This document shows positions 1-64,000 of a DNA stretch of 64,000 bases, piece by piece. The notes below the pieces were generated by a model. The model saw only the letters and a program-made list of their open reading frames with translations, was not told the origin of the DNA and ran no database searches. The translations under genes and the position numbers were made by a program. The stretch lies in assembly GCA_934155265.1 (NCBI GenBank), contig CAKPGU010000007.1, forward strand, positions 6,580 through 70,579, read 5' to 3'. The DNA is from an uncultured Clostridia bacterium (lineage in GTDB: Bacteria > Bacillota > Clostridia > TANB77 > CAG-508). Every line of letters starts with the position of its first letter. Positions within the stretch are counted from its first letter, which is position 1.

Positions 1-1917
1 AATTCCTTGTAATCCTGTTTTACGTGCAGAATTGTACTCAGCTAAAGCTGTTTTCTTTATTAATCCTTTCTTTGTAGCCATCAATAAATATTTTCCTTCT
101 GCAAAGTTTTGTATTGGAATTACTGCAGAAACTTTTTCACCTGCATCTAAGCTTAGCAAGTTTACAATTGCTGTTCCCCTAGCAGTTCTACCTGCTTCTG
201 GAACTTCATATCCTCTTAATTTATATAATTTTCCTTTATTAGTAAAGAATAAAATTGTATCATGTGTTGAAGCTGTAAAGATTTGTTTTACAAAGTCTTC
301 TTCTCTTGTTGCAATTCCTGTAATTCCTTTTCCACCACGTTTTTGACTTCTATATGTATCTATTGGCATTCTCTTAACATATCCAAAATGTGTTAAAGCT
401 ATTACAGATTGTTCTTCTTTAATTAAATCATCAATATCAATTTCTCCTTCTGCTGCAACAATCTTTGTTTTTCTATCATCTCCAAATTTATCTCTAATTT
501 CAATAAGTTCTTCTTTAATAATATCAAAAACTAATTTTTCGCTATTTAAAATTGCTCTTAAATGTTCAATTAATTCCATTAACTGTTTATATTCTTCTTC
601 AATTTTTTCACGTTGTAATCCTGATAATGTTTTTAATCTCATATCAAGAATTGCTTGTGCTTGAATATCAGTTAATCCAAATCTTTTCATTAATCTTTCT
701 TTAGCATCATCATATGAACTACGAATAATTGCAATTACTTCATCAATATTATCAATTGCTATTCTTAATCCTTCTAATATATGTGCTCTTGCAAGTGCTT
801 TATCTAAGTCGAATTGAGTTCTACGTAAAATTACTGTTTTTCTATGATCTATGTAACAATCTAAACATTGTCTTAAAGTTAAAATTTTTGGTTCATCATT
901 TACTAATGCTAACATTATTACACCAAATGTGTCTTGCATTTGTGTATTTTTATATAATTGGTTTAAAACAACTTGTGGATTAGCATCTCTTTTTAATTCC
1001 ATTACAATTCTAACTTTATCTTTTCTATCAGATTCATCACGTAATTCTGAAATTCCTTCAATTCTTTTTTCTCTTGTTAATCTGGCAATATTCTCAATTA
1101 AACGAGCCTTATTTACTTGATATGGTAATGATGAAACAATTATTCTTTGTTTGTTTCCACTCATTTCTTCTATTTCAGCTTCAGCTCTCATTATGATTTT
1201 ACCTTTTCCTGTTTTATAGGCCTCTTTAATTCCTTCTAAACCTAATATTAATCCACCTGTTGGGAAATCTGGTCCTTTTATAATTTTTATTAAATCATCA
1301 TCAGATACATTATCATCATCTATAATTTTTATAATACCATTTATTACTTCTGTTAAATTATGTGGTGGTATATTTGTTGCCATACCTACGGCAATACCAG
1401 ATGAACCATTAACTAATAATGCAGGTACTTTTGCTGGCAATACTTTTGGTTCTTGCAATCTGTCATCATAGTTTGGCATAAAATCTACAGTATTTTTTTC
1501 AATATCTACTAACATTTGCTCAGCTATTTTTGACATTCTTGCTTCTGTATACCTCATTGCTGCAGCTCCATCACCATCTATAGATCCAAAATTACCATGT
1601 CCATCAATTAACATATATCTCATTGAGAAGTCTTGTGCCATTCTTACCATTGCGTCATAAACAGATGCATCACCATGTGGATGATATCTTCCTAATACAG
1701 AACCAACTGTATTAGCACATTTCCTGTATGGCTTGTCTGATGTAATTCCATCTTCATGCATTGCATACAAAATTCTTCTATGTACTGGTTTCAATCCATC
1801 TCTTACGTCAGGTAACGCTCTTGATACAATTACACTCATTGCATAATCTATATAGGCAGTTCTCATCTCTTGTTCAATATCTCTCTGGATTACATTTCCA
1901 TCTTGTCGTTCTTCCAT
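1..1917 (-). CDS. gyrA: DNA gyrase subunit A, N-terminal 639 codons (3' end lies beyond the window edge)
   Basis: Minus-strand frame open from position 1 to ATG at 1917-1915. N-terminus MEERQDGNVIQRDIEQEMRTAYIDYAMSVIVSRALPDVRDGLKPVHRRILYAM and GRYHPHGDASVYDAMVRMAQDFSMRY are canonical GyrA. GAGG RBS ~9 nt upstream. Absent from the ORF track because it runs off the window. Confidence 0.97.
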   Translation of the reverse strand, partial: MEERQDGNVIQRDIEQEMRTAYIDYAMSVIVSRALPDVRDGLKPVHRRILYAMHEDGITSDKPYRKCANTVGSVLGRYHPHGDASVYDAMVRMAQDFSMRYMLIDGHGNFGSIDGDGAAAMRYTEARMSKIAEQMLVDIEKNTVDFMPNYDDRLQEPKVLPAKVPALLVNGSSGIAVGMATNIPPHNLTEVINGIIKIIDDDNVSDDDLIKIIKGPDFPTGGLILGLEGIKEAYKTGKGKIIMRAEAEIEEMSGNKQRIIVSSLPYQVNKARLIENIARLTREKRIEGISELRDESDRKDKVRIVMELKRDANPQVVLNQLYKNTQMQDTFGVIMLALVNDEPKILTLRQCLDCYIDHRKTVILRRTQFDLDKALARAHILEGLRIAIDNIDEVIAIIRSSYDDAKERLMKRFGLTDIQAQAILDMRLKTLSGLQREKIEEEYKQLMELIEHLRAILNSEKLVFDIIKEELIEIRDKFGDDRKTKIVAAEGEIDIDDLIKEEQSVIALTHFGYVKRMPIDTYRSQKRGGKGITGIATREEDFVKQIFTASTHDTILFFTNKGKLYKLRGYEVPEAGRTARGTAIVNLLSLDAGEKVSAVIPIQNFAEGKYLLMATKKGLIKKTALAEYNSARKTGLQGI

Positions 1918-1955
1918 AGTTTTCTACCTCTTTCTTTTTTTACTTTTACAGTTGT

Positions 1956-1984
1956 ATTATATTATACTAATCCTTATTTTGCAA
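1956..1984 (-). promoter_or_regulatory. sigmaA-type promoter dedicated to gyrA
   Basis: Minus strand TTGCAA (1984-1979), 17-nt spacer, TATAAT (1961-1956), about 35 nt upstream of the gyrA RBS. Confidence 0.5.
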
Positions 1985-2015
1985 GGCTTTTCGGCAATTA
2001 TTTTGTTTTTTTTCC

Positions 2016-2273
2016 TTACTTTTTTATACTATTTATTATGAAATTTATTCCATCTTTAAAACCCTCTTTATAATATAATTCACTAATTATTCCTAGCTTT
2101 ATATTCTCTCTTTCTTCCACATTTTCTTCCTTTATATTTTTTATTCTTTTATGATATTCTTCTTGAATATTTTTCTCTACAATTTCTTGTCTTTTTATAT
2201 AAATTTCATTTAAAATTTCATCAAACATATTATCACCAAAATTATTATTTACAATTTTAATTTTTTTATTCAT
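2016..2273 (-). CDS. hypothetical small protein (85 aa; may start at internal ATG 2228)
   Basis: ORF track. K/E/N-rich helical sequence, no RBS at 2273, GGTGA RBS before the internal ATG. Divergent from the XRE gene. No family recognised. Confidence 0.4.
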   Translation of the reverse strand: MNKKIKIVNNNFGDNMFDEILNEIYIKRQEIVEKNIQEEYHKRIKNIKEENVEERENIKLGIISELYYKEGFKDGINFIINSIKK

Positions 2274-2399
2274 TTAAAATATTCGTTTAAATATTATATA
2301 ATATTCTCGTTATATGTGAGTGTTAAATATACGCTTTTTGCATATTATCTGTTGGTATTTTTCGCTATATAATGTAAAAAAAATTTTTGAGGTGAGTAT

Positions 2400-2756
2400 A
2401 TGCAATTTAATCAAGATGATATTGATATTGGAGAAAGATTAAGAGGAATAAGAGAAGGAATGCAAATGACTAGAGAAGAGTTTTCTGAAAAAATAGATAT
2501 AACAGATTCTTTTTTAGGACAAATTGAAAGAGGCGAACGTTCTTTAAGTGTAAAAACACTAAAAAAAGTTGTAAAATACACCGGTGTTTCTGCAGATTAT
2601 TTATTATTTGGAAATAATTCTCAAAATGATACTATTCAAAAAATAAATAATATTTTAACAGTAAATTCTAATAATTTAACCTCTGATTTCATTTATCATA
2701 TAGTAATGTGTTCAAATGATTTTTGTAAAAAATTATCAGATGAAAATAAAAATTAA
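2400..2756 (+). CDS. XRE-family helix-turn-helix transcriptional regulator
   Basis: HTH_3-like IGERLRGIREGMQMTREEFSEKIDITDSFLGQIERGERSLSVKTLKKVVKYTGVSADYLLFG. GAGGTG RBS 5 nt before the ATG. Confidence 0.85.
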   Translation: MQFNQDDIDIGERLRGIREGMQMTREEFSEKIDITDSFLGQIERGERSLSVKTLKKVVKYTGVSADYLLFGNNSQNDTIQKINNILTVNSNNLTSDFIYHIVMCSNDFCKKLSDENKN

Positions 2757-2762
2757 TATTTT

Positions 2763-3458
2763 TTATTGGGCAAAATTTTCTATTATATTTTTTTCAGCTT
2801 CAGTTATATTAAAATTTTGTCCATTATTTTTTATTAATTCATGAAGTGTTTCTACTTTTCTTGTTTCTTTTAAAATATTTTCTAATGGTATAACTTTATT
2901 CATTTGTGTTCTTATTTTATTATATTCTTTTGTCATTCCTTCAAAATCTTTATTATTATAATATTCTTTCCAATTATTAACATATTTTTCTAATTTTTCA
3001 ACTGAATTTGTTTGTTGATCTAATTCACTTTTTATATTATTTGTAATATTATTTAATAAAACATTTTTACCATTTTTTATTATAGAAGTTACTGTTTTAT
3101 CAATATATCCTCTTCTATATGTAGTATTTATTGCCTTATCTAACACATTTGATACAGTATCTACAATTCCACCATTTCCTACAGCTATTTTTACCTGATC
3201 CATATTTTCGAAATTTCCTGTAACAATTCCAACTGCACTTTTCCCTAGGTTTATTGCAGAATTAACAGCTGTATCAATTCCAGATTTTAATCCATTTTGT
3301 AATAATGCATTTTTTATATCAATAACTTGATTTTCAATTAAATCTGGTAAAATTGCTCTTAATCCAATATCTATTGCAGTATTTATTGTTTTTCCAAGCA
3401 CACTATTTAAAAAATTATTTTTTTCTATATTATTATTTAATTCTACATTTAATTCCAT
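2763..3458 (-). CDS. hypothetical Asn/Ile-rich helical protein (231 aa)
   Basis: Track ORF is 2763-3488. I prefer the ATG at 3458 (MELNVELNNN) because it has an AAAGGAA RBS and starts 1 nt after the upstream stop. No TM segment, no family recognised. Confidence 0.6.
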   Translation of the reverse strand: MELNVELNNNIEKNNFLNSVLGKTINTAIDIGLRAILPDLIENQVIDIKNALLQNGLKSGIDTAVNSAINLGKSAVGIVTGNFENMDQVKIAVGNGGIVDTVSNVLDKAINTTYRRGYIDKTVTSIIKNGKNVLLNNITNNIKSELDQQTNSVEKLEKYVNNWKEYYNNKDFEGMTKEYNKIRTQMNKVIPLENILKETRKVETLHELIKNNGQNFNITEAEKNIIENFAQ

Positions 3459-3459
3459 A

Positions 3460-5337
3460 TTATTTTTCCTTTCTATTTTTTTCTTCAATTATTTCTTTTT
3501 CAAAATCATTTGCTTCAATTTTAATTAAAATATGTTCATCACCAACAAAAGTTAAACACTCCCCTCTTCTTAAAGATTTTATTTCTATTTTTTCTTTTTC
3601 TGATAAATTTGAATATTGTGATAATACTTTAATATTTTCTTCTTCAAGAGAAAAAAATGTTTTTATACTAGAATTATTTAATATACTTTTTCCATATGTT
3701 CCATTTTCTAAACTAAATAAATCTGAAATATCTTGAGTAATTGCAACACTACTTCCCCCATATTTTCTTATTGTTTTAAATATTTTATAAATAAATTTAG
3801 CAACTTCTTTATTAGATGTAACACCAATTAATCTCCATATTTCATCTAAATAAATTGCTTTTTTTATTTTTCTATTTATTTTTATTTTATCCCAAAATAA
3901 TTCAGTAAATAAATACATTCCATATTTCATATTTTCTTCACCTAATTCATAAACATCTGCAATAATTAATTTTTTATTTAATTCAATATTTGTATAATTA
4001 TTAAAAAATTTTAATGAACCTTTAATAAATGGTATTAATTTAATTTTAAATTTTTTTGTTTTTTCATCATTTAAATTATTATATAAATCTTCTAATATTG
4101 GCATATCTTTTGTAGTTTTAAATTTTCCTTTTTTATATAATGATTTATCATTAAAATTAATATTTTTTATTTTATATGTTAAAATTATTTTTTCTTCTAA
4201 TATTGCTTTTTCTTCTTCATTTAATTCTCCAAAAATTAAATTAAAAAATCCTAATAATTTTCCTATTTTTGTTGCTAAATATCCATGTTCATTTTCTTCT
4301 ATACTTTCTTTTCTAATATCAAAAATATTAATATAATTTTCTGCTGTTGGTCCAATTTTTATTATTGTTCCATTCATTTTTTCAACAATATTTTGATACT
4401 CTCTTTCTGGGTCGATTACATATTGTTCTATTCCTAATAAAGTATTTCTTAAAATTAATAATTTTGTATAAAAAGATTTTCCAGCTCCACTAGTTCCAAA
4501 AATACACATATTTGCATTTTTATATTTTTGAGTATTATATCTATCAATTAAAATTAAAGAATTATTATACATATTATTTCCTATATAAATTCCCTTTTCT
4601 TCTAAAATAGATGATGAAATAAATGGGTAAGTACTAATTAATCCAGATGTCAAAATATTCCTTTTTCCAACTCTTTTTAAATCCTCATTATTTGAAAATA
4701 TTGGTAAACATGAAGTAAATATTTGTTCCTGCCTAAAGTTTGATCTTCTTGTCTGTAGCCCTTTACTCTGTAGTATTCCCTCTATTTTATCCAAATTATA
4801 TTCCAGTTCTTTTTTATCCTTTGCAAATATATTTAAATAAATATATAAAAAATAAATATCTTCATTATTTATCTGAATTTCTTTTCTTAAATATTTCGCA
4901 TCATTATATGCAGATTCTGCCAAATCAATATCTTGTCTATTTTCATTAGATTGTTTTAATTCGACTCCAACATTTCCAATATTATATGTAATTTCTTTTA
5001 TTGTTTTCGAAACATCTCCTCTTTCATAAAAAATAGAAATATTCATATTAATATTAGTTTCGATTAATGATTTTAAAATTAATTCATTATATTCTCTATA
5101 ATAATTTACTATAATTATTCCAGAATAAAAATATTCATCAATTTCTAAATATTTAGGATTTTTTAAATTAATATATGTTGGCGAAATAAAATCTTTTTCT
5201 GAAAAATTTCCTTCATTAATATTTAATTTATTTTTTTTAATTTTTATATTTTTATTTAAATATTTAATTATTTTATTTTTAATTAATTTTTTATCTATTT
5301 TTTCTTTATTTTTTATTAATATCTCCTCCCTATTTTT
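3460..5337 (-). CDS. VirB4/TrsE-like conjugative ATPase, ATPase portion (open frame 3460-5337; first ATG only at 5046)
   Basis: Walker A IFGTSGAGKSFYTK, Walker B AIYLDEIWRL, GGSSVAITQDISDL, in the same motif order as ORF 25373-27337. Codons 5337-5047 contain no ATG/GTG/TTG but still read like VirB4 (FISPTYINLKNPKYLEIDEYFYSGIIIVNYYREY). Confidence 0.8.
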   Translation of the reverse strand, partial: KNREEILIKNKEKIDKKLIKNKIIKYLNKNIKIKKNKLNINEGNFSEKDFISPTYINLKNPKYLEIDEYFYSGIIIVNYYREYNELILKSLIETNINMNISIFYERGDVSKTIKEITYNIGNVGVELKQSNENRQDIDLAESAYNDAKYLRKEIQINNEDIYFLYIYLNIFAKDKKELEYNLDKIEGILQSKGLQTRRSNFRQEQIFTSCLPIFSNNEDLKRVGKRNILTSGLISTYPFISSSILEEKGIYIGNNMYNNSLILIDRYNTQKYKNANMCIFGTSGAGKSFYTKLLILRNTLLGIEQYVIDPEREYQNIVEKMNGTIIKIGPTAENYINIFDIRKESIEENEHGYLATKIGKLLGFFNLIFGELNEEEKAILEEKIILTYKIKNINFNDKSLYKKGKFKTTKDMPILEDLYNNLNDEKTKKFKIKLIPFIKGSLKFFNNYTNIELNKKLIIADVYELGEENMKYGMYLFTELFWDKIKINRKIKKAIYLDEIWRLIGVTSNKEVAKFIYKIFKTIRKYGGSSVAITQDISDLFSLENGTYGKSILNNSSIKTFFSLEEENIKVLSQYSNLSEKEKIEIKSLRRGECLTFVGDEHILIKIEANDFEKEIIEEKNRKEK

Positions 5338-5884
5338 CTAAAAATCTTTTTAAATTAAAAAAAGAAAATAAAATATCTATAGTTTCTTTTTTATTACATT
5401 CTAAAACAATATTTCCACATCTAATTAAATTATCTTTAATTTTAAAATATTTTTCATTTAATTCTTGAATTATATTTTCTTCTAAATTTTCTGAAGTATT
5501 TTTTATTATTAAATATATATTTTTAGAAGCAGCTTTATTTTTATTACTTTGCTCTTTTATAAAATTTAAATATTCTTCAGAATATTTTTTTATTATTTTA
5601 TTATTTTGCTTTTGGGTAATATTTTTTATATTTTCTATGTGACCACTTAAATCTTCTTTCTTACTTTGAATTAAAATTTGCATATCAAAATTACATGTTT
5701 TCAAAAAAACTTTATATGAATTTAAAATTGATTCTTTTTCTAATTGTGTCTTTAAATTAAAATTGATTGGAATAACTTTTAAAATTTTAATATATTTATT
5801 TTTTTCTATTTTTATTATTCCATTATCTAAAATTTTATCTATTGGTATCCATTTCTGTATTGACTTAATTCCTTCCACCTCCAA
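5330..5884 (-). CDS. VirB4-like N-terminal domain ORF (184 codons), frame-disconnected from 3460-5337
   Basis: IQKWIPIDKILDNGIIKIEKNKYIKILKVIPINFNLKTQLEKESILNSYKVFLKTCNFDMQILIQSKK parallels the N-domain of ORF 24202-25422 and of Tn916 Orf16-type VirB4. Stops at TAG 5332-5330. The track start is a TTG lying inside the GGAGGTG SD. Confidence 0.7.
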   Translation of the reverse strand: MEVEGIKSIQKWIPIDKILDNGIIKIEKNKYIKILKVIPINFNLKTQLEKESILNSYKVFLKTCNFDMQILIQSKKEDLSGHIENIKNITQKQNNKIIKKYSEEYLNFIKEQSNKNKAASKNIYLIIKNTSENLEENIIQELNEKYFKIKDNLIRCGNIVLECNKKETIDILFSFFNLKRFLEK

Positions 5885-5922
5885 TCAAATATCTATTTAA
5901 CTAAAGCTTTAATATGATTAAT

Positions 5923-5978
5923 ATTATAGTGTGTTTTACTCTATTTTGTCAAGGAAAATCGTTCGACAAAGTACGACA
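5923..5978 (-). promoter_or_regulatory. sigmaA-type promoter with two tandem Spo0A-box-like motifs
   Basis: Minus strand: TGTCGTA (5978-5972), 10-bp phasing, TGTCGAA (5968-5962), 9 nt, TTGACA (5952-5947), 18 nt, TATAAT (5928-5923). About 35 nt upstream of the SD of ORF 5884-5330. Confidence 0.45.
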
Positions 5979-6455
5979 TAATTTGAAAATTTTTCCATTT
6001 AAAATTATTTTAATTTTTTTGTATAATAAAAAAATTTTTGCACATAATATGTGTATAAGGTTAATATCAGTTGAGTGAAGAGTGTTAATAGATTAGGATT
6101 TGGTTTATTAATATTCGAGCAAAGATGTATGTTGGTTTATTTTTATAGATTGATATATGTCGGCGTTAAAAATATATTATGTGTATGCAAGCTGTATTTT
6201 ATTTAAATTTTCAAGGATTATTTTTATATTTTATATATGGTTAAATTATATGTAATATATTTGAACTAAGATTATTTTTGTATTATATGGGATTGTTATT
6301 AGTCCCTTGTGGATGAATATAGTTTCTACTAGTGCATTTATAGTCGAACGACTGATTAATATATGTGGTGTATGGTTTATTTGTATAGCAATATACATTA
6401 GATCAAACCACTATATATATTAGTTTGAGTTAAGATTGTTATTGGCTTTATAGAT

Positions 6456-6486
6456 AATAGCTAGTAGGAATTTCCTACTAGCTATT
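6456..6486 (-). terminator. perfect 15-bp hairpin just after the gyrB stop
   Basis: AATAGCTAGTAGGAA / TTCCTACTAGCTATT, 5 nt downstream of the gyrB stop. No clear T-run on the minus strand. Confidence 0.4.
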
Positions 6487-6490
6487 AATT

Positions 6491-8422
<1,932 letters not shown>

Positions 8423-8480
8423 TCAATTTCCTTCCTTTCAATAGCACATTATTGGAAAAATTTTCAATTTCTAAATGTAC

Positions 8481-9554
8481 TTATTCTTTTTCTATAACCT
8501 CTCCATTTATAACATTATACGAAAAATAATTTAAATTTTCAAGTGTTATTTTTTCAGTACAAGTTATAATTACTTGAATATTTTTTATATGATTTAAAAA
8601 ATTCTCTCTTCTTTTGCAATCTAATTCAGACATAAAATCATCTAATAATAAAATTGGATATTCACCAATATCATCATAAATAACTTGTAATTCTGATAAT
8701 TTTAATGAAAGCATAGCTGTTCTATTTTGACCTTGTGATCCAAATACTCCAACTTCCTTCTTATTTATATATATCACAAAATCGTCTCGATGTATACCCT
8801 TTGTTGTAAATCCTTTTATTATATCTAACTTTCTTCTTGATTTTAACTCATTTATAAAATTTTGTCTAGTAGTCGCATCAGAAAAATATTTAATTTCTAT
8901 TTCTTCTTTTTCATCTGTAATTTCTTTATGAATATTTTCTATTTTATTTTGTAATTTTTCAATAAATTCTTTTCTATACTCATAAATCTTCATTCCGTAA
9001 TCAATTAATTTTTCATCCCAAATATCTAATAAATTTTCATCTTTATTTTCTAATTTAATTTGTTTTAAATAATTATTTCTTTGCTCCATTGTTTTAGAAT
9101 ATAATGATAATAAATGCATATAATTAGGTCTTAATTGACTAATCATAATATCCAAGAATTTTCTTCTATTTTGTGGACCACCTTTTAAAATATTAATATC
9201 ATCTGGAGTAAAAATTACTATATTAATATTTCCTAATAATTCACTTAATTTTTTTAATTTAATTCCATTTAAATTAACTTGTTTTTTTTCTGCAATTTCT
9301 ATTTTTATATTTCCTTCTCTATCACTTTTTTGAAAATTAATTTCAACTAATGTTTTTTCTTTATTAAATTTAATTAATTCTTTTTCTTTATTAGTTCTAA
9401 AAGATTTTCCAATACTGCTCAAAAAAATTGATTCAATTATATTTGTTTTTCCTTGTGCATTTTGTCCATAAAATACATTTATATTTTCATGTAATTTTAT
9501 TTCTTGATAATCATAATTCCTAAAATTAATTAATTTTATATTTTTTATCCACAT
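8481..9554 (-). CDS. recF: DNA replication/repair protein RecF
   Basis: Walker A GQNAQGKTNIIESI, SQGQNRTAMLSLKLSE, LLLDDFMSELD. ATG at 9554 (MWIKNIKLINFRNY) has a GGAG RBS. The track start at 9566 lies inside that RBS. Confidence 0.95.
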   Translation of the reverse strand: MWIKNIKLINFRNYDYQEIKLHENINVFYGQNAQGKTNIIESIFLSSIGKSFRTNKEKELIKFNKEKTLVEINFQKSDREGNIKIEIAEKKQVNLNGIKLKKLSELLGNINIVIFTPDDINILKGGPQNRRKFLDIMISQLRPNYMHLLSLYSKTMEQRNNYLKQIKLENKDENLLDIWDEKLIDYGMKIYEYRKEFIEKLQNKIENIHKEITDEKEEIEIKYFSDATTRQNFINELKSRRKLDIIKGFTTKGIHRDDFVIYINKKEVGVFGSQGQNRTAMLSLKLSELQVIYDDIGEYPILLLDDFMSELDCKRRENFLNHIKNIQVIITCTEKITLENLNYFSYNVINGEVIEKE

Positions 9555-9628
9555 ATTAATCTCCATTTGTGTATAATTTTTTTATTTTTTAATAAAAATT
9601 TAAACATGAAATTATATTACTAAAAAAT

Positions 9629-9792
9629 AAAAACGCTTTATTTTTGATTTTCGCGCGTCGATTTTTTTATTATTTTTATTTTAATTTTACAATTTTTTAT
9701 TTTTTTATTTAATAAAATTATACTAGTTAAAAATTAAAACGTCTTATTTTGGATTCTCGTGCGTCGATTTTTTTTATTATTTTTTTATTTTT
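9629..9792. repeat. two ~55-bp direct repeats (period ~107 bp) in the recF-dnaN spacer
   Basis: AAAACGCTTTATTTTTGATTTTCGCGCGTCGATTTTTTTATTATTTTT (9629-) versus AAAACGTCTTATTTTGGATTCTCGTGCGTCGATTTTTTTTATTATTTTT (9736-). These are the only G/C islands in a ~480-bp A/T stretch. Confidence 0.6.
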
Positions 9793-9925
9793 TTTATACA
9801 TTTTTTTAATTATTTTTATTTTATTTTTTATTTTTCTATAATTATTTATTTAATTAAAATTTATTTATATTAAGTAAACCTTTTTCAATTTTTAATATTA
9901 TAAAAAACTTTTAATATCTTTTTTT

Positions 9926-9965
9926 TTCTAATTTATTCTATTTTATTCTAATTTATTCTATTTTT
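9926..9965. repeat. 2 x 20-bp tandem repeat
   Basis: TTCTAATTTATTCTATTTTA repeated head-to-tail (9926-9945, 9946-9965; the last base differs). Confidence 0.7.
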
Positions 9966-10011
9966 TAATATTTAAATATTATTTATTTTTTGTGTATAAT
10001 TATGTATAGTA

Positions 10012-10046
10012 AAATAAAAATTGGTCAGAAGTTTTCCTCTGACCAA
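10012..10046 (-). terminator. rho-independent terminator of dnaN
   Basis: TTGGTCAGA / TCTGACCAA stem directly after the dnaN stop, followed on the minus strand by TTTTTATTT. Confidence 0.7.
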
Positions 10047-10050
10047 ACCT

Positions 10051-11166
10051 CTATTCTTTTAATCTAATAGGTAAAATCATGTAAACATATTCATTGTTTT
10101 CCACAGATTTTACTAAACATGGGGATATACTTGTTCCAAATTCAACAAAAACCTCTTCATCATCTATTGCTTTTAAGCTGTCTAGGAAATATTTTGGATT
10201 AAATCCAGCTTCAATATTCTTTCCTTCAGTAGAAACAAATAATTCCTCTTTAGCTTCTCCTGTTTGATTTGTGCAAGATATTGTCATTTTTCCAATATCT
10301 ATAGAAACTTTAACAGGATATTTTTTCTCTTTTTCAATTGAAGATGCTGAAATTAAACTAATTCTCTCAAAACTATTTTGTAAACTACTTTTATTAACTC
10401 TAATTCTAGTCTCCCAATTGCTTGGTATTACTGATTTATAGTTTAAAAATTCTCCATCTAATATTCTTGTAACAACTTTACAATTTTCCATTTCGAATAA
10501 TGCTTGATTTCTTGCAATTCCTATTCTAACATGATCAAAAGAATCTAATAATATTTTATTTATTTCATTCAATGTTCTTCCTGGTATTACTGCCTTAAAA
10601 TCATTTACTTTTGTTTGTAAATAAATACTTCTTAGTGCTAATCTAAAACCGTCAACTGCAACAACATTTAACTTATTGTTTTCCACTTCGAATAAACAAC
10701 CTGTGAATATTGGTCTGTTTTCTTCGTTACTAACTGCAAATATTGTTCTTCTTATCATATTTTTTAACATATTCTGTTCTAAATCAATTGAATTTTCTAC
10801 CTCTATTTTAGGTAATTCTGGGAATTCAGAAGGATTCATTGTTGTTAGTTTATATAAAGCTCCTTCACATTCTATCTCCAATAAATTATTTTCATTTAAA
10901 GTTATATAAATCTCTGTATCTGGTAATTTTCTGATTATTTCGCTAAACATTATAGCATTTACAACTGTACTTCCTTGTTCTTTTACTTCACATTCCATTA
11001 CATATTCTATACCGATTTCTAAGTCATAAGTAGTTAATTTAATTTCTTTATCATTAGTTTGTATAAGTATTCCTTCTAGTATAGGCATTGTTGTTTTAGA
11101 TGCTACACCTTTTACTACGGAATTTAATGCTTTAAGGATATTTTCCTTATAACAAACGATTTTCAT
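10051..11166 (-). CDS. dnaN: DNA polymerase III beta sliding clamp
   Basis: MKIVCYKENILKALNSVVKGVASKTTMPILEGILI and onward, 371 aa. AAAGGAGAG RBS before ATG 11166. The track N-terminal extension to 11235 overlaps the origin AT-rich/trio DNA and is rejected. Confidence 0.97.
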   Translation of the reverse strand: MKIVCYKENILKALNSVVKGVASKTTMPILEGILIQTNDKEIKLTTYDLEIGIEYVMECEVKEQGSTVVNAIMFSEIIRKLPDTEIYITLNENNLLEIECEGALYKLTTMNPSEFPELPKIEVENSIDLEQNMLKNMIRRTIFAVSNEENRPIFTGCLFEVENNKLNVVAVDGFRLALRSIYLQTKVNDFKAVIPGRTLNEINKILLDSFDHVRIGIARNQALFEMENCKVVTRILDGEFLNYKSVIPSNWETRIRVNKSSLQNSFERISLISASSIEKEKKYPVKVSIDIGKMTISCTNQTGEAKEELFVSTEGKNIEAGFNPKYFLDSLKAIDDEEVFVEFGTSISPCLVKSVENNEYVYMILPIRLKE

Positions 11167-11169
11167 TTC

Positions 11170-11402
11170 GATCTCTCCTTTATATATTTTATTAATATTA
11201 ATATAAATATTATTAGTAGTAATAGTATTAGGCACTGTGGATAATGTGGAAAACTGTGTGGAAACTATAATTCCCTAAGGAAAAATTGTGTGTATAACTT
11301 AGTGGATAACTATTTAAATTTTCCACATTGTTTTTTTTCAAATGTGGATATATGAGTTGTTAACAGTTTATCAACACACTTTCAACATTTGGATGTGGAT
11401 AT
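11170..11402. promoter_or_regulatory. oriC, dnaA-dnaN part: DnaA-box cluster, GC cluster, TA-N trinucleotide run and AT-rich unwinding region
   Basis: Boxes TGTGGATAA 11236, TGTGGAAAA 11245, TGTGGAAAC 11257, AGTGGATAA 11301, TTTTCCACA 11319, TGTGGATAT 11343, TTATCAACA 11368, TGTGGATAT 11394. GGCAC at 11231-11235. Minus-strand TAA TAC TAT TAC TAC TAA TAA TAT at 11230-11207, then pure A/T to the dnaN RBS. Confidence 0.75.
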
Positions 11403-11501
11403 CTAATCTAGCTATTCCGTAAGTAAAGATAACTAATTTGTAACCAAACAATTGTCCATGTGAACAAATTTTCAAAAACAGTAACTAAACTATTTATTTT
11501 T

Positions 11502-12851
11502 CTATTGTTCACCATTTATAATTATGTTTTTCACACTTTCCACAATTAATCTTGTGTTATTTTTGTCTTTTACTTCTTTTTCAATTTTCTTACAAGCATG
11601 CATTACAGTTGAATGATCTCTATTGCCGAAATCCTCTCCTATCTTAGGATAAGACATATTTGCGACTTCTCTACAAAGGTACATAGCAATTTGTCTTGGG
11701 AAAGCAATTTCATTTGAACGTTTATTGCTTGCTAAATCATCTTTATTTATATTGAAATACTTTGCAACAGTTTCTTTTACGAAATCTGATGAAAGAACTT
11801 TTTCACTTGCTGCTTTAAATTCATTAATGGTATTTTCTGCTAATTCTATTGTGATTGGAGTATGTGTAAGTGATGCTGTGGCAATGATTTTGTTAAATAC
11901 TCCTTCTAATTCTCTAATGTTTGAATCAATTTTATTAGCAATATTTGCTAATATACTATCATCAACTACAATTTTTTCTTCTTGAGCTTTTTTTCTTAAA
12001 ATAGCTAAACGCGTTTCATAATCTGGGCAGGAAATATCTGCCAATAGTCCCCATTCAAATCTAGATTTTAGTCTATCTTCAAGAAACTGTATTTCTCTTG
12101 GAGGCTTATCACTAGAAATGATTATTTGCTTTTTATCTTCATATAAAGCGTTAAATGTGTGGAAAAATTCTTCTTGAACTCTTTCTTTTCCGGCAATAAA
12201 TTGAATATCGTCTATTAATAGAACATCAATTGTTCTATATTTATTCCTAAATACTTCGTTCTTATTGTCTTTGATGGCATTTATTAATTGATTTGTGAAC
12301 TTTTCAGATGTTACATATAGAATTTTTGCAGATCTGTTATTTTGCAAAATTCTATTTCCTATAGCTTGCATTAAGTGAGTTTTTCCTAATCCTACTCCAC
12401 CATATAAAAACAATGGATTGTAAGATTCACCAGGTTTATCACCTACTGCAATTGCTGCTGCATGGGCAAAACGGTTGTTATTACCAACAACAAAGGTTTC
12501 AAATGTATATTTTGGATTTAAAGTTTTGTTTGAAATTTCAATATCTCCATCTTGTACATTATTAGAAGAACTTACTTCTCCTCCTTCTACCTTTTTGCCA
12601 TTTTCGTCACAAATTACAGAAAATGTCCAATCTTTATTTGTAATGAATTTGAAAGTATTAAGAACTAGATCAGCATAACGAGTTTCTAGCATTTCTTTGC
12701 AGTAAGGTGAACTAGCTTTTAAGACGATGTTATTGTCAGTCATTTCAGTGATTTCCATAGAACTAAACCAAGTTTGAAATGCAATTTGAGTTACTTCATC
12801 TTTTAGTAAATCTTTTGCTTGATTCAATAGTTCGTCTTTGTCAATTTGCAT
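11502..12851 (-). CDS. dnaA: chromosomal replication initiator DnaA
   Basis: 449 aa from ATG 12851 (MQIDKDELLNQAKD). GGVGLGKTHLMQAIG, LLIDDIQFIAGKE, FGNRDHSTVMHACKKI. The track GTG start at 12905 overlaps DnaA boxes. Confidence 0.97.
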   Translation of the reverse strand: MQIDKDELLNQAKDLLKDEVTQIAFQTWFSSMEITEMTDNNIVLKASSPYCKEMLETRYADLVLNTFKFITNKDWTFSVICDENGKKVEGGEVSSSNNVQDGDIEISNKTLNPKYTFETFVVGNNNRFAHAAAIAVGDKPGESYNPLFLYGGVGLGKTHLMQAIGNRILQNNRSAKILYVTSEKFTNQLINAIKDNKNEVFRNKYRTIDVLLIDDIQFIAGKERVQEEFFHTFNALYEDKKQIIISSDKPPREIQFLEDRLKSRFEWGLLADISCPDYETRLAILRKKAQEEKIVVDDSILANIANKIDSNIRELEGVFNKIIATASLTHTPITIELAENTINEFKAASEKVLSSDFVKETVAKYFNINKDDLASNKRSNEIAFPRQIAMYLCREVANMSYPKIGEDFGNRDHSTVMHACKKIEKEVKDKNNTRLIVESVKNIIINGEQ

Positions 12852-12885
12852 ATTAAAACATCCTTTCAAATAAAAAATCATAAAG

Positions 12886-13096
12886 TTATCCACAAAGTTT
12901 TCCACAAGTGTGGATAACTTTGTAATATTTATGTAATAAATAGTGAATTTTCTACGAACAAATTTTTAATAGTTTTTGATTAAAAAATCCCCTACTTTTC
13001 TTTTTCTGTATAATATCAAAATTTTATACAATAAGTCAAGATAGTTGTGGATAATTTTCAAAAAAATGTGGAAAAGCACAAAAAAATTGTGGAAAA
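12886..13096. promoter_or_regulatory. oriC, upstream-of-dnaA DnaA-box cluster (also the dnaA promoter region)
   Basis: TTATCCACA 12886, TTTTCCACA 12898, TGTGGATAA 12909, TGTGGATAA 13046, TGTGGAAAA 13067, TGTGGAAAA 13088. Confidence 0.75.
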
Positions 13097-13221
13097 CTAT
13101 ACTTTTATGACAAAAATATTACAAAAAAATTAAAATTTTTTATATTTTATACAATATTTTTTTTGCAAAATCAATATAAAAAAATCAAAAAGTAAAAAAA
13201 GTGGAATTTTGCCAAAAACTA

Positions 13222-13251
13222 TTGACAAGCGTTGTAAGAATGGTGTATAAT
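13222..13251 (+). promoter_or_regulatory. sigmaA-type promoter of the rpmH operon
   Basis: TTGACA (13222-13227), 18 nt, TATAAT (13246-13251). Confidence 0.6.
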
Positions 13252-13327
13252 CGATGTACTTGTTATTTTGTAACAAATTTCCAAAATGGAATTGATATAT
13301 AACAAAAAAATAGGAGGTGCAATAATA

Positions 13328-13462
13328 ATGAAAAGAACATTCCAACCAAAAAATAGACAAGAAAAGAAAGAACATGGATTTATGAAAAGAATGTCAACAA
13401 GATCAGGAAGAAATGTATTAAAAGCAAGAAGAGCAAAAGGAAGAAAAAAAATCTGTGCTTAG
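13328..13462 (+). CDS. rpmH: 50S ribosomal protein L34
   Basis: Hand translation: [44 protein letters not shown] (44 aa). GGAGGTG RBS. Below the ORF-track size cut-off. Confidence 0.95.
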
Positions 13463-13468
13463 AATGGA

Positions 13469-13500
13469 AACTAAAGGTCTAGGCCTTTAGTTGTTTTATT
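13469..13500 (+). terminator. hairpin plus T-rich tail after rpmH
   Basis: AACTAAAGG tctagg CCTTTAGTT followed by GTTTTATT. Confidence 0.55.
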
Positions 13501-13537
13501 ATTCCTAATAAAGCTCTTTTATTAAGGGAGTAGGAAA

Positions 13538-13894
13538 ATGAAAAAAACAGAAATGCTTAAAAAAAATTATGAATTTAAAAATGTACTATCAAAAGGAAAA
13601 TTTTTCAAAGAAAAAGAAATTGAAATATTTTTATTAAAAAATAATAAAAAAAGGAATTTATTAGGAATTGCAGTAGGCACAAAAAATGGAAAAGCTTTCC
13701 AAAGAAATAGAGCAAAAAGAATAATAAGAGAAAGCTATACAAAGCTTGAAAATCAATTGACAGAAGGAAATAGTATAGTAATAATAATAAATAAAAATTT
13801 TTGTATTGATGATATGAGTTTCATAGAAGTTTATCAAGAAATGAAAAACATATTTGAAAAAGCCAAAATATTGAAAAAAGAAGAAGAAATATGA
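13538..13894 (+). CDS. rnpA: ribonuclease P protein component
   Basis: 118 aa basic protein immediately after rpmH, with conserved context rpmH-rnpA-yidD-yidC. GGGAG RBS. Confidence 0.9.
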
Positions 13895-14109
13895 AAAAAA
13901 TATGTATATATTTAATTGAATGGTATCAAAAGAATATATCTAATTTTTTTAAAAATAGAAATATAAGATGCAAATATTATCCTAGTTGTTCAGAATATAC
14001 TAAACAAGCAATAGAAAAATATGGAGTAATAAAAGGGAGTATATTAGGAATAAAAAGGATTTTAAAATGTAATCCTTTTTCTAAGGGAGGATATGATCCA
14101 TTAAAATAG
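13891..14109 (+). CDS. yidD: membrane protein insertion efficiency factor YidD
   Basis: 72 aa. [19 protein letters not shown] motif. 4-nt overlap with rnpA. Confidence 0.9.
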
Positions 14110-14123
14110 AAAGGGGCAAAGAG

Positions 14124-15044
14124 ATGATAGCATTTTTTGCAAATATATTTGGATATGTATTAAATTTTATTTATGAATTAGTAAAAAATTATGGTTTGGC
14201 AATTATTATTTTTTCTGTATTAATAAAAATTTTAATGATACCAATATCAATAAAACAACAAAAAACTATAAAAAAATCAGCTAAAATTCAATCCAAAATG
14301 AAAGAAATACAATTTAAATATAAAAATAATCCAGAACAGTTAAATCAAGCTACAATGGAACTTTATAAATCAGAAAATATGAGTCCATTTAGTGGTTGTT
14401 TAAGTGGAATTATACAAATCATATTACTATTTGCAGTATTTTACTTAGTGCGTTCACCATTAACATATATGAAAAAAGTTAATCCAGACGTAATAAATAA
14501 ATATTCAACAATCATAAAAGAAAATGATTTAAGTACAAATAGTGCATATCCTGAAATTGAAATAATTAGGGAATTAGATAATATTAAAAACTTAAAAAAT
14601 AATCAAGAAACTCAAGATAGTGAAGAGCAAAAAACAGATTTAGCTGAAATTAATGATGAAGAAGTAGATTCTTTATACATAAACATGGACTTTTTAGGAC
14701 TTAATTTAGCACAAGTTCCAACAAGAAGTTCTGATTGGAAAGCATATATAATACCAATTTTATATGTAATTATAGCTATAATTTCAATGAGAATAACAAA
14801 TCCTACAAAACCAAAAGAAAAACCAGTTGAAAATAAAGATGAAAAAGCATTAGCTAAGCCAGAAGAAGAGTTTGATCCAATGGCTCAGATGAATAAAAAT
14901 ATGAATATGATGTTTCCTGTTATGTATTTAGCAGTAGCATTAATAGCACCATTAGGATTAGCACTATATTGGCTAATGAATAGTTTATTGATGATTTTTG
15001 AAAGATTAATTTTAAATAAACTATTAAAAGACGAGGAGGAATAG
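14124..15044 (+). CDS. yidC: membrane protein insertase YidC/SpoIIIJ family
   Basis: 306 aa polytopic protein. YGLAIIIFSVLIKILMIPISIKQQKT and C-terminal PLGLALYWLMNSLLMI. Carries an acidic insert around residues 150-185. Confidence 0.9.
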   Translation: MIAFFANIFGYVLNFIYELVKNYGLAIIIFSVLIKILMIPISIKQQKTIKKSAKIQSKMKEIQFKYKNNPEQLNQATMELYKSENMSPFSGCLSGIIQIILLFAVFYLVRSPLTYMKKVNPDVINKYSTIIKENDLSTNSAYPEIEIIRELDNIKNLKNNQETQDSEEQKTDLAEINDEEVDSLYINMDFLGLNLAQVPTRSSDWKAYIIPILYVIIAIISMRITNPTKPKEKPVENKDEKALAKPEEEFDPMAQMNKNMNMMFPVMYLAVALIAPLGLALYWLMNSLLMIFERLILNKLLKDEEE

Positions 15045-15047
15045 AAA

Positions 15048-15722
15048 ATGGCAAAATGTATTATTTCAGAAGGAAAAACAACATCAGAAGCTATTGAAAA
15101 AGGCTTAAAAGAAATTGGTTTACCAAAAGAATTAGTTGAAATTAAAGTATTAGAAGAAAATAAAAAGAGTTTTTTTGATATATTAGCACCTAAAATAGTA
15201 AAAGTAGAGTTAAAAGAAAAAGAAGCAAAAAAACCAGAAGAATTTGAAATTGAGACAACAGAGCAAGAACTAGAAGAAGCAAAAAGTGAATTAGATAAAT
15301 TTTTAAAAGAATTTGTAGAAAAGTTTAATAATGAAACAACATATACAATTGAAATAAAGGAAAAATGTATTTATATTTCAATAAATGGGGAAAATGTTGG
15401 AAACCTTATAGGATATAGGGGAGAGGCTTTATATGCATTAGAAAATATATTAAAAGCATTGGCAAATAAAAATTCAGAAAATAGAGTTATTGTTAGATTA
15501 GATATAGAAAATTATAAAGAAAAAAGAATAAAAACTCTTCAAGATGTAGCTGCAAAAAAGGCTAGAATAGTTGAAAAAACAGGAAAAATGATAACGTTAG
15601 AACCAATGCAAGCATATGAAAGAAAAGTAATTCACAGCTTTTTACAAAATAATCCCAAAGTAGAAACAAGAAGTATTGGCCAAGAACCAAGAAGAAGAAT
15701 AGTAATTTCAAAAATAGATTAA
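15048..15722 (+). CDS. jag: Jag/KhpB-type RNA-binding protein (Jag_N, KH, R3H)
   Basis: 224 aa. GYRGEALYALENI (KH-like) and MQAYERKVIHSFL (R3H-like). Conserved position after yidC. Confidence 0.85.
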   Translation: MAKCIISEGKTTSEAIEKGLKEIGLPKELVEIKVLEENKKSFFDILAPKIVKVELKEKEAKKPEEFEIETTEQELEEAKSELDKFLKEFVEKFNNETTYTIEIKEKCIYISINGENVGNLIGYRGEALYALENILKALANKNSENRVIVRLDIENYKEKRIKTLQDVAAKKARIVEKTGKMITLEPMQAYERKVIHSFLQNNPKVETRSIGQEPRRRIVISKID

Positions 15723-15731
15723 TAAAAATCG

Positions 15732-15794
15732 GAAGTCAAAGTTCAGATTTTAATCATGCAAAAGATTAAAAGACTTTGACTTCTTATTTTTTTA
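15732..15794 (+). terminator. rho-independent terminator after jag
   Basis: GAAGTCAAAGT ... ACTTTGACTTC stem followed by TTATTTTTTT. Confidence 0.6.
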
Positions 15795-15809
15795 GAATGG
15801 AGGAATAAA

Positions 15810-17180
15810 ATGAGTACAATAGCATCAATCTCTACGGCACCAGGAATTGGCGGGATTGGAATAATTCGAATGAGTGGAGAAAAATCATTTGAAGTTTTAG
15901 ATAAAATATTTATTGCAAAAAATAAACAAAATATTGATGAAATAAAAGGATATACCATTAAATACGGAAATATAGTGGAAGATGGGAATGTTATAGATGA
16001 AGTTTTAGTTTCATATTTTAAAGCACCAAGGAGTTATACAACTGAAAATATGTGTGAAATTAATTCACATGGTGGAACAGTAATAGTAAGAAAAATACTA
16101 GAATTATGCTTGAAAAATGGAGCTGAGCTTGCGGAGCCAGGGGAATTCACAAAAAGAGCATTTTTAAATGGTAGAATAGATTTAGCACAAGCAGAATCTG
16201 TAATTGATGTAATTAATGCAAAATCTGATAAAGAGGCAAAAAGTGGAATAAAGCAGTTAGAAGGATTTTTGTCAAAGGAAATTAAAGAAATTAAACAAGA
16301 AATTATGGATGTACTAGTAAATATAGAAGTTACAATTGATTATCCAGAATATGATACGCCAGAAGTTCAACAAGAGGAATTAAGTAAAATGCTACAAAGC
16401 GTAGGGCAAAGGCTAATTAAGTTAGAAAAATCTTTTGATAATGGTAAAATTATAAAAGAAGGTATTAAAACTGCAATTATAGGTAAGCCAAATGCAGGAA
16501 AATCATCTCTTTTAAATGCAATCTTAAAAGAAGATAGAGCAATTGTAACAGATATTGCAGGGACTACAAGAGATACAATTGAAGAATTTGTAACAATTAA
16601 TGGAATACCTTTAAAATTAATAGATACAGCAGGTATTAGGGAAGCTTCTGATAAGGTAGAAAAAATAGGAGTAGAAAAATCAATTAAATTAGCAGAAGAA
16701 GCAGATCTAGTAATAGCTATTTTTGATAGTTCTAAGGAATTAACAGAAGAAGATATTGAAATTTTAAAATTAATAGAAAATAAAAAGTCTATAATTTTAT
16801 TAAATAAAAATGATTTAAATTCAGTAATTTCAGAAAATGATGAAAAATTAAAAAAGGCAAGTAAAAATATATTAAAGATTTCTGCATTAAATAAAACTGG
16901 AATAGATGAATTATATGAAAAAATTTCTGAATTATTTAATTTAAATGAAATTAATTTAGATAATGATATATTAATTACAAATGTTAGACACAAAAATATA
17001 ATTTCAAAGTCTTTAGAAAACGTTAAAAAAGCAAATGAGGCGTTAAATATGAATATGCCTATTGATATTATAACTATTTATATAAAAGAGATTCTAGAGG
17101 ATTTAGGAGAGATTACAGGTGAAGTTGTAACTGAAGATATAATAAATGAAATTTTTTCTAAATTCTGTCTTGGAAAATAA
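15810..17180 (+). CDS. mnmE: tRNA modification GTPase MnmE
   Basis: 456 aa. GKPNAGKSSLLN, DTAGIRE, C-terminal FCLGK. Confidence 0.97.
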   Translation: MSTIASISTAPGIGGIGIIRMSGEKSFEVLDKIFIAKNKQNIDEIKGYTIKYGNIVEDGNVIDEVLVSYFKAPRSYTTENMCEINSHGGTVIVRKILELCLKNGAELAEPGEFTKRAFLNGRIDLAQAESVIDVINAKSDKEAKSGIKQLEGFLSKEIKEIKQEIMDVLVNIEVTIDYPEYDTPEVQQEELSKMLQSVGQRLIKLEKSFDNGKIIKEGIKTAIIGKPNAGKSSLLNAILKEDRAIVTDIAGTTRDTIEEFVTINGIPLKLIDTAGIREASDKVEKIGVEKSIKLAEEADLVIAIFDSSKELTEEDIEILKLIENKKSIILLNKNDLNSVISENDEKLKKASKNILKISALNKTGIDELYEKISELFNLNEINLDNDILITNVRHKNIISKSLENVKKANEALNMNMPIDIITIYIKEILEDLGEITGEVVTEDIINEIFSKFCLGK

Positions 17181-17327
17181 ACTCTTAAAATCAAAAATAA
17201 GACAATTAAATTCCAAATAGATATAATTTCATATAAAATAGTTTAAAACTAAAATATGAGGAAAATAAAAAGAAATAGAACGACATATAAATATAATATT
17301 AAATGTAAAAAAAGGAGAGGGAAGAAA

Positions 17328-19196
17328 ATGAGTTACTATGCAGGTGAATATGATATAGTAGTAATTGGAGCAGGACATGCTGGATGCGAAGCTGCACTAG
17401 CTGCAGCAAGACTTGGAATGAAAACAGCAATATTTTCAATTAGTTTAGAGGCTGTTGCAAATATGCCATGTAATCCACATATAGGTGGAAGTTCAAAAGG
17501 ACATCTTGTAAGAGAAATAGATGCACTTGGTGGAGAAATGGGTAAAAATATTGATAAAACAATGATACAAATAAAAATGCTAAATACCTCAAAAGGGCCA
17601 GCTGTGCACTCTTTAAGGGCACAAGCAGATAGAAAAAGATATCAAATGGAAATGAAACATACTTTGGAAAAACAAGAAAATTTAGATTTAAAACAAGCAG
17701 AAATAGTAGACATAAAGTTAGAAGGCAATAAAGTGAAATCTATTCAAACAGATGTAGGAGCAATATATAATGTAAAATCAATTATAGTTGCAACAGGTAC
17801 ATATTTAAAAGGAAAAATATTTATAGGAGATTATTCAAAAGAAAGTGGCCCAGATGGTGTATTTCCAGCTAATAAGCTATCTGAATGTTTAAAAGGATTA
17901 GGTGTTAATTTAGTTAGATTTAAAACAGGAACACCAGCAAGAATTAATAAAAAAAGTATAGATTTTTCAAAGATGGAAGTTCAAAAAGGGGATGTAGACA
18001 TAATACCATTTTCTTTTGAAGATAAAATGAAACAATTTGACCAGGTAGATTGTTATTTAACATATACAAATGCAGAAACACATAAGATTATTAGAGATAA
18101 TTTACATAGATCACCATTATATGCAGGTGTTATAGAGGGAACAGGCCCAAGATATTGTCCATCTATAGAAGATAAAGTTGTAAGATTTGCAGATAAAGAA
18201 AGACATCAAGTTTTCGTCGAGCCAATAGGCATAGATACAGATGAAATGTATATTCAAGGAATGAGTTCATCATTACCAGAAGATGTGCAAATAGCGATGT
18301 ATAGGACGCTTCCAGGGCTTGAACATTGTGAATTTACAAGACCTGCATATGCAATAGAATATGATTGTATAGATCCTGCAGATTTAAAATTATCACTAGA
18401 ATATAAGAAAATTGATGGATTATTTTTTGCTGGACAAACAAATGGAACTTCTGGATACGAAGAGGCTGCATGTCAAGGACTAATTGCAGGAATAAATGCT
18501 TCACAAAAGATAAAAGGAAAAGAGCCTTTAATATTAGATAGAACAGAAGCTTATATAGGAGTTTTAATTGATGATATTGTAACAAAAGGAACAAATGAAC
18601 CATACAGAATGATGACTTCTAGAGCGGAATACAGACTTTTATTAAGACAAGATAATGCAGATTTACGTTTAACTGAAAAAGGACATGAAATTGGATTGAT
18701 TTCTGATGAAAGATATAATAAATTTTTAGATAAAAAACAAAAAATTGAAGCAGAAAAGAAAAGATTAGAAGAAACAATAGTAAGACCAACAGAAGAAGTA
18801 AACGAATTTTTAAGAAATCAAGGAACTTCTGAGCTTACAACAGGTTCAAAATTATCAGAATTATTAAAAAGAGCAGAAATTTCTTATGCTTCACTTGCAG
18901 CAATAGATAAAGATAGACCAGAATTAGGAGAACAAGTAAAAGAAGAAGTAGAAATTCAAGTAAAATATGATGGATATATAAAAATGCAAGAGGCTCAAGT
19001 AGAAAAATTCAAAAAAATGGAGAAAAAATTATTACCAGAGGACTTAGATTACAATACAGTTAAAGGAATTAGCTTAGAAGCTAGACAAAAATTAAATAAA
19101 CATAAGCCACATTCAATAGGACAAGCTTCTAGAATTTCAGGAGTGTCTCCTGCAGACATTTCTGTATTACTTGTATTTTTACAAACAAAGAGATAG
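17328..19196 (+). CDS. mnmG: tRNA uridine 5-carboxymethylaminomethyl modification enzyme MnmG
   Basis: ATG 17328 ([28 protein letters not shown]) preceded by an AAGGAGAGGG RBS. The track extension from 17256 is rejected. Confidence 0.97.
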
Positions 19197-19208
19197 GAGA
19201 ATTATGAT

Positions 19209-19931
19209 ATGAATAATAGTGTATTTAACGAGGAGCTACTAGAAAAATCTGATATTATAGGTGTTCGTTTTTCTGTGGAGCAGATGGAGCAATTTTATAA
19301 ATATATGAATTTATTAATTGAATGGAATGAAAAAATGAATTTAACAGCAATAATTGAACCAGAAGAAATTATACAAAAACATTTTATTGATTCTTTAACT
19401 ATATTAAATAGGATAGAAGATAATAAAAGTGTAGTTGATGTTGGAACAGGAGCTGGTTTCCCAGGAATTCCATTAAGTATAATGAATCCTACATTAAAAA
19501 TAACATTAGTTGATTCTTTAAATAAGAGATTAGTGTTTCTACAAGAGGTTATTAATCAATTAGGATTGAAAAATGTAGAATTAGTTCATGCTAGAGCAGA
19601 GGATTTTGGACAAAATAAAAAATATAGGGAGAAATTTGATGTTGCAACTTCAAGAGCAGTAGCAAATTTATCAACATTGTCAGAATATTTAATTCCACTT
19701 GTTAAAGTTGGAGGAAAATGCATTTGTATGAAGGCTGCAAATGCAACAGAAGAAATTGATCAAGCTAAAAAAGCTATATCAGTTTTGTGTGGAGCAATTT
19801 CTAAAGTTGATGAATTTTGCTTACCACAGAGCGATATTGGAAGAACAATAATAGAAATTAAAAAAGAGAAGCAAACACCAAATAAATATCCAAGAAAAGC
19901 TGGTCTTCCAAGCAAAGAACCAATTAAATAA
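19209..19931 (+). CDS. rsmG: 16S rRNA (guanine527-N7)-methyltransferase RsmG
   Basis: 240 aa. VVDVGTGAGFPGIPL SAM motif. Conserved mnmE-mnmG-rsmG order. Confidence 0.93.
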   Translation: MNNSVFNEELLEKSDIIGVRFSVEQMEQFYKYMNLLIEWNEKMNLTAIIEPEEIIQKHFIDSLTILNRIEDNKSVVDVGTGAGFPGIPLSIMNPTLKITLVDSLNKRLVFLQEVINQLGLKNVELVHARAEDFGQNKKYREKFDVATSRAVANLSTLSEYLIPLVKVGGKCICMKAANATEEIDQAKKAISVLCGAISKVDEFCLPQSDIGRTIIEIKKEKQTPNKYPRKAGLPSKEPIK

Positions 19932-19944
19932 TAAATGATCATAT

Positions 19945-20078
19945 AAAAGAAGAGAACATATAAATATATTTTCGTTATCCCCATTCTAAAAATTCTTACA
20001 AAAGTTTATTCAAACTTTTGAGAATTTTTGAACGGTCCCCACAATTTCACTTAATATATTTATATGTTCTCTTCTTTT
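19945..20078. repeat. 26-bp perfect inverted repeat enclosing an 82-nt insert with a nested hairpin
   Basis: AAAAGAAGAGAACATATAAATATATT (19945-19970) is the exact reverse complement of 20053-20078. Inner hairpin AAAATTCTTACAAAAGTTT attc AAACTTTTGAGAATTTT. T-run follows. Confidence 0.85.
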
Positions 20079-20109
20079 TTTGGCTTTTAAAAATTTTTTT
20101 GGTTAAAAT

Positions 20110-20151
20110 TGTCGAAAATGCATTGACAGATTTTTAAATATTATATATTAT
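20110..20151 (+). promoter_or_regulatory. candidate soj-spo0J promoter with an upstream Spo0A-box-like heptamer
   Basis: TGTCGAA (20110-20116), 6 nt, TTGACA (20123-20128), 17 nt, TATTAT (20146-20151). Confidence 0.45.
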
Positions 20152-20222
20152 ATTAATGGTTGCAAAAAATAACTTTTAAACAAAAATACTAACAAGATGA
20201 AACTGAAAGGAAGGGAATAAAC

Positions 20223-20996
20223 ATGGGAAAAGTAATATCAGTAGCAAACCAAAAAGGGGGAGTAGGAAAGACTACAACCACAGTGAATTTAAGCACTTTG
20301 CTAGCAAAAAAAGGAAAGAAAGTTTTATTAATAGATACTGATCCACAAGGAAATGCGACAAGTGGATTAGGAGTTGATAAAGATGTAGAATTATCTGTAT
20401 ATGATATATTGGTTGGAGACACGACATTTGAAGAAACAGTACAAGAAACAGCAATTAAAAATTTAAAAGTTTGCCCATCAAACATCAGTTTGGCTGGAGC
20501 TGAAGTTGAGCTTGTTTCAATGATGTCAAGAGAACAAAGATTAAAAGCAAAATTAGATTTAGTAAAAGAACAATATGATTACATTTTAATAGATTGTCCA
20601 CCATCATTAGGGCTAATTACATTAAATGCATTTACAGCGTCAGATAGTGTATTAATACCTGTACAATGCGAATATTTCGCACTTGAAGGATTAGGACAAT
20701 TGTTAAATACTGTAAATTTAGTAAAAAAACATTTAAACAAAAACTTAGAAATAGAAGGTGCATTACTTACAATGTATGATGCCAGAACAAACCTTTCAAA
20801 CCAAGTTGTTAAAGAAGTAAAAAAATATTTTGAAGAAAAAGTTTATAAAACAGTAATTCCAAGAAATGTTAGACTAAGTGAAGCACCAAGTTATGGAATG
20901 CCAATTTCATTATATGATCCTAGATCTAAAGGAGCAAAAGCTTATGAAAAATTCGCAAAGGAATTGCTAAAAAATAATGCAAATAATATAAATTAA
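20223..20996 (+). CDS. soj: chromosome partitioning ATPase ParA/Soj
   Basis: 257 aa. deviant Walker A NQKGGVGKTTTTVN, ILIDCPPSLG. Confidence 0.95.
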   Translation: MGKVISVANQKGGVGKTTTTVNLSTLLAKKGKKVLLIDTDPQGNATSGLGVDKDVELSVYDILVGDTTFEETVQETAIKNLKVCPSNISLAGAEVELVSMMSREQRLKAKLDLVKEQYDYILIDCPPSLGLITLNAFTASDSVLIPVQCEYFALEGLGQLLNTVNLVKKHLNKNLEIEGALLTMYDARTNLSNQVVKEVKKYFEEKVYKTVIPRNVRLSEAPSYGMPISLYDPRSKGAKAYEKFAKELLKNNANNIN

Positions 20997-21021
20997 TTAG
21001 ATATAGATAGGGGGAAAAATC

Positions 21022-21906
21022 ATGGCAAAACCAAAAATGACAGGTTTAGGAAAAGGTTTGGATGCTTTATTTGGTGCATCACCACTAGTAGTAGAAGAAA
21101 CAAAAGTAGAAGAGCCTGAAAGTAAAGAAGTAGACGGACAAAATTTAAAAACTTTAAAAATAACAGAAGTTGAACCAAATAGAGATCAACCAAGAAAAGT
21201 TTTTAACCAAGAAGCTTTAGAAGAATTAGCAGAATCAATAAAAACATATGGAATAATTCAACCAATTGTAGTATCAAGAAAAGATGGATATTATGCAATT
21301 GTTGCAGGTGAGAGAAGATGGAGAGCTGCTAAAATTGCTGAATTAGAAGAGATTCCAGCAATAATAAGAGATGATGATGAACAAACAAATAAAGAAATAG
21401 CATTAATAGAAAATATACAAAGAGAAGATTTAAACCCATATGAAAAAGCTTTAGGAATACGTCAATTAATGGACAAATACGGATTAACTCAAGAGCAAGT
21501 CGCTAAAAAAATAGGAAAGAGCAGAAGTAGTGTTTCAAATACAGTTAGAGTATTGTATTTAACACCAGATGTTTTGGAATTAGTAAAACAAGGAAAATTG
21601 TCAGAGGGACATTGTAAAGCATTAGCAGGAATAAGTGATCCAAAAAGACAATATGAAGCAGCTATTAGAATGATAGAAAGAGGAGAATCTGTAAGACAAG
21701 CTGAAAGCAAAAATAGAACAACAAAAAAAGAAAAGAAATTAGATCCTAAATATAAATATTTATATGAAGATATTGAAGATAGATTCCAAGGTTTCTTCGG
21801 AACAAAGGTAAAATTAGATCAAGGAAAGAGAAAAGGAAGAATTATTATTGAGTATCATAATAATGATGATTTGGAGAGAATGTTGAATTTAATTAAAGGT
21901 GAATAA
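21022..21906 (+). CDS. spo0J: chromosome partitioning protein ParB/Spo0J
   Basis: 294 aa. IQPIVV, GERRWRAAK, HTH QEQVAKKIGKSRSSVSNTVRVL. Confidence 0.95.
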   Translation: MAKPKMTGLGKGLDALFGASPLVVEETKVEEPESKEVDGQNLKTLKITEVEPNRDQPRKVFNQEALEELAESIKTYGIIQPIVVSRKDGYYAIVAGERRWRAAKIAELEEIPAIIRDDDEQTNKEIALIENIQREDLNPYEKALGIRQLMDKYGLTQEQVAKKIGKSRSSVSNTVRVLYLTPDVLELVKQGKLSEGHCKALAGISDPKRQYEAAIRMIERGESVRQAESKNRTTKKEKKLDPKYKYLYEDIEDRFQGFFGTKVKLDQGKRKGRIIIEYHNNDDLERMLNLIKGE

Positions 21907-21932
21907 AATTCTAAAAAATTAATAAAAAACTA

Positions 21933-21962
21933 TTGACAAGCGACAGTAACTTGTGTTAATAT
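21933..21962 (+). promoter_or_regulatory. sigmaA-type promoter for the tRNA-Ser pair
   Basis: TTGACA (21933-21938), 17 nt, TTAATA (21956-21961), or 18 nt to TAATAT (21957-21962). Confidence 0.5.
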
Positions 21963-21995
21963 AAGTACTGTCGCTAGACATTTGTCTATAGATAT

Positions 21996-22087
<92 letters not shown>

Positions 22088-22091
22088 AAGT

Positions 22092-22127
22092 AAAAGTTAG
22101 ATAGATTATAAATATCTAACTTTTCTT
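22092..22127 (+). terminator. hairpin between the two tRNA genes (processing or termination)
   Basis: AAAAGTTAGATA ... TATCTAACTTTT, T-rich tail. Confidence 0.45.
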
Positions 22128-22141
22128 AATATAATATAATT

Positions 22142-22231
22142 GTAGGTGTACCCAAGTGGTGAAGGGGGCAGTTTGCTAAACTGCTAGGTCGAGCGATCGG
22201 CGCGGAGGTTCGAACCCTCTCACCTACGCCA
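22142..22231 (+). tRNA. tRNA-Ser (anticodon GCU), type II, CCA encoded
   Basis: Acceptor GTAGGTG/CACCTAC, anticodon arm GCAGT-TTGCTAA-ACTGC, T loop TTCGAAC, then GCCA. Confidence 0.93.
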
Positions 22232-22233
22232 AG

Positions 22234-22268
22234 AGATATAAGGAATTAGTTCTTTATATCTTTTTTTA
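22234..22268 (+). terminator. rho-independent terminator after tRNA-Ser(GCU)
   Basis: AGATATAAGGA attag TCTTTATATCT followed by TTTTTTT. Confidence 0.65.
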
Positions 22269-22384
22269 TATTTTAATTGATAAAAAAATTATGCAAATAA
22301 AGAGAATTATAATTGAAAATATTTAATTGAATTTGTATAAAATAATGAAAATAGGAAAAAATTGCCGAAAATTTGCAAAAAAAC

Positions 22385-22413
22385 TTGCAAGTAAATAGAA
22401 AATGTTATATAAT
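22385..22413 (+). promoter_or_regulatory. sigmaA-type promoter of the T4SS-like operon
   Basis: TTGCAA (22385-22390), 17 nt, TATAAT (22408-22413), 50 nt upstream of the first pilin-like ORF. Confidence 0.5.
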
Positions 22414-22463
22414 TAAATAGAAGTAGTTTGTAAAGTCTAATGATAAGAAAGTTAGGTGATGGT

Positions 22464-22919
22464 ATGAAAAATAGCCATAAAATAAAAATGTTCATAATTT
22501 TAATGATGATTTTTACAATTATATTTAATTTTGATTATATAGTAGAAGCTAGATATGATGATGATTTAACAGAAAGAGATGAAAGATTGAAAAATGAGGC
22601 ACAAGAAAGAACAAAAAATAATTCAGATCCTTCTGAAAACCCAAACTATTATCATCCAAAGACGTTGAGTCCAGAAGAACCAGAAGTACAAGAAAAAGCT
22701 GGAAAAATTTTAGGATATATTAATACTATAGGAATAGTAGTTTCAATAATAACATTAGTTATAATAGGTATAAAATATATGTTAGGAAGTATAGAAGAAA
22801 AAGCAGAATATAAGAAAACTATGATATATTACATGTTAGGAGCATTATTACTTTTTTCAGCAACAACAATACCAAACATATTATATAGATTAACAACAGG
22901 TCTATCTACATCAATATAG
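22464..22919 (+). CDS. VirB2/TrbC-like pilin-type membrane protein, paralogue 1
   Basis: ATG 22464 with an AGGTGA RBS. Signal/TM helix, acidic linker, two C-terminal TM helices. Motif GIKYMLGSIEEKAEYKKTMIYY shared with 23402-23752. Confidence 0.7.
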   Translation: MKNSHKIKMFIILMMIFTIIFNFDYIVEARYDDDLTERDERLKNEAQERTKNNSDPSENPNYYHPKTLSPEEPEVQEKAGKILGYINTIGIVVSIITLVIIGIKYMLGSIEEKAEYKKTMIYYMLGALLLFSATTIPNILYRLTTGLSTSI

Positions 22920-22934
22920 AGAGGAAGTGATAGG

Positions 22935-23330
22935 ATGAATCACAAAACAATTAGTATAGTATTAAAAATAATAATAATTATAATTTTATTAGGAGTAGTG
23001 ATTAAACCAAATATTTCGTATGCACTTCCGTTAACAGACATATTACATGCAGGTCAAAATTTTATAGATGAAGGAAAATCACAAGATAGTGTAATAAATC
23101 CAGGACAATTAAGAGATTCATCTAATTTAATATATAATATTTTATTAGGGATAGGAGTAATATTATCTGTATTAGTAGGGGCAATGCTTGGAATAAAAAT
23201 TATGTGGGGAAGTATAGAACAACAAACAAAAGCAAAAGAAGCACTAATGCCTTATGGAATAGGATGTGTAGTAATATTTGGAGCATTTGCAATATGGAAA
23301 CTTGCAGTGACAGTATTCTCACAAATATAA
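22935..23330 (+). CDS. VirB2/TrbC-like pilin-type membrane protein, paralogue 2 (more diverged)
   Basis: 131 aa with the same topology. GIKIMWGSIEQQTKAKEALMPYGIG occupies the motif position. Confidence 0.65.
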   Translation: MNHKTISIVLKIIIIIILLGVVIKPNISYALPLTDILHAGQNFIDEGKSQDSVINPGQLRDSSNLIYNILLGIGVILSVLVGAMLGIKIMWGSIEQQTKAKEALMPYGIGCVVIFGAFAIWKLAVTVFSQI

Positions 23331-23401
23331 AATAATTAAGTTATTTACATTCTGGAAAACCAGAGTTTATAAATAAAATAAATATAAAAGGAGGAAAAAA
23401 C

Positions 23402-23752
23402 ATGAGTACAAAAACTATGAAAATATTAACATTTGTAGCAACATTATTGTTAGTAGTATCATTAGGAACATCTGCAATATTTGCTCTTACACCAAATGGA
23501 GTTGTAGCTAAAGAACCAACTTCAACAGATATACAAGATTTGGGTGGAAGAATATTAGGGATTTTACAAACAGTAGGTGTTGTATTATCAGTAATAATAT
23601 TAGTAGTACTTGGTATTAAATATATGATGGGTAGTGCTGAAGAAAAAGCTGAATACAAGAAAACAATGATTCCTTACTTAGTTGGTGCTGTATTAATTTT
23701 CTTAGCTCCAACAATAGCAAACACAGTATATAGCTTAGTAAAACCAAACTAA
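23402..23752 (+). CDS. VirB2/TrbC-like pilin-type membrane protein, paralogue 3
   Basis: 116 aa. Signal peptide ...SAIFA/LTP, then ILGILQTVGVVLSVIILVVLGIKYMMGSAEEKAEYKKTMIPYLVGAVLIFLAP. AAGGAGGA RBS. Confidence 0.7.
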   Translation: MSTKTMKILTFVATLLLVVSLGTSAIFALTPNGVVAKEPTSTDIQDLGGRILGILQTVGVVLSVIILVVLGIKYMMGSAEEKAEYKKTMIPYLVGAVLIFLAPTIANTVYSLVKPN

Positions 23753-23783
23753 AAAGAAAAGTTAAAAAAAAAATCAAAAAAAG

Positions 23784-23815
23784 TCGATAAATGCTTCCAT
23801 TTATCGATTTTTTTT
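23784..23815 (+). terminator. intra-operon rho-independent terminator after the pilin genes
   Basis: TCGATAAATG cttc CATTTATCGA followed by TTTTTTTT. Confidence 0.7.
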
Positions 23816-23861
23816 GATATAATATAATAGAATGATTATATACAAACTAAGGAGGAAAGTT

Positions 23862-24209
23862 ATGGGAACATATAATGTACCAAGAAATGTAAAAGGAGAA
23901 GGAAGAATACTATTTATATTTTCTACCAAATCTATTATTTATACTGCTGTTGCAGGAGCAATTGGACTAATATTTTATTTGATTTTTAGTGCAATTGGTT
24001 TGACTATGGTTGGGATTGTTATTACAATAATATTTGCAGTAATTGGTTATGCAATTGGAATGTTTAAAGTTCCAGAAACAAATGGATTAGAAATAACAAG
24101 AAAAACTGGAGGAGAAGACATAGACGATGTTATAAAAAGGTATATTATGTTTAAAAAGAAAACAAAGAAACTTTATGTTTATACAAAGGAGGAAAATGAA
24201 AATGAATAG
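23862..24209 (+). CDS. PrgI-family / VirB3-like small membrane protein
   Basis: ATG 23862 after an AAGGAGG RBS. MGTYNVPRNVKGEGRILFIFSTKSIIYTAV followed by two TM helices, the typical PrgI layout. Located directly upstream of VirB4. Confidence 0.65.
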   Translation: MGTYNVPRNVKGEGRILFIFSTKSIIYTAVAGAIGLIFYLIFSAIGLTMVGIVITIIFAVIGYAIGMFKVPETNGLEITRKTGGEDIDDVIKRYIMFKKKTKKLYVYTKEENENE

Positions 24210-25422
24210 TGAAGCAACAACACAATTAATACAAACACTTACATATATATTGATTCCTATAATAATAGCTATATTTGCCTTGATAGGATTTTTAGTATAT
24301 TTACATTTTAAAGAAAACAATGCCAAAAGAGAAAAAGAAAATGCTGGAAGGCAAAGCAAAAGTGTTCCTCAACAAGACAAGCAATCTATATTTAATTTTA
24401 TGGAATTTGATACTGTTAAAGATAATATGATAATTCAAAGAAAAGGCAAAAGATATTTAATGGTAATAGAATGTCAAGGAATTAACTATGATTTAATGTC
24501 AAATGTAGAAAAAACAGGTGTTGAAGAAGGATTCGTACAATTTTTAAATACATTAAGATATCAAATTCAAATTTATGTACAAACAAGATCTGTTAATCTA
24601 GAAAACAGTTTACAAGTATACAGACAAAGAGTAAAAGATGTAGAAAATAAACTTAGAAAAATGCAAATGCAATATGATGACATGAAAGAATCGGGTGAAT
24701 ACACAGATGAACAATTGCAGAAAGCATATTATGAACTTACAAAACAGTCTAATTTATATGAATATGGAAAATCAGTTTTACAAGATACAGAGAGAATGAG
24801 CTTAAATAAAAATATTTTGAATAAAAGGTATTATATTATAGTTCCATATTACTCTGCAGAAGCTGGAAATGAAAATTTAGATGCAATAGAAGTAGAAGGA
24901 ATTGCTTTTTCAGAATTATATACTAGATCACAATCATTAATAAGATCAATATCAACCTGTGGGGTTAGAGGAAAAATATTAAGATCAAATGAATTAATTG
25001 AATTATTGTATATGGCATATAACAGAGAAGATGCAGAAACATTTGGATTAGACAAGGCTATACAGGCAGGATTTAATGAAATGTATTCAACAGCACCAGA
25101 TGTGTTGAAAAAGAAAATGAAAGAGATTGATAATGAGATAGAAGAAAAAGCAATACAAAAAGCAAAAGAAAAAGTTAATGAAGCTAAGTCTGAAATAGAA
25201 CAAGAAATTGAAGATAAAGAAAATCATATAGATGAGTTAATTGGGCAGATGGCCAAAATGATAATAGCAGAAAATGAAGAATATATAGGAAATGATGTTG
25301 TTAATAGAGCAATAGAAAAAGTAACAGAAGAATTAACTCAAAAATCAAATACAAAAGAAGGAGGTAATGAAAATGGCCAAAAAAAGACAACAAGAGGAAG
25401 AAAGAGAAATGCAACCAATTAA
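24202..25422 (+). CDS. TM-anchored VirB4 N-terminal-domain protein with a C-terminal coiled coil
   Basis: Start 24202 (GGAGG 9 nt upstream). TM LTYILIPIIIAIFALIGFLVYLHF. FMEFDTVKDNMIIQRKGKRYLMVIECQGINYDLMSNVEKTGVEEGF parallels ORF 5884-5330. Last ~110 aa are E/K-rich. Confidence 0.65.
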   Translation: MNSEATTQLIQTLTYILIPIIIAIFALIGFLVYLHFKENNAKREKENAGRQSKSVPQQDKQSIFNFMEFDTVKDNMIIQRKGKRYLMVIECQGINYDLMSNVEKTGVEEGFVQFLNTLRYQIQIYVQTRSVNLENSLQVYRQRVKDVENKLRKMQMQYDDMKESGEYTDEQLQKAYYELTKQSNLYEYGKSVLQDTERMSLNKNILNKRYYIIVPYYSAEAGNENLDAIEVEGIAFSELYTRSQSLIRSISTCGVRGKILRSNELIELLYMAYNREDAETFGLDKAIQAGFNEMYSTAPDVLKKKMKEIDNEIEEKAIQKAKEKVNEAKSEIEQEIEDKENHIDELIGQMAKMIIAENEEYIGNDVVNRAIEKVTEELTQKSNTKEGGNENGQKKTTRGRKRNATN

Positions 25423-27337
25423 TGAAGATTCACAATTATTAAGAAAACAAACTATAAAAGAATTAATAGCTCCTTCTGGAATAGATGCATCAGATATTGA
25501 TCACTTAGAAATAATTTCTAGTGTAAAGAAATATGCAAGAAGCTTCTTTGTTTCAACATTACCAAGAATGTGTACATTCCCAGAATTATTTAGGGATATG
25601 TATTTCTTCGGAGATATAAATACATCAATATATATAAATCCAGTTCAAGAAGCTAAGTCACAAAACGAATTAAACAGAATAATTAATGAACTTGAAACAG
25701 AAAGAATTGTTGCAGCTGATAGAGGAAATATAAACAGAGAAAGTAATTTAACACAAAAAAGATTTGAAGCAGAACAATTAAGAGATGAAATTGCAGCAGG
25801 ATTTAATAAATTATATGAAGCATCTGTTATTTCAACAATCTTTACATATAATTTAGATGATTTAGATAGATTAACAAAATTGTTATCAACAGAAATGTCA
25901 AAATCATTGGTTGGAGTAAAAACAGCATGGGCAATGCAAGAAGAGGCTTTTAAATCTAATTTACCATTAATGGAAAATAAGATTAATAAAACTCATACTT
26001 TTGATAGACGTTCAATGTCAACAATATTTCCATTTGTTACATCAGAGGTAGGACATTCAACAGGAATTCCTTTAGGATTTAATAAACAAACAGGAACACC
26101 AATATTATTTGATAATTTTCATAATTCACTTACAAATTATAATATGGTTATATTTGCAAAATCTGGTGCTGGTAAATCTGTAACGATGAAAACATTGATA
26201 AGTAGATCTTCATTACTAATGGGAATTGAAAGTTTAGCACTTGATGCTGAGGGTGAATATCAAATAGTTGCTGAATCATTAGGTGGAATAAATGTTGTTT
26301 TAAGTCCAACATCCAAAACAGTTATTAACTTATTTGATGTTGAAACAGAAACAGCTAAAGATGAAATAACAGGAAGAGAAAGATTAGTTCTAAATATTGA
26401 AAATAAAGTAGAAGATGTAACACAAGCTTTATTAACAATGGCTAGAGGTAGTACAAGAAGTACAGAAGTAAATGAGTTAACAAAACAAATTATAGCAGAA
26501 TCTGTAGCAGAAGAATATGCTGCAAGAGGAATAACAAGTGACCCTAATAGTTTATATGAAGCTACAACTAATTTTAACAGAGGGGACAAATTATATAGGG
26601 ATAAAAAGAAAATGCCGACAATAGGTTCTTGGTATAGAAGGATTCAAGCAAAAGCACAAGAGAATATGAATGATGACTATAGATTCCATTATAGTTATTT
26701 ATTAAAAGTAATGAAACAATACATAAGAGAATATAATGGTCAAATGGCTTATTTTGATGGACAATCTACATTTGAATTATTAGAAGGAGCACCATTTATA
26801 AATTTGGACATATCTCAATTGGAAGAAAAATTTGCAAGACCACTTGCACAACAGATTCTTTTAACTTGGATATGGGAAAAATTTGTTAAGAAAAATAGTG
26901 AAGATAGAAGTAAAGCTACAAAGAAAAGGGTAATTGTCGATGAGGCATGGATGTTACTACCATACCCAGAAGCTGTAGATTTCTTAAATACAATGGCTAG
27001 ACGTGCTAGAAAAAGAAATGTTTCTTTAGCAGTAGTTTCTCAAAGATTCCAAGATTTCTATGAAAAACCTGAAGCTCAAGCTGTTCTTACATCTTCTGAT
27101 ACAAAATTATTTTTAGCACAAGATAAATCTGAAATACAATATTTAAAAGAAGTATTTAAGTTAAGTGAAGGAGAAGCTGGATTTTTGGTTACTTGTGGTA
27201 AGGGTGAAGGGTTGTTAAAGGTTGGACCTGAATCTGCTATTATACAAATAACACCTACACAAAAAGAGTTTGAGTTTGTGGAGACAAACTTGAATAAGTT
27301 AATTAAAAATAGAACAGCAAGAATAAATGAAGAGTAA
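25373..27337 (+). CDS. VirB4/TrsE-like conjugative ATPase (ATPase portion)
   Basis: Own GGAGG RBS 8 nt before ATG 25373. IAPSGIDASDIDHLEI, Walker A IFAKSGAGKSVTMK, Walker B RVIVDEAWMLL, NVSLAVVSQRFQDF. Overlaps the upstream ORF by 50 nt. Confidence 0.9.
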   Translation: MAKKRQQEEEREMQPINEDSQLLRKQTIKELIAPSGIDASDIDHLEIISSVKKYARSFFVSTLPRMCTFPELFRDMYFFGDINTSIYINPVQEAKSQNELNRIINELETERIVAADRGNINRESNLTQKRFEAEQLRDEIAAGFNKLYEASVISTIFTYNLDDLDRLTKLLSTEMSKSLVGVKTAWAMQEEAFKSNLPLMENKINKTHTFDRRSMSTIFPFVTSEVGHSTGIPLGFNKQTGTPILFDNFHNSLTNYNMVIFAKSGAGKSVTMKTLISRSSLLMGIESLALDAEGEYQIVAESLGGINVVLSPTSKTVINLFDVETETAKDEITGRERLVLNIENKVEDVTQALLTMARGSTRSTEVNELTKQIIAESVAEEYAARGITSDPNSLYEATTNFNRGDKLYRDKKKMPTIGSWYRRIQAKAQENMNDDYRFHYSYLLKVMKQYIREYNGQMAYFDGQSTFELLEGAPFINLDISQLEEKFARPLAQQILLTWIWEKFVKKNSEDRSKATKKRVIVDEAWMLLPYPEAVDFLNTMARRARKRNVSLAVVSQRFQDFYEKPEAQAVLTSSDTKLFLAQDKSEIQYLKEVFKLSEGEAGFLVTCGKGEGLLKVGPESAIIQITPTQKEFEFVETNLNKLIKNRTARINEE

Positions 27338-27347
27338 GGAGAAAAAA

Positions 27348-30300
27348 ATGAAAATTTTTACCAATAAAGGTATAATTGGAAAGTTAGTTATAGTAATAAG
27401 TATATTAATAATATTTTCTTGTTTAATTCCTAGTAATAAGGTTTATGCAGCCGATTTAGGTGGAACTTTGTTAAGACCAGTAATGGACTTGATATTAACT
27501 ATTGCTGATGGAATATTTGATGTAGTGCAAAAAGCATTATTTGATTCACCTTCATTAATAGTACTGGATTTAAGTAAAGGCATTTTGTCTACAATTTTTA
27601 CAGTAGTAGCAGGAGTAATTATAGCTGTTGTTGTGGCTGCTGTTGCTATTGCTTTAGGTGTTGCTCTTCCAACTATTGTTTCTGCGCTTGTAGCAAAAGT
27701 AGGAGTAGATCTTTCTGTTGGTTTATCAGCAGCAGCAATAGGAACTATTGTTGTAACTGCTGTTGGAGAGGGAGCCATTGCAGGTTTAGCTGGTGGTGCA
27801 TTTTTTAATAGGACATTTTTTGGAGACCAAGCGGTTTTGCCTTTATATAGGATAAGCCCAGAAGAAATTTTTGCAGGGGATATTCCTATGTTGGATGTAA
27901 ACTTTTTTGACTCTGGAACAGCTGAAAGTTCTAATATTAGCGATGCAGATGTATCAGAAATGACAAAAATGGTAGATTCAAAGTCAGGAATTATTGGACC
28001 TAGAAGTACTGATGAAACATTAAATTCGGAAATAAATGATTTCTTAAGTAAATATGGATTTGATGGATCATTTGATGTAGGAGTATATACAGGTGGACAT
28101 TATAATCAAGATAAAAATATAAGTGCAGAAGAGATAGGAACAGCGGTGGATGAAGGGGGAGTACCATATATAGCAAAATTTAGTTTAGTAATTTCAACTA
28201 ATACTTATAATGGTATTGGTCACGGAACATATGAAGTTGCTGTTTACTCAAAAGCACTAGGACTTATTGATATTGGAAATACTCTAAAACCAACAATATC
28301 TAAATGGTATTATGCGCTAAGAACTATTGCAATTGTAGTGATGTTAATAATTCTTGTATATATAGGAATTAGAATAATGACTTCAAGTATAGCAAGTGAA
28401 AAATCTAAATATAAGAATATGCTAACAGACTGGGTCGTTGCAATGACTTTAATATTTGTTATGCATTATATAATGGTTTTTGCTAATAATATTAATGAAT
28501 CGATTATTGAAGTTTTTAAATCAGCTAATAAAGTTGGAGCTCAAATTGGGGTAATACTTGATAAAGACGGAGATATAAAAAGAGCATTAGAAGAAGATGA
28601 TGTTGGAAAGACTATGATATCGGAACATCCAGATATTTTTGCTGGATATGAAAATGGAGAAGGTCATATTAATTGGCCAACTAATTATATGGGATTAATC
28701 AGATTAGAGGCGGCTCAACATAGTGATGCGGGTATGCTATTTATAGGATATGGAATGGCATTTTTAGTATTATGGTTTTATACAATATTTTTCTTATTTA
28801 CATATCTTAGAAGGTTAGTATATATTGCATTTTTAACAATTATTGCTCCAATGGTAGCAATGACATATCCAATAGATAAAATAAATGATGGAAAAGCTCA
28901 AGCTTTTGATATGTGGTTTAAAGAATATATATTTAATTTATTGTTACAGCCGGTACATCTATTGTTATATACAATTTTAATATCTAGTGCTTGCGAATTG
29001 GCAGAAACAAATATAATTTATACACTAGTAGCATTAGGCTTTATGATGCCAGCAGAAAAATTATTACGTAGATTCTTTGGATTTGAGAAAGCACAAACTC
29101 CAGGAGCTCTTGGAGGAGCAGCAGGAGCTGCTCTAATGATGTCTGGATTAAATAGATTATTAAGACCTCGTCCACCAAGACATGATCATAATTTAGGTGG
29201 TGAAAAAAATTCAGAAGATGAAAATAAAGATTACAGCTTAAATTCAACAGGAGATTTAATGGATGGAGTAGAATTAGGTGCAGGGGCTGGAAAAACAGAT
29301 GATAAAGATCCTACTAAAAAACCAGTTTTACCACCTGATGATTCATTTGATAAGAAAGAGGATGCAAAGGAAAATAAGAGAAGATTAATTTTTTCAGGAG
29401 AGAATCCTGAGGACAAACCAAATGGAAAATTAATATATACTCCTGAGACAGAGAGAAAAATGGAGGAAGAAAGACAAAGAAAAGCAGCTGAAGCTGCTGA
29501 AGAAGCAAGAAAAAAGGCTATGGCAGAACAGATAAAGAAATCAATAGAGAAAAAGAATGAAAAAGAAGCTATTGCAAAAGCAGAGAAATTAAAAGCGGAT
29601 AAGCTAAAGAAGTTGAAAGAAGAGCGAGCTAAACATCCTATAAAGACTAAAATTAAAGGTGTTGCTAAAGGATTAGGAAAATCATCTAAATATTATCTTG
29701 AAGCAAGCATGAATAGAGCTATTAGAAATTATAGAGGAAGAGGAATTTCAACAATAGGAAGAACGTTAAGAGGTGGATTTGTAGGAGCAGGTGCTGCAAT
29801 TGTCGGAGCATCTATAGGAATTGCATCTGGTGATATTGGAAAAGTTGGTCAGAATGCATCAACAGCAGCTGTAGCTGGATATGCAGTAGGTGCAAGAAAA
29901 GGTGATCCTGTGTCAGAGAAGGATGCTAAAAAAATAGGTGAGGAAATTGAAAAAAATCAATATGATACACCAGAAGAATATAAAGCAGCAAAATTGAAGA
30001 AAAATGTAGATAAAATTGTTAAAAATTCAGATAATGTAAAAACTATACAGGAAAATTTAAACTTAAAAAATTATGATGAAGCAGAGAAAAAACTTGAAAG
30101 CTATAGAGATTGTATGGAAGAGGGCATTACTGATATGGACGATGTAAGTACAATAATCAAAATGGTTGAAGAGAAAAATTGGGATAAAGAATTTGCAAAA
30201 AATATAGCAAGAGCATCTAAAAGTTTATCAAAGAGACCAGATAAAATAGAGGGAACTCGTGAAGGAGATGACTTAAAGAAAAAATATATAAAATATGCTC

Positions 30301-37511: not shown

Positions 37512-39222
37512 AAAAATAAAAAAATTATCAAAAATATTTATTGAAGATTATTTTCAAAAATTAAATATTTATAATAAAGATACCAAAAAAATAAATAAAA
37601 AATCAATATTATTATGGTTAATGATAATTTGTGCATTTATAATTAGTTATTTTAGTTTTAAAGTAATAAATTGGCTTGATACTAGAGGATTAGGTGATAT
37701 ATTTTTAAAAGTGTATTTACCTATAATGGGAGTTATATTTACTTATCAAACTATTTTAATATGTACTAATGTATTTTATTATTCGAAAGATTTAGAATAT
37801 ATTTTACCATTACCAATAAAACCCATTGAATTATTAATTTCAAAATTTATTAATTTAATTACTATAATATATTTTTCTGAATTATTATTTTTAGCAATTC
37901 CATTATTATTTTATGGACTTGTTGTACAACAAACATTATTATATTTTATTAGTATGATATTAGTATTAATATTATTTCCGATTGTTCCAGCAATATTTAT
38001 TAGTATAATAATGTTATTTGTAATGCAATTATCAAAATTAATAAAAAATAAAGATATATTTCAAATAATAATTGTGACAATTTTAACAATGGTGATGACA
38101 ATTGGAATTAATTATATATTAGTATCAACTTTTAATGATGGAATTATTGAAATTAATTCGGAAGAAATTACAGAGGATAATATTCAGGATTTAGCAAAAA
38201 TAAATACAGAAAAAATAAATACAAAATTAGAAAAAATAAATAATGATTTAATATTTATAAATCCATGTATAAATATGTTAAATAATATAAATATATTTAA
38301 TATTATTTTTCAATTGTTTAAATTATTAATATTGGAAATTATATTATTTATTATATTTATTTTCTTTGGAAAAAAATTATATTTAAATAATTTATTAAAA
38401 AATATAGTTTTAGCAAATAGTAAAAAAAATAAAATGAAAAATAAATATAAAAAAAATAAATATAAAAAAAATAAAATAAAAAATTCATATATAAAAAATG
38501 AATTTAGAAAAATAATAAAAAATCCAACATTTTTTATTCAATGTATTTTTCAAAATTTATTTATAATATTTATTTTTTCAATGTTATTAAAATTATTTAT
38601 TCCGATGATTATTGAGGGATTTAAAGATGAAGATGCAATAAGTAAAATTGGAATAGAAAATTTTAAATTACAAATACTTTGCATAGTGATAGGGATTATA
38701 CAAATATTATATACATTTGGAAATTTGGCAATATCAGCAATATCAAGAGAAGGAAAAAATGCTGTTGTTATGAAATATTTACCAGTGGATTTATATAAAC
38801 AATTTATTTATAAAGGCATTCCTTCAATAATAATGAATATTATTGGAAGTATAGCTATAATAGTAACTATATATTTACAATTAGATAATATTCCAATTTA
38901 TTATGGAATAATAGTTTTTATAATTAGTTTGATAATAAATATAATTAATACATATTTTATGATTATTGTTGATTTAAAAAAGCCTAATTTGGATTGGAAT
39001 TCAGAAGCATCAGCTTTAAAAAATAATGGAAATAAATTATATCAATATGTTGTAACAATTTTAATTATTTTATTATTAACTTATTTTACAAAAATATTTA
39101 ATAATGTAAAAATAATAATTTCAATACCAAGTATAATAATTGTATTATTTATGATTTTATTTTTTGAAAAAATATATGTAAAAAGAAATATAAATAAATT
39201 ATTTAAAAATATAATAATTTAG
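37504..39222 (+). CDS. polytopic membrane protein, putative ABC exporter permease partner
   Basis: 572 aa with at least 10 hydrophobic helices and an 8-nt overlap with the ATPase gene. Contains a K/N-rich loop KNKMKNKYKKNKYKKNKIKN. Confidence 0.7.
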   Translation: MIKKIKKLSKIFIEDYFQKLNIYNKDTKKINKKSILLWLMIICAFIISYFSFKVINWLDTRGLGDIFLKVYLPIMGVIFTYQTILICTNVFYYSKDLEYILPLPIKPIELLISKFINLITIIYFSELLFLAIPLLFYGLVVQQTLLYFISMILVLILFPIVPAIFISIIMLFVMQLSKLIKNKDIFQIIIVTILTMVMTIGINYILVSTFNDGIIEINSEEITEDNIQDLAKINTEKINTKLEKINNDLIFINPCINMLNNINIFNIIFQLFKLLILEIILFIIFIFFGKKLYLNNLLKNIVLANSKKNKMKNKYKKNKYKKNKIKNSYIKNEFRKIIKNPTFFIQCIFQNLFIIFIFSMLLKLFIPMIIEGFKDEDAISKIGIENFKLQILCIVIGIIQILYTFGNLAISAISREGKNAVVMKYLPVDLYKQFIYKGIPSIIMNIIGSIAIIVTIYLQLDNIPIYYGIIVFIISLIINIINTYFMIIVDLKKPNLDWNSEASALKNNGNKLYQYVVTILIILLLTYFTKIFNNVKIIISIPSIIIVLFMILFFEKIYVKRNINKLFKNIII

Positions 39223-39257
39223 TATTTAGAATAATAAAAAATATAATAATTTTTTTG

Positions 39258-39288
39258 ACTAGCAAGAAATTTTCTTGTTAGTTTTTTT
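39258..39288 (+). terminator. rho-independent terminator after the ABC genes
   Basis: ACTAGCAAGAAA t TTTCTTGTTAGT followed by TTTTTT. Confidence 0.55.
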
Positions 39289-39373
39289 GTTCTAAAAATT
39301 ATTTAATAATAATATTATTTGATTAGACAAGAAATAGTATATTAAAAATATTTATAAGGGGGAGTTTTATTAT

Positions 39374-39913
39374 ATGAAAAAAAATAAAAAAATATATATT
39401 GCTGTTATTAGCTTTATATTAATAATTTTGCTTGTTATATATACCTATAAAAATATAAGTATACAGAAAAATACTGAGGACGAATATCAAGATTATACAC
39501 CACAAGAAGAAATATCAGATGAACAAATGCGTCAAACAAAAGTTATATTATATTTTGAAAATATTAATAGTGGTGAGTTAGAAGCAGAAACTAAGCTTGT
39601 AGATGCCAATACTTTGATCAAGGAGCCAGAAAAAGAATTAATGAATTTATTAATAAAAGGACCTCAAAGTAGTAATTTAAAAAAATTAATTCCAGAAGGA
39701 ACAGTGGTTCATAATATTACTATAAATAATTCTTGTGCAGAAATAAATGTTTCAAATGAATTTTTAAATTATGGAGATGAAAAAAATAAATTAAAAATAA
39801 TAAATAGTATTGTAAATACATTAACAAATTTAAAAGAAATTAATTCAATTAAATTTTTGATTAATGGAGAGGTTAATAATAACTTGTCTGAAGTTTATTT
39901 AAAAAATAAATAA
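39374..39913 (+). CDS. GerMN-domain (sporulation/germination GerM-like) protein, N-terminally anchored
   Basis: 179 aa. TM, then VILYFENINSGELEAETKLVD...LMNLLIKGPQSSNLKKLIPEGTVVHNITINNSCAEINVSNEF, typical of GerMN domains. Confidence 0.75.
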   Translation: MKKNKKIYIAVISFILIILLVIYTYKNISIQKNTEDEYQDYTPQEEISDEQMRQTKVILYFENINSGELEAETKLVDANTLIKEPEKELMNLLIKGPQSSNLKKLIPEGTVVHNITINNSCAEINVSNEFLNYGDEKNKLKIINSIVNTLTNLKEINSIKFLINGEVNNNLSEVYLKNK

Positions 39914-42297
39914 AATTTAATAATATAGAATTTTATATTATAGACACAATTTCTCATAAAACAAGGTAATATATTTTATAAGATTTATATGAATTAAACA
40001 AAATTAACAGGAAAAAACTTACAGCTCAAAATAAAAAAAGTGAAAAAAATTTAATTAAATATAAATTAATAAGAATATTGTATATTCACGTGTAAATGCT
40101 GATAAATAGAGCACTTTAAGATACACTTATAAATTAAAAATAATTGTAAATGAATATAAAATTTGACTTGCTAATTTGAAGTATAAAAATTATTTATAAA
40201 AATTTTGAACAGTAAAATAAAAAATTTTATTGCAATATTTAAAGAAAATATAAGTATACAAAATAAGGTTGAAAATTAAAATTGATATAATTTTTTGTAA
40301 TCATTTAAAAGCTATTATAAAAAAATAAAAAATTTTACCTTATTAAATTCTAAATAATAAAAATAAATTTAATTAAATCATTATTTAAAATTTAACTAAA
40401 TAATAAAATTTTTTTATTTTATAAATAATTAATTAAATAAAAATAAAAAAATTTCAGATATTATTTTTTATAAATAATATTAAAATATAATTAAAAATAA
40501 AATATATAAAAATAAAATTTTAATATAAAAAATAACAATAAAATTATTTAAAAAATTTATGAAAATAAAAAAATATATTTAATAAAAAATAATTATTAAT
40601 ATAAAATAAAAAAATATTTAAATGATTAATAAAAAACAATTTATTTATTTTATAAAAAAATAAAAATTTAAATATTAAAAATTAATTTTATTAAATTTTA
40701 ATAGAGCAAAAAATTCATAAAAATTTTAATAATGTTTTTTAGAAAATAATAAAATTTAATAATATAGAATTTTATATTGTGGATATAATTTCGTATAAAG
40801 CAGGGTAACGTATTTTATAAGATTAATTGAATTAAATAAAATCAGCAGGAAAAAACTTACAGTTAAAGATAAAAAAGTGAAAAAAATTTAATTAAATATA
40901 AATTAACAAAAATATTATATATCCACTTGTAAATGCTGATAAATACAGCAATTTAAGATATACTTATAAATTTAAAATGATTGTAAATTAATATAAAATC
41001 GGACTTGTAAATTTGAAGTATAAAAAATTATTTATAAAAATTTTGAACAGTAAAATAAAAAATTTTATTGTAATATTTAAAGAAAATATAAGTATGCAAA
41101 ATAAGGTTGAAAATTAAAATTGATATAATTTTTTTGTGATGATTTAAATGTTGCTATAAAAATATAGTAAAAATTGAACTATTAAAATTTAATTAATAAT
41201 GATAAATTTTTTCTATTTAATTAAAATATTATTTGAAATTTAATTAATAATAATTTGAATTTTTTTATTTTATAAATAATTAATTAAATAAAAAAATTTC
41301 AGATATTATTTTTTATAAATAATATTAAAATATAATTAAAAATAAAATATATAAAAATAAAATTTTAATATAAAAAATAACAATAAAATTATTTAAAAAA
41401 TTTATGAAAATAAAAAAATATATTTAATAAAAAATAATTATTAATATAAAATAAAAAAATATTTAAATGATTAATAAAAAACAATTTATTTATTTTATAA
41501 AAAAATAAAAATTTAAATATTAAAAATTAATTTTATTAAATTTTAATAGAGCAAAAAAATTTTAATAATGTTTTTTAGAAAATAATAAAATTTAATAATA
41601 TAGAATTTTATATTGTGGATATAATTTTGTATAAAGTAGGGTAACATATTTTATAAAATTAATATGAATTAAATAAAATGAGCAGGAAAAAAATTACAGT
41701 TCAAAATAAAAAAAGTGAAAAAATTTTAATTAAATATAAATTAACAAGAATATTATATATCCACGTGTAAATGCTGATAAATACAGCACTTTAGGATATA
41801 TTTATAAATTTAAAATGATTGTAAATTAATATAAAATTTGACTTGCAAATTTGAAACATAAAAAATTATTTATAAAGATTTTGAACAGTAAAATAAAAAA
41901 TTTCATTGTAATATTTAAAGAAAATATAAGTATGCAAAATAAGGTTGAAATTTAAAGCTGGTATAATTTTTGGTAATCATTTAAAGGTTGTTATAAAAAT
42001 ATAATAAAAAATTTACCCTTATTAAATTCTAAATAATAAAAATAAATTTAATTAAATCATTATTTAAAATTTAATTAGATAATAAAATTTTTTTATTTTA
42101 TAAATAATTAATTAAATAAAAATAAAAGTAATTTAAATATAATAATAAATAAAATATATAAAAATATATTTAATAAAAATTAAATATTAATATAAAATAA
42201 AAAACGGTTTATTTAGTTTATTAAAAAATAATAATTTAAATATATTAATAAAAAATACTATGTTATTAAAATTAATAGCATAGCATTAAAATTAAAT
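39912..42297. repeat. three head-to-tail ~836-839-bp tandem repeats, ORF-free and extremely AT-rich
   Basis: Unit starts AAAATTTAATAATATAGAATTTTATATT at 39912, 40751 and 41587. 40438-40715 and 41275-41555 look almost identical by eye (two short indels). Unit 3 diverges after ~42120. The track has no ORF of 60 codons or more in any frame across this block. Confidence 0.9.
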
Positions 42298-42540
42298 TTA
42301 TTTAAATAAGTAATATATTTTAATATATTTAATAAAATTACTAAAATTATTTAAAAAATATTCAACATCATTTAGTGAATTACAAGTATTTTTTTTTATT
42401 GCAATAAAATCAAATTTTTTATGAGGATTTTTTTTCTTTTTTGGATTAGGCGGCTTTGGAGGAGGTGGTGCAGGAGGAGGCGGAGGATTAGATCTAGAAT
42501 AATTATAAGAAAAAGGTAAATATTTATTAAATTGATTCAT
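42298..42540 (-). CDS. hypothetical proline-rich small protein (80 aa)
   Basis: ORF track. SNPPPPPAPPPPKPPNPKKKKNP core. Weak RBS, and it abuts the repeat block. Could be spurious. Confidence 0.3.
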   Translation of the reverse strand: MNQFNKYLPFSYNYSRSNPPPPPAPPPPKPPNPKKKKNPHKKFDFIAIKKNTCNSLNDVEYFLNNFSNFIKYIKIYYLFK

Positions 42541-42601
42541 AAAATCACACTCGCTTTTGTTTTTTTATATATTATATGCAAATAATAATGAAATTGTAAA
42601 A

Positions 42602-42630
42602 CCTCATCCTAATATAAAATTAGGATGAGG
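42602..42630. terminator. 12-bp perfect hairpin, bidirectional terminator-like
   Basis: CCTCATCCTAAT ataaa ATTAGGATGAGG. TTGTTTT on the plus side, TTTT on the minus side. Confidence 0.55.
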
Positions 42631-42638
42631 TTGTTTTC

Positions 42639-42806
42639 TCAATCTTTTCCCAAGAAAATTATTACTAGGAAAAAAATAATGAGTATAATCATTAAAACGT
42701 ACCAATACTTTACCAGAAGGTAAAGTACAACGAAAAAACATACAAGGCCTGCTATAACTGGAACTATCTCAGGAAGTAATAATAACATCAAAAGCAGGAA
42801 TGCCAT
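42639..42806 (-). CDS. small hydrophobic membrane protein (55 aa, below the track cut-off)
   Basis: Hand translation: MAFLLLMLLLLPEIVPVIAGLVCFFVVLYLLVKYWYVLMIILIIFFLVIIFLGKD. GAAAGGAG RBS 8 nt before ATG 42806. Followed by the 42602-42630 hairpin. Confidence 0.45.
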   Translation of the reverse strand: MAFLLLMLLLLPEIVPVIAGLVCFFVVLYLLVKYWYVLMIILIIFFLVIIFLGKD

Positions 42807-42926
42807 TGTAAATGCTCCTTTCTGATATATTTTTTTGATTTAATACGATTTACAGCATTATTATACCACAAAATTTGCAAAAATGATAGTATTATGTTAA
42901 AATATTATTGCATAAAAAGGAGAGGA

Positions 42927-43754
42927 ATGAAAATGAGTGGAAAATTATATATAGTAGCGACTCCGATAGGAAATTTAGAAGATATAACTTTAAGAGCTTT
43001 AAATGTTTTAAGAGAAGTTGATGTTATTGCTGCAGAAGATACAAGACAAACTTTAAAACTATTGAATCATTTTGAAATTTCAAAGCCTTTAATTAGTTAT
43101 CATAGGCATAATGAGGATATAAAAAGTAATTTATTAATTGAAAAATTAAATAATGGTGAAAATATAGCATTAGTTTCAGATGCAGGAACACCTGGAATTT
43201 GTGATCCTGGCGAAGAAGTAATAAAAAAATCAATAGAAGAAGGTATTGCAGTAATACCAATTCCTGGAGCTTGCGCAATGATAAATGCATTAATTGCTTC
43301 TGGATTACCTACAAAAGAATTTAATTTTTTAGGTTTTTTACCTTTAAATAAAAAATTAAGAAAAGAAAAATTAAATGAAATAGAAAATTCTGAAAAAACA
43401 ATTATAATTTATGAAGCACCACACAAAATGAAAACTACTTTATTGGATTTAAAAAATATATTAAAAAATAGAAAAATTGTTTTAGCAAGAGAATTAACTA
43501 AAATTCATGAGGAATTTATTAGAAAAGATATTGAGGAATTATTACAAGAAATTGATGACTTAAAAGGGGAAATGATTTTAATTATAGAAGGAAATAAAGT
43601 AGAAGATAAAGAAGAAAATGGATTAAATAATTTATCTTTAGAAGAGCATTATAAATATTATGAAAAACAAGGATTAGATAAAAAAGAAATAATAAAAAAA
43701 ATAGCTAAAGATAGAAATGTAAGTAAAAACGAAATTTATATGAAATTTATTTAA
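42927..43754 (+). CDS. rsmI: 16S rRNA (cytidine1402-2'-O)-methyltransferase RsmI
   Basis: GKLYIVATPIGNLEDITLRAL, AEDTRQT, SDAGTPGICDPG. Start is 42927 or 42933 (AAGGAGAGG RBS). Confidence 0.93.
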   Translation: MKMSGKLYIVATPIGNLEDITLRALNVLREVDVIAAEDTRQTLKLLNHFEISKPLISYHRHNEDIKSNLLIEKLNNGENIALVSDAGTPGICDPGEEVIKKSIEEGIAVIPIPGACAMINALIASGLPTKEFNFLGFLPLNKKLRKEKLNEIENSEKTIIIYEAPHKMKTTLLDLKNILKNRKIVLARELTKIHEEFIRKDIEELLQEIDDLKGEMILIIEGNKVEDKEENGLNNLSLEEHYKYYEKQGLDKKEIIKKIAKDRNVSKNEIYMKFI

Positions 43755-43780
43755 AAAAGGATATCATATGATATCCTTTT
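43755..43780. terminator. bidirectional terminator between rsmI and the abrB-like gene
   Basis: AAAAGGATATCAT ATGATATCCTTTT palindrome flanked by A and T runs. Confidence 0.6.
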
Positions 43781-43782
43781 TA

Positions 43783-44043
43783 TTATTCTTCTTCACTCAT
43801 ATCTATATCAGATAATTTTTGAGCACATTTTGTGCAAACTAATTTATCTTTATAAGAAATTAAATTTTTTGAATTTCCGCAAAAAATACAATTTGGTTCA
43901 TATTTTTTTAATATAATAGAAGAACCGTCTACATATATTTCAATAGGATCTTTTTCAGCAATGTCAAATTTATTTCTAATTTCTATAGGGATAACAACTC
44001 TTCCTAGTTCATCAACTTTTCTAACAATTCCTGTTGATTTCAT
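43783..44043 (-). CDS. abrB: AbrB/SpoVT-family transition-state regulator with C-terminal CxxC...CxxC
   Basis: MKSTGIVRKVDELGRVVIPIEIRNKFDIAEKDPIEIYVDGSSIILKKY (SpoVT-AbrB domain), then CIFCGNSKNLISYKDKLVCTKC. AAGGAGGA RBS. Confidence 0.85.
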   Translation of the reverse strand: MKSTGIVRKVDELGRVVIPIEIRNKFDIAEKDPIEIYVDGSSIILKKYEPNCIFCGNSKNLISYKDKLVCTKCAQKLSDIDMSEEE

Positions 44044-44187
44044 AATTCATCCTCCTTAAACATATAATCAATTCATTATTATGATAACATAGATAATAAA
44101 ATTGGTCAATAAAAATTTCAAAATATTGTAAAAAATATTGTTATATTTTTGCAATTTGTATAATATATATGTAAAGATGGAGGAGAA

Positions 44188-44769
44188 ATGTTAAATATAT
44201 TATGGCCAATTTTTATAATAATATCAATAATTTTTGCGATATTTTCTGGAAATATTGAAGAAATAAATAATTCTATTTTTGAATCTACACAAAGTGCTAT
44301 TAATTTAACATTAACATTACTGGGAGCGACTTGCTTGTGGAGTGGAATAATGGAAATTGCATCCAAAACAGAAATAATAAAAAAATTATCTAAAATATTA
44401 AATAAAATAACAAAAAAATTTTTCTATGATTTAAATTCTGAATCAAAATCTTATAATAATATAATTATGAATATTATTGCTAATATTTTAGGACTAGGGA
44501 ATGCAGCTACTCCATTGGGGTTAAAGGCAATGAGTGAATTACAAAAAGAAAATAATGAAAAAGAAAGATTGTCTGATAATATGATGATGCTTATTGTTCT
44601 AAATACAGCTTCTTTACAAATAATTCCAACTACAGTCATTGCTGTTAGGAGTTCATTAGGTTCAAGTAATCCTACTCAAATAATTGTTCCAGTATGGATT
44701 GCTACAATAGGTGCTGCTTTTGTTGGGATATTTGTTGCTAAAATTATAATTAGAGTTACGAGAAATTGA
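44188..44769 (+). CDS. spmA: spore maturation protein A (nucleoside-recognition/Gate domain)
   Basis: 193 aa. LGLGNAATPLGLKAM and IPTTVIAVR match B. subtilis SpmA. Confidence 0.85.
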   Translation: MLNILWPIFIIISIIFAIFSGNIEEINNSIFESTQSAINLTLTLLGATCLWSGIMEIASKTEIIKKLSKILNKITKKFFYDLNSESKSYNNIIMNIIANILGLGNAATPLGLKAMSELQKENNEKERLSDNMMMLIVLNTASLQIIPTTVIAVRSSLGSSNPTQIIVPVWIATIGAAFVGIFVAKIIIRVTRN

Positions 44770-44779
44770 AAGGAATTTT

Positions 44780-45313
44780 ATGAATGTTATAAATTATATT
44801 TCTACTTTGGCTGTGCCAATTACTATTTTATTTATAATTCTATATGCTGTTAAAGAAAAGATTGAGATATTTGATTTATTTTTAAAGGGAGCTACAGAGG
44901 GGATTGAAATAACTTTGAAAATTTTTCCTACTCTTATTGGATTATTTTTGGCTATAGGAATGCTTAACAGTTCAGGAATATTAGATTTTACGACAATGAT
45001 AATTTCTCCAGTATTAAATTTAATAGGATTTCCAAAAGAAATTGTTCCGTTAGCAATATTACGTCCGATTTCTGGCAGTGCCTCTATGGCAATTGCAACT
45101 AATATTATAAAGCAAAATGGAGTAGATTCTTTTATTGGTATATTAGCAGCTGTTATTATGGGTTCCACAGAAACTACATTATATACAATAGCAGTATATA
45201 CAAGCAGTGTTAAGATAAAAGATACAAGAGGAATAATAATAGCTTGTCTAGCTGCAGATATTACAGGAATAGTGGTTTCTTTTTTTGTCTGTAAATTAAT
45301 AATAGGAATGTAA
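44780..45313 (+). CDS. spmB: spore maturation protein B
   Basis: 177 aa polytopic protein. LRPISGSASMAIA motif. Adjacent to spmA. Confidence 0.85.
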   Translation: MNVINYISTLAVPITILFIILYAVKEKIEIFDLFLKGATEGIEITLKIFPTLIGLFLAIGMLNSSGILDFTTMIISPVLNLIGFPKEIVPLAILRPISGSASMAIATNIIKQNGVDSFIGILAAVIMGSTETTLYTIAVYTSSVKIKDTRGIIIACLAADITGIVVSFFVCKLIIGM

Positions 45314-45371
45314 GGTCGATTTTTGTCGAACGATTTTTCTTGACATATGAAAAAAATGGGTGTACTATAAT
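45314..45371 (+). promoter_or_regulatory. orphan copy of the 0A-box/-35 cassette seen at 5923-5978
   Basis: GGTCGAT (45314), TGTCGAA (45324-45330), 9 nt, TTGACA (45340-45345), 20 nt, TATAAT (45366-45371). TTTGTCGAACGATTTTTCTTGACA differs by 1 nt from the minus-strand sequence at 5971-5947. Confidence 0.35.
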
Positions 45372-45620
45372 GACAGAAAGAAAATTAATTCAAAGATTTT
45401 TTTGTAATAAAGTTTTTAATCTTGTAAAGGAAATAATTAATAATTCCCCATAAATAAAATTTATAAATAATTTCCTTGATTTATATCTTAATAATTATTG
45501 CTAAATTTTTTGATAAAATATTACACTAAGTTTAGGCCCCTAATCCTAATTAGTAATAAATATAATACCCCTAAAAATTATATGATATCAAAATTATTTC
45601 CTTTACAAAACCAATATAAA

Positions 45621-46415
45621 TTATAAAGTAATTAAATTACCTGGACAATCTCTACTTGCAACAGACAGGCTTAATGAATCATTATTAGCATTATTGCTAA
45701 TTAATTCGTCAACTACTGTTTGATAGGCAAGAGCAGGAAAATTACTTTCTTTACTTAAATGCCCAAGCATTGCAGTTTTTAAATTACCGTTTTTTGTTAA
45801 ATATGTAATTGTTTTTCCGGCCATTGTATTAGATAAATGTCCATTTTCACTTGCAATTCTAGATTTTAATTTAAATGGATAAGCACAACATTTTAATACT
45901 TCTGTATCATAATTAGATTCTAATAATATAAATTTACTACCTTCTAATTTATCAACAATTGCTTTAGTCATATGACCAATATCTGTTGCGATACTTATTT
46001 GAGTGTCATTATCTTTTATTATGTTGAATCCGCAAGGATTTGCAGCATCATGAGGTATACTAAAAGGCAAAACTTCTAAATCCTCTATAAAGAATTTTTC
46101 ATTTGGGTTAAAAAAATTAATGTTTTTTTCTGATATTTTTTCTGTTTGTTTTGGCATTGCATCAAATGTTTCTTTTGTAGCAAAAACCGGAATATCAAAT
46201 TTTCTTGATATTGTTGATAATCCCTTTATATGGTCTGCATGTTCATGAGTTACTAAAATAGCATTAATTGAAGAAGGATTAACTTCAATAGAATTTAAAG
46301 CTTCTTCAATTTTCTTACAACTCATACCTGCGTCTACAAGGATTTTTGTATTTTCACTTTCTACAAATAAACTATTTCCACTGCTTCCACTATATAAACT
46401 ACAAAAATTTAGCAT
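45621..46415 (-). CDS. MBL-fold metallo-hydrolase (YycJ/WalJ-like)
   Basis: 264 aa. GSSGNSLFVES, ILVTHEHADHIKG. Confidence 0.85.
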   Translation of the reverse strand: MLNFCSLYSGSSGNSLFVESENTKILVDAGMSCKKIEEALNSIEVNPSSINAILVTHEHADHIKGLSTISRKFDIPVFATKETFDAMPKQTEKISEKNINFFNPNEKFFIEDLEVLPFSIPHDAANPCGFNIIKDNDTQISIATDIGHMTKAIVDKLEGSKFILLESNYDTEVLKCCAYPFKLKSRIASENGHLSNTMAGKTITYLTKNGNLKTAMLGHLSKESNFPALAYQTVVDELISNNANNDSLSLSVASRDCPGNLITL

Positions 46416-46436
46416 ATGTATTTCTTCTTTCTAATG

Positions 46437-47696
46437 TTATTCTGTAACTCTTTCTATTTTTGCACCTAGATTTCTGAATTTTTCTTCTATATTTTCATAT
46501 CCTCTGTCTATGTGCTCTAAATTGTATATTTCAGTTTTTCCTTCTGCTATTATTCCAGCAATGATTAAGGCTGCACCAGCACGTAAATCTGACGAATATA
46601 CAGGTGAACCATATAATTGTTCAACACCTTCAAAAAATGCTGATTTTCCTTGAGCTGTAATATTTGCACCCATCTTATTTAGTTCTTCTGTATATTGGAA
46701 TCTTGATTCCCAGATGTTTTCAATTATTCTGCTAGTACCATTTGCGATAGATAGAACTACTCCCATTTGTGGTTGTAAATCTGTTGGAAAACCAGGATAT
46801 GGCTGTGTTTTTATAATTGCTTTATTTGGTCTTTGGTCACACCAAACTCTTATTTCGTCTCCAAAGTCTTCAACATGACCACCAATTTCAAGTATTTTTG
46901 CTGTAAGTGATTCTAAGTGTTTTGTTATACAATTTTTTATTAATATATCTCCTTGAGATGCTACGGCTGCAAGCATAAATGTACCTGCTTCTATTTGATC
47001 TGGAACAATAGAATATGTACTATTTCCAGTTAACTTTTTTACACCATTAATTTTGATTACATCTGTTCCTGCACCACGAATATCTGCTCCCATTGTATTT
47101 AAGAAGTTTGCAACATCAACAATGTGTGGCTCTCTTGCAGCATTATCTATAATTGTTGTTCCTTCTGCTAAAACAGATGCTAGCATTACATTTATTGTAG
47201 CTCCAACTGAAACAACATCCATGTAGATTGATGTTCCAACTAATTTTTCTGCTGATGCTGAGATTTTTCCTTGAGCAACGTCTACTTTTGCTCCAAGGGC
47301 TTCAAATCCTTTTATATGTTGATCAATAGGTCTAGCTCCTAGTTGACATCCGCCAGGCATTCCTACAGAAATTTTTCCGGTTCTACCAAGCATGCTTCCT
47401 ATTATATAATAAGATGCTCTAAATTTGCTTGTTAATTCTTCAGATGCTTCGGTTTTTGTAATATTTCTTGTATCTATTGTTATTTCATTTTTTGTATTCC
47501 ATGTTATTTTTGCACCAAGGCCTTCTAATATTTCGCAAGATTTTTTTACATCGCTTATATTAGGTAAATTTTCTATTGTACAAATTCCATCTATTAAAAG
47601 TGTTGCAGGTAAAATTGCTACTGCAGCATTTTTTGCACCACTTATTGTTACTTCTCCTTTTAAAGGCGTTTTTCCAGTGATAACTAATTTTTCCAA
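46437..47696 (-). CDS. murA: UDP-N-acetylglucosamine 1-carboxyvinyltransferase
   Basis: 419 aa. GAKNAAVAILPATLL, active-site loop PGGCQLGARPIDQH. TTG start 7 nt after an AAGGAGGA RBS. Confidence 0.95.
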   Translation of the reverse strand: MEKLVITGKTPLKGEVTISGAKNAAVAILPATLLIDGICTIENLPNISDVKKSCEILEGLGAKITWNTKNEITIDTRNITKTEASEELTSKFRASYYIIGSMLGRTGKISVGMPGGCQLGARPIDQHIKGFEALGAKVDVAQGKISASAEKLVGTSIYMDVVSVGATINVMLASVLAEGTTIIDNAAREPHIVDVANFLNTMGADIRGAGTDVIKINGVKKLTGNSTYSIVPDQIEAGTFMLAAVASQGDILIKNCITKHLESLTAKILEIGGHVEDFGDEIRVWCDQRPNKAIIKTQPYPGFPTDLQPQMGVVLSIANGTSRIIENIWESRFQYTEELNKMGANITAQGKSAFFEGVEQLYGSPVYSSDLRAGAALIIAGIIAEGKTEIYNLEHIDRGYENIEEKFRNLGAKIERVTE

Positions 47697-47789
47697 AAGT
47701 ATTCCTCCTTAAAATTTTCTTTCGTAAGAAATATATCATAAAAACTCAAAGATTACAACAGTTTTTTGGGAGAAAGTAAAATAAAAGTA

Positions 47790-48437
47790 CTACTTATTTT
47801 TACTTATGGTAAATAAATTATTTTCTGCAAAAACTTCTATAAGCTTGAATTTTAACTTAATATCAGGTTTTTTGGAATCTGATATTATATCATAAGATTC
47901 TTTTTGAAGATTGTCTTGTAAATTTTCTTTTGCATTATCATCAACAACTCCAGAAGAAACATCAATAAAGCAAAGAGAAGGAAACATTACGCACCACCAA
48001 TTTTTTCCTTTTGCTTCTCCAATTTCTACTCTTAATGCGTCGTAATATCCGGCAGGTAAAGAAATATCACCATAATTTTTTGTTGGAAAATAAAAATTAT
48101 CAATATTTATTTTGGCAGTGTAATCATATCCATTTTCTTTAATTGTTTGTTCTGCAATTTTTTGAAAATCATCTTTGTGTTCATTAGCAATAGAAATTGC
48201 TTCTTGTTTGGTTGAACAATTTGAACATAATCCGTTCATGTAGTTCAATAATGAATCTCTAACTTTTAATTTTAAATTTTGGTCTTCATCACTATTGCTA
48301 TTTGCTAATACATGTAATCTAAATACTGCAGTAGATAAATTATTAGAAATTGCAGTTGCATAACTTTGAGCTGATAAAAATACATATGCAAATAGTAAAA
48401 AAGTTAATAATATAATTTTTTTGAATTTTGTTTTCAT
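47790..48437 (-). CDS. spoIIR: stage II sporulation protein R
   Basis: ATG 48437 after a TAGGAGGA RBS. Signal peptide, then FRLHVLANSNSDEDQNLKLKVRDSLL and WWCVMFPSLCF, as in SpoIIR. Confidence 0.85.
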   Translation of the reverse strand: MKTKFKKIILLTFLLFAYVFLSAQSYATAISNNLSTAVFRLHVLANSNSDEDQNLKLKVRDSLLNYMNGLCSNCSTKQEAISIANEHKDDFQKIAEQTIKENGYDYTAKINIDNFYFPTKNYGDISLPAGYYDALRVEIGEAKGKNWWCVMFPSLCFIDVSSGVVDDNAKENLQDNLQKESYDIISDSKKPDIKLKFKLIEVFAENNLFTISKNK

Positions 48438-48583
48438 AATTCCTCCTAAAAACATTTTTGTAAAAATATATCTTTAAAATAATTATTAGCCAAAAAAAAT
48501 AAATTATACATTTGGAGGAAAAAAACTTGACAATGAAATTTTAATATGGTAAAATTTACCAGTAAACAATTGGAGGGGAAGAT

Positions 48584-49012
48584 ATGATTGTTGAAAACAA
48601 AAGATTAGAAAAATTATGTTGTTTTTATGTAAGTGAGTTTCATCTGGAAATGATTTTATTACCATATATTAATAAATCATTAGATGAAAATAAAAAAATA
48701 TTTATAGTGTCAGAAATTAATTTAGAAAAAAGTTTAGGAATTTTAATGTCAAAAATAAATTTAAAAGAAAATCGAAAAAATGAAATATTAAATCTTAATT
48801 GGAAAAATAATAGTATTAGAAATATAGAAAATAATTCAGTAATTGTAATAGTAGGAAAAAGTAAATTTATAAAAAATATTAATGAACAATTAAAAATTGA
48901 AAATAGCGTAATTGTTGATTGTTATAATTTTGAAGAAATACAAGATAAGTCTACGGAAATATTGAAAGGATATGAGAAAAATTTAAATACTAGTGGAATA
49001 CAAGATATTTAA
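48584..49012 (+). CDS. hypothetical protein (142 aa)
   Basis: ORF track. GGAGGGGA RBS. No family recognised. Confidence 0.55.
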   Translation: MIVENKRLEKLCCFYVSEFHLEMILLPYINKSLDENKKIFIVSEINLEKSLGILMSKINLKENRKNEILNLNWKNNSIRNIENNSVIVIVGKSKFIKNINEQLKIENSVIVDCYNFEEIQDKSTEILKGYEKNLNTSGIQDI

Positions 49013-49094
49013 AAAAATTGTCAAAAAAGGTTGTAATTAGTAAAAATACATGATAGAATCGAAAAAAACATATAATAAAGAAGGAATAAGAGAT

Positions 49095-50795
49095 ATGGAG
49101 AAGAAAAAGAAAATATTAATTGTTACTGCATTTCCTACACATGGGGCAGGAAGTGGAGCATTAATTACAACACAAGCAAAATCGTATGTTGAAGAGGGTC
49201 ATCAAGTTGTTATTATTACGGGAAATAATAGAACAGACTTTGATAAGTTAGAAGGTGTTAGATACCATGTAGTTCCTTTTACTGCGGAAACAGAGAATCC
49301 AGAAAAAATAGAAAATCAATGTAAATTTAATTATTTAATGTTTACTACACATACAGAAAGCACAGCAAACTTCTGGAATGCAAGCTTAGAGCAGATAGAA
49401 GAATATATGCAAGCTTTTGAAAAGGCTATAAGAGAAGAAATAAATCAATTTAATCCTGATATAGTTCATACACAACATAATTGGATTACAAGTAGTATAT
49501 TATCTAAATTTGATAAACCAGTTGCGCTTACTATTCATGGAACTGATTTGATGGGATATCAAAGAGCAAACGAAGAACTAAAAAAGGTAAATGCTCAAAT
49601 TGATAAATTAAAAAATGATGCTCAAACAAATGATAATACACAATTAATTAATAATATAAAAAAATTAGAAGAAATTTATTTACAATATAAAAATAAAAAA
49701 CAAATTTTAGCAGATATAAAAAAAGCAATGGATAATAATGAAATTCGAACTAATAAAGAAGATTTAGAACAATTAGTGGGATTATATGATGATAAAACAA
49801 AGTATCAATTATATATGAGATATGCAGAAAAATCAGCACAAATATCTAATAGAATAATTGTTATTTCAGAAGACCAGAAAAAGGAATTTTCTAGATTATT
49901 CCCACAAGATAAAGATAGAGTTGTTTTATTAGAGAATGGATATGATCCAAAAACATTTTATATGGATAGAAATGTAGATAGAGATGAAGTATTACCAGCA
50001 GAACAAGCAGATTATGATAATATGGTATTATTTGTTGGTAAATTTGCAGATTTTAAAGGTATTGATGCTTTATTAAATGCAACTAAGATTTATGAAGAAG
50101 AAATGAGTTCTAAAAATAAGAAGATAGAAACTTTAATTGTTGGCTCAGGTGTATTAGACGAAAAACTAAGAAAACAAGCTGATGAATTAGGATTAAAAAA
50201 TACACACTTCTTGGGCAGAAAAAATCATACGGAAATACGCCAATTACAGAATTTGGCAACAGTTTCATTAATCCCTTCAAGAAATGAACCGTTTGGGCTA
50301 GTAGTAATAGAAGGAACAGCATGTGGACATCCTGTTATAGCAACTAATGCTGGTGGAATTCCTGGGATATTGAACAGAGAAAATGCAGATATATCTGATA
50401 AAACAAAATCATATGTAACACCACTTGGAATTTTAGTACCACCACTACCAGATAGACCAGTTTTATTAGATGAAGCACAAAAAGATCAATTAGATGAATA
50501 TATGGTTAAATATATGAATGCAAGTAAAGAGGAAAAAGTAAAAGTTTCTAATGAAATAGCAAATAATTTAGGATTAGAAATAGAAGATGTAAATAATTAT
50601 ATTGAATCTTATATGAGAACTATATATGGAATAAGTGATGGAATAAAATCAATAGTATTAGAAAAAACTAAGTTTGATAATCAAAAAATTGCAGAAGATA
50701 CAGAAACTAACTATTCACAAGACGTTATAAGAGATAAAATATTAGGAATATTTGATGATGCAATAAATGATAAAAAAAAAATAAATGAAAGATAA
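49095..50795 (+). CDS. GT4-family (GT-B) glycosyltransferase with a K/N/E-rich coiled-coil insert
   Basis: ATG 49095 (MEKKKKILIVTAFPTHGAGSG). C-terminal SRNEPFGLVVIEGTACGHPVIATNAGGIP. Roughly 100-aa low-complexity insert around residues 165-260. Confidence 0.8.
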   Translation: MEKKKKILIVTAFPTHGAGSGALITTQAKSYVEEGHQVVIITGNNRTDFDKLEGVRYHVVPFTAETENPEKIENQCKFNYLMFTTHTESTANFWNASLEQIEEYMQAFEKAIREEINQFNPDIVHTQHNWITSSILSKFDKPVALTIHGTDLMGYQRANEELKKVNAQIDKLKNDAQTNDNTQLINNIKKLEEIYLQYKNKKQILADIKKAMDNNEIRTNKEDLEQLVGLYDDKTKYQLYMRYAEKSAQISNRIIVISEDQKKEFSRLFPQDKDRVVLLENGYDPKTFYMDRNVDRDEVLPAEQADYDNMVLFVGKFADFKGIDALLNATKIYEEEMSSKNKKIETLIVGSGVLDEKLRKQADELGLKNTHFLGRKNHTEIRQLQNLATVSLIPSRNEPFGLVVIEGTACGHPVIATNAGGIPGILNRENADISDKTKSYVTPLGILVPPLPDRPVLLDEAQKDQLDEYMVKYMNASKEEKVKVSNEIANNLGLEIEDVNNYIESYMRTIYGISDGIKSIVLEKTKFDNQKIAEDTETNYSQDVIRDKILGIFDDAINDKKKINER

Positions 50796-50868
50796 TTTTG
50801 AATAAAGTACAAAAAATATATCAAAATAATATATATAATTTATTGTAGCAAGTAAAGGAGAAAAACAT

Positions 50869-52110
50869 ATGGACGAAAATTTAGACACAATTCGAAGAGA
50901 ACTAAAAAAATACTCTCAAGAGCATTTATTAAATGAATACGAAAGACTAGATGGTGTAAAACAAAAACAACTATTAAATCAAATTGAAAATATTGATTTT
51001 GAAATGATAAATAGTTTATATAGAAATACTAAAAATGGGTTTGATACTAAAGATTCTCAGATAACACCAATAGAATATTTTGATAAAGGAAATTTAAACG
51101 GATATTATAAAAGTTTTCAAGAAACAGGTGAGCAAGCTATTAGAGCTGGAAAACTTGCTGCTGTAACAATGGCTGGAGGACAAGGTACAAGACTTGGACA
51201 TAGTGGTCCAAAAGGAACTTTTGATATTGGTCTAGAATCACATAAATCATTATTTGAATTATTAAGTGATTCATTAAAAGAACAAGGAAAGAAATATGAT
51301 GTTACAATTCCTTGGTTTATAATGACAAGTGAAGAAAATAATGATGATACTATAAACTTCTTTGCAAAAAATAGATATTTTGGATATCAAAAAGATAAAA
51401 ATATATTTTTCTTTAAACAAGGTGAATTACCAATGGTTGATACAGAAGGAAAAATATTAATTGGTGAAAATGGCTTGATAAAAGAAGCTGCAGATGGACA
51501 TGGTGGAATATATGAAGCTCTTGTAAAAAACGGAATGACAAAAAAGATGAGAGAATTAGGAGTTGAATGGATATTTATAGGAGGAGTTGATAACTGTTTA
51601 GTAAAAATGGTTGATCCTATATTAATGGGACTTGCAATTCAAAAGCATGTAACAGCTGCTGGAAAATCAGTAGTAAAAGCTAATCCTCAAGAAAAAGTAG
51701 GAGTATTCTGCAAAAAGAATGGAAGACCTTCTGTTGTAGAATATACAGAAATTCCAAAAGAGATGGCAGAAGCTAAAAATGAAAATGGTGAATTAGTATA
51801 TGGTGAATCACATATTCTATGCAATTTATTTAATATAGATGCAGTAGAAAGAATGGGAAATAAACCATTACCTTATCATTCAGCTTTCAAAAAAGCAACT
51901 TATATAGATAAAGATGGAAATAAAGTAGTACCAGATGGACCAAATGCATATAAATTTGAAGCATTCTTATTTGATGCTTTTGGAGAATTAGATGATATGG
52001 CTATTTTAAGAGTAAATAGAGAAGAGGAATTTGCTCCTGTTAAAAATGCAGCTGGAGTAGATAGTCCAGAAACCGCAAGAGAGCTATATAGAAAATTCTA
52101 TAAATTATAA
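50869..52110 (+). CDS. UDPGP-family UDP-sugar pyrophosphorylase (UAP1/USP-like uridylyltransferase)
   Basis: 413 aa. AVTMAGGQGTRLGHSGPKGTF and GGVDNCLVK, typical of the UDPGP family. Confidence 0.8.
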   Translation: MDENLDTIRRELKKYSQEHLLNEYERLDGVKQKQLLNQIENIDFEMINSLYRNTKNGFDTKDSQITPIEYFDKGNLNGYYKSFQETGEQAIRAGKLAAVTMAGGQGTRLGHSGPKGTFDIGLESHKSLFELLSDSLKEQGKKYDVTIPWFIMTSEENNDDTINFFAKNRYFGYQKDKNIFFFKQGELPMVDTEGKILIGENGLIKEAADGHGGIYEALVKNGMTKKMRELGVEWIFIGGVDNCLVKMVDPILMGLAIQKHVTAAGKSVVKANPQEKVGVFCKKNGRPSVVEYTEIPKEMAEAKNENGELVYGESHILCNLFNIDAVERMGNKPLPYHSAFKKATYIDKDGNKVVPDGPNAYKFEAFLFDAFGELDDMAILRVNREEEFAPVKNAAGVDSPETARELYRKFYKL

Positions 52111-52186
52111 AGTTTAATAAATAACTGCTGGTAGATATATCAGTGGTTATTTTTATATAATATACAAAAAGAAAGGAAGAAAAAAT

Positions 52187-53917
52187 ATGGATTACAAAGA
52201 AGAATATAAAAAATGGTGTGAAGATCCAAGTTTTGATGAAGAAACAAGAAAAGAGTTATTAGCAATTAAAGATGATGAGGAAGAGATAAAAGATAGATTT
52301 TATAAAGAATTAGAGTTCGGAACAGCTGGATTACGTGGTGTAATTGGTATGGGAACAAATAGAATGAATAAATATACAGTAGGAAAAGCTACACAAGGGC
52401 TAGCAAATTATATATTAGAACAAGGAACACAAGATAAAGGTGTTGCAATTAGCTATGATTCTAGAAGAATGTCAGATGAATTTAGCCTTCAAACAGCGTT
52501 AATATTAAATGCAAATGGAATAAAAACATATTTGTTTGAAAGTTTAAGACCAGTTCCAGAGTTATCATTTGCTGTTAGACAATTAGGATGTACTGCAGGA
52601 ATTATGATTACAGCTAGTCACAATCCTCCAAAATACAACGGATATAAGGTTTATTGGGACGATGGTTCACAAATTGTTGCTCCAAGAGATAAAGATATTA
52701 TAAATAAAGTTAGAGCAATTTCTGATTTTAAAGAAATAAAAACAATGAATAAAGAAGATGCTATAAAAGCTGGATTATTTAATATTGTTGGAAAAGAAAT
52801 GGATGATAAATATATAGAAACATTAAAAAGTAAGATATTAAATCCAGAAATTGTTAGGGAACAAGGAAAAGATTTAAAAATAGTATATACACCATTACAT
52901 GGTACTGGAAATATGGTTGCAGAAAGATTATTAAATGAATTAGGATTTAAAAATGTTTATGTAGTTCCAGAACAAGCTAAACCAGATGGAAATTTCCCAA
53001 CTGTAGATTATCCAAATCCAGAGGATAAAAAGGCATTTGAATTAGCATTAGAGTTAGCTAAAAAAGTAGATGCAGATGTTGTTTTAGCAACAGATCCTGA
53101 TGCAGATAGATTAGGAATTTATGCTAAAGATACAAAAACAGGAGAATACATGCCATATACAGGAAATATGTCTGCATTATTAATTGCAGAATATAGAATT
53201 TCTCAAATGCAAGAAAAAGGAATTTTGCCTAAAGATGGTATGTTTATAACAACAATTGTTTCATCAGATTTAGCAAAGGCAATTGCTGCAAACTATGGAT
53301 TAGAGTGTATTGAAGTTTTAACTGGATTCAAAAATATTGGAGCAGTTATGAAAAAAGCTGAAGAAAATCATGATAAAACTTATGTATTTGGATTTGAAGA
53401 GAGTTATGGATGTTTAATTGGTGATTATGCAAGAGACAAAGATGGAATTGCAGCAGTTATGTCTTTGTGCGAAGCAGCTGCATATTATAGAGCTCAAGGA
53501 ATAACATTATGGGATCAAATGAATAATATTTACAAAAAATATGGATATTATAAAGAAGATCAAGTTTCAATTGTAATGGAAGGTGCCGAAGGTGCTGAAA
53601 AAATCAAAGAAATGATGACTACAATGAGAAATAAAGATGTTGAAAAAATTGGAAAATATAAAGTTCTAACATTTAAAGATGTTGAGAGAGATTATGTTAA
53701 AGATATGGTTACTGGAAAAGAAGGAAAGACAGGATTGCCAAAATCAAATGTATTGTATTATGCATTAGAAGATAATTGTTGGTGTTGTGTTCGTCCATCT
53801 GGAACAGAGCCAAAAATAAAACTTTATTTTGGAGTTAAAGGTTCATCTGCTGAAAATGCAACAGAAGAGTTAGAAAAATTAAAAGATGATATGGTAAAAT
53901 TAGTTAAAGGTGAATAA
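52187..53917 (+). CDS. pgcA: phosphoglucomutase / phosphomannomutase (PgcA-like)
   Basis: 576 aa. active-site TASHNPPKYNGYK, DPDADRLG, GFEESYG. Confidence 0.92.
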   Translation: MDYKEEYKKWCEDPSFDEETRKELLAIKDDEEEIKDRFYKELEFGTAGLRGVIGMGTNRMNKYTVGKATQGLANYILEQGTQDKGVAISYDSRRMSDEFSLQTALILNANGIKTYLFESLRPVPELSFAVRQLGCTAGIMITASHNPPKYNGYKVYWDDGSQIVAPRDKDIINKVRAISDFKEIKTMNKEDAIKAGLFNIVGKEMDDKYIETLKSKILNPEIVREQGKDLKIVYTPLHGTGNMVAERLLNELGFKNVYVVPEQAKPDGNFPTVDYPNPEDKKAFELALELAKKVDADVVLATDPDADRLGIYAKDTKTGEYMPYTGNMSALLIAEYRISQMQEKGILPKDGMFITTIVSSDLAKAIAANYGLECIEVLTGFKNIGAVMKKAEENHDKTYVFGFEESYGCLIGDYARDKDGIAAVMSLCEAAAYYRAQGITLWDQMNNIYKKYGYYKEDQVSIVMEGAEGAEKIKEMMTTMRNKDVEKIGKYKVLTFKDVERDYVKDMVTGKEGKTGLPKSNVLYYALEDNCWCCVRPSGTEPKIKLYFGVKGSSAENATEELEKLKDDMVKLVKGE

Positions 53918-53923
53918 AAAATA

Positions 53924-53965
53924 GGTTCGGTCCTTTTCTTCGCATGCGAAAAAAAGGACCGAACC
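53924..53965. terminator. bidirectional terminator between pgcA and the ttcA-like gene
   Basis: GGTTCGGTCCTTTT ... AAAAAGGACCGAACC long G/C-containing stem. Confidence 0.7.
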
Positions 53966-53969
53966 CATT

Positions 53970-54665
53970 TTACCATAGATTTCTAGATATTGCTCCAAAT
54001 AAATTAGCTTTTATTGTTGGAATTTCTTTTTGCCAAGCAAATATTTCTGCTTTTATATCTTCTCTTTTAGTATGTTCATCCATAGCACAAACTTTAGGCA
54101 TAATAGATTTATTATATTTTTTTACAAAATGGTTTGTATCTTTTTCTGTTAATAATATTAATGGTCGAATCATAGTGATACCACTTCTATCCATATAGCT
54201 TTTGGGAGCAAAAGTTGAAATATTTCCAGCATATTTTAAATTCATTATAAATGTTTCAATTACATCATCTAAATTATGACCTAATGCTATTTTATTACAA
54301 CCTTCTCTTTGAGCGACAGAATTTATTATTCCTCTACGCAAATTAGCGCACAAAGAACATGGATTTTTTTCTTTTCTGATATCAAATACTATTTCTTTTA
54401 TATCACTTTTTTCTATAAATAATGGAACTCCAATTTCATCACAATTTTTTTGCAATAATTCAGTATCAAAAGATTCAAATCCAGGATTTATGGATATTGC
54501 TATTAAATCAAAATGCTTTGGATAAAATCTTTGTAAAGCTTTTAATCCATTTAATAATGTTATTGAATCTTTTCCTCCTGATAAACAAACTGCTATTTTG
54601 TCTCCTTCATCTATCATTTGATATTCTTCTATTGCTTTTCTCATTTTACTTAATATATGTTGCAT
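53970..54665 (-). CDS. PP-loop ATPase, tRNA 2-thiocytidine synthetase TtcA-like
   Basis: ATG 54665. VCLSGGKDS PP-loop, CSLCANLRRG, ALGHNLDD. Confidence 0.85.
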   Translation of the reverse strand: MQHILSKMRKAIEEYQMIDEGDKIAVCLSGGKDSITLLNGLKALQRFYPKHFDLIAISINPGFESFDTELLQKNCDEIGVPLFIEKSDIKEIVFDIRKEKNPCSLCANLRRGIINSVAQREGCNKIALGHNLDDVIETFIMNLKYAGNISTFAPKSYMDRSGITMIRPLILLTEKDTNHFVKKYNKSIMPKVCAMDEHTKREDIKAEIFAWQKEIPTIKANLFGAISRNLW

Positions 54666-54729
54666 TTTAAATTCCTTTCTCATTAATATAAAATTATTAT
54701 AACATGAGTGTCAAGTCTTGAAAAAATTA

Positions 54730-54758
54730 TTGATTTTTGGATTAATGTGTATTATAAT
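54730..54758 (+). promoter_or_regulatory. sigmaA-type promoter of tRNA-Arg
   Basis: TTGATT (54730-54735), 17 nt, TATAAT (54753-54758). Confidence 0.5.
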
Positions 54759-54773
54759 ACTTATGTGTTTTAT

Positions 54774-54849
<76 letters not shown>

Positions 54850-54911
54850 GTTTTACAAGAGAGTACAAGAGGCAAAAAGATGAAAGCAAGAAAAAATTGA
54901 AATAAGTAGAT

Positions 54912-54949
54912 AAAAAATAAAGCCCCCTTTATGAAGTTTCATAAGGGGG
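54912..54949 (-). terminator. rho-independent terminator of maf
   Basis: CCCCCTTATGAAACTTCATAAAGGGGG on the minus strand, followed by CTTTATTTTTT. Confidence 0.65.
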
Positions 54950-54956
54950 TGTAATA

Positions 54957-55535
54957 TTAATAAATAGTGGTTAACATTTCTTTAACATATTCGATTGTTA
55001 GTCCAATAGCTGTAGAGATATTTCCTTCTGTTAACTCAAGAGTAGGAGTGTCAAGTATGCTAATTCCTCCACACTTAGTTAAAGGAGAGTTTTTGGAAAG
55101 ATAATCTGATAAAATTTCATCAGGAAAATGAGCTAATCTCATTTTTGCAATATCACATTCATTAATGCAATTGATGATCTTATTGTCTTTTACATGTAGA
55201 ATAGCGTTTCCTGTACATGCGTATATTTTATCGCTACCTTCCATGTCTTTAATATTTTCTCGTGCTTCTTCAATCGATTGTGGTTTTCCAAGCATTACGC
55301 CATGAAATACAATATTTTGTTCAGCTGCAATAATAATACGGTTTCCAGCTGGTTTTGTCATTTCAAAAACTGTAAGAGCTTTTCTCATAGAAATTTCTTT
55401 AAGTTGTTCTCTAAAGGAAAATGATTCAATAGGAGTTTCATCAGCATTACCTACGACAATATCATAAGGAAGGCCAATGTCGTCCATTAATTTTTTCCGA
55501 TAAGGTGATTTTGATGCAAGAATAATTTTTTCCAT
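54957..55535 (-). CDS. maf: Maf-like nucleoside triphosphate pyrophosphatase
   Basis: 192 aa. MEKIILASKSPYRKKLM N-terminus typical of Maf. GGAGG RBS. Confidence 0.88.
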   Translation of the reverse strand: MEKIILASKSPYRKKLMDDIGLPYDIVVGNADETPIESFSFREQLKEISMRKALTVFEMTKPAGNRIIIAAEQNIVFHGVMLGKPQSIEEARENIKDMEGSDKIYACTGNAILHVKDNKIINCINECDIAKMRLAHFPDEILSDYLSKNSPLTKCGGISILDTPTLELTEGNISTAIGLTIEYVKEMLTTIY

Positions 55536-55683
55536 GTTGTTACCTCCGTAAAGTCTATAATATTACTATAAAAATCTTACTGTATAATTATAACAGAAAA
55601 ATGCAAAAAATCAAGTAAATATAAAAAACACTTGATAAAAAATACAAAAAAACATATAATATACAGGAAAAGAGAGTGATTAA

Positions 55684-56169
55684 ATGGAAGAACAAGAAGA
55701 ATACTTTATGAATCAAGCATTAAAGGAAGCTGAAAAAGCATACAGTAAGTTAGAAATTCCTGTGGGAGCTATAATTGTAAAAGATGGAAAAATAATAGCG
55801 AGGGCGCATAATCAAAAAGAAATAAAAACAGATACAACAAAACATGCTGAAATTACAGCTATACAAAAAGCTAGTAAAAAATTAAAATCTTGGAGATTGA
55901 TTGATTGTGAAATGTATGTAACATTAGAGCCATGTACAATGTGTGCTGGAGCGATAATTAATTCTAGAATAAAAAAAGTATATATAGGGGCAATGGATGA
56001 AAAAACAGGAGCTGTTGGTTCAGTATTAAATTTATTTGAGGATTATAAATTTAATCATAAGCCTGAAAGTGAAACTGGAATTTTGAAGGAAGATTGTGAA
56101 GATATATTAAAAAGATTTTTCAAAGAATTGAGAAAATCTAAAAAAATTAACGGAGGAAAAAATGTATAG
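55684..56169 (+). CDS. tadA: tRNA adenosine(34) deaminase
   Basis: HAEITAI and PCTMCAGA zinc-binding motifs. 161 aa. Confidence 0.93.
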   Translation: MEEQEEYFMNQALKEAEKAYSKLEIPVGAIIVKDGKIIARAHNQKEIKTDTTKHAEITAIQKASKKLKSWRLIDCEMYVTLEPCTMCAGAIINSRIKKVYIGAMDEKTGAVGSVLNLFEDYKFNHKPESETGILKEDCEDILKRFFKELRKSKKINGGKNV

Positions 56170-56905
56170 AAATATAAATAAAAAAATTTTTCATGTTGTG
56201 ATGATTGTTGTTATTATTTGTGTGATATTATTTGTTAGCGGAATATTTATTTTAAAATATCAAGTTGAAGGCGAATCTAATATGCCATTTAAAATAACAA
56301 AAATTTCTTTAATAGAAAGTGTAGAAGGAATAGAAAAAGAAGGAGCAAATGAAAAATGGAATTTTAATGTTAACCAAAATAATGATATATATATTTATAT
56401 AGAAAAAAATTCTGGATATGGAAAAACAGAAATAATTGATAGTGTTGAAATAAAAAATATAAATATAAATAAAGAAAAAACATTAGGAGAATTGAAACTA
56501 TACAAACCTGTAATAGATGAAAAAAGAATGTTTATAAATTCACAAGAAAATGAAATTAATGAAATTACATATACAGGAGAATTAGAATCAAATATAAAAG
56601 AGGAAAAAATTTCAAATCAGGGAGGAATTGTTGCATTTAGATATGCAATCAATAATTTATCAACATATGTGTCAGAAAATGATGAACAAATTGATCATAG
56701 CCAACTTTTAAAATTAACGAATATATCTTTAGAAGACTTAAAAACAAAGTTAACATTTGATATTTTCATCAATTTAAAAGGTGGAAGAAAATATCAAGCA
56801 CCTATTAGTATAGATGTTCCTCAAGGTGATATTGTAGAGAAAGGAACAATTGGAGAAGATATAACAGATTTAAAAGGAATAATTTTCAAGAGAATTGAAA
56901 ATTAA
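56162..56905 (+). CDS. hypothetical N-terminally anchored protein (247 aa)
   Basis: ORF track. GGAGG RBS, one TM (IFHVVMIVVIICVILFVSGIFIL). No family recognised. Confidence 0.6.
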   Translation: MYRNINKKIFHVVMIVVIICVILFVSGIFILKYQVEGESNMPFKITKISLIESVEGIEKEGANEKWNFNVNQNNDIYIYIEKNSGYGKTEIIDSVEIKNININKEKTLGELKLYKPVIDEKRMFINSQENEINEITYTGELESNIKEEKISNQGGIVAFRYAINNLSTYVSENDEQIDHSQLLKLTNISLEDLKTKLTFDIFINLKGGRKYQAPISIDVPQGDIVEKGTIGEDITDLKGIIFKRIEN

Positions 56906-56924
56906 TACAATTAATAAAAAATAC

Positions 56925-56953
56925 TTGCAAATTTAATAATTACAGTATATAAT
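56925..56953 (+). promoter_or_regulatory. sigmaA-type promoter of the SRP RNA
   Basis: TTGCAA (56925-56930), 17 nt, TATAAT (56948-56953). Confidence 0.55.
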
Positions 56954-56957
56954 AATG

Positions 56958-64000: not shown

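Follow-up and report, generated by a model that had tools for sequence, protein, structure and literature searches.

The gene-free block between positions 39912 and 42297 of the 64-kb window (the whole stretch of DNA analysed here) consists of three units of ~838 bp that are arranged head to tail over ~2.4 kb. In our assessment, the block is probably a satellite-like tandem duplication of the 3' flank of a GerMN-domain gene, in which unequal recombination and slippage would keep the units alike and change the length of the array, and which would have no sequence-specific function. A sequence-only reading of this DNA had put forward four candidates, namely three tandem small-RNA genes, a titration or nucleoid-organising array close to oriC, a relic plasmid/ICE origin, and neutral duplication. 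Neutral duplication fits best because copy number and deletions are polymorphic, close relatives lack the array, G/C positions are the most variable ones, and the GC content is at equilibrium; the other three candidates found no support.

Architecture of the array

The array is located between the convergent 3' ends of the GerMN gene, whose stop codon abuts unit 1, and a conserved proline-rich ORF that has homologues in every related locus. In the collection, 192 blocks list the identical GerMN protein.

39374 to 39913, + strand: GerMN-domain gene, 179 aa, left flank (Pfam Germane, E 2e-20)
39912 to 40750, no strand: unit 1, with a complex half at 39912-40340 (14.9% GC) and an A/T half at 40341-40750 (3.7% GC)
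40751 to 41586, no strand: unit 2, with a complex half at 40751-41170 (16.0% GC) and an A/T half at 41171-41586 (4.1% GC)
41587 to 42297, no strand: unit 3, with a complex half at 41587-42009 (16.1% GC) and an A/T tail at 42010-42297 (5.9% GC)
40009 to 40026, with further copies at 40847-40864 and 41684-41701, + strand: island AGGAAAAAAYTTACAGYT, once per unit
40283 to 40291, also at 41121 and 41959, + strand: extended -10-like TGnTATAAT, in all three units
40671 to 40750 (end of unit 1) and 41507 to 41586 (end of unit 2), + strand: putative relic of the GerMN 3' end (last ~80 nt), from an end-anchored alignment
40778 to 40786, also at 41614-41622, - strand: ATATCCACA, DnaA-box-like (8/9 positions match), in units 2 and 3 and absent from unit 1
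42243 to 42287, - strand: hairpin (-12 kcal/mol) and then UAUUUUUUAUU, probably the intrinsic terminator of the 80-aa ORF
42298 to 42540, - strand: conserved proline-rich ORF, 80 aa, right flank, convergent with the GerMN gene

Each unit has a complex half of ~425 bp with 15-16% GC and an A/T half of ~410 bp with 4-6% GC. The GC content of the whole block is 10%. The 28-mer AAAATTTAATAATATAGAATTTTATATT, which the sequence-only reading had taken to mark the unit starts, is indeed present as an exact copy at 39912, 40751, and 41587, and the units are spaced by 837-839 nt. No ORF of 40 aa or more was found between 39913 and 42298, in agreement with the earlier description of the 2.4 kb as ORF free, and ORFs of 20-34 aa are the sole ones present. 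The complex halves were said to be diverged, with units 2 and 3 being closest, and this is borne out by identities of 91.9% for unit 2 versus unit 3 and 89.2% for unit 2 versus unit 1. Likewise, units 1 and 2 are near identical in their A/T halves (98-100% over 287 nt), and the A/T half of unit 3 is shortened and diverged, just as had been read from the letters. The terminator hairpin is located at the right edge of the block; its fold has a z score of -2.3, with 5/200 shuffles being equally good.

The array recurs in at least 12 independent metagenome contigs and is not the assembly artefact that had been named as a refutation; many contigs terminate within it. Searches with nhmmer revealed no further copies of the unit in the remainder of the window and no dispersed copies in related loci, and the one match in a scan of JGI metagenomes was the same locus. 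In the literature on large intergenic tandem repeats, we found nothing specific to arrays of this kind.

Variation between strains and lineages

The same locus is present in many independent human-gut assemblies with 1 to 3 units and with partial deletions, and close relatives are without the array; the comparison of presence and copy number that the earlier reading had proposed revealed variation at both levels. The distance from GerMN to the 80-aa ORF varies from 606 to 2375 nt among strains whose GerMN proteins are identical, equivalent to 1 to 3 units with partial internal deletions; every contig compared is a short-read assembly, and some of these length variants may be assembly collapses. 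Two independent samples, L003 and L010, have one of these deletions in common.

P0007, a sister lineage, has tandem units of its own (750-810 bp) at the same site, and no similarity between these and the window unit was detectable by blastn or nhmmer. Arrays of similar period persist at the site in at least two lineages, between which GerMN identity is only 81%. Units are 85-97% identical within a lineage, in contrast to the absence of detectable similarity between the window and P0007 lineages. Global alignment of the window unit with P0007- or P0012-lineage units gave no full-length homology (z of ~0.7 and 2.8), and a single island stood out. Other relatives have different sequences at the array site: a 20-bp gap with a shared hairpin in L012, ~200 nt of a (AAATAATAAAAAAAT)n-like repeat in L016 and L017, and a gene for a 780-aa protein in L021, L025, and L026.

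Between strains that differ by 1-2% at flanking third codon positions, unit copies from corresponding places in the array have diverged by 3-15%. Variable columns make up 59% of G/C positions versus 19% of A/T positions, and the minor alleles are balanced, with 43 changes from W to S and 43 from S to W. The per-site rates predict a GC content of 15.7%, and 15-16% is observed, which puts the complex half at a GC equilibrium set by its own mutations. Both properties by which we would recognize a satellite-like array are found here: head-to-tail units with copy-number polymorphism in close strains, as seen in short-read assemblies throughout, and a greater likeness within than between lineages together with unconstrained substitution, one conserved island excepted.

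The conserved island and relics of the GerMN gene

The island AGGAAAAAAYTTACAGYT is the sole segment that the array of the window recognizably has in common with the arrays of two sister lineages. This 18-nt island (AGGAAAAAAYTWACARYT) has a single copy in each unit of three lineages between which the units cannot be aligned in any other part, and this is not predicted by pure neutral decay and hence counts against the neutral reading. In the P0007 and P0012 lineages, codons 5-10 of GerMN (RKKITA) read exactly as the island sequence AGGAAAAAAATTACAG, and the GerMN gene of the window lineage is without a sequence matching it. In composition-aware local alignments, the island matched GerMN with z scores of 2.4-5.8, and 0-12 of 500 shuffles scored as well. 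A search of the whole gene against the whole block gave a borderline result, with a score of 23.0 for the island versus a null maximum of 22.8 and with several candidate source genes having been tried. At the other end of the unit, the likeness to the GerMN 3' end that had been noticed over ~25 nt before units 2 and 3 is real and reaches ~80 nt, with end-anchored scores of 22-25.5 versus 12 +/- 3.4 for the null (p ~0.002-0.014). No such relic was seen in the P0007-lineage array.

Given these matches, it is possible, if rather doubtful, that each unit originated as a tandem copy of the entire GerMN gene with a short spacer and then decayed, making the locus a pseudogene array whose first copy is functional; this origin is compatible with the satellite-like duplication favoured here. 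The island and the 3' relic are both on the + strand and in gene order, and there is a weak third colinear match of gene nt 357-380 to unit offset 381-404. However, colinearity along the unit gave no signal mid-unit, and the diagonal outside the island is at background identity (69/180 versus 65 +/- 6). In addition, GerMN is not among the best of 200 window ORFs in a composition-corrected tblastn search, nhmmer with a profile of the GerMN gene reached E values of 4-9 at most, and the spacing of the relics is ~210 nt longer than in the gene. The borderline whole-gene score and the P0007-lineage array without a 3' relic also weigh against this origin.

Other sources of the unit were tried and rejected. 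An alignment with the region upstream of GerMN as the source of the unit start was not significant, and a tblastn search of 200 window ORFs against the block, for a unit derived from another window gene, gave nothing above noise. An early match to the GerMN protein with an E value of 0.012 without composition correction was lost under correction. The unit start was also considered as a relic of the promoter, RBS, and start of the gene for the 780-aa protein, a resemblance that was persuasive by eye before it was tested; composition-aware alignment gave z scores of 0.3 or less, and tblastn of this gene against the block gave no match. The failure of this candidate illustrates how easily AT-rich sequence yields false resemblances.

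Alternative functions of the array

It is conceivable, but in our view unlikely, that the unit is a small expression module, such as an sRNA without structure, or a small peptide resembling a type I toxin and paired with an antisense RNA (compare E. coli ldr/rdl and ibs/sib), with copy number tuning the dosage. The TGnTATAAT reported for all three units was confirmed at each position and is kept in 19/19 distinct unit copies, within a generally well conserved stretch, and units 2 and 3 have a minus-strand TTATCA-17-TATAAT site. A minus-strand ORF of 19-23 aa (MLYLSAFTRGYIIFLLIYI) is open in 18/19 distinct copies and a plus-strand ORF of 24-34 aa in 15/19 (it is frameshifted in unit 1), and the conservation of the island across lineages would also suit such a module. 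On the other hand, no -35 element was found 16-18 nt from TGnTATAAT, promoter-like sites are not in excess in the region (62 found versus 50 +/- 7.4 expected), and the minus-strand site falls inside the minus-strand ORF. Direct reading revealed no Shine-Dalgarno sequence upstream of either ORF and a minus-strand ORF that is lost in L020 and weakly similar in L013, and the differences between units in the 19-aa ORF alter amino acids (R/S and E/G). A strand with 37% A and 53% T gives F/I/L/Y-rich open frames by chance, and from base composition we estimate the chance of 19 open codons at ~0.16. Partial unit deletions are tolerated, and a small hydrophobic ORF with an RBS in every unit and in related arrays, as expected of a type I toxin-antitoxin system, was not found. 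In an AT-rich genome, structured RNAs should fold better than shuffled sequence and have a higher GC content than other intergenic regions (PMC8632094). The folding of the block is no better than that of shuffled sequence (z of -0.53 for the + strand and -0.72 for the - strand), and its 10% GC compares with 32-34% in the tRNA- and SRP-RNA-bearing intergenic regions of the window. Rfam covariance models gave no match over the block at gathering thresholds, and the scan that had been proposed remained negative over 39300-42900 even at an E value of 1 or less. On all three counts, the suggestion of three tandem small-RNA genes is not upheld.

The block lies ~27 kb from oriC, and it had been proposed to be a protein-titration or nucleoid-organising array. 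Such an element could titrate DnaA in the manner of datA or a DnaA-box cluster, bind ParB or Spo0A, or act through melting or curvature of the DNA, and we regard all of this as very unlikely. The island TGTGGATAT was confirmed at 40778 and 41614, and the DnaA-box-like ATATCCACA is a variant that is used twice in oriC itself. The A/T halves, at 3.7-5.9% GC, must melt very easily and are far below the other intergenic regions (12-34% GC). However, DnaA titration would call for a conserved cluster of boxes with at most one mismatch, and we found two 8/9 boxes in 2.4 kb, one per unit in 2/3 units, compared with 8-9 boxes in ~170-210 bp for each of the oriC clusters. In unit-1-type copies the box has degenerated, its sequence varies from strain to strain, and close relatives are without the array. 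The second island, ATAT(T/C)CAC(G/T)TGTAAATGCTGATAAATA, is present in all three units as described, except that it starts at 40082 rather than 40083 in unit 1. Its supposed parS-like core did not hold up: on direct reading, the island matches 10/16 positions, CACGTG is intact in units 1 and 3 only, and the 16-bp parS palindrome TGTTNCACGTGAAACA is not found within 3 mismatches anywhere in the block. Spo0A boxes are likewise missing from the block apart from three 2-mismatch matches to TTTGTCGAAA-like sequence, with no window-wide excess. Finally, the curvature that was to be predicted has no counterpart in the data, as A-tract phasing and periodicity are not significant against shuffles. A relic replication or transfer origin of a plasmid or ICE is largely refuted, and we give it next to no weight. 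It was suggested by the AT-rich and repetitive nature of the block and by a T4SS-like cluster at 22440-35544 (three TrbC/VirB2 pilins, PrgI, and a VirB4-like ATPase) downstream of two tRNA-Ser genes. Against it, blastn of the block revealed no similarity to 72,556 plasmids and 50,697 phages, iterons (~17-22 bp, high identity) are absent, with short-period A/T repeats at 64-85% identity only, and the flanking ORFs that were scanned include no rep, relaxase, or integrase gene. Moreover, ABC-transporter and GerMN genes stand between the T4SS-like cluster and the block, and both this cluster and GerMN are present in relatives lacking the array.

Discussion

Under the satellite-like reading, the array would have been founded when the DNA directly following the GerMN gene was duplicated in tandem, together with at least the last ~80 nt of GerMN and possibly a whole copy of the gene that has since decayed. 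Unequal crossing-over and gene conversion between the direct repeats could then account for the similarity of units within a lineage, and the same recombination for changes in unit number and partial deletions, while replication slippage may have produced the near-pure A/T halves. Point substitutions would accumulate without selection under the strong AT-biased mutation of this genome, and the promoter-like and box-like islands may have arisen as side effects of an AT-rich sequence or be remnants of the DNA that was duplicated. At most, the array might serve as a spacer between two convergent genes, carrying the terminator of the right-hand gene at its edge.

The array resembles large tandem duplications and satellite or rDNA arrays under concerted evolution, with head-to-tail units, copy-number variation between strains, and partial deletions, and with units that are alike within a lineage and two lineages' arrays that cannot be aligned. 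There is also a recent conversion tract: units 1 and 2 differ by 11% in their complex halves but are 98-100% identical in their A/T halves. Tandem duplications in bacteria usually carry genes and are quickly lost. The array described here, in contrast, is gene free and has units that are ~10% diverged, and an array persists at this site in at least two lineages with 81% identical GerMN. The LDR (ldr/rdl) and QUAD (ibs/sib) tandem repeats of E. coli are type I toxin-antitoxin modules. They are similar in being intergenic tandem repeats of several hundred bp without long ORFs and with promoter-like sites and very small ORFs, but here no RBS-bearing small ORF is conserved over all units and lineages, there is no stable RNA structure, and half of each unit is pure A/T filler. 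The datA locus and DnaA-box clusters titrate DnaA near oriC, and the distance from the origin and the DnaA-box-like 9-mers are reminiscent of these; however, there is at most one 8/9 box per unit, with none in unit 1, and its presence varies between strains. The same position, directly after the GerMN stop, is taken in the sister lineages L016, L017, and L022 by A/T-only tracts, which have the same extremely A-rich leading strand and short-period internal repeats but are 70 to ~200 nt long and have neither a complex half nor a ~800-bp periodicity.

In addition to the island, we counted two observations against the neutral reading: the retention of TGnTATAAT and of the minus-strand ORF in nearly all distinct copies, and the persistence of similar-period arrays over the divergence of the GerMN proteins. 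Bacterial genomes would normally be expected to lose 2 kb of DNA that has no use. One could imagine that the array is a dosage-tunable functional locus acting through the island AGGAAAAAAYTTACAG, which would either seed an antisense RNA of pseudogene origin or be a decoy that draws off a factor also recognizing the 5' end of the GerMN mRNA, with the recombination-set unit number adjusting the expression of a sporulation/germination gene. We consider this highly improbable, and the GerMN gene of the window lineage itself has no sequence that matches the island.

In summary, if the reading as a satellite-like duplication is true, the array is ordinary in kind, a case in bacteria of satellite-like junk DNA moulded by unequal recombination, slippage, and AT-biased mutation; a function of the conserved island or of the retained promoter-like site would be needed to give it greater importance. 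The array breaks short-read assemblies of a widespread uncultured human-gut Clostridium, in which it could be used as a strain marker, and its A/T halves, with a GC content of 4-6%, may offer a view of the AT limit for unconstrained DNA in this genome.

Structure and setting of the block

The block at 39912 to 42297 is devoid of ORFs of ≥40 aa and is made up of three units in head-to-tail order, with starts at 39912, 40751 and 41587, each of which opens with an identical 28-mer; no further copy of the unit is present in the 64-kb window. A unit joins a complex half of ~425 bp (14.9 to 16.1% GC) to a near-pure A/T half of ~410 bp (3.7 to 5.9% GC) with low-identity periodicities of 17 to 27 nt. 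The complex halves of units 1 to 3 are 89 to 92% identical in pairwise comparisons, and in their A/T halves units 1 and 2 share 98 to 100% identity across 287 nt, while unit 3 has a truncated, diverged A/T half. Both the ORF-free block of three tandem units and this pattern of identity had been described in the sequence-only reading and are borne out here; the short islands that it listed were likewise all found, one with a start coordinate that was wrong by a single base.

Features of the window around the block
11236-11402 and 12886-13096, DnaA-box clusters on either side of the putative dnaA ORF
11502-12905, minus strand, putative dnaA (dnaA-dnaN-recF-gyrB order inferred from ORF sizes)
22440-35544, T4SS-like cluster directly after two tRNA-Ser genes
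39374-39913, GerMN-domain gene, left flank of the block
42298-42540, minus strand, conserved 80-aa proline-rich ORF (small ORF), right flank of the block

From the GC-skew switch and the two DnaA-box clusters, oriC maps to about 11.2 to 13.1 kb, and both GC skew and AT skew change sign at ~13 kb; the origin is bipartite, with dnaA on the minus strand as the window is oriented. Downstream of it lie parA, a parB-sized ORF (putatively parB, on gene order alone), two tRNA-Ser genes, the T4SS-like cluster, an ABC transporter, GerMN and the block. With GerMN on its left and the minus-strand small ORF on its right, the block therefore lies between two convergent 3' ends. A hairpin with a U-run at about 42243 to 42287 (minus strand) probably terminates transcription of the small ORF, and no convincing terminator belonging to GerMN was found. 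The genes beyond the small ORF are read, from Pfam domains and gene order, as rsmI (methyltransferase), abrB (AbrB family) and spmAB.

No Pfam match was obtained for the small ORF, which has a PPPPPAPPPPKPP tract and whose C-terminal part (..C.SLNDVE.FL..) is conserved. Its homologues, of 71 to 121 aa, occur in every related locus, always convergent with GerMN, and the ORF probably encodes a genuine small protein of this genus that has escaped annotation. A hairpin with a perfect 14-bp stem (AACCTCATCCTAAT..ATTAGGATGAGGTT) and a T-rich tail after it (42600-42632), the sole terminator-like site found in 39300 to 43000, lies between the start of the small ORF and putative rsmI, two divergent genes that both have it on their upstream side. 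Three TrbC/VirB2-type pilin paralogues are encoded in the T4SS-like cluster, together with a PrgI-family protein, a VirB4/TraG-like ATPase, a 1377-aa hydrolase ending in a C39-like peptidase and a 1026-aa protein with counterparts in related contigs that match DUF8208; the ORFs scanned yielded neither a relaxase nor a coupling protein. Across the genus this cluster is conserved yet rearranged, and in loci L016 and L021 GerMN comes immediately after the pilin genes.

Variation among strains and relatives

The assembly collection lists the window's exact GerMN protein in 192 blocks, and the GerMN-bearing contigs that were read all derive from human-gut metagenomes. Ten contigs carry an identical GerMN protein; where GerMN and the small ORF are both on the contig, they lie 606, 909, 1537, 1738, 1987, 2186, 2245, 2290 or 2375 nt apart. 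BLAST mapping showed these lengths to reflect 1, about 1.5, 2 or 3 units, together with partial deletions inside the array; one such deletion is common to the independent samples L003 and L010. Many contigs (L010, L019, L020, L022, L023 and L024) end within the array, as is expected of a true repeat, and some shorter alleles could be assembly collapses. The block is a real, polymorphic feature. In contig L024 (15-554), the window's repeat unit follows a GerMN variant whose N-terminus differs (MKKKRIISIISLLL..) and whose remainder is 93% identical, a pattern suggestive of recombination between lineages inside the GerMN gene.

What lies at the intergenic position after GerMN varies greatly within the genus. 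The comparison of presence and copy number in relatives, proposed in the sequence-only reading, gave one to three units among strains and other sequence in L012, L016, L017, L021, L025 and L026.

Sequence after GerMN in related loci (percentages, GerMN protein identity to the window)
L012, 69%: 20 bp with a shared hairpin
L016 and L017, 79-80%: ~200 nt of A/T-only simple repeat
L022, 95%: A/T simple repeat of the L016/L017 kind at the start
L021, L025 and L026, 81-86%: 780-aa repeat-protein gene
L011, 73%: a different ~800-bp tandem repeat, beyond the small ORF
L013 to L015 (P0007 lineage), 81%: ORF-free 1.6- to 2.3-kb block of its own 750- to 810-bp tandem units

The P0007-lineage array went undetected by blastn and nhmmer with the window's unit, and the sole match in a JGI metagenome search was the same locus. 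The L011 repeat units (10790-12329) contain a relic of a ribosome-binding site plus ATG (GAGGTAAGGTATG), early stops after it and A/T-only filler, and the contig terminates within them. The 780-aa protein (L021 1211-3553; also in L025 and L026) has no Pfam domains, and its N-terminal half is built of ~35- to 40-aa repeats (..KKIELLN..).

Origin and mode of evolution

Each repeat junction is preceded by 80 nt similar to the final 80 nt of GerMN (end-anchored score, 22 to 25.5; null, 12 ± 3.4), and the duplicated segment therefore contained gene sequence. The GerMN-end relics differ from the real gene end by about 30% and the units from one another by about 10%, which fits an old array whose units have been homogenized among themselves. 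A single copy of the island AGGAAAAAAYTWACARYT is found in each unit of the window and of the P0007 and P0012 sister lineages and nowhere else in the sequences compared, and in both sister lineages its same 16-mer forms codons 5 to 10 of their own GerMN gene. This match, supported by restricted comparisons (z up to 5.8), would suit a unit that is a pseudogene of the whole GerMN gene; however, it was borderline in a whole-gene by whole-block search and no further match lies along the same diagonal, and we regard such an origin as rather unlikely. Resemblances to the GerMN upstream region, good by eye, and to the 5' region of the 780-aa gene, convincing by eye, both failed statistical testing.

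Among 19 distinct complex-half copies, 59% of G/C and 19% of A/T columns are variable, minor alleles are in balance (43 W>S and 43 S>W), and the equilibrium GC predicted from per-site rates (15.7%) agrees with that observed (15 to 16%), a combination expected in the absence of selection. Between strains, copies that occupy the same unit position diverge by 3 to 15%, whereas the flanks of the same strains differ by 1 to 2% at third codon positions and 0.1% in the upstream spacer; this points to paralogous variants shuffled by gene conversion or unequal crossing-over, with a possible contribution of assembly chimeras. The GC content of the A/T halves is far under the complex-half equilibrium and under that of other intergenic regions (12 to 34%). 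Because of this very low GC content and the 17- to 27-nt periodicities, the A/T halves fit growth by slippage of A/T motifs, as in the post-GerMN simple repeats of sister lineages. Short-period A-rich tandem repeats (15, 27 and 42 nt) at 38415 to 38520, within an ABC-permease-like ORF (37504-39222), encode a K/N-rich low-complexity insert (..KKNKMKNKYKKNKYKKNKIKN..), which shows that A/T slippage acts inside coding DNA of this genome too.

Tests of function and interpretation

The functional candidates of the sequence-only reading fared poorly. Against tandem small-RNA genes, Rfam gave no match to the block even at an E value of ≤1, and folding energies were no better than those of shuffles on both strands. 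In AT-rich genomes, structured RNAs lie in intergenic regions of raised GC (PMC8632094); the tRNA and SRP RNA spacers of the window have 32 to 34% GC versus 10% in the block. Promoter-like sites are not in excess (62 observed versus 50 ± 7.4 expected). No small ORF is kept within every unit: the best two, open in 18 and 15 of 19 copies, have no ribosome-binding site, are not retained in sister lineages and carry copy-to-copy differences that alter amino acids. The block has no parS site and no Spo0A boxes. A DnaA array is disfavored by the presence of just a single 8/9 DnaA box each in units 2 and 3, absent from unit 1 and variable among strain copies, and A-tract phasing, a measure of curvature, is not above that of shuffles. 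The idea of a relic plasmid or ICE origin found no plasmid or phage relative of the unit.

A regulatory role keeps a small probability because of the conserved island, the retained TGnTATAAT and the persistence of ~800-bp arrays at the site in two lineages. Neutral duplication, also among the original candidates, fits best, given the polymorphism, the substitutions as expected without selection and the lack of support for the functions tested. We therefore consider it somewhat probable that the block, a member of an already known class of elements, is a satellite-like, non-coding tandem duplication of the GerMN 3' flank that undergoes concerted evolution without sequence-specific function.
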